Source: a virus
Lineage: Duplodnaviria; Heunggongvirae; Uroviricota; Caudoviricetes
Virus record (IMG/VR): IMGVR_UViG_2627853730_000001
Location: 1 to 9,891 of that record
DNA length: 9,891 nt
Reading direction: 5' to 3' (one strand)
In this document: in pieces, positions 1 to 9,891 of the stretch
Position numbering within the stretch: position 1 is the first letter of the stretch
Layout of the letters: each line of letters opens with the position of its first letter
Made by a program: the position numbers and the translations under genes
The notes under the pieces: generated by a model
The model's input: only the letters and a program-made list of their open reading frames with translations
The model's database searches: none
Told to the model about the DNA's origin: nothing

Positions 1-1
1 G

Positions 2-235
2 CTGGAGATCACGCTCGGTCAGTTAACGGTTGAGTTCGAAACTGATGGGTGGTTTGCTCTGACGGGTGCCGGTTGCGAAGCGCGGCTGGATGATAATGCC
101 GTCTGGACCGGCTGGCGATTGCCGATGAAAGCAGGCCAGCGTTTAACGCTTAAACGCCCGCAGCACGGGATGCGCAGTTATCTGGTGGTCGCGGGTGGTA
201 TTGATGTTCCGCCGGTAATGGGGTCATGCATGTAA
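2..235 (+). pseudogene. pxpC: Interrupted host gene fragment, PxpC/YbgK-like (5-oxoprolinase subunit C / allophanate hydrolase subunit 2 family). It has no start in the window and its frame ends at a stop inside the prophage end.
   Basis: The + strand frame beginning at nt 2 is open to TAA 233-235 and translates LEITLGQLTVEFETDGWFALTGAGCEARLDDNAVWTGWRLPMKAGQRLTLKRPQHGMRSYLVVAGGIDVPPVMGSCM*. The ...SYLxVAGGIDV... region matches my recollection of the enterobacterial PxpC/YbgK mid-protein region, so the expected downstream part is missing. The following sequence is AT-rich with phage-end repeats. Identification is from memory, not a search. Confidence 0.5.
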
Positions 236-236
236 C

Positions 237-406
237 CAGGTGAATCATTTGATACCGACAAGGGTTTTAGTGAAAGGAGGTGAAATCACCTGTAAGATGC
301 TGAAATAAAACAGGTGATGTATACTTCGGACGGAAAACTCTTTTTGATACCGACTGCTCAACAAATAGTCAAAAGATCAAAAAACGGCGACACATTTGAT
401 ACTGCT
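237..406 (+). repeat. attL-like sub-terminal repeat array, presumed transposase end-binding sites (L1-L3 analogues).
   Basis: Three direct copies of the core TTTGATAC(C/T)G: CATTTGATACCGAC at 246-259, TTTTTGATACCGACTGCT at 343-360, CATTTGATACTGCT at 393-406. Three CAGGTGA motifs: 237-243, 311-317 and, inverted, inside the AGGTGA-AA-TCACCT inverted repeat at 278-291. The first copy resembles the MuA site consensus TGNTTCAYTNNAARYRCGAAAR only loosely. Confidence 0.6.
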
Positions 407-586
407 AATTTACCCTTAAAATCTTCTTCAAAACATCTTCAAACTGCCAAAATGCTCACATAATCGATCTAACTATAATCAGTATGATAATCATCATGAA
501 TTACTATTCAATAGCGTGATTATCTTGGGATGAGTCATATGATCTCTATATGTATTTACAGCACCACCTCATGATAGCGATGGCGC

Positions 587-1198
587 TTAACCAACAACAT
601 TTTTCTTTACTGTCACTGCCCCTGATTCCTGGGTGGCGTTATTGCTCGAGTTGTACTTCTCAATAACGCGCAAAATCTCTTTGTCTGTTTCTTCACTTCC
701 CGCCATTCCTATCTTTATTGCATTTTTTAGTACGGGACGTAATGGCAAGGCATCAATGATGCTTTCTACCGCATCCTGGCTGATTGTAGATGTATTCATT
801 GCTGCCAGCCTGACAAGGTTGTTAGTACCTTCTCGCCTGATGAATGTAAGGATTAATTGCTTCTCTTGGGGGCTTAGAGAGCTAAGCGCCTGATCAATAC
901 CCGAACCTGAATCGCAATTTTTTCCGATTTTTCCGCATTCATCTTCGTTCTTGCCTGTGGCCAACCAGTCGAGTGAACAATTACAGGCTTTAGCTATTAA
1001 GGCCAGTTTATCCAAAGGAGGGAAGTTTTTCCCCTTCCTGTAATTTCTTACTGTGGCTTCAGATAGTCCACAAAGGGTCGCCAGTTCGACGTTTGTCATG
1101 TTTCCCATAGCCATAGCTAAGCGTTCTGAAAATCGGTTTATTCCTTCCATATCAATAAACCGTTCCGCACTGGATACGGTTTTTTCTGCCTTATCCAT
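587..1198 (-). CDS. Prophage lysogeny repressor (functional analogue of Mu c) with an XRE/lambda-cI-type helix-turn-helix; 203 aa.
   Basis: Leftward ORF divergent from ner across the operator, in the position of Mu c. Residues ~34-80 (MTNVELATLCGLSEATVRNYRKGKNFPPLDKLALIAKACNCSLDWLATG) fit the HTH_XRE pattern. GGGGG Shine-Dalgarno lies upstream of ATG (complement of 1196-1198). I see no obvious S24 peptidase motif in the C-terminal part. Confidence 0.75.
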   Translation of the reverse strand: MDKAEKTVSSAERFIDMEGINRFSERLAMAMGNMTNVELATLCGLSEATVRNYRKGKNFPPLDKLALIAKACNCSLDWLATGKNEDECGKIGKNCDSGSGIDQALSSLSPQEKQLILTFIRREGTNNLVRLAAMNTSTISQDAVESIIDALPLRPVLKNAIKIGMAGSEETDKEILRVIEKYNSSNNATQESGAVTVKKNVVG

Positions 1199-1354
1199 AT
1201 AACCCCCTATAAAACAAAGAAATTATCGACATCGCATTTAATTTCGATATGCTCGCAAAAAACCGTTGATATCGAATTATTTTGCGATTATGATTTACCT
1301 AAATCGATAACCGGTTTTGATTATCGGTTCAGGTAAACATGAGAGGATCACACA
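1199..1354. promoter_or_regulatory. Operator and divergent promoter region between repressor and ner; by position also the likely transposition enhancer (internal activation sequence).
   Basis: A 156-bp AT-rich intergenic region holds at least six copies of a (T)ATCGA/TATCG core (tatcgac, atcgca, ttcgatat, gatatcgaa, atcgataa, ttatcgg), including the palindrome GATATC and the inverted pair ATCGATAACCGG/CCGGTTTTGATTATCGG. It sits about 1 kb from the left end, as Mu O1-O3 do. Confidence 0.6.
1266..1294 (+). promoter_or_regulatory. Candidate early promoter (Pe analogue) driving ner-A-B and downstream genes.
   Basis: -35 TTGATA (1266-1271), 17-bp spacer, -10 TATGAT (1289-1294); both hexamers are 5/6 matches to the sigma70 consensus. 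The -35 overlaps the GATATC operator repeat. ner ATG is at 1355 with GAGAGGA Shine-Dalgarno at 1341-1347. Confidence 0.5.
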
Positions 1355-1621
1355 ATGAGGGTATCCAGACAAGCATCGAATAATTTGTTTGTTCGAGAGG
1401 GGTGTGACTGGTCTGCTAAAGCGGTATATGCAGCCCTTGAAAACAAAGGCACAGACCTCCCTGAACTGGAAAGGGAGTTAGGATTAAAAAGCGGATCAAT
1501 GCGCAATGTGTTTTACCGCCAGTGCCGTAAATACGAAGCCGCCATCGCCGAAAAAATAGGGGTTGAACCTGCTGTAATCTGGCCCAGCAGATACCAGGTG
1601 GACGCCAGAGAAGTGGCTTGA
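1355..1621 (+). CDS. ner: Ner-like DNA-binding protein (Mu Ner / Nlp-Sfs7 family), negative regulator of early transcription; 88 aa.
   Basis: Translation contains DWSAKAVYAAL and the C-terminal AVIWPSRYQ, matching the Mu Ner / E. coli Nlp signature (DWHxADIIAGL ... EVIWPSRYQ). First rightward gene after the operator, with a good Shine-Dalgarno. Confidence 0.85.
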   Translation: MRVSRQASNNLFVREGCDWSAKAVYAALENKGTDLPELERELGLKSGSMRNVFYRQCRKYEAAIAEKIGVEPAVIWPSRYQVDAREVA

Positions 1622-1631
1622 TGGGGGATGT

Positions 1632-3722
1632 ATGTGGGTAACAGCAAAAGAATGTGTTGGTCTTCCTGATTTACCAATGATGGAACATAACATTCGCCAT
1701 CGACTCACAAAAGCAGCTGCGGGAAATGCAGCCATGTTACGCAAACGTAAGGGGACAAAAGCAATCGAATTTAATATCGATTGTTTGCCTTCTGGCGCGC
1801 AACAAGTATTGCGTGAACGTTATGCCCTTCAACTGATGACGCAAAAAGCTGATGAATCACCGGCTCCGGTGGTGACAAAGGCCAGACGCTCATCTGCCGT
1901 GGTTGATGCGGTGGAGGCATATCGCGGATCACCACAACTGATGCTCGAACGCCTCAATGCCCTGACTGAAAACCAGCGCCAGGTGGCTGATGCACGAATC
2001 GCGATCGTCAGCGAAGTTCTGAAAGTCGCGCAACAACCTGGTTTCAGCTGTGCGAAGGCTATCCGGTTTATCGTTGACAACCTGGCACGTTCGCAACTGG
2101 ACGAGCGCATTGTGGCAATGGTTGAGACGGCGAACGCCAAAAAGGGAAACAGCCGTGCGTTGAGTGAAATCACGCTGAAACGCTGGATTGCGGCCTTTAA
2201 CAAGGCACAGAACGCCGCTGAACGCCTGCTTTTACTGGCACCGGGTAAACGCCAGGAAATAAAAGCCGAAGATATTAACTGGCTGCCCGAATTTCTGGCG
2301 CAGTATCGCCAGTCAAACGGCCGACCAATGACCGAGGCTTACGAGGATTTTGTTGCTGAATGGCAGCACCGGCACGCTGATGAGCCTTATATGCTCGATA
2401 TCATGCCCTCTTATGACACCATTCGCCGCGCAATGAAGAAACTGCCGGAAGTGGTGAAACAAAAAGGCCGGGTAACTGGCAGTGAATACCGTCAGCTTGA
2501 GGGATTCACGCGCCGCGACTGGTCCAGAATGCCGGTGAATTATGTCTGGATTGGTGACGGTCACGGCATGAAGCTGAAATGCGCGCACCCGGTTCACGGG
2601 CGGCCATTCGCACCGGAAGTGACCTTTGTTATCGACGGTGGCACGCGCTTTGTGGTGGGCTGGAGCCTTGACCTGGCTGAAAATGTTTTCGCCGTAGCCG
2701 GTGCCATACAGCACGGTATTCGCCATCATGGCAAACCGTTTCTGTATTACTCGGATAATGGCTCCGGGGAAACCGCCGACGTCCTGGATAAGGAGATTGT
2801 GGGGATACTGCCACGACTGGGGATTAATCACCCGACAGGGATTGCCGGTAATCCGCAGGGACGGGGCATTATCGAACGGCTTAACCGCACATTACCGATG
2901 CGCATAGCCCGTAAATACCGCACCTATTTCGGGAAAGGAGCAGATCGCGAGACGTTACGTAAAACCAACCGCGATTTACGCTCGGCATTCAGTGCCCTGC
3001 AACAGGGCAAACGGCTGAACGCCCGGCAGCAGTCAGCGATGCGTGATTTACCGTCCTGGTCTGAACTGATTGATGCCATTCGTGACGGTGTTGAGTGGTA
3101 CAACAACCGGCCGCACGATGAATTACCCATGAAGCCGAACGGTAAACATTACAGCCCGGCGGAGTTCAGAAAAAAACGCCTGGCGGAAGAGGACACGGAA
3201 ATTGAATGGCTGTCCGATGTTGAACTGCGGGATATGTTCCGGCCGATGGTGGAGCGCCCTGTAAGACGCTGTGAAATACGCTGGCTGAATAATATTTACT
3301 ACGCGCCCGAGCTGCGTGACGAGCATGGCCGTAAGGTACTTATCAGCTATGACATTCATGATGCCGAACGAATTACCGTGCGCCGCCCGGATGGCAGCGT
3401 GATTTGCGAGGCGGTATGGGACGGCAATAAACGCGAAGCCTTCCCTGTCAGCGCGGAATACTACAAACAGCAGCAGCGCCTTAAAGGCATGCGTAAACGC
3501 GCAGAGGAAAAAATCCGTGATGCCGAGGATGAGGTTGTCAACGTGCTGGAGCACAAGCCGCAGGAGCCCTGGCTGGAAAACATATACCGCCCTGTGGGTA
3601 ATACGGTGACCGTTCAGCAACCGGTCGCTGACGATGAACCTGATGAAGAATACGAGCGTAATTTCCAGCGGGGATTGCAACTGCTCGAAGCGAAATTAAA
3701 AGAAAGTGATCCGCTGGCCTGA
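1632..3722 (+). CDS. A: Mu-type DDE transposase A (MuA-like), 696 aa.
   Basis: N-terminus MWVTAKECVGLPDLP resembles MuA MELWVSPKECANLPGLP (enhancer/operator-binding domain). DDE catalytic triad contexts are present: WIGDGHGMK, YYSDNGSGE, GRGIIERLNRT. Size and position (immediately after ner) fit. GGGGG Shine-Dalgarno lies 4 nt upstream of ATG 1632. Confidence 0.9.
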   Translation: MWVTAKECVGLPDLPMMEHNIRHRLTKAAAGNAAMLRKRKGTKAIEFNIDCLPSGAQQVLRERYALQLMTQKADESPAPVVTKARRSSAVVDAVEAYRGSPQLMLERLNALTENQRQVADARIAIVSEVLKVAQQPGFSCAKAIRFIVDNLARSQLDERIVAMVETANAKKGNSRALSEITLKRWIAAFNKAQNAAERLLLLAPGKRQEIKAEDINWLPEFLAQYRQSNGRPMTEAYEDFVAEWQHRHADEPYMLDIMPSYDTIRRAMKKLPEVVKQKGRVTGSEYRQLEGFTRRDWSRMPVNYVWIGDGHGMKLKCAHPVHGRPFAPEVTFVIDGGTRFVVGWSLDLAENVFAVAGAIQHGIRHHGKPFLYYSDNGSGETADVLDKEIVGILPRLGINHPTGIAGNPQGRGIIERLNRTLPMRIARKYRTYFGKGADRETLRKTNRDLRSAFSALQQGKRLNARQQSAMRDLPSWSELIDAIRDGVEWYNNRPHDELPMKPNGKHYSPAEFRKKRLAEEDTEIEWLSDVELRDMFRPMVERPVRRCEIRWLNNIYYAPELRDEHGRKVLISYDIHDAERITVRRPDGSVICEAVWDGNKREAFPVSAEYYKQQQRLKGMRKRAEEKIRDAEDEVVNVLEHKPQEPWLENIYRPVGNTVTVQQPVADDEPDEEYERNFQRGLQLLEAKLKESDPLA

Positions 3723-3804
3723 AATAAAAAAATAACCCGAGGGGTGACTCAGGTTATTTGAGGTTTCAGTCTCGGAGAATGCTGTCTCAAGCGAGGTGAA
3801 TAAT

Positions 3805-4737
3805 ATGACCGATATTAACGATGTAATCAAGACCATTGATGAACTTATTGATGGCGGCGTACTGACGCAGTATGCCATCGCCAGAGAGGCGGGAATTTCC
3901 GACGGCACATTATCGGCTTTCCGTAAGGGAAAATATAAAGGCGATAACGCTGCTGTGGCTGCTTCCCTGCGCTCCTGGTATGAGAACTGGAATAAACAAA
4001 GCGCACTGCCGGAACCGCCGCAGTTTGTGGAAACTCAGACAGTCCAGGAGCTGCGCGCACTGTTTCAGGCGGTTCGCCTGATGGGCTGTATTAACGTTAT
4101 TGTGGGCGTACCGGGTGTGGGTAAAACGGCCACTGCCCGTAATTACTGCCAGGAGCAACCAAACACCTGGATGATCACCCTGTCACCCGCGCACTCCAGC
4201 GTCACGGAGTGTCTGCTGGAGCTGGCCGATGCGCTGGGGATTGATTACACCCGCGCGAACAAAGGGGCATTATCCCGCGCCATCCGCCGTCGCCTGACGG
4301 GAACGCGTGGACTGGTGATTGTGGATGAGGCGGATCATCTTGGTATTGACGGTCTGGAGCAACTCCGGGCAATTCAGGACGCCACGGGGATCGGGATGGT
4401 GCTTATTGGTAACCCGCGCGGATTGTTTAAAGGTGGACGCCGCGCCTTTGATGATTTATCGCGCCTGTTCAGCCGTCTTGCCCGTACAAAACAACTTCGC
4501 AAGGCCAAAAAGGCGGATGTGCTGGCCATTGCCAGGGCATGGGGTATCAGTGGTGAGGCCGAGCTGGCCGTCATGCAGGCTATCGCTGAAAAGCCGGGAG
4601 CATTACGTGTTCTGACACATACGCTTAACCAGGCGTGGCTCACCGCCAGCGGTGAAGGCGCGGCGCTGACAGAAAAACATATTAATGCGGCCTTTAAAGA
4701 GGTTTATACCAACCCTGAATTACTCTCACAGGTGTGA
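3805..4737 (+). CDS. B: Mu B-like AAA+ ATPase, target-DNA activator of transposition; about 310 aa. Alternative GTG start at 3796.
   Basis: Walker A GVPGVGKT and Walker B LVIVDEADHL are present. N-terminal region ...GISDGTLSAFRKGKYKGDNAAV... parallels MuB ...FINDKYNGDNERV.... Length is close to MuB (312 aa). ATG 3805 is preceded by GAGGTG (3793-3798) at 6-nt spacing. Confidence 0.85.
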   Translation: MTDINDVIKTIDELIDGGVLTQYAIAREAGISDGTLSAFRKGKYKGDNAAVAASLRSWYENWNKQSALPEPPQFVETQTVQELRALFQAVRLMGCINVIVGVPGVGKTATARNYCQEQPNTWMITLSPAHSSVTECLLELADALGIDYTRANKGALSRAIRRRLTGTRGLVIVDEADHLGIDGLEQLRAIQDATGIGMVLIGNPRGLFKGGRRAFDDLSRLFSRLARTKQLRKAKKADVLAIARAWGISGEAELAVMQAIAEKPGALRVLTHTLNQAWLTASGEGAALTEKHINAAFKEVYTNPELLSQV

Positions 4738-4739
4738 TT

Positions 4740-4961
4740 ATGGCGGTATTTAATATTCCTGATATTTACGGACGCTTTTACCTGGTTAATTTCGATAACG
4801 TGAAGGTGATTTCACTGGCCGAAAATAAAGCATGTGGCGATTTACTTTTTGAATTTAATGACCGCACACGAATGGTGATATCTGCCGGACTTGATCGCGA
4901 AGGTGCGACAGAAGTTTACAGCGGAATATGCCGTTCTGTTGGTGCGAAACAAGTCAGCTAA
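4740..4961 (+). CDS. Small early protein, 73 aa, in the position occupied by kil in Mu (positional analogy only).
   Basis: ORF starts 3 nt after the B stop with AGGTG 6 nt upstream of ATG 4740 (the six-frame track gives a GTG at 4734). Size matches my recollection of Mu Kil (~74 aa), but I recognise no sequence similarity. Confidence 0.5.
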   Translation: MAVFNIPDIYGRFYLVNFDNVKVISLAENKACGDLLFEFNDRTRMVISAGLDREGATEVYSGICRSVGAKQVS

Positions 4962-5228
4962 ATGAGGTGTTATATGAATATGCAATCCTGCGGTAACAAA
5001 ATGAATTTATTCGACTCCCTGAACAGCGCGCGCCGTCTGACCGAACTTGCCGGTGCGGTACTGGAACGCAGTAAGCGCTATCCGCAACGTTTTGCACTGA
5101 AAACCACGCCGCCGGTAGGCAACGTGCAGGGAACCGGTGAAATTGAAATCACCATACAGACCAACGGCCTGCGCCGCCGTGTGAAGGCCACCCGCATCAG
5201 CGGCTGCACGGTTTACTGGGAGGTGTGA
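4962..5228 (+). CDS. Hypothetical small early protein, 84-88 aa; start ambiguous between ATG 4962, 4974 and 4980.
   Basis: Open frame abuts the stop of the previous gene (TAA 4959-4961, ATG 4962). GAGGTG at 4965-4970 would best serve ATG 4980. Tightly packed in a co-directional operon. Confidence 0.5.
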   Translation: MRCYMNMQSCGNKMNLFDSLNSARRLTELAGAVLERSKRYPQRFALKTTPPVGNVQGTGEIEITIQTNGLRRRVKATRISGCTVYWEV

Positions 5229-5229
5229 G

Positions 5230-5511
5230 GTGAAAAAAAATCTCATTGCATGGGCGTGGTCGAGTGGTCTTATTGAGTTTGGTTACGTCCTGCCGGAAGG
5301 TGCATTGCCGATAGTTGCCGGAAAGCCCGCCACGGTACGGCATGTGATTGATGTTGTGGCGCGTCATGGACGCGATGAACAGGAACAGCTACTGGTTCCT
5401 GGAATACCGGAAGCGGTGACGGAAGAAGAAGCCTTTAATGCCATGGTTCAGTTCTGCCGTGAGGTCAGACGCCGGGTCAGTTATCCAAACAGAACGAGGG
5501 CCAGAGGATGA
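5230..5511 (+). CDS. Hypothetical early protein, 93 aa.
   Basis: GTG 5230 is preceded by GGGAGG (5218-5223) at 6-nt spacing and lies 1 nt after the upstream stop. The 3' end overlaps the next start in an ATGA junction (5508-5511). Confidence 0.55.
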   Translation: MKKNLIAWAWSSGLIEFGYVLPEGALPIVAGKPATVRHVIDVVARHGRDEQEQLLVPGIPEAVTEEEAFNAMVQFCREVRRRVSYPNRTRARG

Positions 5512-5780
5512 GTAAAGTCGTGCGCATTATTTTCGAATACAAGGAGGACGTTATCCGTAAAAACGCTGATGGAACAGTGCACATGGGGGTAAGTCTGGAT
5601 ATACGTTCAACCGGAATAAAGCAGAAAAATGATAGCCCCGCCATGATTTTTGGGGTGGTTATGCTGGCAGAAAGCAGAAACTTCGCAGAGCTTGTGGCAA
5701 TGAAAGCCAGTGCATTCATGAAAGACAGGGGCATGGCTTCCGGGGTTATTAACGGTAATGAATTTAATCAGCAGGGGTAA
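5508..5780 (+). CDS. Hypothetical early protein, 90 aa; paralogue 1 of a tandem pair.
   Basis: ATGA overlap with the upstream gene. N-terminus MSKVVRIIFEY is shared with the next gene, and the first ~35 nt are near-identical to the start of 5786-6078. Confidence 0.6.
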   Translation: MSKVVRIIFEYKEDVIRKNADGTVHMGVSLDIRSTGIKQKNDSPAMIFGVVMLAESRNFAELVAMKASAFMKDRGMASGVINGNEFNQQG

Positions 5781-5785
5781 TTCCA

Positions 5786-6078
5786 TGAGCAAAGTACGCG
5801 TTATTTTTGAATTTGAGCATGTTTCGCATGACGAAAAACCGGCAGGCAATGACAGTGTTGAAGTGCATGAAAAGATTGGTGTGGATGTAAAAACAGAACG
5901 TGATACGGATAACAGGCCGACGTCACTCTGTGACGTTTATGCAAGTATTCTCCAGTATCACAGTCCTGAAATTATTCAGTTTCTCTCAGCGGAATTTCAG
6001 GCATCTGTACAGGCTTTTGGGGCGGATGCCATCATTAAACGCCACCGCGTGCATAAAGCATCAGGCACACTGCAATAA
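5786..6078 (+). CDS. Hypothetical early protein, 97 aa; paralogue 2 of a tandem pair.
   Basis: I prefer ATG 5786 (CAGGGG Shine-Dalgarno at 5773-5777) over the track's 5758 start because it gives N-terminus MSKVRVIFEF, parallel to the upstream paralogue. A C-terminal segment (QFLSAEFQASVQAFG) weakly resembles ELVAMKASAFMKDRG in paralogue 1. Confidence 0.6.
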
Positions 6079-6089
6079 GGAAAAACAAA

Positions 6090-6620
6090 ATGGCTAAACG
6101 CGTTACAAAATTAAAGGCCGCAGCCGAGGCAGCACCGCAGACCCGTGAAGAGGTCAGCCGCGATATCCGACGCTTTGGGGATATGCAGCGTGAGGCACTA
6201 CGCCTGGAAACGGCGATGAATGACGAAGTGGCAGAAATCACCGCCCGTTATACGCCGCAGATTGAAAACCTTAAAAAAGAAATCAAAGTGCTTTTTAAGG
6301 GGATTCATGACTGGTGTAAAACCAACCGCAATGAGCTGACGAACGGCGGCGAAACCAAAACAGCCAATCTGACCACCGGAACGGTGTCATGGCGGCTGGG
6401 AACGCCATCATGCAGCGTCAGCCGTGATGTGGAAGGCGTGATTGAAATGCTGCGCCGTATGGGCCTTGAGCGCTTCATCCGCACGAAAGAGGAAGTGAAT
6501 AAGCAAGCTGTCCTGGCGGAGCCAGATGCGGTGAAGGGCATTGCCGGTATAAAGGTGAATAAAGGCGCTGAAAGTTTTTATGTCGAGCCTTTTGAACAGG
6601 ACGCCGGACTGAATAAATAA
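6090..6620 (+). CDS. gam: Gam-like host-nuclease inhibitor (Mu Gam family, Ku-like DNA-end-binding protein), 176 aa.
   Basis: Translation matches my recollection of Mu Gam along its length: GDMQREALRLETAMNDEVAEIT, ELTNGGETKTANLTTGTVSWR, ERFIRTKEEVNKQAVLAEP. Size and position in the early region fit. Confidence 0.8.
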   Translation: MAKRVTKLKAAAEAAPQTREEVSRDIRRFGDMQREALRLETAMNDEVAEITARYTPQIENLKKEIKVLFKGIHDWCKTNRNELTNGGETKTANLTTGTVSWRLGTPSCSVSRDVEGVIEMLRRMGLERFIRTKEEVNKQAVLAEPDAVKGIAGIKVNKGAESFYVEPFEQDAGLNK

Positions 6621-6717
6621 CACCGCATTAAATCTTTAAATATCACATCGTGTTAATTATGGCGCTCGCGTCAGGGGACTGCCTGCGCCTGTAAACTGAA
6701 AATAAGGAACAGGAAAT

Positions 6718-7260
6718 ATGGCATATTTTTATTTCAAATTAGACATAGTGTACACAAATAAATATTTAACCGAATATCAGCGGGATGTTTTACCGCTACG
6801 CAACAGTATTCTTCGGGCATTACTGAAAAATACAGGCGCTGCCGGATTGCGCTTAAAGCCGTTCGCCATGGACGTAATCAGTGAGTTTTATTTTTCTGGT
6901 TCTCTGCCTGCGGGCTGGCGTAAGCGCGATGATGTGGCTTTTATCGGGGACGGACCGTGCTTTATTGCCAGACCTGATGAGTCATGCCCTGAAGGTCCGG
7001 CGATTGCCGCAATGATTGAAACCGCTGAACGTGAGTTAAGAAAGCGTCCTGATTTCCTTGTCTGGCTCTGTGAAAAGCTGGGGGTAATGAGAATCCCCTC
7101 CATGTTTAACACGGACTCCTGGTGGACCCCGTCGCTCTCCCGTGATGCCCTGTGCGTGGTGTTTAAAGTAGGCGCTTATGGCAGGGAAATAAAAGGGGGT
7201 ATTCCTGAAGAATGCCAGGAAATTAAACATTCTGAATATGTGGCGCTGACGGAGGAATAA
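6718..7260 (+). CDS. Hypothetical protein, 180 aa, no family recognised; first gene after the only sizeable intergenic gap of the early region.
   Basis: Strong AGGAACAGGA Shine-Dalgarno before ATG 6718. The 5' ~80 nt are AT-rich. The frame is open for 180 codons with no competing ORF. Confidence 0.65.
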   Translation: MAYFYFKLDIVYTNKYLTEYQRDVLPLRNSILRALLKNTGAAGLRLKPFAMDVISEFYFSGSLPAGWRKRDDVAFIGDGPCFIARPDESCPEGPAIAAMIETAERELRKRPDFLVWLCEKLGVMRIPSMFNTDSWWTPSLSRDALCVVFKVGAYGREIKGGIPEECQEIKHSEYVALTEE

Positions 7261-7263
7261 TTC

Positions 7264-7797
7264 ATGATTGATGCAAAAGTGCTTGAAGGGGTTAAAAGCT
7301 GGCTGCGTTTTTCTGGCCGTCTGACCAGTCGTTCTCTGGCAGAAAAAATGAATATGCCGCTATCCTCCATGGTTTATTTTCTGCGTGATGCGGTCGATGC
7401 CGGGGTGCTGACGGACCGTAACGGTTTTTATGATATTCCGCGTCCCCGCCCGGTGCAGGCGGTTCGTCGCAAATGCAGCCAGGAAGGTGCGGCTGATGAT
7501 GTTCAGTGGTGCAGCTTCAGAAAATCCCTGCCGTGGATTGAGGGGCATGATATTCCGTCGATGGCGTGGGAATTTGCTCAGGGAGTACTGACCTGCGAAA
7601 CCGTTTATGTGGTGGCTGAAGTTGATGAGCAGGCCATGAAAGAAGGCGTGCCCCAGTTTGTGATGGCGTATATCGACATTCGCCTGGGCGTCATTATCTG
7701 CGGCTTAAGCGGCTGGAACATCACCGGGCGCGTTCTGCGTTACCTGATTATTGACCGGACAGCGGCATCGGCAGGGATATCTGCGGAGGTGGCGTAA
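7264..7797 (+). CDS. Hypothetical protein, 177 aa, with a possible N-terminal winged-helix/HTH-like segment.
   Basis: GGAGGA Shine-Dalgarno at 7251-7256, 7 nt before ATG 7264. N-terminal RLTSRSLAEKMNMPLSSMVYFLRDAVDAGVL looks like a DNA-binding helix-turn-helix/wing, but this is a by-eye judgement. The stop overlaps the next start (TAATG at 7795-7799). Confidence 0.6.
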   Translation: MIDAKVLEGVKSWLRFSGRLTSRSLAEKMNMPLSSMVYFLRDAVDAGVLTDRNGFYDIPRPRPVQAVRRKCSQEGAADDVQWCSFRKSLPWIEGHDIPSMAWEFAQGVLTCETVYVVAEVDEQAMKEGVPQFVMAYIDIRLGVIICGLSGWNITGRVLRYLIIDRTAASAGISAEVA

Positions 7798-8312
7798 TGT
7801 TCTTTAAAACATCAAACCCTTCCGCGCTGGCTGCGTGGCAAAAATACCAGCAGGACTGCCAGAAAGTTAAGGATGAGGCAAAACGCCTTGAGGCCGTGCT
7901 GAATGTTGCGTGCCGGTCGGTATTTGTATCCGGTATCAGTGGATTTTGCTTTAAGGGACTGCGTTTTACGGAGGACAAATATCCTTTTCATCGCGACTTA
8001 TGGCGAAAACCGACTGCGTCGAATGGCTGGAGCTGCACACCGCGCACATCACGTATCCCTAAAACCCTGCGTGTTGCCTCTGATGAACTGAACAGTCTGT
8101 GGCGTGAATATTCGCCCGTCACGTATGCCAGAACCGATGCGCTGTTGTTCTGGCTGGGTATTGATTTCTCGGCAATCCTGTTTGGCCCTGTGAAGTGGTT
8201 CTGCGTTGACGATGTGATTTACCTTCAGTGCGGCGTAAAACCCGCAAAACAGAAAATGACCGAAATACTGTCTGATGAGTTTTATGCTGCTGAAAAGCGA
8301 GTCAGGGGGTGA
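7797..8312 (+). CDS. Hypothetical protein, 171 aa, no family recognised.
   Basis: Translationally coupled to the upstream gene (TAATG overlap) with GGAGGTGG upstream. Long open frame in the operon direction. Confidence 0.6.
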   Translation: MFFKTSNPSALAAWQKYQQDCQKVKDEAKRLEAVLNVACRSVFVSGISGFCFKGLRFTEDKYPFHRDLWRKPTASNGWSCTPRTSRIPKTLRVASDELNSLWREYSPVTYARTDALLFWLGIDFSAILFGPVKWFCVDDVIYLQCGVKPAKQKMTEILSDEFYAAEKRVRG

Positions 8313-8315
8313 TGC

Positions 8316-8867
8316 ATGATGAAATTACAACCCATGGGACTAAAAGGTCGCGCCCCCGCTCATGTCCGTCCGTGGACACCTGAAGAAGATGCGCTGCTGA
8401 TTGCGCTTTATTCATCCACCCCGGTTAAGGATATTGCTGCCAGAATAAAAAGAACTGTCTGGGCTGTATATAACCGGACTGGTGTATTGCGCAGTTCATA
8501 CCCGGAGTTACTGAAATATAAACACCCAAGATTTACACCTGATGAAGATAAGTTTATTCGAAAAAATGCCAGAACAATGACCTGCCAGCAAATGGGAGAA
8601 TATCTCGGACGTAATAAAGATTCTGTCAGATGTCGGGCAGGAATGATTGGTGCTGGATTAACAAAGTGCGGAGAGTTACGCCCCGGCACGCGCATATCTG
8701 ATGATGATGTACGTCTTATACGTGCGCTGCGTGATTCCGATTACCCACGCCGTCTGTCATTCCGGGAAATTGGCGAAAAGTTTGGAATATCTGAACATTC
8801 TGCTCACGCAGTTTATTACCGTCGCCGGACTGCCGAGGACGCTGTATTACGGGAGTTAACGCCATGA
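8316..8867 (+). CDS. Putative DNA-binding protein with three internal Myb/SANT-like or HTH-like repeats, 183 aa.
   Basis: Three ~45-aa segments begin WTPEEDALLIALY..., FTPDEDKFIRKNA..., ISDDDVRLIRALR...; the third ends in an HTH-like RRLSFREIGEKFGISEHSAHAVYYRR. AGGGGGTG Shine-Dalgarno precedes ATG 8316. ATGA overlap with the next gene at 8864-8867. Confidence 0.6.
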   Translation: MMKLQPMGLKGRAPAHVRPWTPEEDALLIALYSSTPVKDIAARIKRTVWAVYNRTGVLRSSYPELLKYKHPRFTPDEDKFIRKNARTMTCQQMGEYLGRNKDSVRCRAGMIGAGLTKCGELRPGTRISDDDVRLIRALRDSDYPRRLSFREIGEKFGISEHSAHAVYYRRRTAEDAVLRELTP

Positions 8868-9196
8868 TAACGACCTTATTTGTTGAATCAGATGAACCTC
8901 TTGTGTGTGCCGCCGGAATGCCGCTCTGTGGCGGAACGCTGACCGGCGTTTATTTCGGGGATTTGCGCGGTTATCCCTGGCATTCACTGGATGACGCATT
9001 TCCGCCTGATATGGAGGCTGTCGTGCTGATTGTTCAGTATGGTGACCAACAGGAACTGCGCATCGGCCATATGGGGTATGAAGGCTTTTTTATTGATGAA
9101 GAAACCGGAGCCTGCCTTGAAGATGAGGACGGACAGGTGACGCACTGGTGCCATCTTTCGGCCTTGCCGGAATTACAGGGGATACATAATGGATGA
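8864..9196 (+). CDS. DUF551-like phage protein, 110 aa.
   Basis: The C-terminal two thirds (PWHSLDDAFPPDMEAVVLIVQYG...GYEGFFIDEETG...VTHWCHLSALPE) fit the DUF551 pattern as I recall it (W-S-D-LP ... VL ... THW-LP-PE). GGGAG Shine-Dalgarno and ATGA coupling at the start. Confidence 0.55.
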   Translation: MITTLFVESDEPLVCAAGMPLCGGTLTGVYFGDLRGYPWHSLDDAFPPDMEAVVLIVQYGDQQELRIGHMGYEGFFIDEETGACLEDEDGQVTHWCHLSALPELQGIHNG

Positions 9197-9332
9197 GCAA
9201 ATTGTTGAATGTCCCACCTGTGGAAATGAGGACCCGGAGTATCTGAAAGAGTGCCCACATTGTGGTGAGATAAAATGTAACCACTGCGATATGGGCGACG
9301 ACACTGCATGTATAAATTGTGAGGATGAATAA
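9189..9332 (+). CDS. Small zinc-ribbon protein, 47 aa, with four CxxC motifs; not in the six-frame track because it is under 60 aa.
   Basis: ATG 9189 overlaps the upstream stop (ATGGATGA) with AGGGG 8 nt upstream. Translation MDEQIVECPTCGNEDPEYLKECPHCGEIKCNHCDMGDDTACINCEDE contains CPTC, CPHC, CNHC, CINC. It fills the gap between flanking genes, and its stop (9330-9332) is followed 1 nt later by the next start. Confidence 0.55.
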   Translation: MDEQIVECPTCGNEDPEYLKECPHCGEIKCNHCDMGDDTACINCEDE

Positions 9333-9333
9333 T

Positions 9334-9621
9334 ATGGAAAAAGAAATCAAATTTGCGCCTAAATCTATCGACGAAGAACTGGCTAAAATCGGCATGCTTG
9401 AACGTATGCGGGACATTATCGAATATGCGATAAAAGAAAATCTTGCAGCCAGAGAAGCCCTTTTGATAATGGAGCGGGAGATTAACCTGATTAAGGATGC
9501 TGTATCTCTGGATAATAAAATAGCCCGCGAGGAATACGTTCGCCGCAGGCTCGGTGTTGATGGTTCAGCAATTCTTACATCTGAACATTATGCAAAAATT
9601 TTTAATCTTTTTCAGCGGTAA
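9334..9621 (+). CDS. Hypothetical charged, probably helical protein, 95 aa, in an AT-rich segment.
   Basis: ATG 9334 is preceded by GAGGA (9321-9325) at 8-nt spacing; the track's longer ORF starts at GTG 9319. Sequence is rich in E/K/R/I/L. Nucleotide composition is visibly more AT-rich than the upstream operon. Confidence 0.5.
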   Translation: MEKEIKFAPKSIDEELAKIGMLERMRDIIEYAIKENLAAREALLIMEREINLIKDAVSLDNKIAREEYVRRRLGVDGSAILTSEHYAKIFNLFQR

Positions 9622-9841
9622 TCCCCATACAGGCCCGGAGATTGTCGAAATGCCAGTCGGTATTAATATATGAGCCATCCTGGATATCTTCTGTATTTTC
9701 CGGGGTAGAGTTTTTTTGAGCGAGATTGATAATATGTATTGCCTCCTCACGGGAAATCAGCCCCTTATCGAACAGGGTTACCATAAGATTTCCAGCCATT
9801 GTGAATGCGGCAACATCAAGTGCATTTTTTATATCTGACAT
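9602..9841 (-). CDS. Hypothetical protein, 79 aa, on the minus strand, convergent with and overlapping the 3' end of the 9334-9621 gene by 20 nt.
   Basis: Minus-strand ATG (complement of 9839-9841) is preceded by AAAGGAAAAA as a ribosome-binding site. It is the only substantial minus-strand ORF in the rightward early region that is not a shadow of a stronger plus-strand gene. AT-rich composition. Confidence 0.45.
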   Translation of the reverse strand: MSDIKNALDVAAFTMAGNLMVTLFDKGLISREEAIHIINLAQKNSTPENTEDIQDGSYINTDWHFDNLRACMGITAEKD

Positions 9842-9854
9842 AGATTTTTCCTTT

Positions 9855-9889
9855 TATGTTAATTGACATGGCGGTGCGGTAACACCGCC
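9855..9889. promoter_or_regulatory. Palindromic elements upstream of the minus-strand gene: near-palindrome ATGTTAATTGACAT and hairpin GGCGGTG-CGGTAA-CACCGCC; candidate operator or promoter region.
   Basis: Perfect 7-bp inverted repeat with a 6-nt loop at 9870-9889 and a near-palindrome at 9855-9868. They lie immediately 5' of the minus-strand start. There is no U-tract on either strand, so not a typical intrinsic terminator. The window ends at 9891, so context is incomplete. Confidence 0.3.
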
Positions 9890-9891
9890 CA

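Follow-up and report, generated by a model that had tools for sequence, protein, structure and literature searches.

Left junction of an Sp18-like, Mu-like prophage in the Escherichia coli pxpC gene

The junction between bases 230 and 231 of the window (the whole stretch of DNA analysed, 9,891 nucleotides of the viral record IMGVR_UViG_2627853730_000001) very probably marks the point at which the left end of an Sp18-like, Mu-like transposable prophage adjoins the interrupted E. coli pxpC. The gene is broken after nucleotide 385 of its coding sequence, and 5-oxoprolinase is most likely inactive. The feature itself is ordinary: one more site occupied by a Mu-like (Sp18-type) prophage that is widespread and has been described before. 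The coordinates of the host and phage features are presented in Table 1.

Table 1. Host and phage features of the window.
Feature	Position	Strand	Evidence
5' fragment of host pxpC (ybgK, 5-oxoprolinase subunit C)	1–230	+	Megablast, Pfam, intact-gene coordinates
TGCA, last four host bases, predicted 4-bp duplication	227–230	.	Inferred from 11 of 11 related insertions
Hybrid codon A/TG (Met) and stop TAA closing the truncated PxpC ORF	230–235	+	Translation, alignment A1
Left end (attL-type end) of Sp18-like, Mu-like prophage	231–586	+	Related matches, repeats, end alignment
Immunity repressor, CI/HTH_3 type, 203 aa	587–1198	-	Pfam Phage_CI_repr and HTH_3; PHROG 3037 transcriptional repressor, 5.6e-58
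Ner-like early regulator, 88 aa	1355–1621	+	Pfam HTH_35, 1.7e-20; position of Mu ner
DDE transposase, distant MuA homologue, 696 aa	1632–3722	+	Pfam Mu-transpos_C, 2.2e-17, and HTH_Tnp_Mu_1, 3.1e-5; PHROG 310 transposase, 4.8e-209
MuB-like AAA+ target-DNA activator, 310 aa	3805–4737	+	Pfam Phage-MuB_C, 2.5e-25, and AAA_22; 48% identity to Mu B
Kil-like protein	4962–5228	+	PHROG 2679, 7.8e-46
Gam host-nuclease inhibitor	6090–6620	+	Pfam Phage_Mu_Gam, 6.9e-40

The host origin of the first 230 bases was established by comparison with complete genomes. Megablast of window bases 1–300 against 5,426 complete E. coli genomes matched annotated pxpC in 5425 of them, and the best identity of bases 1–230 to pxpC was 99.6%, with O157:H7, O145 and related strains closest. 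Coordinates from a genome with the intact gene (L001; CDS 1346–2278, 933 nt, 310 aa) place window base 1 at nucleotide 156 and base 230 at nucleotide 385 of the coding sequence; the fragment comprises codons 53–128 and the first base of codon 129. Its translation of 77 residues hits the Pfam family CT_A_B (PF02626, carboxyltransferase subdomain A and B; 2.9e-24) and covers positions 30–105 of the 261 in the profile. The assignment to the PxpC family made in the first-pass annotation is thus confirmed. In a search of the PDB, the intact E. coli PxpC of L001 matched the solved structure of YbgK (5DUD, 5.7e-214). The gene order in this genome is pxpB-pxpC-pxpA, and the 3' end of pxpC overlaps the start of pxpA. 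The host fragment is one base away from the complete genomes nearest to it (O157:H7, O145 and others). Its translation contains SYLVVAGG, as compared with SYLAVAGG in the reference strain 7/2, an Ala-to-Val change that is possibly private to the window.

In frame 2, no stop codon interrupts the reading (LEITLGQ...VMGSCM) between the window edge and the TAA at 233–235, and the GC content drops from 0.59 in bases 1–200 to 0.33–0.34 in bases 301–600. Both had been noted from the sequence beforehand, and the boundary between host and phage DNA had been placed at the stop codon. The transition does lie near there, but host similarity stops at base 230, the left end of the phage starts with T231 (TGTAACCAGG...), and the stop codon itself is phage DNA. 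The exact breakpoint was taken from an alignment (A1) of the window with intact pxpC and two related Mu-like prophages. Intact pxpC continues as ...GGGTCATGCA/GTACCGATC (...TCATGCA/GTACCGATC), whereas the window reads ...GGGTCATGCA/TGTAACCAGGTGAATC (...TCATGCA/TGTAACCAGG). Both prophages, though their flanks are unrelated, start at the same TGTAACCAGG. As this start is shared by the prophages and the window, the boundary between host and phage is 230/231.

Bases 231–235 (TGTAA) are the phage terminus, and the phage contributes the whole TAA and the last two bases of the ATG before it. The resulting fused open reading frame has 129 codons, namely PxpC residues 1–128 and a Met, followed by the phage-supplied TAA. 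As pxpC is 933 nt long and is broken after nucleotide 385, this TAA is not the natural stop. A full-length PxpC reading frame would have about 310 residues, but the native sequence ends at residue 128; the pxpC of the window has been disrupted and is no functional member of the PxpC/YbgK family. The alignment to the intact homologue thus bears out the earlier proposal that a prophage insertion has truncated pxpC.

The phage end carries repeats, as the first-pass annotation had stated. Behind the terminus TGTA, the sequence TTTGATACCGAC is found at 248–259 and 343–354 and a degenerate copy at 395–405, all in the same orientation. When the left end is compared with the reverse-complemented right end of a relative, the two align in register (T[G/A]TA..GG.GA.T..TTTGATACCGA). 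The TTTGATACCGA-type repeats at 248, 343 and 395 are placed as would be expected of transposase-binding sites and are putative sites of this kind; their layout matches that of the Mu transposase sites L1–L3 and R1–R3. Between the first and the second terminal repeat there is a perfect 9-bp inverted repeat (285–293 and 310–318, ATCACCTGT/ACAGGTGAT) with a 16-nt spacer. A simple scan of the phage left end, the inverted repeat at 285–318 included, called no intrinsic terminator.

Downstream of the left end, the window contains a Mu-type set of early genes (Table 1). The transposase, for which RefSeq annotators place the start at base 1680, is collinear with MuA over its full length at 23% identity (BLASTP, E 4e-13), and its GDG and SDN motifs align with D269 and D336 of MuA. 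In a phmmer search of the PDB sequences (E ≤ 0.001) no MuA chain was matched. There were weak matches (about 2e-4) to the catalytic core of the ASV/RSV integrase around GRGIIERLNRTL, and the IIERLNR motif of the transposase aligns to the catalytic-Glu region of this integrase. Because the transposase is only 23% identical to MuA while the adjacent MuB-like protein is 48% identical to its Mu counterpart, the two transposition proteins have diverged unevenly. Identical copies of the repressor are listed in 1218 assembly blocks and of the transposase in 764; a 183-aa protein of the window is listed in 2249.

Between gam and a gp11-like gene lies a 180-aa open reading frame (6718–7260), which belongs to PHROG 2260 (unknown function) and for which no Pfam match is recorded in relatives. 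It was found in five related loci (L030, L031, L033, L039 and L041) and is missing in four others (L028, L029, L032 and L040), a distribution that marks it as a variable accessory gene. The immunity module is mosaic in this phage group. The window encodes a CI/HTH_3 repressor of 203 aa, as against similar prophages (L039–L048) with genes of 168 (Mu-c-like, HTH_Tnp_Mu_1), 176, 181 or 194 aa at the repressor position and with Ner variants of 76–88 aa.

In other E. coli assemblies the same left end, with the same first base, lies against 32 host flanks, all of them different, as counted over all fetched loci. The genes disrupted in these relatives include bglJ, glrR, melA, yfcU, flgL and RHS genes. 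Because 32 distinct left flanks abut one and the same terminus, transposition with little site preference is indicated. The phage is a common and evidently mobile one. Together with the Mu-type early genes, this agrees with the earlier description of the element as Mu-like and randomly inserting. Nine complete E. coli genomes carry, at other loci, prophage ends that match window bases 231–630 with 100% identity. Full-length matches to this segment were obtained in 36 genomes, and every such match begins at base 231. The pxpC junction was absent from all fetched loci carrying the repressor, the transposase or the 183-aa protein of the window, which show other insertion sites only. It was also absent from the 5,426 complete E. 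coli RefSeq genomes, none of which covers more than 78% of window bases 1–300.

Among described phages, Mu_JNE082796 and Mu_JNE122137 (LC727881 and LC727895, Stx phages of CC119 STEC; PMC10132054) match about 77% of the window at 93–94% nucleotide identity. The matched regions are annotated as 'inserted Bacteriophage Mu-like phage', and they share with the window the left terminus TGTAACCAGGTGAATC and the early gene order. They reside in Stx prophages, whereas the window copy is in pxpC, and their annotated 4-bp duplications are CATC and AGAG, compared with a predicted TGCA for the window copy. About a quarter of the window has no megablast-level match in the two records, which points to a mosaic early region. 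The CC119 Mu-like phages resemble Sp18 (PMC10132054), and Sp18-like phages occupy variable locations consistent with transposition (PMC10132054, PMC2669165, PMC7430833). By published description, Sp18 of O157:H7 Sakai and Phi804-3 are of the same type as the window phage; they are about 39 kb long and have a Mu-like gene map with an invertible tail-fibre region, and phages of this type have a different insertion site in each strain and disrupt host genes, sorM in Sakai (PMC2669165, PMC7430833). Many O157:H7 genomes carry a left-end variant that is about 81–82% identical to the first 192 phage bases of the window and that may represent the Sp18 type.

The window stops in the early/middle region of the phage. 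The relatives have a prophage length of about 38.7–39.4 kb and a full Mu-type map, with Mor, lysozyme, Mu gp27, Portal_Mu, Mu_F, gpT head, sheath/tube, a Gin-like recombinase, Com and Mom. Two of them are incomplete. In E. coli O157:H7 NE 1092-2 (L006; NZ_CP038328.1, 2931262–2976000) neither mom nor the conserved right terminus is present in the prophage. Its right neighbours are ycjN and ycjM pseudogenes instead of the other part of the permease gene that it interrupts, which points to a deletion across the right end and the adjacent host DNA. The prophage in bglJ of E. coli DLI.5a (L007; NZ_CP103972.1) is only about 19.4 kb long and most head and tail genes are missing. Despite this internal deletion, its two termini are still present and are flanked by a clean 4-bp repeat (GTAC); the copy is probably defective.

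Mu itself (AF083977) shares with the window the gene order repressor-ner-A-B-kil...gam, the left terminus TGTA and end repeats resembling transposase sites, as well as the near-random insertion that knocks out host genes, the collinear transposase and the related MuB. The repressor, however, is of the Mu c type in Mu and of the CI/HTH_3 type in the window, and the right terminus is ...TTCA in Mu but ...CTATA in the lineage of the window.

The first-pass annotation had expected a 5-bp target-site duplication to flank the element. This is probably wrong. In relatives with both junctions, the host bases immediately to the left of TGTAACC were set against those that follow ...CGCCGCGCTATA, and the duplication was exactly 4 bp in all 11 related insertions. 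The repeats were TTAG, CGTA, CGTA, CGTG, CGTT, GTAC, AGAG, CATC, AGCT and CGCA, each 4 bp long, and 4-bp duplications are also given as repeat_region features in GenBank LC727881 and LC727895. As a control, the same procedure was applied to the authentic Mu prophage of E. coli W; it returned the ends TGTATTG...GCTTCA and the 5-bp repeat GCCGC. The Mu insertion in E. coli B-766 is the same as that in E. coli W. The right terminus of the lineage reads ...GCGCTATA and ends in TATA, thus in TA and not in CA, while the left terminus is TGTA in 28 of the 32 flanks and TATA in the other four. The left ends with TATAACC instead of TGTAACC are those of E. coli M3 (L037), L040, L046 and L047. The lineage thus includes copies with TA at each end, and its terminal dinucleotide does not seem to be strictly conserved.

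A fifth duplicated base could not be recovered by shifting either boundary. Moving the left boundary one base inward calls for a T after the 4-bp repeat of the right flank, which fails, for example, at cgta/c. Moving the right boundary inward calls for an A at position -5 of the left flank, where T was seen 8 times, A 5, C 8 and G once. The 5-bp duplication and TG...CA termini of Mu proper were thus not found in the relatives of the window phage, and the lineage appears, from these alignments, to make 4-bp target duplications and not the 5-bp ones of Mu. The 4-bp duplication and the TA terminus argue against an element identical to Mu, not against one that works like Mu.

We consider it rather more probable than the opposite that in Sp18-type E. 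coli phages the stagger is 4 bp and the transferred 3' end can be TA in place of CA, in which case the pxpC insertion would carry a TGCA duplication. TGCA would then be found again after the right end of the phage, followed by GTACCGATCTC.... With a 4-bp stagger the right junction would read ...AAAAAAATCGCCGCGCTATA and then TGCAGTACCGATCTCAAAGTGGGG (pxpC from nucleotide 382 onward, with the repeat TGCA), with a 5-bp stagger ATGCAGTACC.... In the searchable literature we found no mention of a 4-bp duplication or a TA terminus for Sp18-type phages; the 4-bp duplication appears only as GenBank repeat_region features in two records.

In this reading, the DDE transposase of the phage, aided by the MuB-like ATPase, joined the 3' ends of the phage to staggered positions in pxpC, and gap repair should then have duplicated the target bases, predicted to be the 4 bp TGCA. 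The truncated product keeps 128 of the 310 residues; about 60% of the protein is lost, and with it most of the CT_A_B domain. Past the right end of the phage, about 39 kb away, would come the other 548 nt of pxpC and then pxpA, whose start overlaps the end of pxpC. Both would be separated from the pxpBCA promoter, with a probable polar effect on pxpA. 5-Oxoprolinase consists of three subunits according to a 2017 paper. Because PxpC is truncated, pxpA would be separated from its promoter and the enzyme has three subunits, 5-oxoprolinase is most likely inactive in the lysogen. By analogy with the relatives, the duplication, the 3' part of pxpC, an intact prophage and a stable insertion would all be expected for the window copy as well.

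Three other explanations of the junction were considered. The TAA at 233–235 might be where a short pxpC-like gene ends naturally, with the AT-rich DNA belonging to a neighbouring island and no gene being disrupted. The reading frame does end there, which is all that speaks for this explanation, and its probability is negligible. In 5425 of the 5,426 E. coli genomes pxpC extends 548 nt past base 230, which refutes it, and the window departs from intact pxpC exactly where the phage terminus starts. A natural stop at 233–235, named beforehand as an observation that would count against a truncation, is thus not what the homologues show. It is also very improbable that the host flank is no stable lysogenic insertion but an assembly chimera, a copy arising by replicative transposition, or host DNA taken up at both ends by Mu-type headful packaging. 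Transposable phages do package the host DNA next to them (PMC5977238). Furthermore, neither the exact left-junction patterns nor the gapped right-junction pattern CGCCGCGCTATA N{2,8} GTACCGATCT had a match when viral, genome and metagenome contigs were scanned. However, the left end is joined to one host sequence that runs for at least 230 bp. Mu carries only about 50–150 bp of host DNA at its left end, and the flanks in virions are too varied to assemble as a single sequence. Nor would a random chimera reproduce a junction exactly at the conserved terminus.

Somewhat less improbable, yet still unlikely, is a real junction whose right end was deleted or rearranged with or after insertion, so that no remaining pxpC is found at the flank and there is no duplication. 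Of 12 chromosomal relatives whose right end was examined, one shows this, as far as can be judged (NE 1092-2, without the terminus and with ycjN on the right), and another, that in DLI.5a, has a large internal deletion. On the other hand, all 11 relatives with both ends show clean 4-bp duplications inside the same host gene, the window copy has an intact early region, and hundreds of assemblies encode a transposase and a repressor identical to its own. A deleted right end predicts that ...CGCCGCGCTATA followed by TGCAGTACCGATCTC would not occur about 39 kb downstream. We therefore retain the simple insertion into pxpC, with an intact right junction expected.

A non-essential core metabolic gene is knocked out by the insertion, which predicts a defect in the handling of 5-oxoproline and may serve as a strain marker. 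If the 4-bp duplication and the TA terminus hold for the lineage, this geometry would be a natural variant of the Mu transpososome. It would allow a natural comparison of the ways in which transpososomes of the MuA family set the stagger and read the terminal dinucleotide, which is of modest mechanistic value. Tools that assume 5 bp and TG...CA when calling prophage boundaries would mis-call Sp18-type elements. Part of the transposase gene (window bases about 2161–3618) is 81% identical at the nucleotide level to the Yersinia pestis phages vB_YpM_5 and vB_YpM_6, and related transposable phages therefore occur outside Escherichia.

Follow-up and report, generated by a model that had tools for sequence, protein, structure and literature searches.

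Sp18 of Escherichia coli O157:H7 Sakai and the related Mu-like phages of Shiga-toxin-producing E. coli are transposable prophages of 38-39 kb, which are found at variable loci, including positions inside Stx phages (PMC2669165, PMC7430833, PMC10132054). Our literature searches found no description of the end repeats of Sp18-type prophages; no text in the searchable literature contained the tip sequence TGTAACCAGG, and the listed matches to the repeat TTTGATACCG led to unrelated papers. For phage Mu, site coordinates were read from the phage's own end sequences. The last bases of Mu L1, L2 and L3 are at positions 27, 132 and 172, which places the sites 105 and 40 bp apart.

Judged by its matches to other genomes, the 9,891-bp stretch of DNA analysed here (the window) starts with host DNA and continues into the left end of a transposable Mu-like prophage, whose family is that of Sp18. 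The repeats described below are an expected feature of this known family and not a new kind of system. They differ from those of Mu in the sequence recognized, and they vary among related phages together with the transposase.

The prophage boundary and its target duplication

Bases 1-230 are E. coli chromosome and match 5,425 of 5,426 complete genomes, while the rest of the first 1,700 bases is matched by 34 genomes at 98-99.8% identity. Matches to other copies of the prophage begin at 225-231, mostly at 231, give or take a few chance bases. Because they start there in some 30 different chromosomal contexts, base 231 (TGTAACCAGGTGA...) can be taken as the left tip of a randomly inserting element. 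The junction comprises two features:

Positions 1-230, no strand: host chromosomal flank; its last four bases, TGCA at 227-230, are the predicted target duplication, as extrapolated from six other copies.
Positions 231-320, plus strand: conserved terminal block, with the left tip TG at 231-232; it holds L1 and a cluster of AGGTGA/CAGGTGA motifs.

The terminal block remains 95-97% identical in LC727881 and LC727895, records in which the downstream sequence has diverged.

The window stops short of its own right end, which was therefore read from other E. coli copies. Five of these have a first 185 bp identical to the window, four being full-length and one a 19-kb deleted copy in bglJ; the sixth is the diverged variant LC727895. 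All six are flanked by a 4-bp target duplication (GTAC, AGAG, AAAG, CGTA, ATCA and ACTA), and joining the flanks of one copy, with one of its two 4-bp repeats removed, gives the empty bglJ site. A duplication of this length has also been annotated by GenBank depositors. Both tips are thus defined by six copies and one empty site, and the repeats stand at the termini of a mobile element with insertion-defined junctions. A 5-bp duplication with shifted tips was considered and rejected, since the fifth base disagrees in five of the six copies.

Two annotation points concern RefSeq entry NZ_CP103972. Its downstream bglJ fragment starts inside the prophage right end and overlaps R1-R3 (locus 19738-20295), and its transposase (locus 1950-3992) starts 16 codons downstream of the ATG that is backed by 696-aa homologues.

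Three direct repeats next to the left tip

When both strands of the 9,891 bp are searched, TTTGATACYG is matched exactly three times, always on the plus strand, against an expectation of 0.06; none of 200 dinucleotide-preserving shuffles contained three matches. The motif is confined to bases 248-404. A sequence-only reading of this DNA had proposed three direct repeats in the intervals 246-259, 343-360 and 393-406, and the three exact matches do fall inside them. Its spacings of about 97 and 50 bp need correction, the measured start-to-start distances being 95 bp and then 52 bp. Copies 1 and 2 are identical over 12 nt (TTTGATACCGAC). The surrounding region is non-coding and A+T-rich, and short two-copy repeats are common in it. 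By analogy with Mu, we designate the repeats as follows:

Positions 236-257, plus strand: L1, the putative terminal transposase-binding site; core TTTGATACCG at 248-257, outer AGGTGA at 238-243.
Positions 331-352, plus strand: L2, a putative site; core TTTGATACCG at 343-352.
Positions 383-404, plus strand: L3, a putative site; core TTTGATACTG at 395-404, outer CGGCGA at 385-390, as in R1.

The L1 core begins at position 18 from the left tip, and R1 of the relatives keeps this distance from the right tip.

Inverted copies at the right end

The right end of each of the six other E. coli copies closes with three inward-pointing TTTGATAC copies. Read inward, all six have the order TATAGCGCGGCGATTTT-TTTGATACCG-ATTTGCATTTCA (12 nt)-TTTGATACCG-(25 nt)-TTTGATACTA, so that the cores start 18, 40 and 75 bp from the tip, L1 likewise standing at 18 from the left tip. 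The right tip itself reads ...GCGCTATA, i.e. TA, in all six. The prediction that inverted copies of the motif would be found at the right end is thereby borne out, with three in every copy, five of which share the identical left 185 bp.

The complete 39.3-kb copy in LC727895 is especially instructive. Of its eight TTTGATAC occurrences, six lie at most 165 bp from a tip, and all of these point inward. Although its sequence departs from that of the window beyond the first 90 bp, this copy keeps TTTGATACCG and TTTGATACTG at the same positions. As read from the sequences, the same motif recurs several times at both ends, inverted between them, both among the E. coli copies and in three phages that are more distantly related.

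Genes adjoining the left end

The window encodes four recognizable early functions next to the repeats:

Positions 587-1198, minus strand: CI-type helix-turn-helix repressor (Pfam Phage_CI_repr, HTH_3), transcribed towards the left end.
Positions 1355-1621, plus strand: Ner-like early regulator (Pfam HTH_35), 37.5% identical to Mu Ner.
Positions 1632-3722, plus strand: MuA-family DDE transposase of 696 aa (Pfam Mu-transpos_C, HTH_Tnp_Mu_1 and weak rve hits).
Positions 3796-4737, plus strand: MuB-like AAA+ target-DNA activator (Pfam Phage-MuB_C, AAA_22), 48% identical to MuB.

A MuA-family DDE transposase and a MuB-type ATPase are therefore encoded next to the repeats, as expected for a Mu-type end. 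The transposase is colinear with MuA over its full length at 23-26% identity (BLASTP 23%, E 4e-13; hhalign probability 98%), and this colinearity takes in the region that aligns to the MuA end-binding subdomains. These subdomains were not detected in the transposase by Pfam, and a sequence search of solved structures returned retroviral integrase cores and did not find MuA. Structure prediction with AlphaFold, based on 19 close homologues, gave a poor model of the transposase (pLDDT 49). Used as a Foldseek query, this model had as its best matches the Mu transpososome (E 0.017) and the MuA I-beta subdomain (target TM 0.69), both below significance and thus weak hints. We infer that the 696-aa transposase is the protein that binds L1-L3.

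The intergenic region between the repressor gene and ner (1199-1354) contains two promoter-like sites and several inverted repeats, of which those at 1231-1250/1269-1288 and 1294-1310/1321-1337 are candidate operators or a candidate transposition enhancer.

Comparison with the ends of Mu

Mu and the Sp18-type prophages are alike in having three sub-terminal sites at each end, in having the order c, ner, A, B adjoining the left end, and in the placement of the terminal site, which spans positions 6-27 from the tip in Mu and whose core ends at 27 in the window. A long L1-to-L2 spacer is common to both (105 and 40 bp in Mu, 95 and 52 bp in the window, 104-106 and 41-42 bp in the Yersinia relatives), and R1 and R2 are exactly 22 bp apart in each. 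Both elements begin with TGTA at the left tip, and the right tips resemble one another (TGAAGCGGCGC in Mu, TATAGCGCGGCG in the Sp18 type). The likeness to the L1/L2/L3 arrangement of Mu that the sequence-only reading had proposed holds for the three-site architecture, whereas the match in spacing is approximate.

Conversely, the recognition sequence is different, with an A-TTTGATAC-Y-R core in place of the ...RCGAAA(R) of the 22-bp MuA site. The Sp18-type R3 is a direct copy 35 bp from R2 in the E. coli copies, and is direct in all relatives, whereas R3 of Mu matches its consensus in reverse complement. Insertion duplicates 4 bp of target DNA rather than the 5 bp of Mu; the right tip is TA rather than CA, beside a left tip of TG; and the transposase shares with MuA the low identity given above. 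These ends accordingly do not have the combination of CGAAA(R) consensus, TG...CA termini, 5-bp duplication and inverted R3 by which att sites of the Mu/D108 kind are narrowly recognized.

The motif in related phages

The closest records to the window are Mu-like phage inserts in two Stx phages, LC727881 and LC727895, with a transposase 93.5% identical to that of the window. More distant relatives extend the comparison:

Window and LC727895: transposase 100% and 93.5% identical to the window, respectively; left spacings 95 and 52 bp; right spacings 22 and 35 bp.
Yersinia phage vB_YpM_5 (MT374853): transposase 79% identical; left spacings 104 and 42 bp; right spacings 22 and 35 bp.
Yersinia phage Tongde (MT591577): transposase 56% identical; left spacings 106 and 41 bp; right spacings 22 and 35 bp.
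Klebsiella Kp4866-3: transposase 58% identical; left spacings 70 and 42 bp; right spacings 22 and 34 bp.

The alignment to related prophage ends that the sequence-only reading had called for yields TTTGATAC sites in vB_YpM_5, Tongde and Kp4866-3, three per end; where the tip could be assigned, left and right ends agree in register. TTGATA does not vary in an alignment of 30 sites, whose consensus is A-TTTGATAC-Y-R and whose flanks are nearly free; the upstream (outer) half is weakly conserved, as GGYGA in L1, L3 and R1. The right tip reads TA(T/A)AGCGCG in the Yersinia and Klebsiella relatives. The distance from L1 to L3 is 146-147 bp in the window, LC727895, vB_YpM_5 and Tongde, but is not kept in Kp4866-3 or in a Shigella/E. 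coli variant described below. Within this distance L2 is shifted by about 10 bp, or about one helical turn, the E. coli type having the shorter L1-L2 distance and the Yersinia type the longer (343-352 in the window, compared with 4854 in vB_YpM_5 and 37059 in Tongde).

The Yersinia phages are chimeras with respect to Mu. In vB_YpM_5 and Tongde, most of the proteins MuB, terminase, portal, Mom, Mor and C share 93-100% identity with their Mu counterparts, with B, terminase, portal and Mom at 97-100% and the terminase subunits at 98-100%, yet the ends bear TTTGATAC sites in place of the ...CGAAA(R) sites of Mu, and the transposase body is of the window type. The last 28 or so residues of this transposase are identical to the C-terminal tail of MuA. 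Since the MuA tail is retained behind a replaced transposase body, the recombination junction must lie inside gene A. The phages vB_YpM_5, vB_YpM_6 and vB_YpM_Tongde, classified as Muvirus, are therefore like the window in their TTTGATAC site family and in the 18/40/75 layout of the right end, and unlike it in that the rest of the genome is Mu, the transposase has a MuA-type tail, L2 lies further from L1, and a Mu-like L1-L2 spacer takes the place of the AGGTGA cluster.

The repressor of LC727895 has no detectable similarity to that of the window and its Ner is 39% identical, while the repressors of vB_YpM_5, Tongde and Kp4866-3 are 27-37% identical; the motif is kept in all of them. Taken with the chimeras, LC727895 indicates that the motif travels with the transposase body and not with the repressor, Ner, B or the packaging and late genes. 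This co-variation is the strongest available argument for the transposase binding the repeats, a conclusion that it supports. The repeats do not fit the Mu site consensus, as the sequence-only reading had noted, and the co-variation also supports its proposal of a distinct end specificity.

Further afield in the transposase clade, the core itself is replaced. The Shigella/E. coli variant (S. flexneri CP182556, locus 1737-1890), with a transposase 74% identical to that of the window, has three CAAGATAA repeats at its left end with spacings of 71 and 52 bp. A transposase scan using one genome per species returned two loci only, both of this 74%-identical variant with the CAAGATAA repeat. In Pseudomonas phage VW-6B (transposase 47% identical; its record is without a left end), the right tip TGTAGCGCGGCGA is followed by TTCTGGACTG, TTTTGGACTG and TTCTGGACAG at 18, 40 and 73. 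These repeats are all direct, with the core TTYTGGACWG, and this right tip has TG/CA where the Sp18 type has TA. No clear end repeats were seen in the SuMu record, which includes host flanks. The core sequence thus changes within a fixed architecture across the transposase clade, and conserved architecture with a variable core fits the notion of a distinct end specificity.

Distribution in E. coli

The left end is present in 233 and the right end in 390 of 5,426 complete E. coli genomes. That right ends are the more numerous points to truncated copies or to additional variants of the left end, of which the CAAGATAA type is one. Up to four or five places per E. coli genome were seen to be occupied, a few of them on plasmids. 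The immunity region of the window is one of several variants; over positions 231-430, identity is at least 95% in 43 records and 80-90% in a further 185.

A cluster of AGGTGA motifs between L1 and L2

CAGGTGA is found four times in the window against an expectation of 0.89, at 237-243 (plus), 286-292 (minus) and 311-317 (plus), with an unrelated copy at 9134. The sequence-only reading had described three such motifs interleaved with the repeats, one of them inside an inverted repeat with 6-bp arms at 278-291. That inverted repeat is indeed present, as the palindrome AGGTGA-AA-TCACCT. The interleaving stands only in part: there are three copies, but one is on the opposite strand, and one lies upstream of repeat 1 and two between repeats 1 and 2 but none between 2 and 3. 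The first copy is in fact the outer half of L1, and the others are at 48-88 bp, counted from the tip. In a larger inverted repeat, ATCACCTGT at 285-293 pairs with ACAGGTGAT at 310-318 perfectly over 9 bp. The resulting feature is:

Positions 278-318, no strand: AGGTGA/CAGGTGA cluster, composed of the palindrome at 278-291 and the inverted repeat 285-293/310-318; a candidate pac or accessory site.

The possibility that the inverted repeat at 285-318 is a terminator for the repressor transcript was rejected, as no T-run follows it and a terminator scan did not call it.

The cluster sits inside the 90-bp block that is kept among immunity variants, and it is absent in relatives with a Mu-like L1-L2 spacer. 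A spacer like that of Mu (CCGGGAGGA..GGAT..CGGGA), which in Mu we take to be the pac region, is present in vB_YpM_5 (4760-4815), Kp4866-3 (30-75), Tongde (about 37100-37150) and the Shigella/E. coli variant (locus 1785-1820). In these relatives, whose packaging genes are of the Mu type, the transposase sites differ from those of Mu despite the resemblance of the spacer, and the place of this spacer is occupied by the AGGTGA cluster in the Sp18 type.

It is tempting to speculate that the cluster is a pac or accessory site of Sp18-type phages that lies outside the series of transposase sites, a suggestion that would complement the assignment of L1-L3 and does not compete with it. Its position close to the tip within a block that stays nearly invariant despite downstream divergence, its replacement in relatives by the presumed Mu pac region, and the fact that its AGGTGA copies have no partner TTTGATAC are all in keeping with such a role. 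Nevertheless, Kp4866-3 has the Mu-like spacer though its small terminase is only 46% identical to that of Mu, and the Sp18-type small terminase is closer to that of Mu (57%) than is the Kp4866-3 protein, so that spacer and terminase do not co-vary cleanly. Moreover, AGGTGA is the outer half of L1 and resembles the CGGCGA of L3 and R1, and the extra copies could accordingly be half-sites for the transposase. On balance, we regard the pac or accessory role as a tentative proposal that is rather doubtful.

Alternative explanations for the repeats

Could the TTTGATACYG repeats instead serve as operators, bound by the repressor of the prophage or by its Ner-like protein? The repressor gene ends shortly before them in its direction of transcription, and the ends of Mu have been reported to contain repressor-binding sites besides those for MuA (PMC3820752). 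The motif, however, is the same in LC727895, where the repressor is unrecognizable and Ner strongly diverged, and in vB_YpM_5, Tongde and Kp4866-3 with their distant repressors; phages with swapped immunity and the same ends have, in other words, already been seen in sequence. Inverted copies at the opposite end of the prophage, equally far from its tip, are likewise difficult to reconcile with an operator function, and a promoter-operator region with inverted repeats of its own is available elsewhere, at 1199-1354. We consider this explanation very improbable.

Packaging offers another possibility. Mu-type phages package by the headful from the left end, and the pac of Mu is near L1, which would make a terminase signal at this position understandable. 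A motif present in triplicate at each end, with the two sets inverted, does not suit such a signal, and vB_YpM_5 and Tongde, whose terminase is all but that of Mu, have TTTGATAC sites that are absent in Mu. A pac function of the repeats therefore deserves as little weight as an operator function. Least credible is a chance origin of the repeats in a non-coding, A+T-rich region where short two-copy repeats are common. Three exact matches where 0.06 are expected, a number that none of the shuffles reached, a core that is kept amid diverged sequence and its mirroring at the right end leave it hardly any room, and the comparative data have in effect refuted it already.

Interpretation and implications

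Taken together, our findings favor a single reading of the window, to which we assign a probability of roughly 85%: it contains the left junction of an Sp18-type prophage, which begins at base 231, with the repeats as the putative L1-L3 cores for the encoded transposase and R1-R3 opposite them. At this end of the Mu-like prophage, the transposase very probably docks on the TTTGATACYG repeats. Subunits of the transposase, encoded 1.2 kb downstream, would bind L1-L3 and the inverted R1-R3; the bound ends would be paired in a transpososome; and the tips would be cut and joined to target DNA, presumably in this order. The ends would hence fulfil the role of attL and attR of Mu with a different recognition sequence.

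A more far-reaching proposal is that the Sp18-type ends are served by a Mu-like transpososome with a different tolerance in geometry and chemistry, embodied in an 11-bp TTTGATAC-centred core, an all-direct R1-R3, a 4-bp stagger, a TA 3' end at the right tip and a portable end specificity. We hold the chances for and against this combination to be about equal. The portable module is suggested by the Yersinia chimeras, which would run a window-type transposase body and ends with the B protein and virion of Mu by way of a Mu-type C-terminal tail. If true, the Sp18 type would offer an orthogonal system for transposition of the Mu type and, as a natural experiment, show what determines the length of the target duplication.

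Sp18-type prophages are present in about 4-7% of complete E. coli genomes, where they insert into genes and Stx phages, and exact tips together with site arrays allow the precise annotation of insertions and of the genes that they disrupt. Furthermore, a single transposase clade combines the three-plus-three architecture with no fewer than three core sequences, and also with a 4-bp duplication and a right tip other than CA. This provides a comparative handle on how transposases of the MuA family read their ends and set the target stagger.

Follow-up and report, generated by a model that had tools for sequence, protein, structure and literature searches.

The DNA analyzed here, a 9,891-nucleotide stretch that we refer to as the window, probably contains the left-end immunity and early-control region of an Sp18-like, Mu-like transposable prophage of Escherichia coli; we put the probability of this explanation as a whole, including the regulatory steps described below, at about 65%. 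The repressor of this region is a two-domain chimera, in which a head of the lambda/P22 type is joined to a tail domain typical of the repressors of Mu-like phages. An earlier note on the same DNA had described an immunity region of mixed ancestry. That description stands and extends further than was claimed, as the repressor itself is mixed, but the arrangement is less unusual than the note implied. Lambda-type repressors in Mu-like phages (D3112-like) are already in print (PMC8541194), so that mixed ancestry here is ordinary mosaicism. What is new is this particular combination of domains; mosaicism of such a kind is already known among phages, and the type of system is not new.

The prophage left end and its repressor

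The left end of the prophage (attL, 231–410, plus strand) begins with 5'-TG at 231. Three copies of a transposase end-binding repeat, TTTGATACCGAC, lie within it at 248–259, 343–354, and 395–406, the last with three mismatches. E. coli matches at other insertion sites begin at 225–231. The end repeats are kept in the relatives L004, L006, and L010, and remoter relatives have other repeats instead. An open reading frame at 314–463 was ruled out as a gene, being unconserved and inside attL. In 36 E. coli genomes, prophages about 97% identical to this one are inserted at differing sites, with different flanking genes in each. Of 5426 genomes, 34 contain this immunity type, each in a single copy. 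The 5'-TG end, the several transposase-binding repeats, and the many insertion sites are thus those of a Mu-like phage, and these prophages appear in published reports as Sp18-like Mu-like phages (PMC10132054, PMC7430833).

The early region identified in the window, comprising Ner, a MuA-like transposase, MuB, Kil, and Gam, is also of the Mu type. The ner homologue (1355–1621, plus strand; 88 aa; phrog_769) follows a ribosome-binding site, GAGAGGA, at 1341–1347, matches HTH_35 (E = 1.7e-20), and encodes a protein 38% identical to Mu Ner. The DDE transposase (1632–3722, plus strand; 696 aa) has the Mu C-terminal domain (Mu-transpos_C, E = 2.2e-17) and aligns with MuA from residue 1. The MuB-like AAA+ transposition protein (3796–4737, plus strand) matches Phage-MuB_C (E = 2.5e-25), AAA_22, and phrog_296. 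A scan of representative genomes for relatives of the region returned only three distant loci, and relatives were taken instead from exact-protein look-ups. In all of them, the repressor gene stands in the same context as in the window, where it is leftmost and divergent from ner-A-B and encodes about 200 aa without a peptidase domain.

The lysogenic repressor gene (587–1198, minus strand) encodes 203 aa. Its head (residues ~22–87, bases 938–1135) is followed by a variable linker (residues 88–96), a helical C-domain (residues 97–191, bases 626–910), and a disordered tail ending in KKNVVG (bases 590–625). The head matches Pfam HTH_3 and Phage_CI_repr, and its fold matches that of P22 c2; the Mu winged helix, HTH_Tnp_Mu_1 (PF02316), is absent from the Pfam matches of the repressor. 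The head is, then, an XRE (P22 c2/434-like) five-helix DNA-binding domain and not a Mu winged helix. Peptidase S24 (PF00717) gave no match in the repressor even at E ≤ 1, in a search that recovered the S24 domain of the JBD88a repressor, the positive control, at E = 8.6e-22. The protein thus combines features of two classes. It has the XRE head of lambda CI/LexA-type repressors and lacks their S24 autocleavage domain; it is a leftmost, divergent gene product of about 200 aa with no peptidase domain, as is Mu c, but its head and the N-domain of the accompanying transposase are not homologous (XRE versus Iα-like). In assigning the repressor an XRE/cI-type helix-turn-helix without an S24 autopeptidase motif, and in placing it beside a Mu-type Ner, the earlier note was correct, and the profile comparison with XRE and Mu families that it proposed gives XRE matches and no Mu winged helix.

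The C-domain consists of five helices. It is all-helical and peptidase-free, and it belongs to a family confined to the repressors of transposable phages: a profile of the domain matched only 46 cluster representatives in 1.84 billion proteins. Pfam scans of 33 of these found HTH_3 in 18 and the Mu winged helix in 5, so the same C-domain is carried by heads of both kinds. The repressor P0075, for example, joins a Mu-type head (E = 4.8e-13) to a C-domain closely similar to that of the window (E = 8e-25), and the winged-helix repressor P0090 shares the C-domain as well. Any relationship to the C-domain of Mu c itself is harder to discern. Pairwise BLAST of the two gives E = 2, hhalign of the family alignments gives E = 0.11, and HMM comparison of the two domains does not score above 5200 shuffled controls. 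Mu c does match phrog_3037 over residues 90–184 (E = 1e-4), although the membership of this PHROG is possibly mixed and the match may stem from that.

Two classes of site in the control region

The intergenic region between the repressor gene and ner (1199–1354, 156 bp) contains eight ATCG/CGAT tetramers, compared with a mean of 1.15 when every 156-nt window along the sequence is counted; eight is reached only in windows that overlap the region (shuffle p ≈ 1e-4). The window as a whole has 13 copies of TATCGA versus 3.9 expected, and 4 of the 13 lie in the intergenic region. The near-consensus early promoter (Pe) described in the earlier note is also there, at 1266–1294 on the plus strand (TTGATA at 1266–1271, a 17-bp spacer, and TATGAT at 1289–1294; 10 of 12 matches), and its TTG and TA..T elements occur at the same position in relatives. 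A second rightward promoter-like site, around O2 (1226–1253), is unconserved in L004 and is treated as incidental. A search for the leftward repressor promoter found nothing scoring above 8 of 12; the best leftward candidate, TTTAGG-16-AATAAT (1303–1276), is a possibility only. Unlike in Mu, the IHF consensus WATCAANNNNTTR is absent from the whole window.

The earlier note had counted at least six (T)ATCGA-type repeats in this spacer and taken them as one operator. The repeats are real, but they fall into two classes of site, and the notion of a single multi-repeat operator is not upheld: palindromes attributable to the repressor travel with its head, and a palindrome close to ner travels with Ner and the transposase.

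For the first class, symmetry, position, and co-variation point to 16–18-bp palindromes of the form TCGNA-N6-TNCGA as the predicted repressor operators. The pattern ATCG-N10-CGAT has four matches in the whole window versus 0.21 expected. The predicted primary operator, O1 (ATCGAATTATTTTGCGAT, 1271–1288), fills the Pe spacer, and a TCGNA-N6-TNCGA site with at most one mismatch lies 82–83 bp before the ner ATG in six of seven relatives with a related XRE head. The seventh, L009, has ATCGGATTATTGTTCCGT at the O1 position, with two mismatches and hence outside this threshold; in L008, where the spacer is longer, an O1-type site is found 95 bp before the ATG. A second predicted operator, O2 (ATCGCATTTAATTTCGAT, 1231–1248), lies upstream of O1 at a distance of exactly 40 bp in four diverged phages, and it falls within the stretch that, in L010, has been exchanged along with the repressor head. 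Thus, O1 and O2 change with the head between the window and L010. Counted against operator specificity, the O1 sites of the two groups, A and B, differ in this comparison at just 3 of 16 positions.

Two further palindromes lie in coding DNA. O3 (ATCGCAATTTTTTCCGAT, 911–928), one of the four ATCG-N10-CGAT matches, falls 320 bp from O2, where the repressor gene encodes the linker. O4 (ATCGAATTTAATATCGAT, 1764–1781), a weak candidate, falls within the coding sequence of the transposase N-domain. Because Ile, Asp, and Glu codons readily produce ATC..GAT, both could be chance by-products of coding sequence, leaving only O1 and O2 as real operators. For O4, this has force: the site is kept in L004 with one change and persists in L010 despite the different repressor there, and it has been lost by synonymous changes in L006, L008, L009, L011, and L013, so that we reject it as a general operator. 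O3 behaves otherwise. It recurs at homologous positions in L004, L008, and L013, making four phages with the window, and it does so where the protein is least conserved, with 8–9 of the 9 pattern bases kept while five of six encoded residues change (IGKNCD, NEINCE, and NEIDFE). With so few such sites expected over the whole window, we consider it doubtful that O3 and O4 are both accidental.

The second class is represented by a 44-bp palindrome, TTTACCTAAATCGATAA-N10-TTATCGGTTCAGGTAAA (1294–1337), which runs from the Pe –10 element to about +40. It is probably the Ner operator, and it is a possible location of the transpositional enhancer. The 61 bp from 1294 to 1354 show only one to three differences among the window, L004, L006, and L010 (95–98% identity), against ~73–74% for the flanking genes, and an exchange of the repressor head leaves the segment in place beside Ner and the transposase. 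One such exchange is that between the window and L010, which are 95.6% identical from 1259 rightwards and 85% identical over 233–823 and yet differ in repressor head and operators. Ner and the transposase N-domain co-occur in every locus examined, and comparison therefore cannot separate their sites.

Repression, inactivation, and the enhancer

What the comparison shows is that such sites are present, that they keep their spacing, and that they are exchanged along with the head of the repressor; the rest of the model for repression is inferred, for operator binding by analogy. The repressor would bind O1 across the whole 17-bp Pe spacer as well as O2, 40 bp upstream, with oligomers held together by the C-domain occupying the two sites cooperatively. 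These oligomers would probably also loop leftwards over 320 bp to O3 in the repressor gene. Such occupancy of O1, O2, and O3 would shut off the ner-A-B early operon. In Mu, Ner damps Pe and the leftward repressor promoter. Once made, Ner here would most likely bind the 44-bp palindrome and damp the same two promoters.

How such a repressor is removed follows in part from its architecture. RecA-stimulated S24 autocleavage cannot be the route. Most likely, inactivation would proceed by regulated proteolysis (ClpXP/Lon), as in Mu, a proposal based on the shared architecture and the conserved basic C-terminal tail. The Mu repressor is degraded by ClpXP via a C-terminal determinant (PMC10584840). 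The present family ends, after a disordered stretch, in basic tails (..VKKNVVG, ..KKSAS, and ..KNKVG) comparable to the ..VKKAV of Mu (KK-x-V/A-type). The helical C-domain might alternatively respond to an antirepressor or to a small-molecule or temperature signal. We regard this as unlikely, since no antirepressor-like gene was recognized within the 9.9-kb window and the basic motif at the extreme C terminus is conserved beyond a variable disordered stretch, as expected for a degron.

In Mu, the textbook case, the DNA-binding domain is common to repressor and transposase, and repressing transcription and blocking the enhancer are thereby a single act. The transposase here retains its side of this arrangement. 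Its Iα-like N-domain (residues 1–63, bases 1632–1820, plus strand) matches HTH_Tnp_Mu_1 at 24.7 bits (cutoff, 23.3), residues 2–63 match a PHROG of Mu c-type repressors (E = 4.9e-6), and residues 1–62 match the MuA enhancer-binding domain (Protein Data Bank code 1TNS, E = 0.015). These matches, together with the alignment to MuA, agree with the earlier note, which had ascribed a MuA-like N terminus to the transposase and had suggested that repressor and transposase may read different sites. The second suggestion holds to the extent that common sites cannot arise through homologous domains: with an XRE head on the repressor and an Iα-type N-domain on the transposase, the Mu mode of competition through homologous heads is inapplicable as such.

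Where, then, does the N-domain bind? Essentially the same N-domain (97% identical, as is Ner) coexists with different O1/O2 regions in the window and L010, and its site must therefore fall outside the swapped segment or tolerate replacement of that segment. The ultraconserved 1294–1354 is the best candidate. One might join these points into a single reading, in which the enhancer is uncoupled from the repressor, the Iα domain binds 1294–1354, and Ner, not the repressor, competes with the transposase; the repressor would then control transcription only, from P22-like operators and a remote site for looping, and its C-domain would be a portable oligomerization-plus-degron module for any DNA-binding head. 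That all of these parts hold together is improbable.

Two other accounts fare no better. In one, the whole 156-bp spacer is a composite operator and enhancer, in which the XRE repressor and the transposase N-domain read interleaved or overlapping (T)ATCGA repeats and repression blocks the enhancer sterically. The ATCG/CGAT core is common to all of the repeats, TTGATATCGAA at 1265–1276 resembles the end repeat TTTGATACCGAC with three mismatches, and the Mu enhancer coincides with O1–O2 (PMC3820752). However, an enhancer built of O1 and O2 would have been replaced between the window and L010, whose N-domains and Ner are nearly identical, and the right-hand repeats are conserved whatever the type of repressor; we give this account little credence. 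It is similarly improbable that the N-domain no longer binds an enhancer, serving a structural role or binding the phage ends or another protein, with transposition proceeding without an operator-linked enhancer: the HTH_Tnp_Mu_1 and 1TNS matches are marginal, no repeated motif attributable to the N-domain was found, and the window has no IHF site, but the domain is conserved at least as well as the catalytic remainder (51–84% versus 42–78% across relatives), in phages down to 42% overall identity, and remains linked to the control region in recombinants.

More generally, the loci compared here form a natural 2 × 2 set, with winged-helix or XRE heads on Mu-type or second-type C-domains, sometimes on one backbone. 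As the set shows, the coupling of repressor and transposase has been broken repeatedly in evolution, while the transposase N-domain stays under selection. The set also supplies isogenic-like pairs that bear on the weight of enhancer occlusion by the repressor in vivo, on the location of the enhancer when the heads differ, and on whether the C-domain alone dictates the mode of prophage induction. These Sp18-like phages transpose within Shiga toxin-producing E. coli, and Stx phages are also among their targets. Since their repressor lacks S24, direct induction by SOS-inducing antibiotics is not expected.

Comparison with known systems

In organization, the region parallels the early control region of Mu and D108, which comprises the c repressor, the operators O1–O3 (there identical with the enhancer, IAS), ner, A, and B. 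The order and orientation of the left-end genes are alike, as are Ner, a MuA-like transposase with an Iα-type N-domain, and MuB. The repressor, too, is similarly built: about 200 aa long, lacking S24, helical in its C-terminal half, and ending in a basic tail. The several operators (predicted here) include one over Pe, and the immunity module is exchangeable, as it is between Mu and D108. The differences lie in the XRE head, which replaces the winged helix common to the Mu repressor and transposase; in the predicted operators, which are 16–18-bp palindromes and not Mu-type repeats; in the lack of an IHF consensus; and in the transposase, which is only 23% identical to MuA.

The D3112-like Pseudomonas phages (Casadabanvirus, e.g. 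JBD88a), along with other Mu-like phages that have lambda-type repressors (PMC8541194), resemble the present phage in the head. Their XRE heads are 44–46% identical to residues 15–82 here, and the repressor likewise has as neighbors a Ner homologue and a transposase that matches HTH_Tnp_Mu_1. Their repressors differ in carrying a Peptidase_S24 C-domain, as in the JBD88a control above, in place of the helical transposable-phage domain, and this S24 domain has been tied to mitomycin C inducibility (PMC8541194).

Two further relatives show other combinations of head and C-domain. In an E. coli relative of Mu (L017; repressor P0073), an XRE head, 43% identical to that of the window, replaces the winged helix on a Mu-type body, and the transposase retains its Iα domain. 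Unlike in the window, the C-domain is that of Mu c itself (53% identity to Mu c), the backbone is that of true Mu (92–95% nucleotide identity), and the swapped module also extends through ner and ~67 codons into A. The Salmonella sibling (L015/L016; repressor P0075) shares with the window 73% nucleotide identity in the transposase from position 2203 and a C-domain 54% identical. Its repressor, in contrast, has a Mu winged-helix head that is 55% identical to the N-domain of its own transposase, which is the canonical Mu arrangement.

Outside the transposable phages, the N-domains of the P22 c2 and 434 repressors use 14–18-bp palindromic operators, much as predicted here, and the C-domain described here is unrelated to S24. 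Distal auxiliary operators are known from coliphage 186 (FL and FR) and from OL–OR looping in lambda, which are precedents for the predicted loop to O3. The C-domain here is unrelated to that of 186 CI.

Prophage layout and distribution

The first 230 nt of the window are a piece of a host gene with a CT_A_B carboxyltransferase domain (Pfam, E 3.3e-24), interrupted where a Mu-like transposable prophage has inserted; its left end begins at 231 with 5'-TG, and neither its right end nor the duplicated target site lies within the window. The attL region, with three TTTGATACCGAC repeats, runs from 231, and is followed by the repressor gene (587–1198, minus strand), a 156-bp spacer, ner (1355–1621), the transposase gene (1632–3722), and MuB (3796–4737). 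Beyond these lie kil, gam, and early genes whose function is unknown. An ORF within attL (314–463, 49 amino acids, GTG start) has no family match and is unconserved in relatives, and is probably no gene. Farther right lie two small ORFs without Pfam matches, a 47-residue cysteine-rich, zinc-ribbon-like mini-ORF (9189–9332; CPTCG..CPHCG..CNHC..CINC) and a 79-residue ORF antisense to the early operon (9602–9841, minus strand).

Prophages ~97% identical to this one occur in 36 complete E. coli genomes, with different host neighbours in each, and they are also seen inserted in Stx phages. They have been named Sp18-like Mu-like phages, and variable locations have been reported (PMC10132054, PMC7430833). 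The phage backbone is found in up to five places per E. coli genome; the immunity type (830–1295) is present in 34 of 5426 complete E. coli genomes, in every case as one copy. Heteroimmune co-resident prophages would give this pattern of a single immunity copy with multiple backbones.

Domain composition of the repressor

The earlier note described an immunity region of mixed ancestry, in which repressor and transposase may read different sites in one operator. The observation is confirmed and all of its sequence statements are correct; the interpretation is supported in part. The repressor head is of XRE/cI type (Phage_CI_repr and HTH_3 match residues 25–85), and the S24 motif is indeed absent, the C-terminal half giving no Pfam match even at E ≤ 1. 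The transposase N terminus is, as had been proposed, MuA-like: HTH_Tnp_Mu_1 scores 24.7 bits (Pfam threshold 23.3), the PHROG of Mu-c-type repressors matches at E 4.9e-6 and the solved MuA I-alpha (enhancer-binding) domain 1TNS at E 0.015, and the alignment to MuA starts at residue 1.

In the family alignment, conservation of the helical C-domain lies far above that of the head. A C-domain-only profile found only 46 proteins among 1.84 billion representatives; when 33 matches were scanned with Pfam, 18 had HTH_3 heads and five the Mu winged helix, HTH_Tnp_Mu_1. In one relative, P0045, the C-domain is the same but the HTH is unrelated, and the spacer and Ner differ too. Another, P0075 from Salmonella, whose phage has its backbone in common with the window, shares 54% identity with the window repressor over the C-domain. 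Its head is of Mu type, with 32% identity to Mu c, the Mu repressor, and 55% to the N-domain of its own transposase, a kinship that is classical for Mu. Searching with Mu c led to P0073, a cluster of 342 sequences in which a genuine Mu c C-domain is joined to an XRE head that shares 43% identity with the window head; the phage (from an E. coli assembly) has 92–95% nucleotide identity to Mu outside 459–1528. Thus, with repressors of the P0075 and P0073 types, each of the two head types occurs with each of the two C-domain types. In the P0073 phage, the Mu immunity module (Mu 459–1528) is replaced: the incoming segment has a repressor head of XRE type, new operators that contain TGCGCA repeats, a different ner, and different first ~67 transposase codons.

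Because S24 is absent, RecA-stimulated autocleavage is excluded as a means of inactivation. The last 12–15 residues are predicted to be disordered, and the C-terminal ends of these repressors carry a conserved basic motif (VKKNVVG, KKSAS, KNKVG, HQKVG) resembling the VKKAV with which Mu c ends. The Mu repressor is degraded by ClpXP via a C-terminal determinant (PMC10584840), and we infer, with modest confidence, that the window repressor may follow a similar ClpXP-type route.

Putative repressor palindromes and the Ner-proximal palindrome

The near-consensus early promoter singled out previously, Pe (TTGATA-17-TATGAT, 1266–1294), is the top sigma-70 match of the region, and the spacer is repeat-rich, with eight ATCG/CGAT tetramers where the average for 156 nt is 1.15. 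The repeats taken for one multi-repeat operator are real but fall into two different things, repressor palindromes and a palindrome next to ner.

ATCG-N10-CGAT occurs four times in the window (at 911, 1231, 1271, and 1764; 0.21 expected), always with an AT-rich centre, and the 16-bp core of the repressor palindrome is TCGNA-N6-TNCGA. Candidate operator O1 (1271–1288) exactly fills the 17-bp spacer of Pe, and O2 (1231) lies 40 bp upstream. Nine loci with repressor relatives (41–73% identical) were fetched; they come from Salmonella, E. coli, Providencia, Morganella, and one public-sequencing-run assembly, and all nine share the repressor/ner/transposase context. A core-type site with at most one mismatch stands at the O1 position in six of the seven relatives with a window-related head; the seventh, L009, has one with two mismatches. 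All four phages whose recognition helix reads (S/T)EAT(V/I)RNYRKG have an O1–O2 distance of exactly 40 bp and keep a third site at the homologous position within the repressor gene. This site, O3 (911), sits in the linker, where the repressor is least conserved, and keeps 8–9 of 9 pattern bases although the encoded residues vary (IGKNCD, NEINCE, NEIDFE), which argues for selection at the DNA level. The site at 1764, in the transposase gene, is unconvincing as an operator: synonymous changes remove it in most relatives, and it is also present in L010, a phage with a different repressor.

Other elements accompany these sites. An inverted repeat at 1134–1164 (repressor codons ~12–22), CGGTTTATT...AATAAACCG, encodes RFI / INRF, and at the equivalent position relatives with the other head type (L006, L010, L009, L011) have 11–12-mers (ATCGGATTATTG, ACAATAAACCG) that exactly match operator half-sites in their own spacers; this may be an additional operator within the gene, or coding and operator sequence may coincide by chance. 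A second rightward promoter-like site (TCGACA-16-TATGCT, 1226–1253), whose spacer is exactly O2, mirrors the Pe/O1 layout 40 bp upstream and is not conserved in the related phage L004. The sole leftward promoter-like candidate for the repressor gene (TTTAGG-16-AATAAT, 1276–1303, minus strand; 8 of 12 matches) has a -10 that is the complement of the conserved O1 core ATTATT and a -35 within the Ner-proximal palindrome; it also appears in the spacers of L004, L006, and L010.

A 44-bp palindrome (1294–1337) makes up the right third of the spacer, spanning the Pe -10 to about +40, 18–61 nt before the ner ATG. Over the 61 bp from 1294 to that ATG, the window, L004, L006, and L010 show 1–3 differences; the flanking genes are 73–74% identical. 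The decisive case is L010, which shares 95.6% identity with the window to the right of 1259 and 85% over 233–823, and in which O2, most of O1, and the head of the repressor have been exchanged. This exchange pattern delimits an immunity module of head plus O1/O2; the palindrome on the right goes with Ner and the transposase. In position it corresponds to repeated CTAAGT-type motifs upstream of ner in the Mu sequence, which are the Ner site of Mu. Linkage and position together support the palindrome as the putative Ner site.

Repression, the transposase N-domain, and known systems

In the best-supported reading of these patterns, a repressor oligomer formed through the C-domain would repress Pe from O1 and O2, with O3 as a looping partner. 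The transposase N-domain shows 51–57% identity in comparisons that give 42–43% for the remainder of the protein, and 70–84% in those that give 77–78%; sequence comparison places it under purifying selection, so it probably still binds DNA. O1/O2 as such would not be its site, since the N-domain is identical in phages whose O1/O2 regions differ. In all recombinants seen, the N-domain has stayed together with ner and the right-hand part of the spacer, a linkage that adjacency alone could explain.

Mu-like phages with lambda-type repressors have been published, many with HTH plus S24 and tied to mitomycin C induction (PMC8541194). We confirmed this arrangement in JBD88a, which has an HTH_3 + Peptidase_S24 repressor, a Ner homologue, and a transposase with HTH_Tnp_Mu_1; the window repressor, in contrast, has no Peptidase_S24. 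The searchable literature, which did not cover key transposable-phage reviews, held no description of an XRE head on a peptidase-free transposable-phage C-domain, nor of the two-by-two shuffling of heads and C-domains. Set beside these systems, the immunity region is a case of ordinary immunity-module mosaicism with informative shuffling at the domain level, and it offers a natural test bed for how repression couples to enhancer use in Mu-type transposition.

Follow-up and report, generated by a model that had tools for sequence, protein, structure and literature searches.

Genes A and B between kil and gam of a Mu-like prophage of Escherichia coli O157: very probably ancient paralogues within a family of small early proteins

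We report that, in a Mu-like prophage of E. coli O157, two small neighbouring genes, referred to here as A and B, are very probably full-length paralogues that diverged long ago, as judged by profile comparisons of their products. Both belong to the D108-gp7-like family, i.e., small (78–98 aa) cytoplasmic proteins of Mu-like transposable phages of Enterobacterales, whose genes were found in the early operon, in the kil–gam interval, in every locus surveyed including the present one. Ancient paralogy together with an early host-binding role is, as a whole, the explanation that we consider best, and we believe it to be rather probable. The pair is real and fairly ordinary; it belongs to an already catalogued kind of phage accessory gene.

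The window (the whole stretch of DNA that was analysed, 9,891 nucleotides) is the prophage DNA described in Table 1. The first-pass annotation counted five tightly packed genes between MuB and gam, and this description is correct. It recognised none of them; however, the gene at 4974–5228 is a homologue of Mu Kil. This gene was searched from position 4977, one codon downstream of the annotated start, which left the matches unaffected. The Kil homologue is the left border of a variable block, and gam is its conserved right border.

Table 1. Features of the window that are relevant to genes A and B, in order of position
Feature	Coordinates	Strand	Basis and remarks
Repressor	587-1198	minus	first in the window gene order, before ner
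ner			between repressor and transposase A in the window gene order
Transposase A	1632-3722		after ner, before MuB
MuB	3796-4737		directly before the five small genes
First small gene	4740-4961		phrog_3375, function-unknown PHROG
Kil homologue	4974-5228	+	phrog_2679 E=6e-46; BLASTP to Mu Kil 33%, E=8e-5; RefSeq start
w3 (93 aa)	5230-5511	+	precedes gene A; phrog_1518 (PHROGs label "host nuclease inhibitor")
GAGGG Shine-Dalgarno-like motif of gene A	5496-5500	+	sequence reading
Gene A (90 aa)	5508-5780	+	ORF and RefSeq CDS; phrog_4107 E=4.5e-56
ATGA overlap, gene A start and w3 stop	5508-5511	+	sequence reading
5' segment of A (MSKVVRIIFEY)	5508-5540	+	upstream arm of imperfect direct repeat
AGGGG Shine-Dalgarno-like motif in the last codons of A, to ATG of B	5773-5787	+	sequence reading
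Gene B (97 aa)	5785-6078	+	ORF and RefSeq CDS; phrog_2230 E=2.7e-40
5' segment of B (MSKVRVIFEF)	5785-5814	+	downstream arm of the repeat
gam (host-nuclease inhibitor)	6090-6620	+	PF07352 E=7e-40; 55% identical to Mu Gam
gp11-like gene			after gam in the window gene order

Several observations concern the surroundings of the pair. In some prophages of the window lineage, the first small gene and kil are separated by an additional gene of 139 aa (L148, 1588–2007; L163, 856–1275), homologous to Mu gp8/E7 (33% over 76 aa, E=5e-7); the window has none, and the corresponding site is located between 4961 and 4974. An internal deletion of 210 bases in w3 (window 5232–5441) is recurrent and was found in L029, CI5, STEC1585 and JNEC-KY203, with or without gene A; in STEC1585 both A and B are intact next to it. 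In L045, the w3 homologue lies on the opposite side of the family gene. Elsewhere in the window (9189–9332), an ORF of 47 aa that shares a few bases with the neighbouring ORFs contains two CxxC pairs (CPTCG...CPHCG) and more cysteines, in the manner of a zinc ribbon.

Gene B starts at 5785; the start at 5786 given earlier is wrong, since the frame read from that position has stop codons. The stop codon of A (TAA, 5778–5780) is followed by a spacer of 4 bases and the ATG of B, with AGGGG 7 bases upstream of this ATG. At gene A, the GAGGG motif together with the ATGA overlap reads as a translational-coupling layout. Considering these Shine-Dalgarno-like motifs and the dN/dS values of 0.30 for A (17 alleles) and 0.39 for B (20 alleles) in related prophages, both genes look functional. 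Both are under purifying selection, and their dN/dS is three to four times that of the neighbours MuB, gam and kil (0.10, 0.10 and 0.11, respectively); the values for w3 and the first small gene are 0.12 and 0.19. The ratio peaks in the C-terminal tail and in the loop that connects strand 2 to the helix (0.8–1.6, which are noisy estimates from 8–19 codons each), while the helix is the most constrained part, in A together with the N-terminal strand. Among the database entries for A and B, frameshifted or truncated versions are numerous (e.g., P0049–P0055, P0060 and P0061), and they continue in the +1 frame of B (…QRNFRHL…); they probably stem from sequencing or assembly errors at homopolymers, or else from pseudogenes.

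The two products differ in charge. Protein A is slightly basic (pI about 9, net charge about +2) and protein B is mildly acidic (pI 5.8, net charge about -4); most members of the family are mildly acidic as well (pI about 5–6), which makes A the outlier. A is the divergent upstream copy and B is the conservative copy of the family.

The common N-termini that the first-pass annotation had noticed are confirmed: MSKVVRIIFEY in A is aligned with MSKV-RVIFEF in B, 8 of the 10 aligned residues are identical, and the segment has a shuffle z of 5.5. The accompanying statement that the first ~35 nucleotides are nearly identical was too strong, considering that only 24 of 30 aligned bases agree after a 3-base gap. 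Of the eight codons for identical residues, three show synonymous differences, so the conservation between A and B acts at the level of the protein. The ungapped repeat search of the window did not report the A/B 5' pair, and the same search lists 20 other chance repeats of 14–29 nt with 72–93% identity. The DNA upstream of the ATG of A and that upstream of the ATG of B are unrelated; an Rfam scan of the window gave zero matches and hence no known RNA element at the common 5' ends. The likeness of the starts is positional (both at the start codon) and at the protein level; the two DNA segments do not form a near-identical repeat. No other element of the family is as well conserved as the N-terminal strand (M-S/A-K-V-x-V-I-F-E-F), and this accounts for A and B being alike only at their starts; across the subfamilies the strand is encoded by different codons. 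The earlier remark that the rest is weakly similar holds for the direct comparison: BLASTP gives 22% over 74 aa with E=0.009, z is 0.4 without the N-terminal strand, and no similarity past residue ~12 is detectable between A and B pairwise.

The evidence for homology beyond the start comes from intermediate sequences. It was collected from about 160 Mu-like phage loci around gam or around family members, with approximately 11,900 ORFs searched; a family-wide search for loci was unproductive, as no stretch is conserved enough, and the loci were found by searches with the subfamilies. A search by phmmer with A alone found the MVK-type gene of L122 (E=5e-6) over residues 10–64 of A, which is outside the shared strand. 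When residues 1–12 of A were removed, jackhmmer collected the MVK type, the MSN type (E=4e-13 at its first appearance), B, the D108-gp7 type and the Edwardsiella type (MAQ), and converged with B at 3e-24; one round earlier than the B sequences joined the profile, the B of the window had reached only 0.0026. The paralogy proposed in the first-pass annotation is therefore upheld by a strand-deleted search that reaches B from A via the MVK-type and MSN-type subfamilies. The search in the opposite direction, from B without residues 1–11, collected MSN, D108-gp7, MVK and MAQ (Edwardsiella) and placed A at 0.028 with a colinear alignment.

Comparison of clean subfamily alignments by hhalign gave probabilities of 99.3% for B–MSN, 97.5% for B–D108gp7, 97.9% for MVK–MSN and 63% for A–MVK. 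In this run, P0047, a B-type protein that starts with MSKIVRVIFEF, was kept out of the A set. The direct A–B comparison gave 94%, which covers columns 1–34 only; without the N-terminal strand it gave 0.4%, i.e., no signal. Since the direct signal disappears with the strand, the case for full-length homology of A and B depends on transitive links, every one of them significant by itself. An alignment of 17 sequences is colinear over the full length, and its conserved elements are the N-terminal strand, the second strand, a G-P-x-D turn, a long amphipathic helix and a glycine after the helix. A is without the G-P-x-D turn; its central region keeps STG...P-A-x-x-F-G, which is common to the MVK and MSN types and is lost in B. 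The alignment check proposed with the original observation thus found a similarity that is not limited to the translation start, and the models from a joint alignment predict the same order of elements in both proteins.

On these comparisons we place phrog_2230, phrog_4107 and D108 gene 7 in one family, whereas PHROGs keeps the two groups apart. The MAK type (MAKVIFEF subfamily, phrog_2230) and the D108 gene 7 product share 96.6% identity. General resources add little: A and B are without a match in Pfam at E<=0.1 and in the PADLOC anti-phage defence models at E<=1, the only NCBIfam match has 12.7 bits against a cut-off of 40, and no relative of the family was found among the PDB sequences. 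With the B profile, an exhaustive HMMER search of 1.84 billion representatives yielded only 11 proteins, including the MSN subfamily; a profile search of a set of 5.8 billion proteins gave 96 matches, from E. coli, Salmonella, Yersinia, Cronobacter and Edwardsiella, and all of them are named "hypothetical protein". A word-indexed protein search with A and B returned only E. coli sequences with at least 64% identity. Among 50,697 phage records, tblastn with A and B found only two records of Stx phages with an inserted Mu-like element, and no match in Mu or D108. A literature search on Mu gp7/E6, D108 gene 7, the PHROGs and the RefSeq accessions found nothing.

A side observation concerns L122 (5163–5858; IMG/VR UViG_2558860441_000014), where three small ORFs that start with MSVKVVIEF, MAVKFIVNV and MAVKFEVII lie directly downstream of the family gene and, by eye, have a hairpin-then-helix pattern. 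They were rejected as family members (family HMM, E=25 or worse); they may be an array of very remote paralogues, or their N-terminal strand may be convergent.

The copy-number survey that had been suggested was performed: the Mu, D108-like, MVK, MSN, Edwardsiella and L045 lineages have one family gene or none. Among the sampled lineages, the two-copy state is confined to the E. coli prophage lineage of the window. Among 5426 complete E. coli genomes, the region occurs in 232 (about 4%), and 216 of the 232 hold at least 80% of positions 5200–6120; members of this lineage thus have A and B in tandem as a rule. In L147, a sister phage, MuB is followed by an 80-aa gene, Kil, an MSN-type gene and gam. 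This order makes B the counterpart, by position and by sequence, of the single gene before gam, and w3 with A an extra block.

One could propose that the pair arose from a recent in-situ tandem duplication in this lineage with very fast asymmetric divergence, A being the copy freed from constraint. We consider this unlikely, although a number of facts agree with it: A and B are neighbours of similar length on one strand; the two copies occur in the window lineage only; the dN/dS of both is three to four times that of the neighbours; A is the charge outlier with its pI of 9 against about 5–6 for most members; and the strand of A, MSKVVRIIFEY, is nearer to MSKVRVIFEF of B than to MVKVEFIFTS of the MVK type. 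The last fact also favours some exchange of 5' ends between the copies. However, the central STG...P-A-x-x-F-G of A is common to the MVK and MSN types and is lost in B, and the DNA upstream of the two ATG codons is unrelated. In the all-against-all comparison, the best outside partner of A is MVK (26 bits) and that of B is MSN (31–41 bits); the partners of A follow in the order MVK, then MSN, and B is not among its five best. A neighbour-joining tree groups A with MVK and B with MSN at bootstrap values below 50%. Finally, both genes are under purifying selection in the lineage, with no sign of a burst. These partners and this selection speak against the tandem duplication followed by rapid divergence, as formulated in the first-pass annotation. 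Each of the two genes is nearer to single-copy genes elsewhere than to the other, which implies either that their split predates the lineage or that the pair was assembled by recombination.

Recombination has left traces at the 5' ends. The B alleles of the lineage form two cassettes (B1 and B2), which are about 25% diverged at the DNA level, span codon 11 to the stop codon and have nearly identical flanks. The 5' segment of B is nearly invariant among the alleles (dS of 0.013 in codons 2–11 against 0.2–0.77 in the rest of the gene) and forms the left breakpoint of the cassettes. In L148 (E. coli CP022279.1), an A-type start (ATGAGTAAAATCGT, overlapping the w3 stop) is joined after codon 5 to the body of B. 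In L029, A-type upstream DNA leads into a B-type gene, the junction being located at or before the ATG; the internal deletion of w3 in this locus is separate. E. coli CI5 has an A-less architecture like that of L029. The 5' ends of A and B behave as short direct repeats, and A has been lost in two lineages. The junctions in L148 and L029, which we assign to the 5' segment of A, differ, and this indicates more than one unequal recombination between the 5' segments and not an ancestral single copy. Separately, P0036 (E. coli, 67 aa) is an in-frame fusion in which window 5508–5654 is joined to 6019–6078, i.e., residues 1–49 of A to the last 18 residues of B, at the common microhomology TTTTGGGG and out of the family register; as its sequence reads, it is a product of deletion and not of homologous exchange.

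Such events bring up a more radical possibility, namely, that A and B are unrelated genes with a common 5' module spread by gene conversion or recombination. The exchange of 5' ends does occur, as the L148 hybrid of an A-type start and a B body demonstrates, and the first 30 bases of B are almost invariant across alleles that are otherwise 25% diverged. Nevertheless, we regard this reading as highly improbable and largely refuted: searches without the module still tie A to the family of B, the synonymous differences in three of the eight identical-residue codons argue against a recent conversion in the window, and A and B have the same predicted topology.

That the resemblance results from chance or from a common constraint on translation initiation has a negligible likelihood in our opinion: starts of the MSK... 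type, in which the second and third codons are AAA-rich, are frequent in well-expressed genes, many chance repeats in the window are at least as good as the match at the DNA level, and other small early ORFs of Mu-like phages start with M-[AS]-(V)-K-[VF]-x-[VI] without profile support; however, the shuffle z of the N-terminal peptide is 5.5, the strand is conserved across all subfamilies with different codons, and the homology beyond it, found by phmmer (A–MVK) and by strand-deleted jackhmmer, refutes this reading.

For the ancient paralogues, the predicted fold of the family consists of a long beta-hairpin, a helix of roughly 30 residues and a short C-terminal strand. AlphaFold models of A and B were built on one joint alignment of 33 family sequences. 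The model of A (pLDDT 75, moderate confidence) has strands 6–18 and 24–35, a helix 44–73 and a strand 80–82; that of B (pLDDT 84) has strands 4–21 and 24–39, a helix 48–77 and short C-terminal strands. The structure prediction suggested with the original observation thus yields the same hairpin-helix topology for both; considering that both models rest on this one alignment and were compared by the order of their elements, their likeness is supportive and not independent. Even the best structural resemblances, to small alpha/beta domains and to a designed dimer, are weak, and a search of BFVD returned nothing.

In the family alignment no polar residue is invariant, the conserved positions are those of the hydrophobic core, and the sequence varies in the C-terminal tail and in the loop from hairpin to helix. 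From the lack of an invariant polar or catalytic residue and of an enzyme-like fold match, we infer non-enzymatic binding proteins. We tentatively suggest, without much confidence, that A and B are non-enzymatic and probably dimeric binders that modulate a host protein early in lytic growth. They would be made at this stage, would bind a host protein and modulate it for host takeover or counter-defence, and may have diverged toward different targets or specificities. The two genes lie in the early operon near Kil and Gam, which both act on host proteins or DNA ends, and they show variable copy number and cassette exchange. It is also conceivable, but quite improbable, that A and B form a heterodimer derived from an ancestral homodimer; the N-terminal strands, which are almost identical, would then be the shared interface, the opposite charges would reflect co-adaptation, and the loop and the tail, which evolve fast and pass between phages as cassettes, would be the specificity surface of an early counter-defence or host-takeover factor whose arms race is with E. 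coli.

Small genes of unknown role abound in the early "semi-essential" region of Mu-like phages, and A and B are typical of them; tandem diverged accessory genes as well as mosaic cassette exchange are normal in temperate phages. We believe that this is a modest advance in annotation, which will not surprise a specialist. The definition of the family, its predicted fold, the map of constrained and variable parts and the natural variants with one and two copies are provided here, and they make the family easier to test experimentally; moreover, the prophage lineage of the window is common in Shiga-toxin-producing E. coli, so the material is at hand.

Concerning known systems, the closest analogy in genomic niche is with Mu Kil and with Tip of D3112 and Aqs1 of DMS3; the latter two, from Mu-like phages of Pseudomonas, we take to be small early host-takeover proteins of transposable phages. 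As with A and B, the genes of all three are small, non-essential and located in the early operon downstream of the transposition genes; the three proteins vary between related phages and act by binding host proteins. They have no relation to A or B in sequence or fold, and the analogy is one of genomic niche only.

Mu gp7 (E6, 87 aa, phrog_10252) occupies the position of D108 gene 7, has a similar length and starts with MAKVIIEIKN; two more genes separate it from gam, unlike B of the window. Its comparison with phrog_2230 (E=0.009), the jackhmmer searches (E=0.02–0.04) and hhalign (0.2% to 43%) give marginal support, A and B have no match to phrog_10252 at E<=10, and it is doubtful that Mu gp7 is a very distant relative of the family. 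The product of D108 gene 7 (89 aa, "hypothetical protein") shares only about 25% of its residues with B and about 10% with A, and D108 has a single copy of the family with two more genes between gene 7 and gam, whereas B of the window abuts gam. Nonetheless, this protein has in common with A and B the early-operon slot that follows kil and precedes gam, the approximate size, the N-terminal strand and the predicted hairpin-helix, and hhalign relates it to B at 97.5%.

Follow-up and report, generated by a model that had tools for sequence, protein, structure and literature searches.

The 183-aa protein encoded at positions 8316-8867 of the viral DNA that we analyzed, a stretch of 9,891 nt hereafter called the window, is probably an accessory DNA-binding protein of a Mu-like early operon, a member of PHROG 323 that would read an extended site as a monomer rather than act as a Mor/C-type activator. 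We estimate the probability of this reading, taken as a whole, at about 0.6. A sequence-only reading of the window had presented the gene product as a triple-repeat DNA-binding protein that could stand in for Mor/C or be a host-directed regulator. The first part stands, with three domains of the helix-turn-helix (HTH) type, Myb-like character in the first two, and predicted DNA binding, while the proposed role as a Mor/C replacement is unlikely. The protein is an annotated member of a widespread phage tandem-HTH family, and the present result is routine and of annotation level. What is added here is a link to Mu gp9, fixed genomic slots in other phages, and a pattern of allelic differences in the recognition helices.

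The window covers the left end and the early region of an E. coli prophage that is Mu-like and transposable (Table 1). It also holds several small ORFs before Gam and further small genes after the gene for the 183-aa protein. By megablast, several complete E. coli chromosomes contain the stretch from 7700 to 9891 with an identity of 99.1%. The protein itself is identical to cluster P0001 / RefSeq WP_000977058.1, named "SANT/Myb-like DNA-binding domain-containing protein," and the cluster represented by this exact protein comprises 447 sequences on about a thousand contigs; more divergent versions bear the RefSeq names "AsnC family protein" or "hypothetical protein." The gene is thus real, common, and already annotated by domain in databases, and it is not new. 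It is packed tightly against the gene upstream, in an operon-like manner, while the overlap at its other end suggests that it may be translationally coupled to the downstream 110-aa gene. No promoter-like or terminator-like sites were found on the plus strand between 6600 and 9891, and no second copy of the gene was found within the window. In Mu, the long early transcript made from Pe includes the semi-essential region, the functions of which are largely uncharacterized (PMC3820752; PMC8705779).

Table 1. Features of the window, with emphasis on the gene for the 183-aa protein and its subdivisions
Feature	Position (nt)	Strand	Basis or remark
CI-type repressor	587-1198	-	
Ner-like gene	1355-1621		
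MuA-like transposase	1632-3722		
MuB-like ATPase	3796-4737		
Nuclease-inhibitor-type gene	5230-5511		Second besides Gam
Gam	6090-6620		
Mu gp11-like gene	7264-7797		Pfam Gp11_C
171-aa gene	7797-8312		gp12-like slot upstream of the 183-aa gene
Shine-Dalgarno-like AGGGGG	8304-8309	+	6 nt before ATG; read from sequence
Stop of upstream gene	8310-8312	+	3 nt before start of the 183-aa gene; read from sequence
Coding sequence, 183 aa + stop	8316-8867	+	ORF call; same start by RefSeq PGAP in 99.1%-identical prophage
N-terminal arm, aa 1-17	8316-8366	+	Consensus MxLxPMGxPGxCPAHVR; conserved; no regular secondary structure in model
Repeat 1 (R1), aa 18-66	8367-8513	+	Opening WTPEEDALLIALY; Myb/GcrA-type HTH; unit HMM 48.7 bits
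Repeat 2 (R2), aa 67-119	8514-8672	+	Opening FTPDEDKFIRKNA; copy of repeat-1 unit; unit HMM 42.9 bits
Repeat 3 (R3), aa 120-172	8673-8831	+	Opening ISDDDVRLIRALR; divergent HTH; R2-R3 profile comparison
C-terminal helix and tail, aa 173-183	8832-8864	+	Consensus TAxDAxxRELLP; conserved; model
Intragenic allelic block, aa ~50-170	8464-8823	+	60-76% identity between classes; gene ends and neighbors ≥90%
ATGA overlap	8864-8867	+	Stop of the 183-aa gene / start of the downstream 110-aa gene; ORF calls, sequence
Downstream 110-aa gene	8864-9196	+	

As for the architecture of the protein, the sequence-only reading had described three ~45-aa repeats with the same opening. The openings are indeed found, at aa 20-32, 73-85, and 127-139, which sets the period at 53-54 aa, made up of a domain of ~40 aa and a linker, rather than at ~45 aa. 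Structural prediction strengthens the case for three HTH domains. With 13 homologs as input, AlphaFold2 produced three three-helix bundles followed by a C-terminal helix (pLDDT 79.5, pTM 0.41), the bundle helices spanning aa 22-31, 37-44, and 48-61 in R1, 75-84, 90-97, and 101-110 in R2, and 129-140, 149-156, and 160-169 in R3, with the C-terminal helix at 173-181. The HTH-like stretch in which the last repeat had been said to end is located at aa 145-170. When 30 more diverse homologs were supplied, the secondary structure was unchanged, the confidence was higher (pLDDT 91.1, pTM 0.67), and the linkers too were modeled confidently, which suggests a defined three-domain body rather than beads on a string. 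Conservation falls on several parts of this predicted body: the K117-x-G119 linker that ends R2 is invariant in the family, FREIGEKF (149-156, helix 2 of R3) is invariant in the 13 closer homologs (alignment A1) and near-invariant across the family, and helix 1 of both R1 and R2, the N-terminal arm, and the C-terminal helix are also conserved. The protein is basic (pI 9.96, net charge +13), with positive charge at each helix-3 region, and it contains two Trp residues in total.

The internal repeats that the sequence-only reading had called for are supported by profile-profile comparison, although R3 reaches a lower significance. On the single sequence, Smith-Waterman alignment against shuffles (R1-R2 p=0.017, R2-R3 p=0.04, R1-R3 p=0.55) is too weak to decide, and profile tests were used in its place, with slices taken from 30 full-length homologs and aligned by hhalign, and with column shuffles as the null. 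R1 and R2 aligned with a score of 72.1 (probability 98.9%, E 2e-17), where the null gave 8.2±1.8. R2 and R3 scored 32.2 (probability 92-93%; null 8.7±2.0), in the register that the sequence-only reading had used and with a five-residue insertion, while R1 and R3 scored 28.5 (probability 86-89%) over the HTH core only. None of the 150 column shuffles reached either of the R3 scores. An HMM of the repeat unit, built solely from long array proteins unrelated in length to the 183-aa protein, gave -0.1 bits for R3, far from its scores on R1 and R2. Together with the R1-R2 profile score, this identifies R1 and R2 as copies of one unit. R3 is a three-helix HTH that is either a copy that diverged long ago or an HTH of another kind. 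The three repeats are thus real as three HTH domains, but only the first two are clear copies of each other.

The Myb-like character that had been read from the repeat openings is borne out for R1 and R2. The family profile matches c-Myb R2R3 with an E value of 6.8e-8, query positions 19-106 aligning to c-Myb 60-149 (1h88_C), so that R1 and R2 fall on Myb R2 and R3, with which they share homology and a tandem layout of three-helix units of ~50 aa. The next matches are B-Myb and then archaeal Cbp2 (2lvs), the latter at E 8e-6. When the R2 slice was used alone, Cbp2 (2.4e-5), Mos1 transposase (2.6e-3), Myb (~0.02), and GcrA (0.059) were retrieved, while the R3 slice found only generic HTHs in the PDB (a designed repeat protein, an Xre-type regulator, CENP-B, and sigma-E region 4). 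In searches with the 183-aa sequence alone, every Pfam HTH family stayed below its gathering threshold and NCBIfam returned nothing. Myb_DNA-binding (PF00249) scored 20.7 bits against the 24.4 needed and aligned aa 19-33 only, HTH_AsnC-type scored 19.1 bits on R3 against a 27-bit cutoff, and a Sigma70_r4 match in R3 was likewise below threshold; across the family, Myb_DNA-binding and Sigma70_r4 were detected at E≤0.01 in 18 and 20, respectively, of 30 members. The tryptophan spacing of Myb is not preserved, only W20 being kept in R1 and R2 opening with F73. At the level of sequence, R1 and R2 can fairly be called "Myb-like." A Foldseek search of the whole first model against the PDB gave nothing at E<1e-3; structural likeness among small three-helix HTHs is generic.

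Likeness to AsnC/Lrp is confined to the sub-threshold HTH_AsnC-type match in R3, and the remaining protein consists of two Myb-type HTHs, on which grounds membership of the AsnC family was rejected. Because a RAM (AsnC_trans_reg) domain was not found in the protein, the "AsnC family" label is an over-annotation, and a misleading name is hereby corrected.

The protein belongs to a much larger set of phage proteins. It matches PHROG 323 ("transcriptional regulator, D5-like") with an E value of 2e-52, aa 2-182 aligning to positions 80-256 of 319, and the same PHROG matches Mu gp9 (5e-29), a P2-type homolog (6e-37), another Mu-type homolog (4e-35), and an array protein. The name of PHROG 323 is an annotation only. 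Foldseek against viral models retrieved many uncharacterized multi-HTH phage proteins; one of them, a "D5 protein" from a Vibrio phage, is the probable source of that name. An exhaustive profile search returned 9,889 proteins at E≤1e-3. Among the top matches, about 25 are full-length three-domain proteins of 170-195 aa, while most others are 300-1100 aa long, with four to nine matches each to query positions ~17-115. These long matches are tandem arrays of a ~47-aa unit, WTxEEDxxLxxxYxxxxxxEIAxxLGRSxxSVxxRAxxLGL. In one such array protein (P0023), nine units come after a SNF2/ResIII-type helicase and pass the Pfam Myb threshold with 140 bits, and some arrays pass the GcrA model. Partial matches to the unit were also seen inside ORFs for phage methylases and HNH endonucleases (mycobacteriophage). 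Our literature searches returned no experimental work on the family.

Within this set, Mu gp9 (E8, Mup09, 99 aa) aligns to family profile positions 64-165, which correspond to R2 and R3, with an E value of 3e-16. Plain BLAST of the 183-aa protein against gp9 is not significant (E 1.7), and the relation is seen with profiles alone. By this profile similarity, the 183-aa protein is a longer, three-domain relative of the Mu early protein gp9. Both are members of PHROG 323, and for both the gene lies in a transposable phage's semi-essential early region. However, gp9 has two domains and lacks the N-terminal arm, R1, and the C-terminal helix. The two genes also differ in position: gp9 lies between gp8 and gam, upstream of the latter, whereas the 183-aa gene lies between a gp12-like gene and gp13/gp14-like genes, a slot in which no Mu gene was found. 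Mu-like semi-essential early regions are full of small, functionally uncharacterized genes, and the 183-aa gene is now placed in a large tandem-HTH family.

We propose that the 183-aa protein would be produced at an early stage of the lytic cycle, along with Gam, GemA, and further functions of host takeover, and would bind DNA as a monomer. The conserved linkers, the N-terminal arm, and the C-terminal helix would hold the three HTHs in a defined arrangement, and the three recognition helices would read successive parts of one extended asymmetric site, as in Cbp1 or c-Myb R2R3. Once bound to host or phage DNA, the protein would most likely modulate its transcription or some other DNA transaction, with a specificity that would differ between alleles of different phage lineages via the recognition helices. 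By analogy, the best functional model for this putative extended-site binding is Cbp1, whose three HTHs are aligned 5'→3' along a 24-bp repeat and whose HTH3 also recruits a partner (PMC10883916). Cbp1 (three HTHs) and Cbp2 (two HTHs) resemble the 183-aa protein in being small, basic, and made only of duplicated HTHs with short linkers, and for Cbp2 there is homology at the level of the unit, with the E values given above for the family profile and the R2 slice. However, they are encoded by archaeal chromosomal genes and bind CRISPR repeats, and the homology is confined to the unit and does not extend to the whole protein. Among two-repeat proteins, the classical analogue is c-Myb R2R3. In contrast to c-Myb and B-Myb, the 183-aa protein is a bacterial-virus protein that keeps only the first of Myb's three spaced tryptophans, its third domain is not Myb-like by sequence, and its linkers are conserved and confidently modeled.

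A search of IMG/VR identified 63 loci encoding relatives of the 183-aa protein. In 41 of these, which are Mu-like (58-100% identity), the order is always gp11, gp12-like gene, gene for the relative, 110-aa gene, and, further on, GemA and Mor/C. Another 21 are P2-like (36-47% identity), with the gene lying 1-1.6 kb upstream of the replication gene A (gpA). Going by these gene orders, the slot is the early operon of temperate phages, either transposable or P2-like. Individual locus look-ups agree with the Mu-like and P2-like slots. A search of genome contigs with the closer-homolog alignment A1 gave no confirmed locus.

The Mu-like loci reveal a pattern of divergence. Identity to the 183-aa protein falls into classes of 96-100%, 70-74%, and 58-60%, while the flanking genes remain at 91-100%. 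Divergence is confined to an internal block (Table 1), the first ~148 nt and the last ~44 nt of the gene being conserved. Between classes 1 and 2, we found dN of 0.15-0.18 and dS of 0.61-0.70 (ω≈0.25) for this gene, against dN of 0.02-0.04 and dS of 0.1-0.3 for its neighbors. Within the block, differences concentrate in the recognition helices: class 2 differs at 55% of helix-3 positions versus 11% of helix-1/2 positions (permutation p<5e-5), and class 3 at 57% versus 34% (p=0.011). This is the pattern that would be expected if the scaffold were kept and DNA specificity differed, and it suggests that alleles have been exchanged between otherwise similar phages and may confer allele-specific DNA recognition, which makes for an easily testable prediction of allele-specific DNA targets. 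Helix-3 variability also fits a weakly constrained exposed surface, or a protein-binding surface engaged in an arms race. Positive selection was rejected on the ω of ≈0.25, from which it follows that the divergence reflects an old swapped allele and not a recent adaptive change. Mosaicism extends to other early genes, which makes allele exchange a feature of this early region and nothing special to this gene. Neither the divergent patch at 9664-9723, nor the Mor/C allele with its upstream region, nor the Ner, repressor, and MuA-N alleles track its allele class.

The variability of helix 3 bears directly on a different reading, in which the protein would be an HTH scaffold that binds a host protein, or the nucleoid non-specifically, in host takeover or anti-defense, its helix 3 being either in an arms race or relaxed. 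Its helix 3 is the least conserved part, unlike in most HTH regulators with a fixed operator, and its neighborhood includes host-takeover functions (Gam, the nuclease-inhibitor-type gene, and GemA downstream). The N-terminal arm, the K-x-G linker, and the C-terminal helix could bind partners, the pTM of 0.67 suggests a rigid body, and among the structural neighbors are SANT domains, which bind proteins and not DNA. However, selection on the gene is purifying overall and not positive, the strong positive charge extends to the helix-3 regions, and the nearest relatives of known function (c-Myb, Cbp2, and the Mos1 and Tc3 transposase HTHs) bind specific DNA. A PADLOC search of the protein and its neighbors returned no defense or anti-defense match. 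We regard this reading as unlikely, and prefer that of a sequence-specific accessory DNA-binding protein.

A bolder version of the preferred reading, which we consider doubtful, would make the recognition helices an exchangeable cassette: by swapping 8464-8823, Mu-like phages would retarget a rigid three-HTH reader to other extended sites, in the chromosome of the host or in the DNA of competing phages. Were this so, the protein would act early as a determinant specific to the lineage, of host reprogramming or inter-phage exclusion, for instance, and the P2-like versions coupled to a Dam-type methyltransferase could be sensitive to adenine methylation. More generally, should a DNA target be found, it would provide the first function for PHROG 323, which is present in Mu-like, P2-like, and many other phages.

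The P2-like loci raise the question of methylation more directly. In divergent P2-like prophages (L005-L007, L012), the gene directly follows that of a D12-class adenine methyltransferase, with stop and start abutting or overlapping; a D12-class methyltransferase is near, but does not adjoin, the gene in L008, and in L009 the gene is two genes away from one for a C5 methylase. Along with the unit-like segments in mycobacteriophage ORFs annotated as methylase or HNH endonuclease, this would be consistent with a DNA-methylation-linked factor, either a GcrA-like reader of methylated DNA or a regulator or specificity partner of a phage methyltransferase. However, an adjacent methyltransferase was found in only 5 of the 21 P2-like IMG/VR loci and in none of the 41 Mu-like ones, it is missing from the other 16 P2-like loci and from phage Shae_phiSM, and the window itself has none beside the gene, so that the link is an optional one. 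As for GcrA (5yiu; PF07750), which is phage-encoded in phiCbK-like phages, the Pfam model gives no match to the 183-aa protein at E≤10, the family profile retrieves no GcrA chain at E≤1, and the R2 slice reaches it only at 0.059. Unlike the 183-aa protein with its three HTHs, GcrA has one. The C-terminal part of GcrA binds sigma-70, and the 183 residues leave no stretch for a domain of that type. A role centered on methylation thus seems improbable to us.

The sequence-only reading had noted that no Mor- or GemA-like gene is present in the window and had proposed that the 183-aa protein might be an analogue of Mor/C. The observation is correct, both genes sitting just past the right edge in near-identical prophages: in the 99.1%-identical prophage, the gp16/GemA gene starts ~20 bp beyond the end of the window and is followed by a Mor/C-family gene, which removes the main motive for a Mor substitute. 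In the Mu-like IMG/VR loci, GemA and Mor/C were likewise found downstream wherever the contig is long enough, with the exception of L017, in which neither was detected.

What could still speak for an activator of the next stage, made from the early transcript and switching on the promoter of the C-like gene or the late genes, is that only one Mor/C-family gene is present in the lineage. It resembles Mu C (40% identity, 111 bits) more than Mu Mor (28% identity, 59 bits) and is placed right after a conserved hairpin and T-run downstream of gemA. Since this single activator gene is C-like, no obvious gene is left to account for a separate "Mor" step, and the 183-aa protein is a candidate DNA-binding protein of the early operon. 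Nevertheless, we consider such a role very improbable, for homologs occur in P2-like early operons, where an Ogr/Delta-type gene is present in the sampled locus L012, and Mu carries Mor, C, and the homolog gp9 together, the last in a region described as semi-essential and largely uncharacterized. Late transcription in P2-like phages depends on Ogr, and P2-like prophages are not known to have a middle stage. Mor and C are, like the 183-aa protein, small phage-encoded HTH proteins from the same genome region, but they are dimers with a single C-terminal HTH. The three-HTH protein has no sequence similarity to either, with no match to the Pfam Mor family and family HMM E values of 0.22 for Mu Mor and 0.47 for Mu C. 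Finally, the stretch upstream of the C-like gene follows the allele of that gene rather than the allele of the 183-aa gene, as is evident in three loci (L031, L036, and L037) that combine class-2 recognition helices with a class-1 activator gene and upstream region.

The entire semi-essential region of this Mu-like prophage is a mosaic in which alleles are exchangeable. When the early genes of the window were compared with those of L013-L053, a set of comparison loci from Mu-like phages that are otherwise alike, several genes besides that of the three-HTH protein (at 4734-4961, 5758-6078 and 6718-7260) showed either bimodal allele identity or presence/absence. For example, identities fell at 75-79% or 96-99% in one case, at 62-65% or 91-99% in another, while a further gene was either 24% identical or absent in some loci and 89-96% identical in others.

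Two genes of the "host nuclease inhibitor" type are found in the window, the second of which is annotated as Gam in L002, a 99%-identical prophage locus. Further downstream, a 47-aa product with four CxxC motifs matches phrog_5584, a family annotated as of unknown function, and matches Zn_ribbon_LapB only weakly. It probably represents a very small early protein with two zinc ribbons. The convergent gene pair at the right end, whose 3' ends share 20 nt, has the same layout as gp14 and gp15 in Mu; its leftward member and the repressor gene are the only minus-strand genes in the early region.

Beyond this pair, a perfect TTGACA is directly followed by a hairpin, GGCGGTGCGGTAACACCGCC. In L002, this hairpin is followed by CATTTTTTA, immediately 5' of the gemA start. 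These elements may act as a promoter or terminator between the minus-strand gene and gemA. The lineage has a single gene of the Mor/C family of Mu transcription activators, located just past the right end of the window; at 40% identity against 28%, its product resembles Mu C more closely than Mu Mor. Upstream of this gene lies a hairpin with a T-run and, in the most divergent loci (L052 and L053), a recognisably similar although non-identical element occupies the same position.

Features in the window and in comparison loci
Feature	Location	Strand	Details
Host nuclease inhibitor type gene	5230-5511	+	93-aa product, phrog_1518
Gam gene	6090-6620	+	
Four-CxxC protein gene	9189-9332	+	MDEQIVECPTCGNEDPEYLKECPHCGEIKCNHCDMGDDTACINCEDE
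Convergent gene, rightward	9319-9621	+	
Convergent gene, leftward	9602-9841	-	
TTGACA	9864-9869	+	
Hairpin	9870-9889	+	
Hairpin and T-run	L002:~14727-14758		ATCCCGCCACAGCGCGGGATTTTTATTTT
Mor/C-family gene	L002:14796-15218		
Homolog/methyltransferase region, P2-like	L005:7045-9547		
Homolog/methyltransferase region, P2-like	L012:6033-7549		
Homolog/methyltransferase region, P2-like	L008:5729-7549		

Homologs of the three-HTH protein also occur in P2-like prophages. In several of these, the homolog is closely paired with the gene of a D12-class adenine methyltransferase; in some loci, a PAPS-reductase-like gene lies after the homolog, directly before gpA. Four large proteins from the family profile search (P0023, P0026, P0029 and P0075) consist almost entirely of four to nine tandem Myb/GcrA-type units of ~47 aa, one of them being fused to an SNF2/ResIII-type helicase. 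Two such array genes are located on one metagenomic contig (L011).

Follow-up and report, generated by a model that had tools for sequence, protein, structure and literature searches.

What is the short cysteine-rich ORF that overlaps the end of a longer gene in this prophage, and what might its product do? We analysed the window, i.e. the whole stretch of 9,891 nucleotides, and found it to represent the early (Pe) operon of a Mu-like prophage of E. coli. The sequence-only reading of the locus was right in placing the ORF in a phage early operon.

The early operon and its inserted cassette

The neighbouring genes in the window encode c, ner, MuA, MuB, Gam, Gp11_C and a gp12-like protein. Around the ORF, the order is gp11 (Pfam Gp11_C), gp12-like, an inserted cassette, the 47-aa gene, gp14-like and gp15-like, the last on the minus strand. 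A single nucleotide separates the stop codon of the 47-aa gene from the start of the gp14-like gene, and a search of the plus strand between 7700 and 9891 retrieved neither promoter-like nor terminator-like sites. In Mu, one long Pe transcript runs from ner to C through the semi-essential early region, which has been described as 'largely uncharacterized' (PMC3820752) and whose deletion is tolerated (PMC3325207). The interval between gp12 and gemA varies among Mu-like prophages, which we take as support for an accessory status. The 47-aa gene sits upstream of gemA and mor.

We compared the window with Mu by blastn. The matches cover 8106-8282 and then 9207-9554, with nothing in between (Table 1). 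The matches of the window to Mu-type E. coli prophages all begin at 9207, exactly where Mu DNA homology resumes. The intervening cassette takes the place of two stretches of Mu, the end of gp12 and the initial 19 codons of gp13. Its first gene encodes a 183-aa protein assigned to PHROG 323 ('transcriptional regulator, D5-like', E = 2e-52), with weak Pfam matches to Myb and AsnC-HTH, and overlaps the following 110-aa gene by ATGA. Hence, a mosaic cassette made of the Myb/HTH gene and the 110-aa gene has recombined in between gp12 and gp13, with its junction inside gp13. This exchanged the 19-residue tail of gp13 for six new residues, and the start of the gene now lies in the ATGGATGA overlap.

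Table 1. Position and supporting evidence of the features around the 47-aa gene.
Feature	Position	Strand	Evidence
Cassette without Mu DNA homology, ~920 bp	8283..9206	+	blastn of window vs Mu
183-aa Myb/SANT-like + HTH protein, first cassette gene	8316..8867	+	PHROG 323; weak Pfam matches
110-aa protein, PHROG 6925	8864..9196	+	ATG start; PHROG 6925 at E = 2e-51
Putative translational-coupling junction (SD-like AGGGGA, ATG, TGA)	9177..9196	+	Sequence; kept in diverged copies
47-aa eight-cysteine micro-protein, N-terminally remodelled Mu gp13 (E14) homologue	9189..9332	+	ORF; PHROG 5584, E = 3e-26
Conserved predicted two-zinc core, codons 7-47	9207..9332	+	Mu DNA homology; 115 relatives; AF2
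gp14 (E15)-like gene	9334..9621	+	PHROG 6075, E = 5e-44; collinear with Mu gp14

The 110-aa protein had been described as DUF551-like. Its match to Pfam DUF551 (PF04448) reaches 14.6 bits (E = 0.062), below the gathering score of 22, and only two of its 18 relatives match this family at E ≤ 1, both weakly. The weak alignment pairs model positions 2-67 of 68 with residues 39-102 of the protein, and includes a W...PP...VL...VTHW..LPE pattern that we take to be typical of DUF551. The AF2 model of the protein has a mean pLDDT of only 54, and a BFVD fold search with this low-pLDDT model gave nothing at E ≤ 0.001, with DUF551 absent from the top 50. With a sub-threshold score and only two matching relatives, assignment to DUF551 is not supported. 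The protein has homologues solely in the Mu-like prophages of E. coli, Shigella and Salmonella; when phages were searched with a permissive tblastn, relatives turned up only within Mu-like inserts. The dN/dS of the gene ranges from 0.05 to 0.22.

The 47-aa ORF and Mu gp13

The ORF starts with ATG and encodes 47 residues, MDEQIVECPTCGNEDPEYLKECPHCGEIKCNHCDMGDDTACINCEDE. Its eight cysteines form the CxxC pairs C8/C11 (CPTC), C22/C25 (CPHC), C30/C33 (CNHC) and C41/C44 (CINC), with the loop residues D34-M35-G36-D37-D38. The core can be written C-x2-C-G-x10-C-P-x-C-x4-C-x2-C-D-M-G-D-D-T-x-C-x2-C, followed by the acidic tail EDE. The protein has a net charge of -12 (thiolates not counted), a calculated pI of ~4, two lysines and no arginine. 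Its ATG (9189-9191) and the TGA of the upstream gene (9194-9196) both lie within ATGGATGA, giving an 8-nt overlap of the two ORFs, and a Shine-Dalgarno-like AGGGGA (9177-9182) is found 6 nt 5' of the ATG. Diverged copies with 92-96% DNA identity retain the overlap and a purine-rich SD (AGGGGA or AGGAGA), as well as the frame, the start and all cysteines of the 47-aa lineage. The overlapping ORFs first noticed by the sequence-only reading are therefore both real, and their arrangement suggests translational coupling.

The substitution pattern points in the same direction. All eight cysteines are common to the window and Mu, with synonymous TGT/TGC swaps at four of their codons. Over 39 codons of the core, the two differ by 15.5 synonymous and 5.5 non-synonymous changes (pS 0.74, pN 0.057, dN/dS about 0.02). 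The in-frame dN/dS relative to Mu-type copies is about 0.02-0.03, with synonymous change saturated, and exceeds 2 in the two alternative frames of the region. Two antisense ORFs (9034-9309 and 9090-9416) were rejected as genes because the substitution pattern matches only the plus-strand frame of the 47-aa gene. Had related prophages lost the cysteines or the reading frame, this would have counted against the ORF, as had been stated beforehand; when we looked, neither was lost. We are almost certain that the ORF is a real gene and a homologue of gp13, and the selection acting on it points to translation in vivo.

Mu gp13 (E14, NP_050617) has 60 residues, belongs to PHROG 5584 and has homologues in D108, SfMu and Yersinia Mu-like phages. 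The 47-aa protein matches this PHROG with E = 3.1e-26 over profile positions 20-60 of 60. When searched with tblastn, it aligns with positions 7528-7650 of Mu (NC_000929) at 87.8% identity (E = 7e-17), and its residues 7-47 are 88% identical to gp13 of Mu, D108 and SfMu. The two proteins share the eight cysteines and the KC-x2-CDMGDD loop, and their genes share the strand, the operon and the place before gp14 in the semi-essential early region. The profile match, the eight-cysteine pattern with CDMGDD and the early-region position all place the 47-aa protein in the gp13 family. It is not a full-length member: the first 19 residues of Mu gp13 are missing, and residues 1-6 are instead MDEQIV, unrelated to the MENNKTSYSWLGKFTTVKQ of Mu. 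The upstream neighbours also differ, being gp12 for Mu gp13 and the 110-aa cassette gene for the 47-aa gene. The wider family does not conserve the N-terminal tail, which is therefore no core feature of gp13; these 19 residues are dispensable. The ORF is a shortened copy of gp13 and an ordinary member of an already known family. It does not qualify as a new gene that had been overlooked, as it is the homologue of a protein annotated since the Mu left-end sequence M64097. It is important to highlight that the likeness to gp13 supplies a name and not a mechanism, because gp13 has no assigned function. We found no paper on its function in the literature on Mu gp13, the semi-essential region and Mu-like anti-defence.

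The expectation that most gene callers would miss the gene was correct for RefSeq/PGAP, which omits the 47-aa form in 14 of the 14 complete E. coli genomes carrying it and leaves a 137-nt 'intergenic' gap. It was wrong for GenBank and UniRef, which already hold the exact sequence (BCA72774.1, 'Mu prophage protein', Shigella sonnei). This exact sequence occurs on at least 1000 contigs. The 157-aa fused form of Salmonella is cut short to 59 aa by other gene callers.

The wider eight-cysteine family and its fold

An exhaustive profile (HMM) search retrieved 157 matches, and the full eight-cysteine pattern was present in 94 short proteins among them. This pattern is C-x2-C-G-x(9-29)-C-P-x-C-x4-C-x2-C-D-M-G-D-D-V-x-C-x2-C followed by an acidic tail. 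We counted conservation in 115 relatives taken from the profile search and not selected by pattern. Seven cysteines are invariant among them and C8 is present in 114, while K29, D34, M35, G36, D37 and D38 are at least 95% conserved. The family is also acidic (pI below 5 in 110 of the 115, median net charge -9). In many relatives with a length of 45-50 aa, the protein begins immediately before the first CxxC, and conservation within the family does not extend to the N-terminal tail. The module is found alone or as a C-terminal domain, e.g. in the 157-aa Salmonella ORF, in a ProQ_C-like fusion and at the C-terminus of PHROG 6418. The family of the core is widespread in phages and mobile elements, with a distribution reaching beyond Mu-like phages.

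Seven look-ups gave the genomic contexts of distant relatives. These contexts were mixed, including early operons, replication modules and an ICE-like island, and one relative lies between Mu gp27 and the large terminase. No recurrent partner or redox partner genes were found near the relatives in these contexts. Hence, with contexts that are not uniform, a partner cannot be read from the neighbours. Plasmid-borne matches were rejected as a separate context, as they correspond to Mu prophages inside plasmids. Scans of the 47-aa protein, Mu gp13 and the distant relatives against Pfam, NCBIfam and PADLOC gave only sub-threshold matches to generic zinc ribbons, and with PADLOC-DB, a threshold of E ≤ 0.1 left no match to the 47-aa and 110-aa proteins or to the proteins encoded around them. 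Neither Pfam nor NCBIfam has a model for the family, which also lacks a solved relative and a published function.

The four CxxC motifs had been considered enough for two zinc sites. The eight cysteines are present and conserved, and would suffice for two such sites. The AF2 model of the 47-aa protein, which contains no metal, has a mean pLDDT of 82, with a beta-hairpin (19-21/28-30) and a short helix (42-45). A Foldseek search with this model found no match at E ≤ 0.001 in PDB or BFVD (best 0.14 and 0.10, respectively). The best fold match is the FYVE domain 2yw8 (TM 0.57, probability 0.90), which is not significant (E above 0.001), followed by several PHD fingers in PDB (FYVE and PHD together covering E 0.14-1 and TM 0.4-0.59) and RING-type proteins in BFVD (E > 0.1). 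These cross-braced modules have eight ligands for two zinc ions within ~50 residues and bind proteins or ligands instead of DNA; they show no sequence relationship to the 47-aa protein. When PDB sequences were searched with a profile, all matches had E ≥ 0.018, rubredoxin and rubrerythrin being among these weak matches. The best Pfam match of the 47-aa protein is Zn_ribbon_LapB (16.8 bits for a cut-off of 25.7, E = 0.005), and DZR scores 14.9 bits (cut-off 27.3); Mu gp13 matches DnaJ_CXXCXGXG with 18.2 bits (cut-off 32.7). The protein shares with C4 zinc ribbons and rubredoxin-type domains its small size and CPxCG knuckles at hairpin turns. The globular domain of LysW is likewise acidic, and the DnaJ CXXCXGXG domain likewise has four CxxC pairs, for two zinc ions. 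However, the matches to Zn_ribbon_LapB, DZR, LysW and DnaJ are below the gathering scores (E 0.003-0.1) and cover the first two knuckles only, and the fixed x4/x7 spacing and the CDMGDD loop are absent from all of these domains.

Possible roles of the module

The explanation that we favour as a whole, with a probability of roughly 0.55, is that the ORF is a real gp13 homologue, remodelled by the cassette, whose product would be an acidic two-zinc, protein-binding accessory factor. The protein would be translated from the long early transcript, coupled to the upstream 110-aa gene, and would form a compact knuckle/hairpin module around two Zn(Cys)4 centres. It would then act by binding a protein and not a nucleic acid, with its acidic tail and DMGDD loop probably contacting a basic surface that binds nucleic acid, or a metal-dependent active site. 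The target of the loop may be a host or a phage protein, and the factor would serve in host takeover or anti-defence, as an inhibitor or adaptor. This mode of action is tentative, and we regard it as clearly less probable than the explanation as a whole. The module recurs at the C-terminal side of unrelated N-terminal domains, as would suit a portable binding unit, and its acidity is a weak argument for a role as decoy or inhibitor. The earlier suggestion of a regulator or inhibitor of host enzymes is a conjecture.

Several small acidic phage inhibitors imitate nucleic acid or plug active sites, such as T7 Ocr, T7 Gp2 and T4 Arn, and DksA/TraR are acidic-tip factors with a single C4 finger. 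The parallel with these proteins is one of function only. Like the acidic inhibitors, the 47-aa protein is small, very acidic, early and encoded in a variable accessory region. Unlike the predicted 47-aa module, they are not built from zinc and cysteines, except for the C4 finger of TraR/DksA. A bolder possibility, which we consider unlikely, is that the CDMGDD module of gp13 represents an unrecognised and widespread class of counter-defence or host-takeover proteins, in which the invariant acidic loop of a zinc-stapled mini-domain would obstruct either a basic surface that binds DNA or a metal-dependent active site, the target being a host nuclease, polymerase or defence protein. The module would work alone or through varied N-terminal targeting domains. 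The hypervariable location between gp12 and gemA is compatible with this counter-defence reading, as is the occurrence of the module in an ICE-like island and in unrelated phages.

Some alternatives question whether the ORF is a functional unit of its own. It might be a chance ORF or a decaying remnant of gp13 cut by the cassette insertion, with no functional product, as the absence of PGAP calls in the 14 complete genomes and the loss of the first 19 residues could suggest. But the 47-aa lineage keeps its frame, start, SD and cysteines at 92-96% DNA identity, dN/dS is about 0.02-0.03 relative to Mu-type copies despite saturated synonymous change, the missing tail is non-conserved family-wide, many relatives of 45-50 aa starting before the first CxxC, and the exact sequence is found on at least 1000 contigs. 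This alternative is already largely refuted, and we give it very little credence. It is just as improbable that the 110-aa protein and the zinc module are one unit, either a two-part protein or a frameshift fusion in the overlap. The zinc module is the C-terminal domain of longer proteins elsewhere, and the +1-shifted frame is open for 16 codons 5' of the ATG. Yet no slippery heptamer was found at 9170-9196, and the SD and ATG are conserved, for which reasons the frameshift fusion was rejected. The two genes also occur without each other. About 130 other E. coli genomes have the Myb/HTH and 110-aa pair followed by a different 116-aa gene and lack the zinc gene, whereas Mu, D108 and SfMu have the zinc gene without the 110-aa gene (in Mu, gp13 comes directly after gp12). 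In Salmonella salamae, the genes are apart and another N-terminal region precedes the zinc domain within a fused protein. Judging from this distribution, the two genes are independent modules and do not make up a functional pair.

Other alternatives accept the gene and assign it a different activity. A zinc-finger regulator that recognises specific DNA or RNA sequences and controls early or middle transcription, like C4 zinc-ribbon factors, would suit the location of the gene in a regulatory early region, upstream of gemA and mor, and the weak, sub-threshold likeness to zinc ribbons that contact nucleic acid elsewhere. We find it improbable given the net charge of -12 over 47 residues with two lysines and no arginine, the acidity of the family (median net charge -9, pI below 5 in 110 of 115) and of its conserved surface motif (DMGDD), an AF2 model with no helix long enough for groove recognition, and the presence of the family in replication and packaging contexts. 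We give no more weight to a redox or metal-handling protein resembling rubredoxin (an iron electron carrier, or a zinc/metal chaperone or sink). The 47-aa protein shares the CPxCG form of its first two knuckles with rubredoxins, the top Pfam match is the rubredoxin-type ribbon of LapB (E = 0.005, sub-threshold), and the weak PDB matches include rubredoxin and rubrerythrin. However, all these matches are below threshold and limited to the first two knuckles, the aromatic core of rubredoxin is absent, the fixed spacing (x4 and x7) of the eight cysteines is indicative of structural sites, and redox partner genes were not found nearby in any context examined.

These results add to what was recorded for gp13 the boundary of its domain, a conserved signature, strong purifying selection, a range beyond Mu-like phages and a dispensable tail. 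The systematic omission of the 47-aa gene by PGAP/RefSeq matters for genome annotation. The core of ~40 residues is easy to synthesise, to mutate and to use as bait. If the module does not inhibit a host enzyme or defence, gp13 would be one more conserved phage gene; if it does, it would represent a new family of small zinc-based inhibitors.

Identity and coding status of the 47-aa gene

The 47-aa ORF (MDEQIVECPTCGNEDPEYLKECPHCGEIKCNHCDMGDDTACINCEDE) matched PHROG 5584 (E = 3e-26) and, in PHROG 6418, the 41 positions at the C-terminal end of the profile (E = 2e-20). In tblastn searches, residues 7-47 were 88% identical in phage Mu, D108, SfMu and Yersinia Mu-like phages. The Mu counterpart is Mup13 (gp13, formerly E14), a 60-aa protein encoded between gp12 and gp14. 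So the ORF is, by sequence homology, not an unknown gene: it has a homologue annotated since the Mu left end was sequenced, with no function assigned. Its four CxxC pairs lie at residues 8/11, 22/25, 30/33 and 41/44. The ATG (9189) and the TGA of the upstream 110-aa gene (9194-9196) fall within a common string, ATGGATGA, and a purine-rich AGGGGA precedes them at 9177-9182. The sequence-only reading had placed and described both ORFs, their overlap and the four pairs correctly; its interpretation was right only in part.

Six complete E. coli chromosomes contain near-identical DNA (99.1-99.9%) within Mu-like prophages that run on into gemA, mor, lysis and head genes. The window is therefore, judged by this similarity, the early, semi-essential part of a Mu-like prophage. 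Transcription of this region in Mu starts at Pe and yields a single long transcript from ner to C, and the functions encoded there are 'largely uncharacterized' (PMC3820752); the region comprises 14 ORFs and is deletable (PMC3325207). The early genes of the window are tightly packed, with overlaps of 4 and 8 nt and a gap of 1 nt, and a search of the plus strand at 7700-9891 found no promoter-like or terminator-like site. Close packing with short overlaps is the usual arrangement in translational coupling.

Genes of the early region in the window
Feature	Coordinates	Strand	Remarks
Repressor-like gene	587-1198	-	
ner-like gene	1355-1621	+	
Mu-type transposase	1632-3722	+	696 aa
MuB-like ATPase	3796-4737	+	
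Gam	6090-6620	+	
Gene between gam and gp11	6718-7260	+	180 aa; PHROG 2260; no Pfam hit
Protein with Pfam Gp11_C	7264-7797	+	E = 3e-39
gp12-like protein	7797-8312	+	
Myb/SANT + HTH protein	8316-8867	+	183 aa
110-aa protein	8864-9196	+	
47-aa protein	9189-9332	+	
gp14-like protein	9334-9621	+	
gp15-like gene	9602-9841	-	79 aa; PHROG 32893

Other features of the region deserve mention. The gp14-like and gp15-like genes converge with a 20-nt overlap at their 3' ends, like gp14 and gp15 of Mu; the sole promoter-like match in 7700-9891 lies within this overlap, on the minus strand (9615-9587). The gam-gp11 interval is a second variable slot of the early region: it is a mere 98-nt gap in Mu, and some related prophages carry a DUF5420 gene there (L002:1383-1961). 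Outside the window, RefSeq places a 'tRNA-OTHER' on the minus strand of the E. coli HH35 prophage (L001:19081-19160), between its minor head protein and virion morphogenesis genes.

We compared eleven distinct DNA versions of the core (39 codons). Between the window and Mu there were 15.5 synonymous and 5.5 non-synonymous changes (pS 0.74, pN 0.057, dN/dS about 0.02); in the other two frames, the same alignment gave ratios of 1.8-11 against Mu-type copies. All eight Cys codons were kept across versions; at four of them, the window and Mu differ by a TGT/TGC exchange. Copies of the 47-aa lineage, which share 92-96% DNA identity, retain the ATG, the overlap, the stop codon and a Shine-Dalgarno sequence of the form AGGGGA or AGGAGA. 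The earlier proposal named loss of the cysteines or of the frame in relatives as its refutation; both persist, and the proposal is not refuted. The ORF is a real early-operon gene, homologous to gp13. Purifying selection likewise acts on the 110-aa gene (dN/dS 0.05-0.22).

RefSeq/PGAP annotates forms of 60, 52 and 63 aa, and leaves out the 47-aa form in all 14 complete genomes carrying it; in four annotated loci examined, a 137-nt gap between coding sequences stands in its place. The exact sequence is present in GenBank and UniRef (among others BCA72774.1, entries from Shigella sonnei, and one UniRef record titled 'Mu prophage protein') and on at least 1000 contigs. Thus, the expectation that most callers would miss the gene holds for PGAP, not generally. 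In cluster 1 of a 90%-identity clustering, the protein was grouped with the unrelated 110-aa protein (representative P0011), probably an artefact that stems from the gene overlap or from a gene call reading through it.

The eight-cysteine family and its predicted fold

Searching 1.84 billion representative proteins with a profile built from close relatives gave 157 hits (E <= 0.001), among which the long, multi-stretch ones are generic CxxC-repeat proteins. Among the short hits, 94 keep the pattern C-x2-C-x(5-32)-C-x2-C-x4-C-x2-C-x7-C-x2-C, where the first loop alone varies and the spacers x4 and x7 never do. In another set, of 115 relatives picked for their HMM score regardless of pattern, C11, C22, C25, C30, C33, C41, C44 and G36 are invariant, C8 is found in 114, and G12, P23, K29, D34, M35, D37 and D38 in at least 95%. 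Nearly all have a pI below 5 (110 of 115; median net charge -9); for the window protein, the net charge is -12 and the pI is calculated at about 4.05. A short, acidic tail follows the last Cys.

Family members are either stand-alone proteins of 45-80 aa or C-terminal domains of 100-320-aa proteins with unrelated N-terminal regions, including one fusion with a ProQ_C-like domain (E = 1e-5). In a Mu-like prophage of Salmonella enterica subsp. salamae, the module ends a 157-aa ORF (L026:4707-5180) whose first 107 residues match PHROGs 60/660/3323 and 12449/5913; the deposited gene call covers the last 59 aa only, hence a 300-nt gap. This ORF begins 4 nt past the DUF551-like gene. The module is portable and its N-terminal tail dispensable. 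No relative has a Pfam domain on record, save one entry that our own Pfam scan did not reproduce, and NCBIfam and PADLOC scans gave no match.

The relatives' genomic contexts examined have no recurrent neighbour. The gene adjoins an exonuclease and a gp2.5-like SSB in Klebsiella phage Kpn BU9, lies close to RdgC, DUF1173 and H-NS-like genes in a Thauera ICE-like island, follows a repressor-like gene in marine gammaproteobacterial islands, stands within long runs of small genes in metagenomic phage contigs, and adjoins topoisomerase genes in a 209-kb contig. A weaker member (P0254, E = 3e-6) of a Burkholderiales Mu-like prophage lies outside the early operon, in the late region (L029:5001-5174), between Phage_Mu_Gp27 and a 520-aa large terminase; the same slot of the window's E. 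coli prophage holds an unrelated-looking 82-aa gene (L001:14263-14511).

AlphaFold2, run with the 115-sequence alignment, gave a model of mean pLDDT 82 and pTM 0.56, with a beta-hairpin (19-21/28-30) whose turn carries C22/C25, and with a short helix (42-45) starting at C41/C44. A PDB profile search returned only generic ribbons (LysW, eL43, RPA12, rubrerythrin; E >= 0.018), and Foldseek found no match in PDB or BFVD at E <= 0.001. The nearest PDB folds were FYVE and PHD fingers, below threshold (E 0.14-1, TM 0.4-0.59); in BFVD they were an unnamed 52-aa phage protein and RING-type proteins, all at E > 0.001. These resemblances give a hint of a compact, cross-braced module with two zinc sites.

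A mosaic junction inside the gene

Blastn homology between the window and Mu runs through gp11/gp12 up to 8282, breaks, and resumes at 9207-9554; in Mu-type E. coli prophages, every match begins at 9207. Relative to Mu, the gp12 end and the first 19 gp13 codons have given way to a cassette of about 920 bp (8283-9206), which carries the Myb/HTH and 110-aa genes. The zinc core has thereby acquired six new N-terminal residues, and its start now lies in the overlap. Other prophages have the same core with different N-termini (52-, 63- and 70-aa forms).

The gp12-gemA stretch of E. coli is a mosaic hot spot. The Myb/HTH and 110-aa pair was found in 144 genomes, and for about 130 of these the match ends just before the micro-ORF ATG; in the two such loci examined, the place of gp13 after the pair is taken by another gene, of 116 aa (PHROG 6158). 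Therefore, the 110-aa and zinc genes are independent cassettes that happen to be neighbours here. Small-gene cassettes of the hot spot differ between prophages (window 8283-9841 versus L009-L016, L031 and L032): they include gp13 with gp14, extra 102-aa genes, a minus-strand DUF2513 gene, and the pair followed by either gp13 or the 116-aa gene. In a 55-aa metagenomic protein (P0090), the start of the Myb/SANT-like protein, MMRLPSMGVPGRCPAHVRAWTTAEDEILMSLYAGS (comparable to window 8316-8420), is followed immediately by the gp13 core's C-terminal half, QKCDLCDMGDNTACMNCEGE; this chimera apparently arose by deletion or recombination inside the same cassette.

The 110-aa protein matched PHROG 6925 (E = 2e-51), and its homologues were found only in Mu-like prophages of E. 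coli, Shigella and Salmonella. It had been called DUF551-like. Pfam DUF551 aligns with residues 39-102 over nearly its full length, at 14.6 bits against a threshold of 22, and hits of any kind occur in only 2 of 18 relatives, which makes the name a lead and not a family membership. Its AlphaFold2 model is poor (pLDDT 54) and gave no match in a fold search.

Possible modes of action

The protein combines eight conserved Cys, an invariant acidic loop and extreme acidity. Translation of the gene may be coupled to that of its upstream neighbour, and two structural Zn(Cys)4 sites would hold the fold. The protein would bind another protein, not nucleic acid, and could be an inhibitor or adaptor whose acidic tail and DMGDD loop are offered either to a metal-dependent site or to a basic surface that binds DNA. 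A role in host takeover or counter-defence fits, because the gene sits in a deletable, mosaic accessory region.

The charge of the protein speaks against a nucleic-acid-binding regulator, which we consider improbable. A rubredoxin-like redox or metal protein also seems unlikely, the similarity being confined to the knuckles and below threshold. That the ORF is a non-functional remnant is contradicted by purifying selection and is hardly credible. Expression as a frameshift fusion with the 110-aa protein is highly implausible, given that a slippery site is absent and that the two genes are found independently of each other.

A small zinc protein in the Mu early region will not surprise specialists, and the gp13 family will be of interest only if a target is found. 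What is added here is the identification with gp13, the intragenic mosaic junction, the signature and spread of the family, and the gap in RefSeq annotation. With its remodelled N-terminus, the 47-aa protein is a new member of the Mu gp13/E14 family (PHROG 5584), which is known but uncharacterised.
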